Of a stretch of 32,000 nucleotides of DNA, positions 1 to 32,000 are shown one piece after another. Both the position numbers and the translations under genes were made by a program. Location: the NCBI GenBank assembly GCA_943789275.1, contig CALSTM010000003.1, positions 180,001 to 212,000 of the forward strand. The letters are read 5' to 3'. Source of the stretch: Candidatus Poseidoniaceae archaeon (GTDB lineage Archaea; Thermoplasmatota; Poseidoniia; Poseidoniales; Poseidoniaceae). Numbering within the stretch: the stretch's first letter is position 1; each line of letters opens with the position of its first letter. The notes below the pieces were generated by a model, which was not told the DNA's origin, did no database searches, and saw only the letters and a program-made list of their open reading frames with translations.

Positions 1-962
1 ACTGCAACGGTATCGGCCATAGCATCTCCGTCGATTATTTTGTACCCATCTTCAGTCGCCTCAACGATTAAACAACGGTCTCCATCTCCATCGAGCGCAG
101 CACCCACAATTGTTCCTGGTGCAGCAGGTTTGAGCTGTTGCAGCAAAAGATGGTCCGACTGGGCTGCTTGTTCAAAGGTCCATGTTGCAGTTGGTGAGAA
201 CTCTCCGGCTCCACAGTGGCGGTTTAACTCTGTAGCGGCGCGGCTGATTTCTTTCGATTCGATTCCGTTTTTCGTGAGCCATTCAGCTAACCACGTACTT
301 CCGGCCCCCTTTGAGCAATCGAGCAGCAACGGTTGACGAATAAAGGGGTAAGTGCCCTCTTCAACTCCAAACATCTTCTTGAGCAAGGTAAATCGAGTTG
401 AAAGCCATTCAGGATGGTGTTTAACGGCCCATTTTTCCGTAGTTTTCTTATTTGGTTGAGAGAGTTCTAACATGTCTATTTGATCGATTTCTCGTTCTTC
501 TTCACTGAGGGCATAAGCGATTGATGATATCTCATCTTCGAGTGCTGGAGAGGTTTTGAAACCGTCTGAATCAAAGACCTTGATTCCAGAATCCGTAGCG
601 GGGTTATGGCTCGCAGTCATCATGCAACCCATACGGGCTTGGTGCCATAAAACAGCATAATGCAATGCTGGAGTTGCACATACGCCGATGTGCGTCACCG
701 TACATCCTGCCAATCGCAATCCCAGCGTGATGCCCTCGACCAGTTCTTTGTTCCCGGGACGTTGGTCCCATCCAATGACCACATGTTCTCCTTCCCCTGG
801 GAGTGTGTCAATGAGATGGCCCAATGCTTCGCCAACAAGTCGCATGAGCGTTGGACATACGCTTCTCTTTTCGTGCAGTGCGGCCAATGCTGCTTTTTCG
901 TTTGGAGCGGCAGGGGTAATTTTCCCGCGAATACCGTCGGTGCCGAACAAACGCTGAACCAT
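1..962 (-). CDS. Phosphohexomutase (phosphoglucosamine mutase / phosphomannomutase family), N-terminal ~320 aa; the 3' end lies beyond the window start
   Basis: Absent from the ORF track because it runs off the window edge. Manual minus-strand translation from the ATG at 962-960 gives MVQRLFGTDGIRGKI. It also gives the phosphoserine loop MMTASHNPATDSGIKVF (about 570-625) and the metal-binding loop ALDGDGDRC (about 75-100). The start lies 5 nt after the stop of the upstream LbH gene. Confidence 0.85.
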   Translation of the reverse strand, partial: MVQRLFGTDGIRGKITPAAPNEKAALAALHEKRSVCPTLMRLVGEALGHLIDTLPGEGEHVVIGWDQRPGNKELVEGITLGLRLAGCTVTHIGVCATPALHYAVLWHQARMGCMMTASHNPATDSGIKVFDSDGFKTSPALEDEISSIAYALSEEEREIDQIDMLELSQPNKKTTEKWAVKHHPEWLSTRFTLLKKMFGVEEGTYPFIRQPLLLDCSKGAGSTWLAEWLTKNGIESKEISRAATELNRHCGAGEFSPTATWTFEQAAQSDHLLLQQLKPAAPGTIVGAALDGDGDRCLIVEATEDGYKIIDGDAMADTVA

Positions 963-966
963 CGTC

Positions 967-1692
967 TCACCTGTGTTGAGAGTCGGCTGGAAAGACTCCA
1001 GTAACCGTGGTATTCGGATGAACTTGTGAATCGCAACCGAGTACAACTCCCGGATTCGTGACGCTGTTGCATCCAAGTTGACATCGTTCACCGAGCACCG
1101 CTCCGAATTTTCTCAATCCGCTTCCAATGCGTTGTCCGTCAATACGAAGATGTACTTCTCCACCATCGTTTCGTAGGTTACTGATTTTTGTCCCTGCTCC
1201 AAGGTTCACTCCTGAGCCAAGTATTGAATCTCCAACATAATTGAAATGCGGAGCTTTAGCACCGGGAAGCAGAACAGAATGTTTGGTCTCTGAAGCATGG
1301 CCAACCACTGCATTGGCGCAAACCCAAGAAAATTGTCGAACGTACGCCGCGTGCCGTATTTCTGCATTTGGTCCAATGTAACACGGGCCAATAAAGTGTG
1401 AACCCGGCTCAATTCGTGCGTTTTGTTCCACGATGACTGGACCAGCGGATTCATCGGTCGTTGCTCCTGAGAGTGTTGGGTCTTGAGGAGAAGAGTCGTA
1501 TGTACTGACAAGTTCAGTTAATTGCGCCTTCAACCCGTTTGGATGGTCGGGCTGCAAGAAGGAGAAGACGGGTTCTGATGTTGGAAGAATTGGGAAGGCG
1601 CCTTCAGGGGGAGAATCATGAAACATCGACGGAAAGAGTTCCAGTGCTGAGGTGAGAGCATCCGGCCATTTCATGGTTGATGCAGACACCAC
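967..1692 (-). CDS. Left-handed beta-helix (hexapeptide-repeat) acyltransferase, GlmU C-terminal-domain-like, with an unrelated ~90-aa N-terminal region
   Basis: 241-aa ORF. The C-terminal 150 aa show hexapeptide periodicity (IGPNAEIRHAAYV, VGDSILGSGVNLGAGTKISNL, GAVLGERCQLGCNSVTNPGVVLG). It sits directly upstream of the phosphohexomutase on the same strand. Confidence 0.7.
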   Translation of the reverse strand: MVSASTMKWPDALTSALELFPSMFHDSPPEGAFPILPTSEPVFSFLQPDHPNGLKAQLTELVSTYDSSPQDPTLSGATTDESAGPVIVEQNARIEPGSHFIGPCYIGPNAEIRHAAYVRQFSWVCANAVVGHASETKHSVLLPGAKAPHFNYVGDSILGSGVNLGAGTKISNLRNDGGEVHLRIDGQRIGSGLRKFGAVLGERCQLGCNSVTNPGVVLGCDSQVHPNTTVTGVFPADSQHR

Positions 1693-1716
1693 TCTTGCAT
1701 GAACTTAGCGTTGATA

Positions 1717-2034
1717 TTAAGCAGCAAGATGGTAAAGTCGCTTGCCAGTGGAATTATCGAGCGTAAATCCAATCATTTCAGAAAGATACCTTGGGATGAA
1801 GAAACCAACCTTACGCGTCGTAAGGCCATGGTTTCTCATCTTCCGCTCGTTTGAAAGATGATCAACGATGTCTGCAGCTGAACACTGCGGTTGCGACGAG
1901 ACATATTCAATAATCTCATTTTTCAATCGGTTTAATCGAGCTTGTTTTTGTACGCCGTTTCCTTTCATGATTCTCATGTATTCTTTGTCTTCCACGATAT
2001 AACAATACGGCGTGGGTGTGCCGTGGGACCCCAT
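1717..2034 (-). CDS. Hypothetical small protein (105 aa), possibly winged-helix-like
   Basis: The ORF track extends this frame to 2175, but that would overlap the upstream gene by 125 nt. An internal ATG at 2034 starts 16 nt after the upstream stop (2051). The alternative 2175 start would add a hydrophobic N-terminal segment, so the start is uncertain. Confidence 0.45.
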   Translation of the reverse strand: MGSHGTPTPYCYIVEDKEYMRIMKGNGVQKQARLNRLKNEIIEYVSSQPQCSAADIVDHLSNERKMRNHGLTTRKVGFFIPRYLSEMIGFTLDNSTGKRLYHLAA

Positions 2035-2050
2035 TCCCAGCAGCTGTTGT

Positions 2051-2860
2051 TCAACAGATATCGAGAATATCTTTCCACTTTTTGGAAGAGCCTCGGCGGA
2101 ACATATTGTCATGAAAATCACGTTGGCTGATATGAGCGCAACGAGCGAAACGCCCCCGATTATCGTAGCACCCATAGTTCGTGTGAATGGCTACCATGAC
2201 GGTTTTCAAATCAATTTGGGCACCCGTTGTTTCAGGTGAAGAGGCACTCACAATTTCCTTGTGGCCGTCCCACTGAATGTCATCTGGGGTTGGAGGGTCG
2301 AGCGGTTCAGTTTCGAAATACAGTTCACCTTCTGCCGGCCGAACAGGTTTCCATGTCCCTTTTCGGCCTTGGTCAAGCCAAGCCACCATGTGCTTCATTT
2401 GTTCAACTGTAGCCATACCGATGTGGGTTTTTTCCCACCATCCTTCGGTTCGTGCAAGCGTGATGTGGTGAACACCCGGTACGACTTCCCTGTTGTCGAG
2501 GGCATCAGCATAAGTGCGGCAGAGGCCGGTCATTCGAACGGTGAAGATTGGCATTGGACCGACACCGATGTCTTGTAAGCGATATGGATTGGCAAGTTCA
2601 CCAAGCAGTAAAAACGGTCGCCGTTGAGACATTGGTGCCCCTTCCTGGTTTGAGAGGAGATCATCGACCGTTCCTTTTTCGGATGTGAACGCAGAACAAT
2701 ATTCCTGTAGAGTTTGTCCAGAAAGCATGCCTTGAGGCGCCTCATCCGGGAACATCAGAGGAAGCAATTCACTGGAATTGAAGAAGAGCGCCTCCTTTGG
2801 TAAAGCAACAGGGGAATTGGACGGCGTGTAGGTCCAGAGCCGCGGCGAAGTGTTCTCCAT
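2051..2860 (-). CDS. Hypothetical protein (269 aa), no family recognised
   Basis: Long ORF, tightly spaced with flanking same-strand genes (25-nt and 16-nt gaps). The composition is non-repetitive and globular-looking, with His/Cys-containing segments (VPGVHHITL, HTNYGCYDNRGRFARCAHI). Confidence 0.5.
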   Translation of the reverse strand: MENTSPRLWTYTPSNSPVALPKEALFFNSSELLPLMFPDEAPQGMLSGQTLQEYCSAFTSEKGTVDDLLSNQEGAPMSQRRPFLLLGELANPYRLQDIGVGPMPIFTVRMTGLCRTYADALDNREVVPGVHHITLARTEGWWEKTHIGMATVEQMKHMVAWLDQGRKGTWKPVRPAEGELYFETEPLDPPTPDDIQWDGHKEIVSASSPETTGAQIDLKTVMVAIHTNYGCYDNRGRFARCAHISQRDFHDNMFRRGSSKKWKDILDIC

Positions 2861-2885
2861 GTCCAGGCCTCCATGCTCTTCTTCA

Positions 2886-3356
2886 TCAATTCAGCGATGA
2901 AGCACCGAAGACGGTTTCTTGGAGACATTGCGGGCAGATGACTTTGATTGGGCGAACATCGGGTATTCCGAGTGCAGCGCCACATCCGGGGCAAGCGATG
3001 GCTTGAGCAATAGAAGCGCGTCTTTGTGCTGCTTCTTGCGACGGGTCGTATTCAAACCGAAGTTTCGATTTATCCAAGACAGCAACCGGTGGAGGAAGTG
3101 GCGCTGCTTCTTTGACTCCGGGTACAAACGGTGCCGTAGGGTTATACGGTTGATTTTGGGCGGGCTGAGGCGCATTTCCGACACCGTTCGGTTGTATGGC
3201 TGCTAACAATTCCGCTTCACTGATTCCGTATTGCCCCATGATTCGGTCCATTTCCAACATTTGTTCGTAGCCTGAGAGGGCGCGTAATGCGGAAAGAACT
3301 TGTTCTGGGACGCCTGCCATGTTCACCACATGAACACCTGCGTTTTGATTGTTCAC
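2886..3356 (-). CDS. Hypothetical protein with a C-terminal zinc ribbon
   Basis: 156-aa ORF. It has a short N-terminal helical region, a Pro/Gln-rich linker and a C-terminal CPGC-x16-CPQC four-cysteine motif. The start could instead be the ATG at 3320. Confidence 0.55.
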   Translation of the reverse strand: MNNQNAGVHVVNMAGVPEQVLSALRALSGYEQMLEMDRIMGQYGISEAELLAAIQPNGVGNAPQPAQNQPYNPTAPFVPGVKEAAPLPPPVAVLDKSKLRFEYDPSQEAAQRRASIAQAIACPGCGAALGIPDVRPIKVICPQCLQETVFGASSLN

Positions 3357-3383
3357 TTATATTGAGTCGACGGGTTTCGCCGG

Positions 3384-3962
3384 ATGCCGGAAAGTAAAGA
3401 CTTGGATGTGGAAACCAACATGTGGTCGAAAGCCTTGAAAGAGAAGCGCGTGCGCCGGCGCAATAAGGGAGTCGTTAAGATGCCACAATCCAAGCCGCGA
3501 AAGTTTACCCGTGCCACCCTATCTCGAATGACTCCGAGTGAGCGTTCAGCTACAGCCCGTTCGATTACGTGCGGCGAAACAATGACCCAACCGCATTGGA
3601 TTTGGGACGACAGTTCGATGGTTGAAGTCATTGACAGCCTCACTGAAAACAATTGGGACCATATCTTTGTCATCAATTCAGAAGGTGCGCCTCAAGGGCG
3701 AATTCATGCGGTCGATGTTTTGAAAATCATTGCTCGGAAAACAGTCAACAGAGACATTGCTTGGATGCATGGGATTCCCGCACAGCAGTTGGTCAACCAA
3801 CCGCCTATTACCGTCAATGAAGCAACACCGCTCCTCAAGGCGGGGGCGCTCATGCTTGCCCATGACTTGAATCAAATTGGTGTGGTCGATGCGAAGGGCG
3901 CACTCATTGGTGTTGTAGGCCACATTACAATGGCCCGTAAAATGCCGAAATTCATTCTGTGA
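3384..3962 (+). CDS. CBS-pair domain protein
   Basis: The C-terminal ~130 aa contain two CBS-like units (MVEVIDSLTENNWDHIFVINSEGAPQGRIHAVDVLKII and TPLLKAGALMLAHDLNQIGVVDAKGALIGVVGHITM). The basic N-terminal extension makes the start uncertain; the ATG at 3477 is an alternative. Confidence 0.75.
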   Translation: MPESKDLDVETNMWSKALKEKRVRRRNKGVVKMPQSKPRKFTRATLSRMTPSERSATARSITCGETMTQPHWIWDDSSMVEVIDSLTENNWDHIFVINSEGAPQGRIHAVDVLKIIARKTVNRDIAWMHGIPAQQLVNQPPITVNEATPLLKAGALMLAHDLNQIGVVDAKGALIGVVGHITMARKMPKFIL

Positions 3963-3963
3963 A

Positions 3964-5088
3964 TCAAATTCCCCAATAGCGCTCAGTTTGCGCTTGACGG
4001 GTTCTTAAGGACCGAACAATGGTCATTGCCATCCACAGCACGACAATCCAAATCATTGGGTATTGTAAATCGTCAATGATGACCGGGACGCTGAATTCGT
4101 AGGATTCTCCAAGCAAAACCCGGATGGCGATGTCCAGCGCCGTATCGACAAACGAGTAGACGACCATACCAAAGATACCGAGTACCAAAAGCCGACCAGA
4201 AAAAGAACCGCGCTTCAACCGCAACAACATAAACCCAGCCGTGGAAGTCAAGAAAGCGATAACAATCCATGCAAGCGCAGAATGCACAACCTCGAGCCAA
4301 ACGACGGACGAACTTGCTGAGAGGACTTGAGCGCTGTATTCTCGATATCCTTCTGCTACAGCGAAAATAGCACTGAACAATGTTGCCGTCCACAGGAGTG
4401 AAGAGAACATGGCAGCATCGGCGTTATCACGCATCTCTTGAATCACTTTGTTGACGGTGGTTTCAATTCCAGCACCCTTACTCAACAAGTACAAGCCCGT
4501 TACAAGCGGCAATCCCCCAATGACGATGCCTCCGATTTCGTTAGGTAGCATAATTCCAAGTCCAAATAAAGCCATGACAAGCCCAACTGGAATCATAATT
4601 TTTGCACGCCACTTTGGATCTTCTAATGCTTTTACAATGTAGTAATACGTTCCTTCAATACCCTTTGATTGTTTGACAATGATTTTCTCGACATGGTCGA
4701 TACGAACTTGAGACTGAATGATTGGAAGCACCGATTCGTCCTCGGCTCCGTCCGTCACCAGAATGGCTTTGTCGGGTTGGAATGCTGCAACGACTTCTTC
4801 CAGTTGGGCAGCAACTGCTCGGTCGGAGCGAATTCCGACTTTTTCGTCACCCGTGAGGATAGCAATTTCGACTTCTTCCTCTTCTGCATTGTTCTCTGCA
4901 AGGTTGTCGTGCTGCGACAAGGCTCCAAGAATTGCGTTTGTATCGCTTTCCTCTGGGTCTGCGATTCCAAGTTTTAGAGCCGCAGCCATCACTTGGCGGC
5001 GGCCAACAACCGGTCCGCGAATTCCGGTTTTAACGCCGAGGTCATTATCTCGGTCGACGGTTAAAACAAGTGTTCGAGTCATTGGCAT
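3964..5088 (-). CDS. DUF373-family archaeal integral membrane protein
   Basis: 374 aa. The soluble N-terminal domain (LVLTVDRDNDLG, ILVTDGAEDE, GTYYYIVKALEDPKW) followed by about 6 TM segments matches my recollection of DUF373. Confidence 0.7.
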   Translation of the reverse strand: MPMTRTLVLTVDRDNDLGVKTGIRGPVVGRRQVMAAALKLGIADPEESDTNAILGALSQHDNLAENNAEEEEVEIAILTGDEKVGIRSDRAVAAQLEEVVAAFQPDKAILVTDGAEDESVLPIIQSQVRIDHVEKIIVKQSKGIEGTYYYIVKALEDPKWRAKIMIPVGLVMALFGLGIMLPNEIGGIVIGGLPLVTGLYLLSKGAGIETTVNKVIQEMRDNADAAMFSSLLWTATLFSAIFAVAEGYREYSAQVLSASSSVVWLEVVHSALAWIVIAFLTSTAGFMLLRLKRGSFSGRLLVLGIFGMVVYSFVDTALDIAIRVLLGESYEFSVPVIIDDLQYPMIWIVVLWMAMTIVRSLRTRQAQTERYWGI

Positions 5089-5149
5089 TCACCGGTGTAT
5101 GGTGGATGCTAACCACTCACCTGTTTCAAAGTCTTCGCGCGAATGCCCG

Positions 5150-6406
5150 TTAATCCGATGAATCTTCGGCATTTTCTTTCGGCTCATTTTGACTCGATAC
5201 AAGTGCGATGGCTTGAGCCTCTGCTTGCTTGTTTTTGGCTTTCCACCGTTGGGTTGCTCGAATATATTTCAGCGGATGGTCAAGCCAAGGCTGGTCGCAT
5301 AATCGGTCGTCTCCTGGGAGTACTGGGCAATTGTGGTTCACCTTCAATTTCCCACAACCTGAAGGCGTGTATGCGTGTTGATAGACGTGGTCAACTTGGT
5401 ACGATGTGGTACTTTCACTAAAATCAGGAGCACCTCTAAAAAATGCTACACACGATTCTTTGGGAAGCGCGAGCGTCGCAGCCATCGATGCTAAGAAGAG
5501 TCGCCCGAAGTGGTTCAAGTTGACTCCGTTTGCCAACTCGGCAACAGCCTTTCTCATGCATGGAGGCCAATCGTTTTCATCAGCGCCTACCAAAGCAATG
5601 GCCTCAGTTGCCTTGTTGGCCATCAAATTGCGAACCATGCCAACCGGTTCTGCCAATCGCACTGCCAAATCCATGGTGATTTCGCCCATTTTTTCCAGCG
5701 CTTCCTGCTCTACGCCGTTCTTAATTCGCTCACGCAACAACCGAGATAGTTTCGCCGACGAGCCGTATTGCGGTTCTTCGAAGAGAGTCACCCAACCATC
5801 ACGAACGTCGCAGTTCGGAAGCCGCCAGCGTGAACCGGTAATTTTGGGACAGATTTCGATAAAATCACTCAATCCAATCTTCCACAGCGGCCCGGATGAA
5901 GAACGGCGCTGTTGTTGAAGGGCTCCGCCATAATTTTGAGTTGGATCAGCGCTTGCCGCTAAGTTTTGGCCTTCAGCACGCTGAATATTGGCAATATAGG
6001 TCCGTGCGATAACATCGAGGTTTTTGTGATCTCTGATGAGAACTTGTTCCGCCCGTGCAGCCTCAGCCTGCGCCCATCGGGCGATCAAACGCTCGTCTTC
6101 AGAAGCACAAACGACCAAGCGGGCGTAGTAGAATGAAAAGGCCTCGATAATCCGTCCTTCTTCGGTAAATAAATCCCCACCTACGACTTCAACACCTTCC
6201 TTTGATTGAATGGAATCGATGAGGCGAATACGAGCGCGGGACCGAGCTTTTTCCATCCAAGCACCGTCCAACAATTCATCCAAATCGATGCCGTGTTGAA
6301 CGGCCATACCTCGAATCCAATCGCCTGCTTGAGGCAGAAATGGGTATCGAGCAAACGTCACCTCGTCCACAAGCGCAGGGAGCGTTCTTGGGACGGGCAT
6401 GACCAT
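5150..6406 (-). CDS. priL: DNA primase large (regulatory) subunit PriL
   Basis: 418 aa. The N-terminal part reads ARYPFL. The C-terminal Fe-S domain carries WPPCMRKAV, NHFGRLFLASM, GCGKLKVNHNCPV and DRLCDQ. Confidence 0.85.
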   Translation of the reverse strand: MVMPVPRTLPALVDEVTFARYPFLPQAGDWIRGMAVQHGIDLDELLDGAWMEKARSRARIRLIDSIQSKEGVEVVGGDLFTEEGRIIEAFSFYYARLVVCASEDERLIARWAQAEAARAEQVLIRDHKNLDVIARTYIANIQRAEGQNLAASADPTQNYGGALQQQRRSSSGPLWKIGLSDFIEICPKITGSRWRLPNCDVRDGWVTLFEEPQYGSSAKLSRLLRERIKNGVEQEALEKMGEITMDLAVRLAEPVGMVRNLMANKATEAIALVGADENDWPPCMRKAVAELANGVNLNHFGRLFLASMAATLALPKESCVAFFRGAPDFSESTTSYQVDHVYQHAYTPSGCGKLKVNHNCPVLPGDDRLCDQPWLDHPLKYIRATQRWKAKNKQAEAQAIALVSSQNEPKENAEDSSD

Positions 6407-6449
6407 CCCAAGCGCTTCAACTGCATAAGAACTTCAACAAACTGAACGG

Positions 6450-7199
6450 ATGTTTCATGTGGGCGAAGCCATTGCACAGAACATGCACATGGCGCCCATA
6501 CCGAGTGTATTTTCAGTTCAGTCTGAAGTACGGGAAGCATTTGGTTGGTCGGAGCATGACGATACCGACAGTGCCGAATTGTTGTTACGAACCTTGGAGG
6601 GACATGCTCTTTGGTCTCCTGAAAAAAGGGAAGCAACGCTGGAACACCTTCAGCAAAGACTTGTCAATGCTGAGCGGGTCGTGCTTTTGGGCGCAGCCGT
6701 TGAGCCTTCGGAATTGCATAGATTCAATGACACTCGGGCTGTTTTTGTCGCTGCAGATGGAGCAGTAGGGGCGCTTCAATCCTACGAGCACCTCGCTTGT
6801 GTTGTATCTGATTTTGATGGTGCAGAACATCTCGATAAGGCGGCAGAAGCAGGTCAAACCATCATCGCGCATGCCCACGGTGACAACTCTTCTCAATGGA
6901 AACGAATACTTACGAAATGGCAGGAACATTCACAACCTCCTTCACTTGTTCTTTCCCACCAAGTCACCAAAGAACTCTCTGGGATGTACAATTTCGGAGG
7001 ATTCACTGATGGAGACCGTGCGTTGTGCTTTGTGTTGTCGATGGGAGTTGCGCCTGAAAAGGTCGAATTGGTAGGCTTCTCAACAATGAAAATAGGCGCC
7101 TGGTCGGCGACAACGACCCCTTCACTCAAGATGCAGAAACTTGAATGGATGAAACGTATTGTGTCCGAATTAGGATTTGGAGATTCAATACGCAGTTGA
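6450..7199 (+). CDS. MptE-like (DUF115) protein, putative 6-hydroxymethylpterin diphosphokinase
   Basis: 249 aa with VVSDFDG and IIAHAHGDN motifs, recalled as typical of archaeal MptE/DUF115. It is divergent from priL. Confidence 0.5.
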   Translation: MFHVGEAIAQNMHMAPIPSVFSVQSEVREAFGWSEHDDTDSAELLLRTLEGHALWSPEKREATLEHLQQRLVNAERVVLLGAAVEPSELHRFNDTRAVFVAADGAVGALQSYEHLACVVSDFDGAEHLDKAAEAGQTIIAHAHGDNSSQWKRILTKWQEHSQPPSLVLSHQVTKELSGMYNFGGFTDGDRALCFVLSMGVAPEKVELVGFSTMKIGAWSATTTPSLKMQKLEWMKRIVSELGFGDSIRS

Positions 7200-7222
7200 A
7201 AACATACTGCTAAAACCTATCA

Positions 7223-7861
7223 GTGGGAAGTGCAGACATGGACAGGGGGCGTCTAAACATGATTTTGTGGCCCGTTGCCCTGCTTCTTGTGAATTCTCTT
7301 TGGAGCGGTATTTCAGACAATGCCGCACCGTATGAAATCAACGACTATGACCACGCCATCGAAGAGAGAACCGTTTCTCTTGGCGGAGTGTTCGGGCAGG
7401 AGAGGTCTATGCCATCTACGTTCGAGTTCGAATTCGAAGCACTCACTTCAGACGGAGGCTCCATTGGATGGGAAATCATCGATAAGCAAGGACAAATTGT
7501 TGCGCAGTGGTCTGGGGAACTCGGTGATGAGACGCCGAATTGGAACGGCGAGCTCATGCCGGGAACCTACGTAGTAAAGACGAATACCGACCCAGGCATC
7601 ATCACCGAACAGACGCTTTACATTCAACCGTTTGCATCCTATTCTATCGAAGGACACGTACTCCTCTCTTCGATGCTGATCTTGTTTGCTTTCGGAGAAA
7701 CCATCGTTCGAAAGAAAGGTGGAGAGTACTTTGCCAAGAAAAAAGAGAATGCCCCCAAATCGCCCGTTCAAGCCCCTTTCTCCAAAACAAGAGCTGGAAT
7801 GCCTGAAGATGATTTGGCCTTGCTCGAAGATTCACCATGGCGCGCCCCCAAAGGCCTCTAA
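7223..7861 (+). CDS. Hypothetical membrane-anchored protein (signal/TM, ~130-aa beta-rich ectodomain, TM, short basic tail)
   Basis: 212-aa ORF with a GTG start and an N-terminal hydrophobic segment ILWPVALLLVNSLW. A second TM reads VLLSSMLILFAFGETIV and is followed by RKKGGEYFAKKKE. Confidence 0.5.
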   Translation: MGSADMDRGRLNMILWPVALLLVNSLWSGISDNAAPYEINDYDHAIEERTVSLGGVFGQERSMPSTFEFEFEALTSDGGSIGWEIIDKQGQIVAQWSGELGDETPNWNGELMPGTYVVKTNTDPGIITEQTLYIQPFASYSIEGHVLLSSMLILFAFGETIVRKKGGEYFAKKKENAPKSPVQAPFSKTRAGMPEDDLALLEDSPWRAPKGL

Positions 7862-7943
7862 AAGAGGCAATGCGTCAAGAATTACACGCCCGATTTACGC
7901 CCTTCTCCCCGATACAAATGCCGAATTCTCTGAAAACAGAAGT

Positions 7944-7950
7944 ATAAATG
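7944..7950 (+). promoter_or_regulatory. Candidate archaeal TATA box (TATAAAT) for the SDR gene, with geometry consistent with a leaderless mRNA
   Basis: TATAAAT is centred about 26 nt upstream of the ATG at 7973 and preceded by a purine-rich stretch (aaaacagaag) that could serve as a BRE. Confidence 0.35.
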
Positions 7951-7972
7951 CGCTCTTCATAAATTGGAACAC

Positions 7973-8704
7973 ATGGGCCAGTCCTTCCTCATCATCGGTG
8001 CAAGCAGCGATATCGCTCTCGAACTTGGTCAGTCTCTCTTGGATAAAGGCCATACACTAACCCTCCTCGCACGGGATGTAGACCGAGTACAACCTCTCGT
8101 GGATCAAGGTGCTCATCTGATTCATGGTGATGCATTGGACGCTGAATCAGTCCAGTCAGCAGTCGATAAGGCCAAAGAAGCCGGAGAAGGCGCAATTGCA
8201 GGGGTTGCACATCTTGTTGGGTCGCTGGTTATACGTCCCCCTCACGCACTCGCCCTTGATGCATTCAATGAGGTCGTTCACACTAACCTTTCAAGCGCCT
8301 TTCTAACACTCTCAGTCGCTTGTAAGACCATGCTTCGCAGCGGCGGTGGCCGGCTTGTTTTTACTTCCAGTGTGGCGGCAACTCTCGGGTTAATGAATCA
8401 CGAGGCGATAGCCGCTGCGAAGGGTGGAGTCGAAGCGATGGTACGTTCTGCAGCCGCAACATACAGCCAACGCAGCATACGTTTGAACGTGGTCGCACCA
8501 GGTCTTACGGAGACAAGGTTGGCAGCAACTTTGCTTCGTTCAGACGCAATGAAGGAAGCGGCGGTAAGCAAAATCCCCCTCAAGAGAATCAATCAAAAAC
8601 AAGAGATAGCAGCAACCATGCAATGGTTGCTGTGCGATGCGCCGGACAACATCACCGGCCAAGTGTTCCATCTTGACGGTGGAATGAGTCAAATCAGTGG
8701 GTGA
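7973..8704 (+). CDS. Short-chain dehydrogenase/reductase (SDR)
   Basis: Contains the Rossmann motif LIIGASSDIALELG, an NxxS-like region (VHTNLSSAF) and VVAPGLTET. The ORF track starts at TTG 7964; I prefer the ATG at 7973. Confidence 0.85.
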   Translation: MGQSFLIIGASSDIALELGQSLLDKGHTLTLLARDVDRVQPLVDQGAHLIHGDALDAESVQSAVDKAKEAGEGAIAGVAHLVGSLVIRPPHALALDAFNEVVHTNLSSAFLTLSVACKTMLRSGGGRLVFTSSVAATLGLMNHEAIAAAKGGVEAMVRSAAATYSQRSIRLNVVAPGLTETRLAATLLRSDAMKEAAVSKIPLKRINQKQEIAATMQWLLCDAPDNITGQVFHLDGGMSQISG

Positions 8705-8708
8705 TACA

Positions 8709-9065
8709 ATGGAATGGAAAAATGCAGTGAAAACAAAGCGCTTGAAACCCGGCAAAACCAAGATGGTGACCTTTGGCGTCAAAACGGTCATGGTCGGACA
8801 AATTGGTGATGATTACTTCGCTACCGAAGGATTGTGCCGCCACATGCGCTGGCCACTGGCTTGGGGTGCTAAAATTGAAGACGGATGCATTCGATGCCCA
8901 TTGCACCAGACGACCTATCAAATCGATGACGGAGAGGTAACCGAATGGTCCCCGTTCCCGCTTTTCCCTCCGTACGGTAAGCTGCTTGGTAAATTATCCA
9001 AACAAAAAGATTTGAAAATCTACGAGACTCGAGTCGAAGGCGACTTTGTTCAAATCGAGATTTGA
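8709..9065 (+). CDS. Small Rieske [2Fe-2S] domain protein (NirD / Rieske-ferredoxin-like)
   Basis: Contains the C-R-H...C-P-L-H pair (GLCRHMRWPL and CIRCPLHQTTYQIDDGEV). An alternative GTG start at 8697 would overlap the SDR stop. Confidence 0.7.
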   Translation: MEWKNAVKTKRLKPGKTKMVTFGVKTVMVGQIGDDYFATEGLCRHMRWPLAWGAKIEDGCIRCPLHQTTYQIDDGEVTEWSPFPLFPPYGKLLGKLSKQKDLKIYETRVEGDFVQIEI

Positions 9066-9067
9066 AC

Positions 9068-9991
9068 TCAGACTTTCAGATTTGCTTGGCGAGCGAGTAA
9101 TACGATTCTCATGCTGTGCTCAAGCATGGCCGCATTTGACCACGCTTGGTCGAGATTGGCTCCAACCGCATAGGCTCCCATTCCCCGAACAACAACACAG
9201 CGCATGCCACCTTGATACAATGCTTCAGTAATTTGCTTCAGGAAGTCTGCAGGGTCTCCATCATCAGGGTCAACGATGATTACGTTACCAATTTGCTCTT
9301 TTCCAAGAACATCGATTGGCTGAACTAAGACGAGATCTTTCTCACAACTTGCTGCGGTGGTGTATGGGCCGTGCGAGTGGATTACCGCTGCAGGGCCGCC
9401 AGTTACAGCGCTGCTTGCCAGTGCTAGAATGACTTCCAATGTCCTCCAATCTGCTGGTGCACCTCGGGGCGCCGCTTTTCCAAGGAACCCCGCACACAAA
9501 CCTCGCTCATCAAGCCGCGGTAACATTACCCTGTTTCGAGTCGACACCATGATGCCCAGATTATCTGGATGCAACATGGCGATAGTGCCCATGGTGGCTC
9601 GAATGAGTTGTTCTCTGTCGAGTTGTCGAGCGAGACGGGCAAAGTCACTTACTATGTGAGCGCCGATGACAATGTCTTCGATGACCGCAGGCGGCATTGG
9701 GGGCGTCTCGAGTTCTTCGATAACATCAACCGCTCCAGCCATTGACATTCGTAGCCGTTCGACTTCAGCATTGAGGCGCGCGATCTCCTGTTCCGCTAGC
9801 GCCTGTTGCTCGTCGGTTGGATGAACGTTCATGTCCTGAACAGGTCGTTTTTCAGCAGATTTGACCTCGTCATTGACTGGTGAAACCTCGTGTTCAGGAA
9901 TACTTTCGTCTTTCTCCTCCACAACTTCAGCAGGAGGGTTTCCTTCAGGCTCTACTGGGGAGTCGGTAGGTGCTTCATCCGGAGTTGGCAT
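9068..9991 (-). CDS. Class II aldolase/adducin-fold protein with an acidic, coiled-coil N-terminal extension
   Basis: The C-terminal ~200 aa read AAVIHSHGPYTTAAS, MRCVVVRGMGAYAVGANLDQAWSNAAMLEHS. The reading frame stays open upstream of the ATG at 9991, up to a stop at 10184-10186, and there encodes more PSGP repeat. Confidence 0.75.
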   Translation of the reverse strand: MPTPDEAPTDSPVEPEGNPPAEVVEEKDESIPEHEVSPVNDEVKSAEKRPVQDMNVHPTDEQQALAEQEIARLNAEVERLRMSMAGAVDVIEELETPPMPPAVIEDIVIGAHIVSDFARLARQLDREQLIRATMGTIAMLHPDNLGIMVSTRNRVMLPRLDERGLCAGFLGKAAPRGAPADWRTLEVILALASSAVTGGPAAVIHSHGPYTTAASCEKDLVLVQPIDVLGKEQIGNVIIVDPDDGDPADFLKQITEALYQGGMRCVVVRGMGAYAVGANLDQAWSNAAMLEHSMRIVLLARQANLKV

Positions 9992-10611
9992 CTCTTCAAC
10001 GCTCTCCTCAGTCGCTGGTTCAGTGCTTTCCCCGTCTGCTGCAGGCGGCTCAGATGGTGGGCCGGATGGTGGGCCGGATGGTGGACCGGATGGCGGACCC
10101 GATGATGGGCGGGAAGGAGGATCAGAAGGAGGACCGGAAGGCGGACCCGATGGTCGGGACCCGATGGTGGGCCGGAAGGAGGATCAGAAGGAGGACCGGA
10201 TGGCGGACCCGATGGTGGAGTGGACGAGGGGGTTGAACTTTCGACCTCTTCATCGACTTGTTCAGATTTTTCATCAGCAGCCTCTTCAACGCTTTCCTCA
10301 GTCGCTGGTTCAGTGCCTTCTCCGTCAGCTGCAGGCGGCTCAGATGATGGACCGGATGGTGGGCCAGATGGTGGGCCGGATGGTGGACCGGATGGTGGCT
10401 GTGATGAAGGCCCAGGAGGAGGGCCACTTGGACTCGAAGGGGGTGATTCGAGGGGTGATTCTCCCTCACTTTCTTCTGTTGGGGTGGGAGCATCTTCTTC
10501 GGTTTTCTGCAACCCGCCAAGGTCGCCAAACGCAGCATCGAGTAGATTTCCGACGTGAGCATCTTTTTGTTCTTCTTTTGATTGTTCAGCAGATGTTTTT
10601 TTTCCCGCCAT
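9952..10611 (-). CDS. Acidic Pro/Ser/Gly-repeat protein; probably the 5' portion of the aldolase-fold gene, separated from it by a 2-nt frame disruption
   Basis: The first ~160 aa are (PSGP)n arrays plus acidic modules. The last ~60 aa (DHRVRLPVLLLILLPAHH...) look like out-of-frame read-through. The frame break coincides with a 14-nt unit (10149-10162) in a 12-nt periodic array. Confidence 0.5.
   Translation of the reverse strand: MAGKKTSAEQSKEEQKDAHVGNLLDAAFGDLGGLQKTEEDAPTPTEESEGESPLESPPSSPSGPPPGPSSQPPSGPPSGPPSGPPSGPSSEPPAADGEGTEPATEESVEEAADEKSEQVDEEVESSTPSSTPPSGPPSGPPSDPPSGPPSGPDHRVRLPVLLLILLPAHHRVRHPVHHPAHHPAHHLSRLQQTGKALNQRLRRALKRCQLRMKHLPTPQ
9992..10096. repeat. Copy A of a ~100-bp direct repeat (copy B at 10282-10386, offset 290 nt)
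   Basis: ctcttcaacgctctcctcagtcgctggttcagtgc...gcaggcggctcagatgg recurs at 10282 with only scattered mismatches (roughly 90% identity by eye). Both copies encode SEPPAADGE-x-TEPATEESVEE plus the start of a PSGP array. Confidence 0.8.
10053..10222. repeat. Coding tandem array of 14 units with 12-nt period (consensus GATGGTGGRCCG), one unit aberrantly 14 nt long
   Basis: Units were counted directly from the sequence. All are 12 nt except 10149-10162 (gatggtCGggaccc). Confidence 0.85.
10282..10386. repeat. Copy B of the ~100-bp direct repeat
   Basis: See copy A (9992-10096). Confidence 0.8.
10343..10414. repeat. Second coding tandem array (~6 units) of the same 12-nt repeat
   Basis: The units read gatgatggaccg, gatggtgggcca, gatggtgggccg, gatggtggaccg, gatggtggctgt, gatgaaggccca. 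Confidence 0.8.
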
Positions 10612-10644
10612 CGATAACGCCCCATACTGGCCACATGGCGCGGC

Positions 10645-10651
10645 TTAAATA
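10645..10651 (+). promoter_or_regulatory. Candidate TATA box (TTAAATA) for tRNA-Asp
   Basis: The A/T box lies about 30 nt upstream of the mature tRNA 5' end (10680) in an otherwise GC-rich spacer. Confidence 0.35.
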
Positions 10652-10679
10652 GCGGTTGCGTAACGGAAGTCTTGCATAG

Positions 10680-10751
10680 GCCCGCTTGGTGTAGAGGTTA
10701 TCATGCAGGATTGTCATTCCTGCGACCCGGGTTCAATTCCCGGAGTGGGCG
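10680..10751 (+). tRNA. tRNA-Asp (anticodon GTC)
   Basis: Hand-folded cloverleaf. The acceptor stem is GCCCGCT/AGTGGGC (one G-U pair). The anticodon stem is CAGGA/TCCTG with loop TTGTCAT. The T arm is CCGGG-TTCAATT-CCCGG. The discriminator is G and CCA is not encoded. Confidence 0.9.
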
Positions 10752-10813
10752 CCTATCTCTCCCTAACATGTTGTTAAACAGTGTTTGATATACTCACTTG
10801 AGAACATCGTGAC

Positions 10814-11773
10814 ATGGTCACCAAACCTAAACTTGCAGTCTCGTCGTGTTTACTCGGCCAGAAAGTTCGCTACAATGGAGATGCTGCGGAGTTCAGAGCA
10901 CTCACTCGCAAGTGGAACGGACATTTCGAACTTGTTGGCGTCTGCCCTGAAGTCGGAATTGGAATGGGCGTTCCTCGCCCAACGATTCGCTTGGTAAACG
11001 ATGGAAATTCCATTCGCCTCGTCAATCCCAAAAACAACGACGACTTCACAGACCGTATGCTGGAATATGCGCAACTTCAAGCCGATGTTTTGGTCGAATC
11101 AGGAATTTGCGGGTTTGTGTTCAAGAAGGATTCACCAAGCTGTGGCCTTGAACGGGTGAAAGTCTACCGAGAAGGCCACGTTCACGCTACACGCGACGGC
11201 AGAGGCATGTTTGCCAAAGTATTCACAACACTCTACCCGCACATCCCAGTTATCGAAGAAGGCCGCCTTACCGATGCACGGCAGGCTGAACATTACTTAG
11301 CACGCGTTCATTTCTTTTCACTGTGGCGAGAAGAAGGCTTGAACGGGTGGACTGCTCAAGCACTGATGCAGTTTCACAACACGAACAAACTCTTCCTCCT
11401 CAGCCGTTCCCCTGATGCAAAACGGCGTCTTGGCCGCCTTATTGCTGAAGGATTTGACAACGGAGACCGTGCAGAAACTGTTGCTTTGGCCTACATGACA
11501 GAGGCGCAACAATCCCTGAATGTACTCACGAAAAGTGGCCCAATTGCCCATGCGATGGAGCGCGTGCTGGGTAAGATTTCTCACAATCTTACCAAAGGCG
11601 AAAGGCAAGAAATGCTTGATGTGATCCATGATTTCCGACAGGGATTACTTCCACGCTCAGCCCCGTTAACCCTACTGCAGCACCACGTACGCAGGTGCAA
11701 CCTCGACACCCCAACGCATCGCCGATTTATGTCACCGATCCCACTTTCGCTCGGTCTGATGGCGAGAGTTTGA
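10814..11773 (+). CDS. DUF523 (TudS-like) plus DUF1722 fusion protein, YbgA-like
   Basis: The N-terminal part reads KLAVSSCLLGQKVRYNG...CPEVGIGMGVPRP...SPSCG, the DUF523 Cys pattern. The C-terminal helical half resembles DUF1722. Confidence 0.75.
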   Translation: MVTKPKLAVSSCLLGQKVRYNGDAAEFRALTRKWNGHFELVGVCPEVGIGMGVPRPTIRLVNDGNSIRLVNPKNNDDFTDRMLEYAQLQADVLVESGICGFVFKKDSPSCGLERVKVYREGHVHATRDGRGMFAKVFTTLYPHIPVIEEGRLTDARQAEHYLARVHFFSLWREEGLNGWTAQALMQFHNTNKLFLLSRSPDAKRRLGRLIAEGFDNGDRAETVALAYMTEAQQSLNVLTKSGPIAHAMERVLGKISHNLTKGERQEMLDVIHDFRQGLLPRSAPLTLLQHHVRRCNLDTPTHRRFMSPIPLSLGLMARV

Positions 11774-11777
11774 CGGC

Positions 11778-13199
11778 TCATTGATTTTTACGCTGTGAAC
11801 GATACTCTTCGAGTGCCTTTGCACGCATTCCTTCAAGGATTCCAACACTGTCCGTGATATCCGAAACAGTGATGTTGATGACCCAAAGTCCATAGTTGTG
11901 TAATCCGCTGTTGATTTCATGGATTAATCCTTGATAAAACCACTCTTGCGAGCGGTTGATGTCCTTAATGGTCATTGAGCGTATAGCCTTGGGGAATCTC
12001 TCTTCAATGATGGCACGAGTTCTTGCTTCAATCTCAGCCTCCGACAGACCGTTTAATTCTCGAGCGGCCGTATCCGATAGCGGGGGCTCTTCTCCCACGC
12101 CGACAACCAACCTCACGGGAATCGTCAACGGAACACTTTCCTTTTCCGGGATATCTTGAAAGTTGAAGTTGAGCGTCATTGGCTCGATGACACTCGGTGG
12201 GTTGGAATTACGCGTTAGTTCAAGAATTTTAATTTGGCAGGCGACAGCTCTTGCACCAACCTCTTTCAACTCCATACTCGCACCTGCTGCGAAGGCTTGA
12301 AAATTACGCCAGACAGGACGATCGAAACCTTCCCGCTCCGGGTCTTTGATATGTTCATAAACAAGCCATGTGAGAGTTTGCTCAATACCTTTTTTCAAGT
12401 ATATTTTCATCAAGTTGGCATATTCGTCATCCGATAAAGTCCGAAGATAGCGATAACGAGGGCTGGACCACTCCTCAAACGAACCGATGACATCTGGATC
12501 GGATTCTATACCGAATCGAGCCTCGTATTTTATCTGTGTGTGGTCTTTTTTCAACGTCCCCTCGCCGGCGACTGATATTTTGATGAGACAATCCATGTGA
12601 CGCTCCATAGGCGCAGCCACCTGTGAACTCGTTTCTTGAACGGCATGGTTCTCTTCGATTGTTGGAGAAAGGTTGAGGATTTGGAATCTGAGCAATTTCA
12701 ACCCATTCTCCTGCAATTCATGGCGGCAGCAGTTGTTGAGATGGTCCATAAAAAGGCCAGGCCTATGCTGATATGTGCCAGCATATCTTGGAGATTGTAT
12801 GGTTTGTTGAACGCCCCGCATGAGGGTCCCACGGACATCCTCTTCCAATCGACGCTGACGAAGTTCAACCAATTTAAACAACATGTCCGGTGTGAAGTTT
12901 TGGTCATCTGAAAAGTGAATTCCGATGGAGAGGTTTGAGTCGACGAGTTCTCCTGAGTGGGCTTTTGTTCTTGAGCGAAGATTGAACTCCATCGGCTCAA
13001 GTGAAAAAACAGCGTGGCGATGGTACATGGGCAGGAGAAACTTTCGACCGTTTCTGTAGACGATTGGCGTTTGTTCTTCACTGGTCGCTACGATGAGTAT
13101 CTGTTGAGGCCCGACTTTCACTGTGAACGAAATCGCCAGCAACCCGATGCCTAACAGCAGCAGAACGCTGAATACGATGGCGACAATCAACAAGTCCAT
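11778..13199 (-). CDS. Flotillin-like SPFH/band-7 domain membrane protein
   Basis: An N-terminal TM (LLIVAIVFSVLLLLGIGLLAI) is followed by VKVGPQQILIV...FLLPMYHRHAVFSLEPMEFNL, typical of the SPFH start, and then a long helical C-terminal region. The ORF track start is GTG 13229; I prefer the ATG at 13199. Confidence 0.65.
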   Translation of the reverse strand: MDLLIVAIVFSVLLLLGIGLLAISFTVKVGPQQILIVATSEEQTPIVYRNGRKFLLPMYHRHAVFSLEPMEFNLRSRTKAHSGELVDSNLSIGIHFSDDQNFTPDMLFKLVELRQRRLEEDVRGTLMRGVQQTIQSPRYAGTYQHRPGLFMDHLNNCCRHELQENGLKLLRFQILNLSPTIEENHAVQETSSQVAAPMERHMDCLIKISVAGEGTLKKDHTQIKYEARFGIESDPDVIGSFEEWSSPRYRYLRTLSDDEYANLMKIYLKKGIEQTLTWLVYEHIKDPEREGFDRPVWRNFQAFAAGASMELKEVGARAVACQIKILELTRNSNPPSVIEPMTLNFNFQDIPEKESVPLTIPVRLVVGVGEEPPLSDTAARELNGLSEAEIEARTRAIIEERFPKAIRSMTIKDINRSQEWFYQGLIHEINSGLHNYGLWVINITVSDITDSVGILEGMRAKALEEYRSQRKNQ

Positions 13200-13262
13200 G
13201 CTCTTCTCACACCGGAGTTTCCTTTTCACTTTATCGCGAATACCTCAACTGATTCTGCTTTC

Positions 13263-13269
13263 TTTATAT
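13263..13269 (+). promoter_or_regulatory. Candidate TATA box (TTTATAT) in the divergent flotillin / tandem-module intergenic region
   Basis: The A/T box lies about 40 nt upstream of the ATG at 13306. A GAGGAG Shine-Dalgarno-like element sits at 13292-13297. Confidence 0.3.
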
Positions 13270-13305
13270 CCAGTTGAAGATTTACCTTTACGAGGAGAGA
13301 TACCC

Positions 13306-13731
13306 ATGAGTGAAAAAACATACACCGTAGAAATTGCAGATGCCACTGGACACAGCGTTGTCGAGATGACCAAGACTGAACTGATAAGACAAGCTTCCAA
13401 CACCAAAGGAAGTTGGGTTTTTGTTGACAACAAGATGGTTGCCGCCGATGAATTGGCGAACACGAATTTTGACGACGCCCAGCACATCAGAATGGTTCCG
13501 GCCCTACAAGCTGGAAAAGACGAGAAAACATACACTGTAGAGATTGCAGATGCCACTGGACACAGCGTTGTCGAGATGACCAAGACGGATCTCATCAACC
13601 AAGCAACCAGTGCCAAAGGCAGTTGGGTGTTCGTCGACAACAAAATGGTCGCTGCGAATGAACTTGCAGATACAGATTTCGACTCTGCTCAGCACATCAG
13701 AATGGTTCCTGCATTGCAAGCAGGCCAGTGA
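13306..13731 (+). CDS. Small protein made of two tandem 70-aa modules (possible tandem beta-grasp / ubiquitin-like domains)
   Basis: The ATG at 13306 is preceded by GAGGAG. The 141-aa product is MS + [EKTYTVEIADATGHSVVEMTKT...HIRMVPALQAGKD] + [the same module ending QAGQ]. The ORF track extends the frame upstream to 13123, but that part is antisense to the flotillin 5' end. Confidence 0.75.
   Translation: MSEKTYTVEIADATGHSVVEMTKTELIRQASNTKGSWVFVDNKMVAADELANTNFDDAQHIRMVPALQAGKDEKTYTVEIADATGHSVVEMTKTDLINQATSAKGSWVFVDNKMVAANELADTDFDSAQHIRMVPALQAGQ
13312..13728 (+). repeat. Coding tandem duplication, 2 x 210 nt (13312-13521 and 13522-13728)
   Basis: Direct alignment of the two copies shows about 59 of 69 aa identical, with perfect nucleotide blocks of 44 nt (13333-13376 = 13543-13586) and 20 nt. 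Confidence 0.9.
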
Positions 13732-13815
13732 GCCGTTTCGGCCCTAAAATCGAACGTTCTTGGAGGGACACCTTCAAGAAAGGGTGGCCGGTCGCGTAGT
13801 TTGGAGACGAATAGA

Positions 13816-13965
13816 ATGGTTGAACTTGTTGATTACAAATGTGCAGTCTGCGGAAACCTCGAATCCTTCCACCGCGAACGTAACGGAATCAGCTGCAAAT
13901 CTTGCGGCTCTCGCATCTTCATGAAGTTGCGTCGAACCGGTACGAAGCGACTCAAGGCAGAGTGA
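13816..13965 (+). CDS. rpoP: DNA-directed RNA polymerase subunit P (Rpo12 / RPABC4 homologue)
   Basis: 49-aa ORF below the ORF-track size cut-off: MVELVDYKCAVCGNLESFHRERNGISCKSCGSRIFMKLRRTGTKRLKAE. It has the Y-x-C-x2-C-G...I-x-C-x2-C-G-x-R-I zinc-ribbon pattern and a basic tail. GGAG lies 10 nt upstream. Confidence 0.8.
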   Translation: MVELVDYKCAVCGNLESFHRERNGISCKSCGSRIFMKLRRTGTKRLKAE

Positions 13966-14021
13966 GGATTCAGTCCTTTCTCGCGCAGGGTTGAAAGACC
14001 GCTGACGGTAAGAGTGAATCC

Positions 14022-15167
14022 ATGTCATCTTGGCTTACTGACAAAGCACCGCTTCTTTTTGAAGAGTTGTTGCTACCAGAGGCCGTCCGTACCAGCATTA
14101 CTCGCACATCGCTTCAAGCAAATCCCCCTCATCTCCTTTTTTCAGGTCCATCAGGGGTCGGCAAGACCGCCACTTGGCGCTTGATGGCGCGTCAAGTTCT
14201 TGGCCCAACTTGGGAGGCACGAACTCATATTCTTCAAGCTCGCGACTTGGCGAGAACTTCAGGCGCAATGGGAAAATTCGAAGAATTTCTACGGCCCGAG
14301 GGCAGCGGCTCAGACGATACACTTGCAGGTCGAACCAGCCTTGACGCCTTTGATCACACGTTTTCCGCAACAGCGGCCAACACGCCCCCTCCTGCCGGAG
14401 CCGAATGCGAACACTCTGCCGGACAAAGAGCAGCAGTATCTCGCCTCATCATCATCGAAGATGCGGATTATCTGGGGACAATACGCCAATCGTATCTGCG
14501 CCGAATGATGGAGGTGAGCAGTGGCAGCGCCCGGTTTATTTTCACCGCCCACACGCCTTCACGCATCATTGAAGCATTGCGCAGCAGAACCCAACACATT
14601 CGCCTTCCAAAAATCAACCGATCTCTCATTGAATCACGCCTGATGCAAATTGTTCAAGAAGAGAATCTCACTCCCGTTCGCGGCATTATTGGAGACATTT
14701 CACACGTGTCCTCAGGCAATGTTCGTAAGGCTATTTTCATCATGGAACTCCTTACGCACCGAGACCTTCTTGGTGACAGGAAAAACCTGCAAAACCTGCT
14801 TGCAGCAACATCTCTGCGAGAAGTGCAACACATCTTGGAAGAAGCCTTGCGTAATCGAGTCCACGACTGGCGTTGGGAAAAAGAAGGTAACAAGAACAAA
14901 CGCGTCCTCAAGGGTGCAATGGGCGTTTTGGACCAAGTGATGTCAGAGAATAATCTCGAGTCCGAAGATATCGTCGAACAATTTCATTTGTTGTTGACCG
15001 AAGGACGTCTCCATCTTGATGAGAACATTCTTTCTGAGATACTCGTGGCCCTTTCGGCGTGTGATGTCGCGCTCCATCGAAGTATGCAAGGGCGAATTGA
15101 ACTGGAACGATTTTTGTTTCAAGTTGCCGACATTGGTCAACGGATGAATGCTGCGAAAGCGTCTTGA
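14022..15167 (+). CDS. rfcS: Replication factor C (clamp loader) AAA+ subunit, divergent small-subunit-like
   Basis: Walker A reads LLFSGPSGVGKT and the Walker B region reads RLIIIEDADYL. The sensor region reads ARFIFTAHTPSRIIEALRSRTQHIRL, with SRT where RFC small subunits have SRC. A C-terminal helical collar is present, as is a ~40-aa low-complexity insertion between Walker A and Walker B. Confidence 0.65.
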   Translation: MSSWLTDKAPLLFEELLLPEAVRTSITRTSLQANPPHLLFSGPSGVGKTATWRLMARQVLGPTWEARTHILQARDLARTSGAMGKFEEFLRPEGSGSDDTLAGRTSLDAFDHTFSATAANTPPPAGAECEHSAGQRAAVSRLIIIEDADYLGTIRQSYLRRMMEVSSGSARFIFTAHTPSRIIEALRSRTQHIRLPKINRSLIESRLMQIVQEENLTPVRGIIGDISHVSSGNVRKAIFIMELLTHRDLLGDRKNLQNLLAATSLREVQHILEEALRNRVHDWRWEKEGNKNKRVLKGAMGVLDQVMSENNLESEDIVEQFHLLLTEGRLHLDENILSEILVALSACDVALHRSMQGRIELERFLFQVADIGQRMNAAKAS

Positions 15168-15189
15168 CAACCTGTACGCTGGAACGGTT

Positions 15190-15266
15190 GGGCGTGTAGC
15201 ACAGCTGGATAATGCGTTGGCCTCCTAAGCCGAAGATCCCGGGTTCAAATCCTGGCACGTCCGCCA
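15190..15266 (+). tRNA. tRNA-Arg (anticodon CCT), CCA encoded
   Basis: Hand-folded cloverleaf. The acceptor stem is GGGCGTG/CACGTCC (one G-U pair). The anticodon stem is TTGGC/GCCGA with loop CTCCTAA. The T arm is CCGGG-TTCAAAT-CCTGG. The discriminator G is followed by a genomically encoded CCA. Confidence 0.9.
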
Positions 15267-15282
15267 AACTGAACTTTGAACA

Positions 15283-16662
15283 TCAATAGGTGATATGAAC
15301 CAGTTTGTTGACTCGGTCAGACCCACTCATGATGGCATAGAAATCGTTACCACCGTTTGTTGAAGAGGAGGTGACGTATTGCACACCATCGATGATTCCG
15401 ATTTGCACAACGCTCTGGGACGCTACATCATACGAAACAAACACTTCGACACCCGCCTGCGAATCGTATGCATATCCATAGATGAGGCCATCGACGAGGT
15501 TTATCTCAAATCCACCTGCATTGGATAGGTCTTCATTTGTCGATTGCAACACTGTGGATGTTGTCATTGAATAATCGAGCGTATTGATTTTGACCATCGA
15601 ATAACCACCTCCGCTGTTTCGTACATCGAGATAGTAATGTGCGCCGTCGTATGCAGAAGTACCGGAACCCACCCCTTCGATATCTTCGATCTGGGTATGC
15701 TTGGTTACCACTGCATCAATTGGGTTGATTGAAACAACATAGATATCAGGGTATGTGATTGTATTTTGTTGCCCTTGTCCTTGCCCTTGACTTCCGCTGT
15801 TTGTATCGTCAGAAGCATAAGCATAGATGATTTCATCCTCATGATTGTATTCCATGCCCCCGACATTATCCAATTCTGGGTGAGCGGAGAAATCAAACTG
15901 CGTCATTGTGTATTGACTCGGGTCTGATACCGTGACATGCACCAGGTAGTCGTTGTTGTTCCCGCGCATGTTGGCAAAATATTCCCCATCGGAATAGGTC
16001 GTCACAGAGGCGACCGTCTCTATCCCTGCCAATTCAATTAATGAGGTCACTAAGCCATTGGAAGGGTCAATGGAGATGAAGTGTTCCACATTTGTAACGC
16101 TGTCCCACGCATAGCCGTAGAGAAGATTTGTCGAACAATCGATTTCAATACCCCCGATGTTTGTGAAATCTGGGTTTGCACTGATGTCAAAAGCAATCAT
16201 TGTTGAACTGTACGTTCCATCACCCGTTCCGCATTCTGTGGTTCCAGTTCCACTCCCGTCTCCTGGGTCTGTGTCGCCGTTGTCACCTGGTTCTGTGCCG
16301 CCGTTGTCTCCAGAGCCTGAACCACCGTTGTCTTCGGGGGCTGTGCCGCCGTTGTCTTCAGGGTCGGTCACATTTCCTCCGTTTCCAGAGTTGCCGTCAT
16401 CTGTGTCTGAGCCATCATCGGTGTTATCGTTACCGTTGCCGGTCCCGTTCACTGGCTCTCCGTTGCTGCCATCATCCGTATTTCCATTGCCCGTTCCTGT
16501 ATCGGTTCCTGAACCGCCGTTTGAGCCGTTGATGACTTCATCCGTATCGTCAATTGCCGGGTCCTCTTCGGGAACGGGTTCAACGACGATTGGGTCTTCA
16601 ATACACCCTGCTAAAGATGCTGAAAGCATGAGGAAAACAAGTAGGGCGGTGGGACGAATCAT
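15283..16662 (-). CDS. Secreted/lipobox protein with a Gly/Asn/Asp/Thr-rich acidic linker and three ~100-aa repeats
   Basis: The signal peptide ends in LAGC (lipobox-like). A ~110-aa low-complexity acidic linker follows. Three repeats then share N(I/V/A)GG(I/M/F)E...(L/I)IY(G/A)YA..D and ...LVH(V/I)T. Confidence 0.7.
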   Translation of the reverse strand: MIRPTALLVFLMLSASLAGCIEDPIVVEPVPEEDPAIDDTDEVINGSNGGSGTDTGTGNGNTDDGSNGEPVNGTGNGNDNTDDGSDTDDGNSGNGGNVTDPEDNGGTAPEDNGGSGSGDNGGTEPGDNGDTDPGDGSGTGTTECGTGDGTYSSTMIAFDISANPDFTNIGGIEIDCSTNLLYGYAWDSVTNVEHFISIDPSNGLVTSLIELAGIETVASVTTYSDGEYFANMRGNNNDYLVHVTVSDPSQYTMTQFDFSAHPELDNVGGMEYNHEDEIIYAYASDDTNSGSQGQGQGQQNTITYPDIYVVSINPIDAVVTKHTQIEDIEGVGSGTSAYDGAHYYLDVRNSGGGYSMVKINTLDYSMTTSTVLQSTNEDLSNAGGFEINLVDGLIYGYAYDSQAGVEVFVSYDVASQSVVQIGIIDGVQYVTSSSTNGGNDFYAIMSGSDRVNKLVHITY

Positions 16663-16821
16663 ATTCTTCGGACGGACTACTACACTAATACTCTTCTAAA
16701 AATAAAACCCTATGCGGTAGAATTTACTTCGTTTATCAACTGTACACCACCACCTTCTCGCTCGAGCAAAAGAGCGTAAAGGCCCCAAAAACTGATATAT
16801 CCAAGGTTTTGATTGCTCTTT

Positions 16822-17307
16822 ATGCAGCAACTAAGCGAAGACGGTAAGTGGAAGTGGGACGGATCAGAATGGGTGCCGAATGAAGGTGCTGATGAAACAC
16901 CATCATCTGCAGTAGCGGATATTCCAGTAGCGGCGGCTCCAATAGCCTCGCAAGAGCCCGTACAGGCAACGACTCCAATGGCCCAAAGTTCAACCCATAA
17001 CGGGGGAGTCTGGGCAATACAAACTGCAGAATACGGGCTGTTTTTCACGAAACTCATCGGCTTCATTCTGACAGGAATCACCCTTGGCTTTGGCCTCCCT
17101 TGGGCAAAATGCATGGTCATCAACAAGTGGTCGAAAAAAGTCCGAATTGATGGGCGAAGCATCCGCTTTACCGGTACTCCAATGGGATTATTTGGAATAT
17201 GGGTGAAGGTTTGTGTGCTGAGTATCATAACGCTAACGCTGTATTATTGGTTCGCTGGTTACAAGCAGGTAGCAAAGTACGTTGACAGCCACATCACTTG
17301 GGCTTGA
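16822..17307 (+). CDS. Hypothetical membrane protein, DUF898 (YjgN)-like C-terminal region
   Basis: The N-terminal part carries DGKWKWDGSEWVP, a short W-x-W-D-G-x-x-W motif. The C-terminal part reads LTGITLGFGLPWAKCMVINKWSKKVRIDGRSIRFTGTPMGLFGIWVKVCVLSIITLTLYYWF, which resembles YjgN-type repeats. The family assignment is from memory only. Confidence 0.5.
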   Translation: MQQLSEDGKWKWDGSEWVPNEGADETPSSAVADIPVAAAPIASQEPVQATTPMAQSSTHNGGVWAIQTAEYGLFFTKLIGFILTGITLGFGLPWAKCMVINKWSKKVRIDGRSIRFTGTPMGLFGIWVKVCVLSIITLTLYYWFAGYKQVAKYVDSHITWA

Positions 17308-17417
17308 AACCAAATCTATCTTTCCTTGCCATTCCAGGAGCTGGAAGTTTTGTTAAAACCACAGTGATTTTGTTGTGGCAAAGGCAAGAGACATATTCGA
17401 CGGCCGCGCGTCGCAGC

Positions 17418-18956
17418 ATGAGCGCTATGGCTGCAAAGGGAAGTAAGTCAACCGAATCGGATGCTTTTATTCCGCTCCCGGACCCTTACGGTGAGGGTTT
17501 TGAGTACTCTGAAGACCCGATTGAAAACACTCGTAATCAATGGAGTGTTCTGGAGAACCGCCGGCTTAAAGCTGGCCGAGTTGCACGTCATCCGATTTTG
17601 ATGCTTTGGAGAACCATGAGCGGTTTTTCTTTGGCGGTTTTTGCGTTTGCCAGCCTACTTTATGCTCCAGTCATCGAGTCCCTTAACGGTTTGATTTTCA
17701 TTCTTATCCCGCTGATGTTGATGGCTGTAGCACCGACTGTAGTTGCCGGTGAATCGGCGTGGCAAGCAATGCAAGCAAGAATTTCCCTGCGTGAACAAGG
17801 TGGCGTTCGTAAGGGCAAAAAGCACGCTTTACGGGCTCAACCTGGTATGGACCGTATTCTGGAAAGTCTCAACGACCAACGCCGAAATAACTTGGTACTG
17901 GCCCTTCTTTCGTCGTTAACCGTCGTCCTGTTGATGCTTGCATCGGCTGTGACTTCGAATTCTCTGGCATGGAACTTGGCTCTTCTCATAGCAATGACGC
18001 TTGGCATCGCCCAAACGTTTCACGGTTTCTTTTCATACGGTTTCATCCGCCAACTCGGAGACCCTTTTCCATCCATTGTTTTTCACGCACCTACACACCA
18101 TCCAACCCAATTAGGCAGTGTGTTGGGGGATTTATTGGTGGCTCATTTAGACCCAGACCTGTATTTGGAATGGGAGGAATGGCAGAAAATGTTCCGCAAG
18201 GCAATGATTCCCGGTCATATCACAAAGCAAGCCTTGGAGCGATTGCTCTACATTTTGCACCTTCATATGGAAGAGGAATTAACCACTCAGGTGGCTTATG
18301 AAGAACTCAAGTCTTTTCTTTCGGAAGACCGATTTGAAAAGCTCTTACTCGATGAAGCAGCCAGATTTAATTGGCGGACAATCCAGCGGCTTATCGCCCA
18401 TTCCAGGGGTTGGCAGCCTGAAGCCTTCTTGTTGCTCGATCGTCTTCAAAACGATTTGCTCTCAGGGGCGCCTCCACTCCTTCGTGCTGAATGGCGTATG
18501 GATGTGGCTTTGGACGACAATTGCTATGAAGGGTCAGGAAATTTATTCATCGCTTTGAACAACCAAACGTTCGAATCCCGGGCGGTTCGCGTTGAGGTTT
18601 TGACTCCGAACGGGGAGCCTGAAACCAGAGACCATAGATTCGAGTTAAGTGCCTGCCCGCCTCCAAAAAGTTCAGTTTTGCTCTCACATCCGGTTGAGGA
18701 CGACGCTCTGGATTGGATACCCCGCTACTTGGAGCGAGGCGTTGTTCTGTGGATTGGTGTTGCTTGGCCTCGAAGTTTCCAAGGACCGGTAGACGTACAG
18801 GTCATTCTTCGTGATGACGAGGGGATTGTTCTGGAATCGCAAGTCATTCGAACGATTGTTCGCCGGTCCGCTGGGCGCCAAATCAACAAGAGAATGCACA
18901 AACTTGAAGACGCTCGGAAACAAGGCGACCTTCCACTCCCAAAGGTTGTACTTTGA
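17418..18956 (+). CDS. Hypothetical multi-pass membrane protein with a ~300-aa C-terminal soluble region
   Basis: The ORF track starts at TTG 17298, overlapping the previous gene; the first ATG is at 17418. Two TM hairpins are followed by a helical region and an Ig-like-looking C terminus (VRVEVLTPNGEPETRDHRFEL...VDVQVILRDDEGIVLESQVI). Confidence 0.6.
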   Translation: MSAMAAKGSKSTESDAFIPLPDPYGEGFEYSEDPIENTRNQWSVLENRRLKAGRVARHPILMLWRTMSGFSLAVFAFASLLYAPVIESLNGLIFILIPLMLMAVAPTVVAGESAWQAMQARISLREQGGVRKGKKHALRAQPGMDRILESLNDQRRNNLVLALLSSLTVVLLMLASAVTSNSLAWNLALLIAMTLGIAQTFHGFFSYGFIRQLGDPFPSIVFHAPTHHPTQLGSVLGDLLVAHLDPDLYLEWEEWQKMFRKAMIPGHITKQALERLLYILHLHMEEELTTQVAYEELKSFLSEDRFEKLLLDEAARFNWRTIQRLIAHSRGWQPEAFLLLDRLQNDLLSGAPPLLRAEWRMDVALDDNCYEGSGNLFIALNNQTFESRAVRVEVLTPNGEPETRDHRFELSACPPPKSSVLLSHPVEDDALDWIPRYLERGVVLWIGVAWPRSFQGPVDVQVILRDDEGIVLESQVIRTIVRRSAGRQINKRMHKLEDARKQGDLPLPKVVL

Positions 18957-19027
18957 ACAATGAACGTCACTTTCATGTTCAGTTCTTACCTTAGCTTGGC
19001 ATTGAGATTGCAGGTCGGGGAAGCGCG

Positions 19028-20698
19028 GTGCTTATGGATGGGGGGCACTTGGGTTTGTTTACCGGATGTGGAACCTTGGAAGCATGGGATGTCATCGTAT
19101 TAGGCGACGGGCCTGCAGCCCTCCGTTCTGCAGCAGAATCGGCAAAGACAGGAGCCTCAACATTGTTGCTCTGTGACAATGCTCTGGGCAGTTCTTCACA
19201 TTTTGCTCAAGATGGTCTTGCTGCGCCTCTTCTAGAATCGAATAATCGCGACCATCGTGAAGACACAATTCGCTCGGGGGCATTCCTCAACGACCAAGAT
19301 ATCGTTTCCCTGCGTACCGCTGCTGCTACACGGCAAGTGGATTTGCTCGAACGCTGGGGTCTCACTTTCCGTCGTGATGCTCAAGGCCTCCCAATGGCTC
19401 GAAAGGCGCTCGGTCACGGAAAGGCACGCAATGCTGATGCAGGCGATGCTACGGGTCGTGAAATCCAACAAATTCTGGAAGAGCAATGCATGAGACACGG
19501 CGTCACTCGCCGCGGCGATCACCTCCCTCTTTCCTTGATTCATACCAATGAATCCGTGAGTGGCCTCACCGTACTTGATACGGTGAATGGACGCATTTCG
19601 GCATTGCAAGCCAAAGCAATCATCATTGCAGATGGAGGATTCGAAGGAGCGTTCACCCACGGCCAAGTCGGTTTGGGGTTGGACCTTGCTCTGCGCGCCG
19701 GTGTACCGTTGCGGGATATGGAGTTCATTGCTCATTCACCGCTTGGAATCAAAGATACCAACCTCATGCTGCCGCTCGGTCTCTTGCATGACGGCGCAAC
19801 GCTCCATGAAGCCAGTGGCGCGGACATCGAGTTTGGAGACTCATCGCTTGATGAAGTGTGCCAAATGATTTCAAATGCAAAACAACCGGTTCTTGACGCT
19901 CGAAACCTAGGAGACTCATCGGGATGGTGGAATGCCGTTTTCCGTAGCGTTAAGCAACGAACAGGAGTCGACATGTCCCGTCAAACGGTCGCTATTGAAT
20001 CCCGTCCATATGCTACCATTGGCGGCATAACCGTCGACGACCACGGCCGAGCCATTCTTTCGACTTGGTCACGGTGGTTCACTGGGTTATACGCAGCAGG
20101 TGACGCATCTTGCTCTGGATTCCATGGAGCAGACATTTTGCCAGGAAATCGTATGCTGGATGCGGTCATTGGTGGAGCTGCTGCCGGCGCCCACGCAGGA
20201 CAGTGGGTCAAGAACCGACAATTTGCGAATGCTCAGGCTGCACACGATGCAGAACAAGCCGCTCAAGCAGATTATTCGGCGATTTCAGAACCTTCCGACG
20301 AAGGCGTTGTGCGTGTTGGACATGCGGTGACAAAAGTTCGAGATGCTGTGCAGTCCTCACTGGGCATGAATCGAGATGCTGACGGCCTCACCTCTCTCAT
20401 TGAAACATTGGAAGCGGCCTCGCTCCTCGCAGAATCAATCCACGTCGACCAGTCTTCGTTGATTGCGAACATGAATCTCGTCGAGATTGCTCGGGTTCAG
20501 GCTTCTGCTCGACTTTCACTTGCTGCTGCTCAATCTGCACTTGCTCGAAAAGAATCTCGTGGCAGCCACCACCGTTCTGATTTCTCCGAATCCAGCGAAG
20601 ACCATCTTCACCACTATACTGTGAACCAAAAGGGAGAAGTGAACACACTCGCTCTCCGTAAGAGTAAATCCGGTAACTGGATTCTTCCTCCGCAATGA
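19028..20698 (+). CDS. FAD-dependent oxidoreductase of the succinate dehydrogenase / fumarate reductase flavoprotein / L-aspartate oxidase family
   Basis: Contains the N-terminal dinucleotide-binding DVIVLGDGPAALRSA, the motifs IIIADGGFEG and GLYAAGDASCSGFHGA, and the C-terminal ARKESRGSHHRSDF. Confidence 0.8.
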   Translation: MLMDGGHLGLFTGCGTLEAWDVIVLGDGPAALRSAAESAKTGASTLLLCDNALGSSSHFAQDGLAAPLLESNNRDHREDTIRSGAFLNDQDIVSLRTAAATRQVDLLERWGLTFRRDAQGLPMARKALGHGKARNADAGDATGREIQQILEEQCMRHGVTRRGDHLPLSLIHTNESVSGLTVLDTVNGRISALQAKAIIIADGGFEGAFTHGQVGLGLDLALRAGVPLRDMEFIAHSPLGIKDTNLMLPLGLLHDGATLHEASGADIEFGDSSLDEVCQMISNAKQPVLDARNLGDSSGWWNAVFRSVKQRTGVDMSRQTVAIESRPYATIGGITVDDHGRAILSTWSRWFTGLYAAGDASCSGFHGADILPGNRMLDAVIGGAAAGAHAGQWVKNRQFANAQAAHDAEQAAQADYSAISEPSDEGVVRVGHAVTKVRDAVQSSLGMNRDADGLTSLIETLEAASLLAESIHVDQSSLIANMNLVEIARVQASARLSLAAAQSALARKESRGSHHRSDFSESSEDHLHHYTVNQKGEVNTLALRKSKSGNWILPPQ

Positions 20699-20756
20699 GC
20701 CATAATCTCGGCTCGACCGGTGAATCACTGAAAAGGTAAAACCTCGCGGCAAGGTC

Positions 20757-21197
20757 ATGGGCGTGCCGACTTTGTTCGACCGAATCATCAGCGGCGAGGT
20801 GCCTTCACATCGAGTTGCTGAAGGTGAGCATTGGTATGCGTTCCTCGATATTTTCCCTCGATGCCAAGGCCACACGCTTGTGGTTCCAAAGCAGAGCGTC
20901 CAACATATCTCATCGCTTTCACAGGCATCAAGAAGCGCTATGTTTGAAGGGGTCGTCGAGGTACAGCGTCGCCTAAGCCTCTATTTTTCAACCTCCGATT
21001 TCACCGTCTGCGTTCACGATGGACCTCTCGCAGGTCAAGAGGTGCCTCATGTCCACGTCCATGTTTTACCACGGCAACCGGGTGATGGCGGCTTAACCCT
21101 CCATTCAATGTGGCCACATTCGCCTCCAATCGGTGGCGAAATCGACCACAGTTCACTTGCCCTTCTCTCGGAGCAACTGCGCGAGGTGGACCAATGA
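20757..21197 (+). CDS. HIT-family nucleotide hydrolase/transferase (HinT-like)
   Basis: Contains LFDRIISGEVPSHRV, AFLDIFPRCQGHTLVVPK and the histidine triad VPHVHVHVLPR. Confidence 0.9.
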   Translation: MGVPTLFDRIISGEVPSHRVAEGEHWYAFLDIFPRCQGHTLVVPKQSVQHISSLSQASRSAMFEGVVEVQRRLSLYFSTSDFTVCVHDGPLAGQEVPHVHVHVLPRQPGDGGLTLHSMWPHSPPIGGEIDHSSLALLSEQLREVDQ

Positions 21198-22816
21198 GTC
21201 AACCAATCAATGATGGAGCGACCGACCACCGAGGCGATAAATTGCCCGAATTGTCCAAATCGGCGAAAAATATGCGGATGGATAAGTTACTGTCTGCTCC
21301 AATGCCAAAGTTCGACGGAAATACCCCCGGTTCACCCTTCTGGTCTGGCGTTGCGTATTGGATTGCTCGCCGTATATTAGCCGCCCAATTTAGGACAAGT
21401 GAGGTTTCAGGAAAAGAGACACTTCCTTTGGACCGAGGGAATCTCTGCTGTGCTTGGCACACAAATGGACTCATGGATCCGTTGCAAATCGTACTCAAGC
21501 ACCCCAAGAATTTCGTCATGGGTGGGCGGCATGACCTGGTTACGCGTCCTTTGTTGAGTTGGTGGACTCGTAAATTGGCGGTGCAACCGGTCGTAAGAAA
21601 GGCCGAATTACTGCGAGGTGGATGCAGTGAAGAAGAGGCGACTCAGATAAATGGGCGTTCTTTGATGATGCTTTCCAAAGGAATTTCCTCAGGCTTTGGT
21701 TGCGTTTTATTTCCAGAAGGAACCAGCCATGACGAGTCTTCTATGTTGCGATTCCGAACAGGTCCTTTCCGTACCGTTTTTGCAGCCGCTGCACTGGCAA
21801 AAGCAAGCAATAAAACCCTTCCTGCCGTCATCCCCATCGGTTTGCATTTTAGAGAGCGGGAAAAGTTCCGCACGGATGTCTGGGTTGAATACGGTTTGCC
21901 ACACAACCTGTCTGAAGGGGAAATACCACTCGATTTAGTTCAGGCAGTATCGCAAGGGAAGTGGGTCGAACCTCCAGCAGAAAATGTCTTTGCGTTGCGC
22001 GATAAACTCCGTACGCGTTTGGTTCCGCTTACTCCGAATACCGCTTCTTGGGAAGAATACGACGCTCTCCATTTGATGGGCCATGTCGAATCTCGGCGCA
22101 CCAACCAACCGCTTATTTCATGGCGAGAAGAAGTACAATCAGCACGCGCCTTACGCACTCTTTTGCAGCATCAACTCACCGAACAAGAAGTCATCGATAA
22201 TACACCGGTGCCGGAGATTGTTCACCCTGCGCTCGGCCCTGCCAAAGCGGTGGCAAGTATTCTCAAAGAAAGCCAATTGGATGGGCGTGACATCAACTCC
22301 ACGGGGACAGACTTGCGCCGAGTGGAGCTGTTTTCACTGGTGAAAAAATTCGTTCGACTCCCCTTATTGCTTACGCTCTTACCTCTTTTCATCTATTCCT
22401 TTACACCACAAATAGCAATGGGCAGAATACTTGGTGATTCAACCGATGAGGGGCTTGATGCTCGAACTTCGTACCATTTCTTGGCGGCCATGTTTGGTTC
22501 GTTGATGTTCTGGCCGTTCATGGCTTTGGGTCTGTTGGGCCTTGAACATTTGAATCATGAAGCAATTGTGTCGCTGCTTGGATTTGACTGGTTAACATTC
22601 ATTGGCACGACCACGCTTCATCAGAACTTAGCTCGAGCAGCGTTTACATTGACCCTCTTTCCCCTTTTCTGGCTTTGCGGCCGAACATCGACTCTGTTGT
22701 GGGATGATTGGTGCGATTTGAAGCGGGCTTTGCGCCGCTTCCGCTTCAACAGTACGAAACGACAAAATCTTCGTGGGGCACTCAAAATCCTCCATTCTGA
22801 GATGGATAAACTGTGA
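21194..22816 (+). CDS. PlsC/LPLAT-type acyltransferase with a C-terminal membrane domain
   Basis: The H-x4-D motif reads CCAWHTNGLMDP and the FPEGT motif reads LFPEGTSHDESS. Several C-terminal TM segments follow. The start ATG overlaps the HIT stop as ATGA (21194-21197); the ORF track's 21110 start lies inside the HIT gene. Confidence 0.8.
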   Translation: MSQPINDGATDHRGDKLPELSKSAKNMRMDKLLSAPMPKFDGNTPGSPFWSGVAYWIARRILAAQFRTSEVSGKETLPLDRGNLCCAWHTNGLMDPLQIVLKHPKNFVMGGRHDLVTRPLLSWWTRKLAVQPVVRKAELLRGGCSEEEATQINGRSLMMLSKGISSGFGCVLFPEGTSHDESSMLRFRTGPFRTVFAAAALAKASNKTLPAVIPIGLHFREREKFRTDVWVEYGLPHNLSEGEIPLDLVQAVSQGKWVEPPAENVFALRDKLRTRLVPLTPNTASWEEYDALHLMGHVESRRTNQPLISWREEVQSARALRTLLQHQLTEQEVIDNTPVPEIVHPALGPAKAVASILKESQLDGRDINSTGTDLRRVELFSLVKKFVRLPLLLTLLPLFIYSFTPQIAMGRILGDSTDEGLDARTSYHFLAAMFGSLMFWPFMALGLLGLEHLNHEAIVSLLGFDWLTFIGTTTLHQNLARAAFTLTLFPLFWLCGRTSTLLWDDWCDLKRALRRFRFNSTKRQNLRGALKILHSEMDKL

Positions 22817-22864
22817 TTCTTTGCAAGGGTTCGGTTCAAACGAGAGGAGTGTCTCGGATTGAGC

Positions 22865-23512
22865 ATGGGGAGTGGGGATGCGCAACTCAATATACGCCAA
22901 TGGCTCAAGCAAGAACGTCTTGTTGCCAAAGAACAAAAAGACCCGAGAGCAGAGATGCATTTGTTGATTCGGTATCCACAAGGCCCACAAGGACACATGT
23001 TCGCAGTCGTCATTCCGAAGGGCCGAGACTTGGTCGCGGTTTCAAGCATGACTCGTGTGGATGAAGGCCAGCAAAAAGAGATGGCATCTCACATGAAAGA
23101 AGACAAAGAAACGTGGCTTGAATGGATTCATGATGTCCGTCTTCAATTGATTCGAACCAGTGTTGATTGGGGGATCCACATGGGCCATGAAGGTGATCAG
23201 AAAACAGGACCACTCCAAGCGTTTAATGTCAGCCTACCCGTCTGGTTTGATGGTCTAACCAAAAATGAATTTATGCACACACTCCGTCGCCTTTGGCTTG
23301 CCAAACTTGGCGTTATCCACGAAATTAAGTTCACACACGGACCAGGCGTAGGAAAACCTGGCCCTGTTGATGATTGGGTGAAAGCAAAGCAAGAAGGCAA
23401 GGCATCACCTGTAACTTCAGACGAAGTTTCTGAGCAGTCTTCACACCATGAAATTGAGTTCGATGAAAAGATGTCCTTTGGCTCCGGTTTCGACCCCTCT
23501 GAATGGGCTTAA
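22865..23512 (+). CDS. Hypothetical cytoplasmic protein, possibly DUF2299/YbjN-like, with an acidic C-terminal tail
   Basis: 215-aa ORF. The N-terminal ~150 aa pattern (IRQWLKQE...HLLIRYP...MFAVVIPKGRDLVAVSS) is reminiscent of the archaeal DUF2299 family. The assignment is weak. Confidence 0.45.
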   Translation: MGSGDAQLNIRQWLKQERLVAKEQKDPRAEMHLLIRYPQGPQGHMFAVVIPKGRDLVAVSSMTRVDEGQQKEMASHMKEDKETWLEWIHDVRLQLIRTSVDWGIHMGHEGDQKTGPLQAFNVSLPVWFDGLTKNEFMHTLRRLWLAKLGVIHEIKFTHGPGVGKPGPVDDWVKAKQEGKASPVTSDEVSEQSSHHEIEFDEKMSFGSGFDPSEWA

Positions 23513-23622
23513 GCGAGCATAATTTGTCTTCGTCCTGCGACGGTAAAATATGACATGTAACAGTCGCGGTTAAGTACCATAAGATTGTGCTTTTTCTTAG
23601 TCTAACCTAAGGATGTGTATTT

Positions 23623-26600
23623 ATGGGTCAAAAAATAAAGTCAGTCAGTCTTGTATCAATCATGTTGCTTTCCGTCATGTCGACGCTCTTCTTGGCGTCT
23701 CTTACCGCAACAGCGAACACCGTCGTCATCACCGAAGCAATTCAAATCGTTGACGGAGGAACTTCATCCGATACTCAAACTTCAGTCGGCTCTGACAGTG
23801 AAGGAAACGTTCACGTCGTTTGGACTCGGAACAACCTTCACCTCTACTACTCGATGATTTCTCCTCGTGGTGACACCTTGATTGACACCACGCAGATTTC
23901 AAACCCAGGTCTTCACAAAATCTGGCACCCAGACATGGTTGTTGACGAAAACGACAAGATTCACGTTGTTTGGGCTGATAAGTCAGGCCAACACAAAATC
24001 ATGTACACCGTCCTCAACCCTTGGGCATCATCCATGGACGGCATGGCCTCAGACGATGGAACACTTTCTGCAATTGACGACTACGTTGTCTCAAGCCGTG
24101 CGCAAAACCGCGACTGGCCAGCAATCGACATTGACAGCCAAGGCGGCGTTCATATTGTCTGGGAAGATTCCTACGACTCAGAAGGCAAGTTCTTCAGCCA
24201 ACCACAGATCTACTACACCATGTTGTCACCAGATATCAGCAGTGGCGCAGTCATTGTCAATTTTGACGATACCCTTCTGACTCCAATCATTGGTCACAAA
24301 GGCCACCCTGACGTCGTCGTTGACGCAAACGATTACGTCCAAATCGCTTGGGACGACACCCGAGGTGGAAAGGTCGAGCTCAGTTTCATCGTTGACACCT
24401 CCGGTTCCATGTACTCGGAATGGGCGGACATCTGTACCGTTGTTTACGGTGGGAACTTTGCTTCCGGCGGTTACTTCCAAGGTATCAAGCCAATGCTTGA
24501 AACCGCAAACATGACTGTTTACGAAACCATCTACGGTCTTGGAAATACACTCCCTGGTGCTGCAAGTTCAGGTAACTGCGCTGGTAAGAACCAAAATTCT
24601 GGCCCTCGCACAACGCCTTTGGGTCAAACACCAGGTGACGACTCTGGCGGTATTCGAAAGCTACCGGGGACCGTCTACAACGGCAACACTTACTCCGGAT
24701 ATTCCGGTGAAGATTGGGGCCCAGGAACCAACTGGGGTTGCCTTTCATGGAAAGACGCTCAAGGAAACGTCCCAGGAAACCCGCCAACTCAAGACGACCA
24801 CCGATGGAATCCAAACGCAACAAAGATCATCATTCCAGTTTCAGACGAAGGTCCGAAAGACGGTGACCCATCTCAACAAGCAGATGACCTGACCTCTATT
24901 GAAGAGGCGCACGACAACTGTATCAACGCAGGAGTCATTCCAGTCGGTCTTTACGGACAAGGATACGGTGGAGCCGGTAACATCCAATCCCACTTCATGG
25001 ATTTAGTCCAATGTCCAAACAACGTCGTTTCGACCCAAACTCGAAACTGCCCAGGTAACACGCTACGAAGTTCAGACGCTGGTGGACAAGCCTATGAGTT
25101 CCCATCCGGAACCGGTGGAAACAACGCAATGGCTTTGCTTGTTGAAGCAATGGTTTACATCTCTACAAACAACTCTCGTGAAATCTACATGACTGTTCTG
25201 GACCCATACGGTAAGATGAACAACGACCCGTCTTGGACTCCAGGCGCAACAGGACACTCAGTTGTCAACGGCGAATACGTCGAAGATACCGGTGCTGGTG
25301 CAGACGGCCACCTCGTGGTTGTCAACGACACCCGTGTCACCATTGACGATGCTTACTCGTTCCACCCATCGATTGGTGTTGACATGCAAGGCAACACCCA
25401 CATTGCATGGATGGACGGCCGAAACTATGGATTTGAGAAGGCTGTGAACTACGAAGTGTTCTACACCAAACTCCGACTTCAAGGTGCAGGTGCGTGGGAC
25501 GGTGCTGACCAAGGACTTTCCACCTACGCTATCAAGAAGATTCAGGATACTCCAATCTCGAATGTTGAAGGAAACGGTGGACTCCCTGGTAACCGGCCGT
25601 TTGGTGGAAACTCCGTATTCCCTGCTCTGCTTACTGATGACCAAAACAACGTTCACATTGCGTGGGTCGATTCAGGAAACGCAACTGCTGATGAAGAAAT
25701 CATTTACACTCGCCTGAACTCTACTGACTTGACTGGGCCGGGCCTTACTGCTCTTGACCCTTGGGAAAACGTGCCCGTCACCTCATGGGCAAGCAACAAA
25801 CTTGGGCCAAACTCTGGCAGTCAGCCGAGCATAGGCATGCCTCCAGCGTTTTCGAACGATTTGGGAAGTGGCGCGCATATCGCTTGGTCGGACACGAATA
25901 AATGCGGTGAAGACGCCAACAATAACCGCTTCACGATCTGTTATTCCCACGTTCTCACCGGTCAGGTTGACGTTGAATTCCAAGATGGAGAAACGTACTA
26001 CCACGTTATCGAACCTGGTCAGCAAACCATCTACAACATGTCAATGAACAACTCGACCCCAGGTCCAAAAGACCTTGTCGCTGATACGTTCGGACTCAAC
26101 ATCTCTGGTGTTCCCCAAAACTGGACTGCTACACTGTTCTTTGCTGATAACCATACGACAATAATGCCAGACACGCCTATCTTCCTCGAAGGTGGAGAAG
26201 ACATTCGCTTCTACATGCGAATTCGTGCTCCGTCGGTGTACCAAGCTGAAGCGGACCAGATTGCCGATATATCGGTGATTGCTAAATCGTACAAGGACCC
26301 TGCTATTCAGTCCGACCTCGTCACTCGTACGCTGATGGACGTTGTTCACGGCATAAACCTGGACACCTCCCACAGCATGGCAGACGTCGAACAAGGCCAA
26401 ACTGCGATTTTCTCGATTACGATTACCAACACAGGCAACGTCAACGACCAATTCGTATTCTGGGACCCGTATACACTTGAAGGCCGCCAAGAGTGGCTGC
26501 TTCAATTCGGTTGGACTGTAAACTTCCCAACCAGTGTAGAATTAGACCCTGGACAATCCGTTACCAAGAACCTCGAAGTCTTCGTCCCAACATCCGAAGA

Positions 26601-28713
26601 CCCCGGTTCTTTCGTTATTTATCTCAAGGGATGGTCTGCTGGCGAACCGATTAAGTCGATTGAAAAAGGAACATACGACGTCCTTGAACTCGGTGTTTTC
26701 GTTTCGATTCGTTCAACTGGAAACATCGTCATGGAATTGTTCGATACCAGTGAATATGTTGACCCCGGAGAATGTGCAACCTATCCTATTGATGTCACCA
26801 AGAATTTCGATTCTGGTAAACTTGTCTTCGTGACCCCCGGTGCACCTGAACAAAAGCCCGACACCATCTCGATGGATGCTTGGAGAGAAGATAACTGGGT
26901 ATTAAACCTCGATTTCTCCAATGCTCCGGGAGGCAACTCTGTTGACCTCAGCGAGCCACGAGATTGGAACATACCTCCAGGTGCAGAATTTGTTACCTAC
27001 GAAGTCAGCGTCGAAGTGTGCGCTCCGACCAAAGCTTCTGCCGGTCTTGGTCCTGCGGTTATCGTCAAAGCCTATCTTGACGGCTATCCAAGAATTTCAT
27101 CGTCAAAGATTCTCTCAACCAATGTCAACCACGTGTATCAATTAAGCGCAAGTGCAGACATTGCTGATGAAGATAAGATCACTTTGGACGGCCAAGAAGT
27201 TCTCCCGGTGAACCCTGGACAGCAGGTGGTTATGCCAACTACCGTTACGAATCTTGGAAACGGCCCAGATCGATTCGACTACCGACTTGCTCGTGTTACT
27301 GACCCTGCTGGCGTTGACGTCATCTGGGACATTGAAATCCCTCGTGACAGTCTCGACGAACTTTCCCGTGACACCAACCAAATCTTTGACATCACAATGA
27401 ATGTTCCAGACCAAGTTGAAGCTGGTGTTTACACCGTTGTATTCCAGACCTTCTCGGAAGAATCCTATCCAGATGCAAGCGGTCGTTTGACACGACTGCG
27501 ATTCACTCAGACCATTCCTGTCTATGTTCAAGAGTTCTATGACATGCAAATCAGCATGGACTCAACTGTGGACAATGCAGTGAAGACATCCGCACCTGGG
27601 CGAATTGTGCGGTTTGAATTGAACATCACAAACAATGGTAACGTTCCTGATTGGCCAACGCTCAACAACCACACGGCTAAGATTGATGGTGACACTCAAA
27701 TCATGAGTGAGTTGCCTGGAATGGGTACATTGTCCGAATGGTCTGTCGAATGGCAACTTATCAAGCAAATCGGAACCGACCTCACCACAGAGGAACCCTG
27801 TGAAACAGTTGCTTCGCTCGAAAGCACAACTGGAGACGAAGATGCAGCAATGAATCCAGAAGTGGCATTTGCTGACTTGGCTGACCGTTGTATTTACCTT
27901 GAATCTGAAGACCGCTATTTCATGCCAATGATGGATGCTTACACGACAATTCCAGTCGTTGCTATTGTCAAGATTGACCCGTCTGCTGTTCTCAGCACGC
28001 GCCCGGTCGGCTTGAAGGTCGTCTCGAAGATGGGCAACATGTTGGACGGTGGCGACCATGACGATTCTCCGTCTTGGGCAGCAGAAAACCTCGATACAAA
28101 CGAATTCGTCGTTACGCTACGATTGCGAGCTCCGAACTTGATCATCTCAGAAGTTTCCGTCTCGGACGATACTGGAGATGTAGACACTACGATTCCTATC
28201 CGTGTCGTGTTGCAAAACGATGGAAACACGCATGCAACAGATATTGAAATCGTATTGTGTGAATACAAAGATGCTGCTGATGCGGACATTATCAAGGACA
28301 TTCGAAAGAACGGCTGTGACGATGAAAACATCGTTATGAGGCAAGTCATTGGTGCACTCCTTGCTCCAGATGACACGGAAGATTACAAGGAAATCGAACT
28401 TGTTCTGCTCTACCCTGTTTCAGCTGGTAGCCACGGTGTTTACGTCGTTGTGGACCCATCAAATGAGATTGTTGAATCATCCGAGAACGACAACGTCAAG
28501 TCAGTCGAACAAGAACTCAAGTCGTCTGGAGGCATTCTTGACGTCGCTGGTGAAGTGGTTGGAAAGACTGCTCTACCGTTCGCAGTTATTCTACTGACCA
28601 TTGCTTTGTTCGGTGTCGTGTTCCTTGTTGGACGAGGACGCCGACAGGACGTTTTGGACCGAAAGGCTGAGCAATCATCCCTCGTGTCGGTTTTGGCCGG
28701 CGCAGAAGACTGA
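23623..28713 (+). CDS. Giant (1696 aa) membrane-anchored surface protein: signal peptide, propeller-like repeats with a nested vWA domain, multiple CARDB/Ig-like domains, C-terminal TM anchor
   Basis: The signal peptide reads VSLVSIMLLSVMSTLFLASLTATA. Seven H-(V/I)-(V/A)-W-x-D repeats are present. The MIDAS motif reads FIVDTSGSM. Repeated TNTGN / TNLGNGPD / TNNGNVPD / QNDGNTHA motifs are typical of CARDB-like domains. The TM anchor lies at 28570-28629 and is followed by GRGRRQ. Confidence 0.9.
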   Translation: MGQKIKSVSLVSIMLLSVMSTLFLASLTATANTVVITEAIQIVDGGTSSDTQTSVGSDSEGNVHVVWTRNNLHLYYSMISPRGDTLIDTTQISNPGLHKIWHPDMVVDENDKIHVVWADKSGQHKIMYTVLNPWASSMDGMASDDGTLSAIDDYVVSSRAQNRDWPAIDIDSQGGVHIVWEDSYDSEGKFFSQPQIYYTMLSPDISSGAVIVNFDDTLLTPIIGHKGHPDVVVDANDYVQIAWDDTRGGKVELSFIVDTSGSMYSEWADICTVVYGGNFASGGYFQGIKPMLETANMTVYETIYGLGNTLPGAASSGNCAGKNQNSGPRTTPLGQTPGDDSGGIRKLPGTVYNGNTYSGYSGEDWGPGTNWGCLSWKDAQGNVPGNPPTQDDHRWNPNATKIIIPVSDEGPKDGDPSQQADDLTSIEEAHDNCINAGVIPVGLYGQGYGGAGNIQSHFMDLVQCPNNVVSTQTRNCPGNTLRSSDAGGQAYEFPSGTGGNNAMALLVEAMVYISTNNSREIYMTVLDPYGKMNNDPSWTPGATGHSVVNGEYVEDTGAGADGHLVVVNDTRVTIDDAYSFHPSIGVDMQGNTHIAWMDGRNYGFEKAVNYEVFYTKLRLQGAGAWDGADQGLSTYAIKKIQDTPISNVEGNGGLPGNRPFGGNSVFPALLTDDQNNVHIAWVDSGNATADEEIIYTRLNSTDLTGPGLTALDPWENVPVTSWASNKLGPNSGSQPSIGMPPAFSNDLGSGAHIAWSDTNKCGEDANNNRFTICYSHVLTGQVDVEFQDGETYYHVIEPGQQTIYNMSMNNSTPGPKDLVADTFGLNISGVPQNWTATLFFADNHTTIMPDTPIFLEGGEDIRFYMRIRAPSVYQAEADQIADISVIAKSYKDPAIQSDLVTRTLMDVVHGINLDTSHSMADVEQGQTAIFSITITNTGNVNDQFVFWDPYTLEGRQEWLLQFGWTVNFPTSVELDPGQSVTKNLEVFVPTSEDPGSFVIYLKGWSAGEPIKSIEKGTYDVLELGVFVSIRSTGNIVMELFDTSEYVDPGECATYPIDVTKNFDSGKLVFVTPGAPEQKPDTISMDAWREDNWVLNLDFSNAPGGNSVDLSEPRDWNIPPGAEFVTYEVSVEVCAPTKASAGLGPAVIVKAYLDGYPRISSSKILSTNVNHVYQLSASADIADEDKITLDGQEVLPVNPGQQVVMPTTVTNLGNGPDRFDYRLARVTDPAGVDVIWDIEIPRDSLDELSRDTNQIFDITMNVPDQVEAGVYTVVFQTFSEESYPDASGRLTRLRFTQTIPVYVQEFYDMQISMDSTVDNAVKTSAPGRIVRFELNITNNGNVPDWPTLNNHTAKIDGDTQIMSELPGMGTLSEWSVEWQLIKQIGTDLTTEEPCETVASLESTTGDEDAAMNPEVAFADLADRCIYLESEDRYFMPMMDAYTTIPVVAIVKIDPSAVLSTRPVGLKVVSKMGNMLDGGDHDDSPSWAAENLDTNEFVVTLRLRAPNLIISEVSVSDDTGDVDTTIPIRVVLQNDGNTHATDIEIVLCEYKDAADADIIKDIRKNGCDDENIVMRQVIGALLAPDDTEDYKEIELVLLYPVSAGSHGVYVVVDPSNEIVESSENDNVKSVEQELKSSGGILDVAGEVVGKTALPFAVILLTIALFGVVFLVGRGRRQDVLDRKAEQSSLVSVLAGAED
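24373..25167 (+). other. von Willebrand factor A (vWA) domain region of the giant protein (aa ~251-515)
   Basis: The D-x-S-x-S MIDAS motif begins at 24394 (DTSGS). The later strand KIIIPVSDEGP follows, then the helix-strand pattern AHDNCINAGVIPVGLYG. Confidence 0.7.
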
Positions 28714-28738
28714 AAGCAGAAATGGCTGAAAGGATGAA

Positions 28739-29503
28739 TCATTCCTTCTTACGAGGGAGTGAACCAAGCCAGAACCGCAGGTTCGAATTGTTTGGCACTG
28801 CCACAATTTGACCGGCTCTATCGGCGAGTTGCCGCTCAAGCCTGTTGCGGACTTCATCCAGTAAGGTGGCCATTTCTGCCTGCCCAAGTTGCAGTTCACG
28901 GCGCAGGTCTGCAAGATCCAACTTTCGCTCAGGCGTCTCAATAAGGCTGTGCACCATTGTTCGTTGCTCATAGTGTTCGAAATCAGAATCAACCCCTGCA
29001 GAAATCCGGTTGCGAATGTGTTGGTGCAATGCAATAACGGCGTCTCGTTGCGCGTCGATCCCCTCGAGGATGCCGTTGAGGTGTTGGATGTGAGCCATCC
29101 CTTCTCCGACAGAAATTTTCTTACGCCCACTTACCGATTGCACAACCTGTTCTGTCGAACTGGGTAGCCTGTTCGAAAGGCGCATTGGTCCGCCGGCAGG
29201 TAAGCGCCGCTGTTCGCACTGAAACAGGTCTGGGCCAAGGTCAATACGGAGAGATATCGATTGTTGAACGCTGTAAATGGTTCGAGGCGGACCGCCCTTT
29301 TCACTTGCCACGGTCATTTTTGTGACAAAGTTTCCACGCTCTAATTCACGCAAATGTTTGCCAATAGCTTGCTGGCTTACACCGAGTAATTCTGCCAATT
29401 GCATTGGGTAGTGGGGCTCACGAACCAACCGTTCGAGAATCTGTCTTCGCAGTTTGTTTTGAAGTAAGGTAAGGGCTGTATCGATATCCTCCAAACTGCT
29501 CAA
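28739..29503 (-). CDS. ArsR-type winged-helix transcription regulator with a long C-terminal helical / coiled-coil domain
   Basis: The N-terminal part reads NKLRRQILERLVREPHYPMQLAELLGVSQQAIGKHLRELERGNFV. The C-terminal ~120 aa are predicted helical. The gene is convergent with the giant surface-protein gene. Confidence 0.75.
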   Translation of the reverse strand: MSSLEDIDTALTLLQNKLRRQILERLVREPHYPMQLAELLGVSQQAIGKHLRELERGNFVTKMTVASEKGGPPRTIYSVQQSISLRIDLGPDLFQCEQRRLPAGGPMRLSNRLPSSTEQVVQSVSGRKKISVGEGMAHIQHLNGILEGIDAQRDAVIALHQHIRNRISAGVDSDFEHYEQRTMVHSLIETPERKLDLADLRRELQLGQAEMATLLDEVRNRLERQLADRAGQIVAVPNNSNLRFWLGSLPRKKE

Positions 29504-29605
29504 CTCAAAGTTACCTAGACGCTACCACTCTTTGAAGCCGTCGCCTCATGCGAGTCACAGAACTGGGGTTTGGAATGCGTCAACGTAAGGCATTGTTCGT
29601 ATTCT

Positions 29606-30205
29606 CTATGCCTTTGGGAGTATTTTTTTCGAGAGATTCTTTATCCCGTTTATGCCGATGGCAGCATACGCTCCAAACAGTACAGCCAATACAATGTAGG
29701 CTGTTGCAGAAACAGCCAGTGTCGCCTCGTATTTCCATTCGACATCAAACTGCTGCAACGTTTGCGTATCGTCTCCACCTGCAACAAAACGGTACTCTCC
29801 ACTTGTTGCTTGCCATTCAACGCTGTTCCCTGAAGCTTGGTTGCCAGCGATAAGGGTAATACTTTCTTTATCGCATTCGTAATAACTCTCTTTCAGTGTA
29901 CACTTTTCGGCCTCGGATGCCTCAGCAATACCGATCCAAACGCCCGTTTGGGCCCAAGATACGGATACATCGACGTTCAAGGCATCAATTGCCTTAGGGA
30001 GGGATAGAATTTCTTCAGACATGCCCCAATAGCAGGTTACTTGCTCTTCCTGAATGAAGGGAATGCCTTCTTCAACATCACATGGAGGTAACATGGCTTG
30101 CTCGGTTCCACCGTCTTCTACCGTTGGTGGCGGTAACAAGGTCGGTAAGGCCAGCAACATGATGCTTAGAATGCCAGCAATCCACCGAAACACAGTATCT
30201 CTCAT
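29606..30205 (-). CDS. Hypothetical bitopic membrane protein (N-terminal TM/signal, ~140-aa acidic four-Cys ectodomain, C-terminal TM)
   Basis: 199-aa ORF with hydrophobic segments WIAGILSIMLLALPTLL and AVSATAYIVLAVLFGAYAAIGI. It lies 9 nt downstream of the preceding gene. Confidence 0.6.
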   Translation of the reverse strand: MRDTVFRWIAGILSIMLLALPTLLPPPTVEDGGTEQAMLPPCDVEEGIPFIQEEQVTCYWGMSEEILSLPKAIDALNVDVSVSWAQTGVWIGIAEASEAEKCTLKESYYECDKESITLIAGNQASGNSVEWQATSGEYRFVAGGDDTQTLQQFDVEWKYEATLAVSATAYIVLAVLFGAYAAIGINGIKNLSKKILPKA

Positions 30206-30214
30206 TCTGAACCC

Positions 30215-31261
30215 TCACATATCGTCCCATTCAGCCCATTCCTTTGAATTGGCTTTCTTTTCTATTGGAACTGTCTTTCGACGGGTTGTCACCGGTTCTT
30301 TACTGGGTGCCGCACCGTCTCCACCAGCGTCCCAAACAGAAATCTGTTCGGTATTTGCCTTCTTTGGCTCGTTCCGCGTTTCTTGAGGACTTGGGGCTGA
30401 ATCCGCAAATGGGTCTTCAACAGGGCGAGACATCTCTTCGATGTCTCCCCGCATGAAAGCATAGACTTGTTCTGTGGTCAAGAGTTGTCCTTGCATTACG
30501 GCTTTTGAACCGTCAACGAAGGAGTCATCTTCCTGCTCTTGTTCATCGTGTGATTCGGCCATTTGCTGTCTTTCCAAATCTTCCTTGAGTCTTTGAAGCA
30601 TCGGATGCTGAGCAACCATGGACTGATCTTGCTCCTGCAGTGTTCGGAGGAATTCTTGGTCTCTTCCAATAACGTTGAGTGTTCCACGAACTGCACGGCT
30701 ACGATTTGAATACGCCACTACAGCAGCGACGGGCAGCACGATTAATCCCATGCAGCACAAACTAAAACCGAGCGTGAGGCCGGAGGATTCGAATATTTCC
30801 ATTTGCCAGTTATCGATGTTAACAATCCAGACAACTTCATTCTCGCAATCGTTACCTTCGCAGGACACGCTCACCATCAATTCACCTGATTCTTCAGTTA
30901 CCCATTCTTCAACCACAACAAAACTGGCGCCGTCAGACGCCATTGGCGTCCAATCTGTAAAACATTTTTCAGTTTCCATGGCTTCATTGACAGCAGCCAC
31001 GCCAACCATTTTCTTGATTTCGACTTCACTTTCTGATGCATTTGAAAACGCAACCGCCATGTAGCACTCGTCGTTTCCGACTTCCAGAATAGCGGATTGG
31101 CCAACACTGATTTCAACGGTCGCCCGTTCTCTTGGATCGTATATCGAATCAATGGCGCTGGTTTGGGAAGAGAGTGCGATACCGCCGCCGAGCAGCAGTA
31201 AAGCGCCTAGAATTCCGAGCCGTAGCCCCCAAGGCGAACGCTTGGAGGAATTCCCTGCCAT
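30215..31261 (-). CDS. Hypothetical bitopic membrane protein with a Cys-containing ectodomain and a ~160-aa acidic cytoplasmic tail ending EWAEWDDM
   Basis: 348-aa ORF with TM segments LGILGALLLLGGGIAL and LTLGFSLCCMGLIVLPVAAVVAY. The tail is rich in E, D and Q. It lies 42 nt downstream of top6A. Confidence 0.6.
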   Translation of the reverse strand: MAGNSSKRSPWGLRLGILGALLLLGGGIALSSQTSAIDSIYDPRERATVEISVGQSAILEVGNDECYMAVAFSNASESEVEIKKMVGVAAVNEAMETEKCFTDWTPMASDGASFVVVEEWVTEESGELMVSVSCEGNDCENEVVWIVNIDNWQMEIFESSGLTLGFSLCCMGLIVLPVAAVVAYSNRSRAVRGTLNVIGRDQEFLRTLQEQDQSMVAQHPMLQRLKEDLERQQMAESHDEQEQEDDSFVDGSKAVMQGQLLTTEQVYAFMRGDIEEMSRPVEDPFADSAPSPQETRNEPKKANTEQISVWDAGGDGAAPSKEPVTTRRKTVPIEKKANSKEWAEWDDM

Positions 31262-31303
31262 GGTAAAGCCTCAGTCTTCATCCTCAATGAATCCTTGCGC
31301 GAC

Positions 31304-32000
31304 TCAAGCCAAGCCAAGTTCAGCCAACTTTTCTGGCAGATAGGTCTCGGTAACGAAATCAAGGCCGTACTTTGCCAACGATTGTTGTTCAGCCTTCTTA
31401 TCCAATTCCAACATCATATTGATTTGGTCTTGCCACCAACTGTCGGCAAATCGCGGGTCTGAAAGTTCCGCATTAAGTGCTTCAATATCTTTCTTTGAAA
31501 GGTCGTCGCTTGGCAAATCATAGGCAACAATGTCATCAGCAGTTATGCCAAGATAAGTTGCTGATGGTGTTGCGAGGTACTCTGAAATGTGTGCTGTTTT
31601 AATCGCTCCGTAAGCAATCGAAGCGAAGATTCGGAAGGACCATGGGTCACCGTCAAGGAAGACGACGACAGGCAAATCCCACTCTTCACTCATTCTCTTC
31701 ATGATCCGACGCGTAGAGCGAGCTGGTTGGCCCTTGAGATGCAAGAGCCCACAGCGGTAATCTTCGTCAAATCCATTTTCGATCAACCGGTCAAACATAC
31801 CACCGGTTTCGATGGCCATGATGAAATCAATATCGTGTTCAAGAAGTTCAATCTTCTCAAGTTCAACGTTGTATGGCACGCCATAGCCCGAATCACCGAC
31901 GTCGTCTCGAGCATTGATTCTCATCCATTCGCCTCTACGGTTTCTCTCCCGCAATGTGAGGTTTCCAATCATTCGTGCACCGTCTTCTTCAGGTCGCAAC
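31304..32000 (-). CDS. top6A: DNA topoisomerase VI subunit A (Spo11 family), C-terminal Toprim part; the 5' end lies beyond the window end
   Basis: The Toprim glutamate region reads [14 protein letters not shown] and the DxD motif reads [13 protein letters not shown]. The sequences [15 protein letters not shown] and [10 protein letters not shown] are also present. The frame is open to the window edge. Confidence 0.9.

What the first reader, a model, noticed from the sequence alone, without database searches (positions are those of the whole stretch)
13306..13731. Two head-to-tail ~70-aa modules that look like a fused pair of ThiS/MoaD/SAMP-type beta-grasp domains, each ending VPALQAG
Seen directly: the 141-aa product is MS followed by two copies of one module (about 59 of 69 aa identical). 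The two modules are joined without a linker, as ...HIRMVPALQAG-KD-EKTYTVEI.... Inference: each module has the size and hydrophobic pattern of small sulfur-carrier or ubiquitin-like beta-grasp proteins. The pattern is a beta1 strand YTVEI, then a helix TKTELIRQA, then W-VFVDNKMV, then a terminal strand HIRMV followed by a small-residue tail. This compares with the ...V-x-V-L-R-x-I-x-GG ends of ThiS, MoaD and archaeal SAMPs. The tails here are AG-K and AG-Q rather than GG, and the head-to-tail layout recalls polyubiquitin-type precursors. No E1-like, JAMM or sulfurtransferase gene is in the window. The neighbours are a divergent flotillin gene and rpoP. If the fold holds, this would be an unusual tandem Ubl in an archaeon with non-canonical C-termini. 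If it does not, it is still an uncharacterised, selectively maintained duplicated domain.
Basis: partly seen in the sequence, partly recalled or inferred. Interest (0 to 1): 0.7.

Follow-up and report, generated by a model that had tools for sequence, protein, structure and literature searches.

The report
Polyubiquitin-style tandem Ubl gene in MGII archaea
This gene of a marine group II archaeon encodes two head-to-tail ubiquitin-like domains laid out like a eukaryotic polyubiquitin precursor, and it belongs to an undescribed protein family whose relatives sit beside, or are fused to, the enzymes that activate and trim ubiquitin-like tags.

Summary
ORF 13306-13731 (+) encodes 141 aa: two 70-aa units (59 identities at offset 70, at most 6 at any other offset), each ending VPALQAG, plus one final Gln.

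AlphaFold gives each unit the beta-grasp order of secondary-structure elements. Foldseek's best matches are ISG15, linear di-ubiquitin, SUMO and other Ubl domains. No Pfam family or PDB sequence matches.

The family is essentially confined to Poseidoniales. In 75 genes from species-representative genomes, 170 of 170 modules end GG (128) or AG (42). Module number is 1 to 4. No complete gene ends at a bare GG; each has a 1-6 residue cap. Patchy gene-conversion tracts link the modules. The gene has its own conserved TATA-like and SD-like elements and nearly always lies upstream of rpoP and an RFC-like gene.

More distant relatives are fused to a ThiF-type E1, or lie in operons with a compact E1 and a JAMM protease.

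Best reading: a polyubiquitin-like precursor, cut after each (G/A)G and then activated by an E1. Cleavage, conjugation and presence of the E1 and JAMM genes in the same genome were not shown. The window holds neither enzyme.

Verdict: a real feature, a new variant of a known kind, interest 0.7.

The parts
13306..13731 (+). Tandem ubiquitin-like (poly-Ubl) gene: 141 codons plus stop
   Evidence: There are 46 close homologues, and orthologues in 79 Poseidoniales loci.
13306..13515 (+). Module 1 (residues 1-70): a predicted beta-grasp domain ending ...HIRMVPALQAG
   Evidence: AF2 secondary structure E5-12, E15-22, H23-32, E37-40, E43-46, H47-50, E61-64. Module model pLDDT 84.9. Foldseek matches are Ubl domains.
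13516..13725 (+). Module 2 (residues 71-140): a second beta-grasp domain with the same ending, VPALQAG
   Evidence: AF2 shows the same element order at residues 75-134. 59 of 70 residues are identical to module 1.
13510..13515 (+). Internal Ala-Gly (A69-G70), the predicted processing and activation site. The equivalent position is Gly-Gly in most relatives.
   Evidence: 170 of 170 modules in 75 Poseidoniales genes end GG (128) or AG (42). Cleavage itself is inferred.
13720..13728 (+). Terminal Ala-Gly (A139-G140) followed by a one-residue cap (Q141)
   Evidence: No complete orthologue ends at the bare Gly; caps are 1-6 residues, and Q is the commonest (17 of 75).
13315..13374 (+). 5' tract of module 1 homogenised with the matching tract of module 2 (13525-13584); a likely gene-conversion tract
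   Evidence: 18 of the first 20 module codons are identical between the two modules, against 16 of 38 same-residue codons in the rest (p = 6e-4). The same pattern is seen in L012-L015.
13263..13269 (+). TTTATAT: a TATA-box-like element ending 37 nt before the ATG
   Evidence: Read directly. An equivalent (T)TTATAT / TTCATATAC element sits at the same distance in nearly all of the 79 orthologous loci. Promoter function is inferred.
13292..13297 (+). GAGGAG: a Shine-Dalgarno-like motif 9 nt before the ATG
   Evidence: GAGGAG / GGAGGA / AGGTGA is conserved at this position in the orthologues.
13816..13965 (+). rpoP (RNA polymerase subunit P), the conserved downstream neighbour
   Evidence: PF03604, E = 2.3e-6, above the curated cut-off. 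It lies directly downstream of the poly-Ubl gene in 78 of the loci examined.
14022..15167 (+). RFC-like AAA+ protein, the conserved second downstream neighbour
   Evidence: AAA, RFC lid and Rep_fac_C hits. Present downstream in 77 loci.
11778..13229 (-). Band_7/flotillin gene, divergently oriented. It is a clade-specific insertion between the TudS-like gene and the poly-Ubl gene.
   Evidence: PF01145, E = 1.3e-14. Present in only 12 loci, all close relatives of the window.
10814..11773 (+). 2-thiouracil desulfurase-like gene (PF04463 plus DUF1722), a frequent upstream neighbour of the poly-Ubl gene
   Evidence: Found upstream in 36 loci, directly adjacent where no flotillin gene intervenes. 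A functional link is not shown.

Best explanation
The gene encodes a polyubiquitin-style precursor of a previously undescribed archaeal ubiquitin-like (Ubl) family. Each 70-residue unit is a beta-grasp domain with a flexible tail ending in (G/A)G.

The proposed pathway has three steps. First, a JAMM-type metalloprotease removes the one-residue cap (Q141) and cuts after A69-G70, releasing two slightly different Ubl monomers. Second, a compact ThiF-type E1 adenylates the exposed C-terminal glycine. Third, the activated Ubl is passed on to protein lysines, as in SAMPylation, or possibly carries sulfur, as SAMPs and Urm1 can.

Shown here: the repeat, the purifying selection, the predicted fold, the invariant (G/A)G at every module end, the obligatory cap, variable module number with gene conversion, and the fusion or operon linkage of family members to an E1 and a JAMM protease.

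Inferred: cleavage at the internal and terminal sites, which E1 and protease act on this paralogue, and the downstream targets.
For: Fold: AF2 models, with ISG15, linear di-ubiquitin, OASL tandem Ubl, SUMO, Get5 and ubiquilin UBLs, TtuB and the bacterial BilA Ubl as the Foldseek matches.

C-terminus: 170 of 170 modules end GG or AG. All 95 internal junctions keep it, even where modules within one gene share only 33-45% identity, for example L065 and L068. Distant single-module relatives end exactly at ...VGG or ...LQAG.

Precursor-like organisation: genes carry 1 (3 genes), 2 (51), 3 (19) or 4 (1) modules at the same locus. L085 modules 2 and 3 are identical in protein sequence. Gene-conversion tracts lie in different parts of the module in different lineages (p down to 5e-7). 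Every complete gene has a 1-6 residue cap.

Enzyme link: P0054 and P0080 are Ubl modules fused to ThiF (PF00899, E about 1e-17). The gene downstream of these fusions carries an invariant E...HxHx7Sx2D JAMM motif. Ubl, E1 and JAMM genes recur together in L007-L010, L090-L092, L093-L106 and L107-L108. One of these operons is in a MAG labelled Candidatus Poseidoniaceae.

AG ending: a 67-aa relative that ends in a bare ...PALQAG lies two genes upstream of a ThiF gene, and no JAMM motif is present in that locus. So an AG end does occur in an E1 context.

Expression signals: a conserved TATA-like box and SD-like motif, and dN/dS of 0.05.
Against: No E1 or JAMM gene lies in the 32-kb window or within 10 kb of the gene in any of 79 orthologous loci.

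Presence of this gene and of the E1-JAMM operon in the same genome was not shown. Only the same family- or order-level taxon labels link them.

The E1 operons carry their own Ubl, which is only 31% identical to a window module. Their enzymes may be dedicated to that paralogue.

The modules of one gene are not identical to each other (33-100%) and keep position-specific residues. That also fits a fixed multi-domain protein.

Multi-domain bacterial Ubls were studied as intact two- or three-domain proteins (PMC11601603), and ISG15 (own knowledge) acts uncleaved.

The penultimate Ala is unusual for an E1 or DUB substrate.

There is no proteomic or biochemical evidence.
Confidence: 0.55

Rival explanations
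1. It is an uncleaved di-Ubl modifier of the ISG15, FAT10 or bacterial Bil/Bub Ubl2-Ubl3 type. Only the terminal cap is trimmed, and the whole two-domain protein is activated at G140 and attached to targets, or assembles into oligomers.
For: The best Foldseek matches of the full model are ISG15 and tandem Ubls. Bacterial Ubls with 2-3 beta-grasp domains were characterised as intact monomers or dimers (PMC11601603). Modules keep position-specific differences across species; for example, module 2 reads NEIVEQAKQQSG...SCMVATDAL in many orthologues.
Against: All 95 internal junctions keep (G/A)G, even between modules only 33-45% identical. By own knowledge (not tested here), the N-terminal domains of ISG15 and FAT10 do not end in GG. 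Module number varies from 1 to 4 at one orthologous locus, and single-module genes exist. This argues that one module is the functional unit.
Confidence: 0.2
2. It is mainly a sulfur carrier of the ThiS, MoaD, TtuB or SAMP2/Urm1 type. The C-terminal glycine would be thiocarboxylated after E1 adenylation for tRNA or cofactor thiolation, with the tandem layout only raising dosage.
For: The partner E1 is a minimal ThiF-type enzyme, and no E2 was recognised in the operons. TtuB is among the better structural matches (TM 0.64). Two of 36 modules give weak ThiS hits. A 2-thiouracil desulfurase-like gene is the upstream neighbour in 36 loci. Archaeal Ubls are thought to have an ancestral role in tRNA modification (PMC2948915).
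Against: No ThiG, MoaE, TtuA/NcsA or rhodanese partner was seen in the window or in the operons examined. The operons instead hold zinc-ribbon proteins, a JAMM protease and an AAA+ ATPase. Capped, multi-copy precursors are not (own knowledge) a known feature of ThiS or MoaD. In the window clade the TudS-like neighbour is separated from the gene by an inserted flotillin gene.
Confidence: 0.15
3. It is a non-conjugated Ubl-domain adaptor that acts in transcription or replication. It would bind RNA polymerase, RFC/PCNA or a Cdc48/proteasome-type ATPase through its beta-grasp surfaces, and the C-terminal motif would be structural.
For: The order poly-Ubl, rpoP, RFC-like gene is near-universal (78 and 77 loci). 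The most conserved feature is the strand1-strand2 hairpin, E-I-A-D-x-T-G-H-S (A8, D9, G12 and H13 invariant), not only the tail. No E1 or JAMM gene is nearby.
Against: The gene has its own conserved TATA-like and SD-like elements. The invariant terminal Gly, the obligatory short cap, bare GG or AG ends in single-module relatives, and repeated fusion or operon linkage to E1 and JAMM are hard to explain for a mere binding domain.
Confidence: 0.1

Closest known systems
Eukaryotic polyubiquitin genes (yeast UBI4, human UBB/UBC)
   Same: Head-to-tail beta-grasp units with no spacer. A small-residue-Gly end at every unit. An extra cap residue after the last unit. Unit number that varies between species. 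Homogenisation between units by gene conversion.
   Different: No sequence homology to ubiquitin (no PF00240 hit; hhalign probability 11%). Units within one gene are 33-100% identical rather than identical. The end is AG in this clade. The enzymes linked to the family are a minimal ThiF E1 and a JAMM protease; no E2, E3, USP or UCH was recognised. Processing is not shown.
Haloferax SAMP1/2/3 with UbaA (E1) and HvJAMM1
   Same: An archaeal beta-grasp Ubl ending in Gly, a single ThiF/MoeB-type E1, no E2 recognised, and a JAMM metalloprotease that can cleave after the C-terminal Gly (PMC4443979, PMC2948915).
   Different: By own knowledge, SAMPs are single-domain, belong to the ThiS/MoaD sequence families and end in a bare GG. 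This family matches no Pfam model, is encoded as capped arrays of 1 to 4 units, and its E1 is a short form of about 210 aa.
Caldiarchaeum subterraneum ubiquitin operon with CsRpn11
   Same: An archaeal Ubl made as a precursor with a C-terminal extension that a JAMM/Rpn11 protease removes (PMC6043591).
   Different: That system has a genuine ubiquitin homologue together with E1, E2 and RING E3 in one operon (PMC3082918, PMC5654768). Here the tandem gene stands alone beside rpoP, and no E2 or E3 is evident.
Bacterial polyUbl (Iyer, Burroughs and Aravind 2006, operon type 6e) and Bil/Bub Ubl2/Ubl3
   Same: Prokaryotic proteins with 2-3 tandem beta-grasp domains, genomically tied to E1 and JAB enzymes (PMC1779556, PMC11601603). 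BilA appears among the structural matches.
   Different: Those are bacterial, are encoded inside the E1/E2/JAB operon, and were characterised as intact multi-domain proteins. Here the array is archaeal, detached from the enzymes, a syntenic core gene, and keeps (G/A)G at every junction. Whether the bacterial internal domains keep GG was not checked.
ISG15 and FAT10 (vertebrate di-Ubl modifiers)
   Same: Two beta-grasp domains in one chain. ISG15 is the top Foldseek match of the whole model (E = 1.2e-5).
   Different: By own knowledge, these are not cleaved between domains and the first domain lacks a GG end. The match has a low TM-score (0.24) because the relative orientation of the two domains in the model is undefined (pTM 0.47).

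Membership tests
Ubiquitin-like beta-grasp fold | Strand-strand-helix-strand-strand-(short helix)-strand order, with the helix packed on a mixed sheet | tested here: met
Conjugatable Ubl / sulfur-carrier Ubl (functional class) | A flexible C-terminal tail ending in Gly (usually Gly-Gly) | tested here: met
   The terminal Gly is invariant. 128 modules end GG and 42 end AG, out of 170. The tail is unstructured with lower pLDDT. In this window the end is AG, not GG.
Conjugatable Ubl / sulfur-carrier Ubl (functional class) | A cognate ThiF/MoeB/E1-type adenylating enzyme | tested here: inconclusive
   Family members are fused to ThiF or lie in E1 operons. None is in the window or within 10 kb of 79 orthologues. 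Presence in the same genome was not shown.
Conjugatable Ubl / sulfur-carrier Ubl (functional class) | A protease that exposes the C-terminal Gly when the Ubl is made with an extension | tested here: inconclusive
   A protein with the JAMM motif (HxHx7Sx2D) lies next to the E1 in every operon whose Ubl has a tail, and is absent where the Ubl ends in a bare QAG. Activity on the tandem protein is untested.
Conjugatable Ubl / sulfur-carrier Ubl (functional class) | Isopeptide conjugates or a C-terminal thiocarboxylate | not testable with these tools
   Needs proteomics or biochemistry.
ThiS/MoaD/SAMP sequence family (PF02597) | A significant match to the family profile | tested here: not met
   The query has no ThiS hit. 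Two of 36 diverse modules hit ThiS, at best E = 0.0026, below the cut-off.
Ubiquitin family proper (PF00240) | A significant match to the ubiquitin profile | tested here: not met
   No hit. hhalign against ubiquitin gives probability 11%, although the alignment is in register to the C-terminal GG. A PDB sequence-profile search found nothing.
Polyubiquitin-type precursor organisation | Spacer-free head-to-tail units, each with the conjugation motif, plus a terminal cap | tested here: met
   Leads between units are 2-6 residues and mirror the N-terminal lead of unit 1.
Polyubiquitin-type precursor organisation | Variable unit number and concerted evolution | tested here: met
   1 to 4 modules per gene. 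Significant gene-conversion tracts.
Polyubiquitin-type precursor organisation | Proteolytic release of monomers | not testable with these tools
   Inferred only.
Bacterial polyUbl / Bub-Bil multi-domain Ubl | Encoded within an operon with E1, E2-like and JAB genes | tested here: not met
   The tandem gene is never within 10 kb of an E1 or JAMM gene. PADLOC gives no system-level hit.

The most novel reading that the evidence does not exclude
Marine group II archaea, among the most abundant archaea of the surface ocean, run a working polyubiquitin-like system. A housekeeping array of 1 to 4 Ubl units is cut into monomers by a JAMM protease, and the monomers are conjugated through a minimal E1 without a recognisable E2. 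On this reading the polyubiquitin gene layout (capped, spacer-free, concerted repeats) arose independently outside eukaryotes, in a Ubl family unrelated in sequence to ubiquitin.
Probability: 0.4. Interest if true: 0.85.

Novelty: new variant of a known kind. Interest (0 to 1): 0.7.

Why it matters
Ubiquitin-like tagging in archaea is known from SAMPs, Urm1-like proteins and the eukaryote-like operons of Caldiarchaeum and the Asgard archaea. The capped, multi-copy precursor gene layout is best known from eukaryotic polyubiquitin. Here the same layout appears in Thermoplasmatota, in a sequence family that Pfam and the PDB do not cover. It is conserved as a core syntenic gene across Poseidoniales, and its paralogues are tied to a minimal E1 and a JAMM protease.

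If processing is confirmed, three things follow. It would be an independent example of how selection for Ubl dosage produces polyubiquitin-type genes. It would give a compact E1-JAMM-Ubl system for mechanistic study. And it would give a function to a widespread "hypothetical protein" of an uncultured but ecologically dominant archaeal group.

It also makes a specific proteomic prediction that existing ocean metaproteomes can test: C-terminal ...MVPALQAG peptides, and MVPALQAG remnants on lysines.

Tried and rejected
Pfam on the protein, on one module and on 36 diverse modules gave nothing above cut-off. The only recurrent weak hits were ThiS and Lambda_tail_I, both beta-grasp families.

A profile search of the PDB sequences found nothing.

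The broad module alignment A3 was too diverse for locus scanning, so A2 was used instead.

Viral origin is rejected. Only 2 distant matches turned up in 2.9 million IMG/VR contigs.

Known defence system is rejected. PADLOC gave no hit for the Ubl, the JAMM protein or the zinc-ribbon proteins. The E1 weakly resembles the E1 domain of PADLOC's 'E1-E2' models.

I tried to show that the tandem gene and the E1 operon are in one MAG, using NCBI locus-tag prefixes and record names. No shared MAG was found among the members listed. This is neither proof nor disproof.

The upstream GTG start (13123) and the antisense ORFs are rejected as mechanical.

A functional link to the flotillin neighbour is rejected: it is present in only 12 close relatives.

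The report of a UCH DUB and RING E3s in one MGII single-cell genome (PMC4327156) was not followed up and may reflect contamination.

Full report
OBSERVATION. The ORF runs from ATG 13306 to TGA 13729-13731 and encodes 141 residues. Self-comparison gives 59 identities at offset 70 and only 2 to 6 at every other offset from 60 to 79. The protein is therefore two 70-residue units (residues 1-70 and 71-140), each ending HIRMVPALQAG, plus a final Gln. The KDE that follows the first QAG corresponds to the MSE lead of unit 1, so the units abut without a spacer. At DNA level the units are 79% identical. Synonymous sites are saturated (dS about 1.8), dN is 0.084 and dN/dS is about 0.05. Both copies are thus old and under strong purifying selection. 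The longer GTG-started ORF and the antisense ORFs are mechanical. Orthologues in about 79 species all start at the aligned ATG. Each has a TTTATAT-like box about 33-42 nt upstream of the ATG and a GAGGAG, GGAGGA or AGGTGA motif 6-10 nt upstream (window positions 13263-13269 and 13292-13297).

THE FAMILY AND ITS C-TERMINUS. The word-indexed search found 46 homologues, all from marine metagenomes or from MAGs labelled Poseidoniaceae or Euryarchaeota, with one, two or three modules. An exhaustive profile search of 1.84 billion representative proteins found 168 clusters. Across all of them the last residue of the module is Gly. The penultimate residue is Gly in most (PGLVGG, PGIVGG, PPLVGG), Ala in the window's clade and in a few distant members (PALQAG), and rarely Tyr or Phe. 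Many single-module relatives end exactly at ...VGG or ...LQAG, for example P0086, P0087, P0121, P0159 and P0160. The long extensions that do occur are fusions to the activating enzyme itself, described below.

A DYNAMIC ARRAY AT A FIXED LOCUS. A scan of one genome per GTDB species gave 94 hits; the 79 loci kept are all Poseidoniales MAGs, including the original MG-II assembly CM001443.1. In 74 genes with cleanly delimited modules, the module number is 1 (3 genes), 2 (51), 3 (19) or 4 (1). Identity between modules within one gene ranges from 33% to 100%. All 170 modules in 75 genes end GG (128) or AG (42). All 95 internal junctions keep the motif.

Codon-level comparison shows patchy homogenisation. 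In the window and its closest relatives the first 20 module codons are 90% codon-identical, against 42% of same-residue codons in the rest (p = 6e-4). In L082, L083 and L089 it is the last 47 codons that are 98-100% codon-identical while the first 20 have diverged (p = 5e-5 to 5e-7).

The order poly-Ubl, rpoP, RFC-like gene holds in 78 and 77 of the loci examined. A 2-thiouracil-desulfurase-like gene lies upstream in 36. The flotillin gene is an insertion found only in the window's clade, in 12 loci. The window's other genes are ordinary chromosomal ones: primase large subunit, topoisomerase VI A, an SdhA-like flavoprotein, a HIT protein and others.

LINK TO E1 AND JAMM. Two representatives, P0054 and P0080, are two or one Ubl modules fused to the N-terminus of a ThiF domain (PF00899, E about 1e-17). 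P0054's cluster includes NCBI proteins from Poseidoniales MAGs. The gene that overlaps their 3' end encodes a 171-179-aa protein with an invariant Glu and WVHTHPxxxAYWSxTD. This is the JAMM signature E...HxHx7Sx2D; the Pfam Prok-JAB hit is weak.

Other relatives lie in operons of the form: zinc-ribbon protein, Ubl (sometimes with a roughly 310-residue unknown domain), compact ThiF of 209-218 aa, JAMM protein, and an acidic protein of 71-81 aa. In contigs labelled Poseidoniales or Poseidoniaceae, including GCA_022451835.1, this block is highly conserved. A T7-like single-subunit RNA polymerase gene lies upstream and an AAA+ ATPase gene downstream. The Ubl of this block is a 92-residue single module ending GG-MINNEYRR. 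Two IMG/VR contigs carry the same Ubl, E1 and JAMM trio.

One relative that ends in a bare ...PALQAG lies two genes upstream of a ThiF gene, in a locus with no JAMM motif. An AG end therefore occurs in an E1 context, and the protease is absent where there is no tail to remove. That correlation rests on a single case.

GAPS. The window has no E1, JAMM or rhodanese gene. None lies within 10 kb of the gene in any of the 79 orthologous loci. I could not show that the tandem gene and the E1-JAMM operon occur in one genome; the link rests on shared taxon labels. The operon Ubl is only 31% identical to a window module, so the operon enzymes may be specific for their own Ubl. No experiment bears on cleavage or conjugation.

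MECHANISM AND RIVALS. The best-supported reading (confidence 0.55) is a polyubiquitin-style precursor. A JAMM protease removes the cap and cuts after each (G/A)G, and the released monomers are adenylated by a ThiF-type E1 and passed to targets. Four observations favour it: the motif is retained at junctions between modules that have diverged to 33-45% identity, every gene is capped, module number varies from 1 to 4 with single-module genes at the same locus, and paralogues are tied to E1 and JAMM.

The main rival (0.2) is an uncleaved multi-domain modifier like ISG15 or the bacterial Bil/Bub Ubl2/Ubl3 proteins, which were characterised as intact proteins (PMC11601603). A sulfur-carrier role (0.15) is compatible with the minimal E1 and with the TudS-like neighbour, and it could coexist with conjugation as in SAMPs and Urm1; however, no sulfur-insertion partner was seen. 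A non-conjugated adaptor tied to RNA polymerase or RFC (0.1) would explain the synteny and the invariant strand1-strand2 hairpin (A8, D9, G12, H13), but not the terminal features.

COMPARISON WITH KNOWN SYSTEMS. In function the closest parallel is eukaryotic polyubiquitin: spacer-free units, the motif at each end, a cap, copy-number variation and concerted evolution. The gene is not a member of the ubiquitin, ThiS or MoaD sequence families. The enzyme set resembles the archaeal SAMP-UbaA-HvJAMM1 system (PMC4443979, PMC2948915) and the Rpn11-dependent maturation of Caldiarchaeum ubiquitin (PMC6043591). Tandem prokaryotic Ubls were predicted in bacteria in 2006 (operon type 6e, PMC1779556), but those are bacterial and are encoded inside the enzyme operons. 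Full-text searches found no paper on a Ubl system or a tandem Ubl in marine group II. One survey reported a UCH DUB and RING E3s in a single MGII single-cell genome (PMC4327156).

VERDICT. It is a new sequence family and a new variant of a known kind of system. Interest is 0.7. A specialist in ubiquitin evolution would find a capped, copy-number-variable poly-Ubl gene in Thermoplasmatota surprising, and the model can be tested directly by proteomics and simple biochemistry.

Noticed in passing
L093:2687-13034 (also L094-L106; L096 = GCA_022451835.1; variants in L007, L008, L090, L092): A conserved Poseidoniales gene block. In order: a T7-like single-subunit RNA polymerase (PF00940, about 1280-1330 aa); one or two roughly 430-aa proteins with an N-terminal CxxC...CxxC zinc ribbon and no Pfam match; a 92-aa Ubl; a compact ThiF E1; a JAMM protein; an acidic 71-81-aa protein; and an AAA+ ATPase of 465-484 aa. 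The only PADLOC matches are the E1's weak hits to the 'E1-E2' models and AAA+ hits to IetA/TRIP13. A phage-type RNA polymerase in an archaeal chromosome next to a Ubl system is unexplained.
   Followed up: partly
L107:617-12758 and L108 (IMG/VR UViGs): Contigs classed as viral carry the same trio of Ubl, ThiF E1 and JAMM protein, together with a TFIIB-zinc-ribbon/HTH protein, a UvrD-type helicase, a pyrimidine-dimer glycosylase and a group II chaperonin. They may be viruses or mobile elements of marine group II archaea.
   Followed up: partly
Orthologous loci L011-L089 (C-terminal caps); the window cap is Q141 at 13726-13728: 31 of 75 tandem-Ubl genes have a cap that ends in Cys (RAC, LAC, NHC, SVC, MANEVC, AQEASC and others). 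Many single-module relatives also end GG-x(0-4)-C. No explanation was found.
   Followed up: no
Module residues 8-14 (window 13327-13347 and 13537-13557): The strand1-strand2 hairpin, A-D-x-T-G-H-S, is the most conserved part of the family apart from the terminal Gly (A8, D9, G12 and H13 invariant in alignment A2). Such conservation of this hairpin was unexpected. It may be an enzyme-recognition or metal-binding site.
   Followed up: no
L109:6406-10459 (GCA_053530615.1) and L110: An operon holding a 67-aa Ubl that ends in a bare ...PALQAG, flanked by unknown 336-aa and 553-aa proteins (weak DUF7737 hits), and a 187-aa ThiF. No JAMM motif is present. The PALQAG and PGLVGG endings look like two alternative, co-varying C-terminal motifs.
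   Followed up: partly
window 10814-11773 (+) and 36 orthologous loci: A 2-thiouracil-desulfurase-like gene (PF04463 plus DUF1722) is the usual upstream neighbour of the tandem Ubl gene. In the window's clade a flotillin gene has been inserted between the two.
   Followed up: partly
window 9860-10650, both strands: Overlapping ORFs rich in Pro/Ser/Gly repeats (SGPPSGPP... on the minus strand, GGPDGGPD... on the plus strand). This is a low-complexity region with no Pfam match, and the coding strand is unclear.
   Followed up: no
window 23623-28713 (+) and 15283-16662 (-): A 1696-aa protein with weak CARDB, NPCBM_assoc and DUF7507 hits, and a 459-aa protein with an acidic Asp/Gly/Asn/Thr-rich N-terminal region and no Pfam hit. 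Both are probably cell-surface proteins.
   Followed up: no
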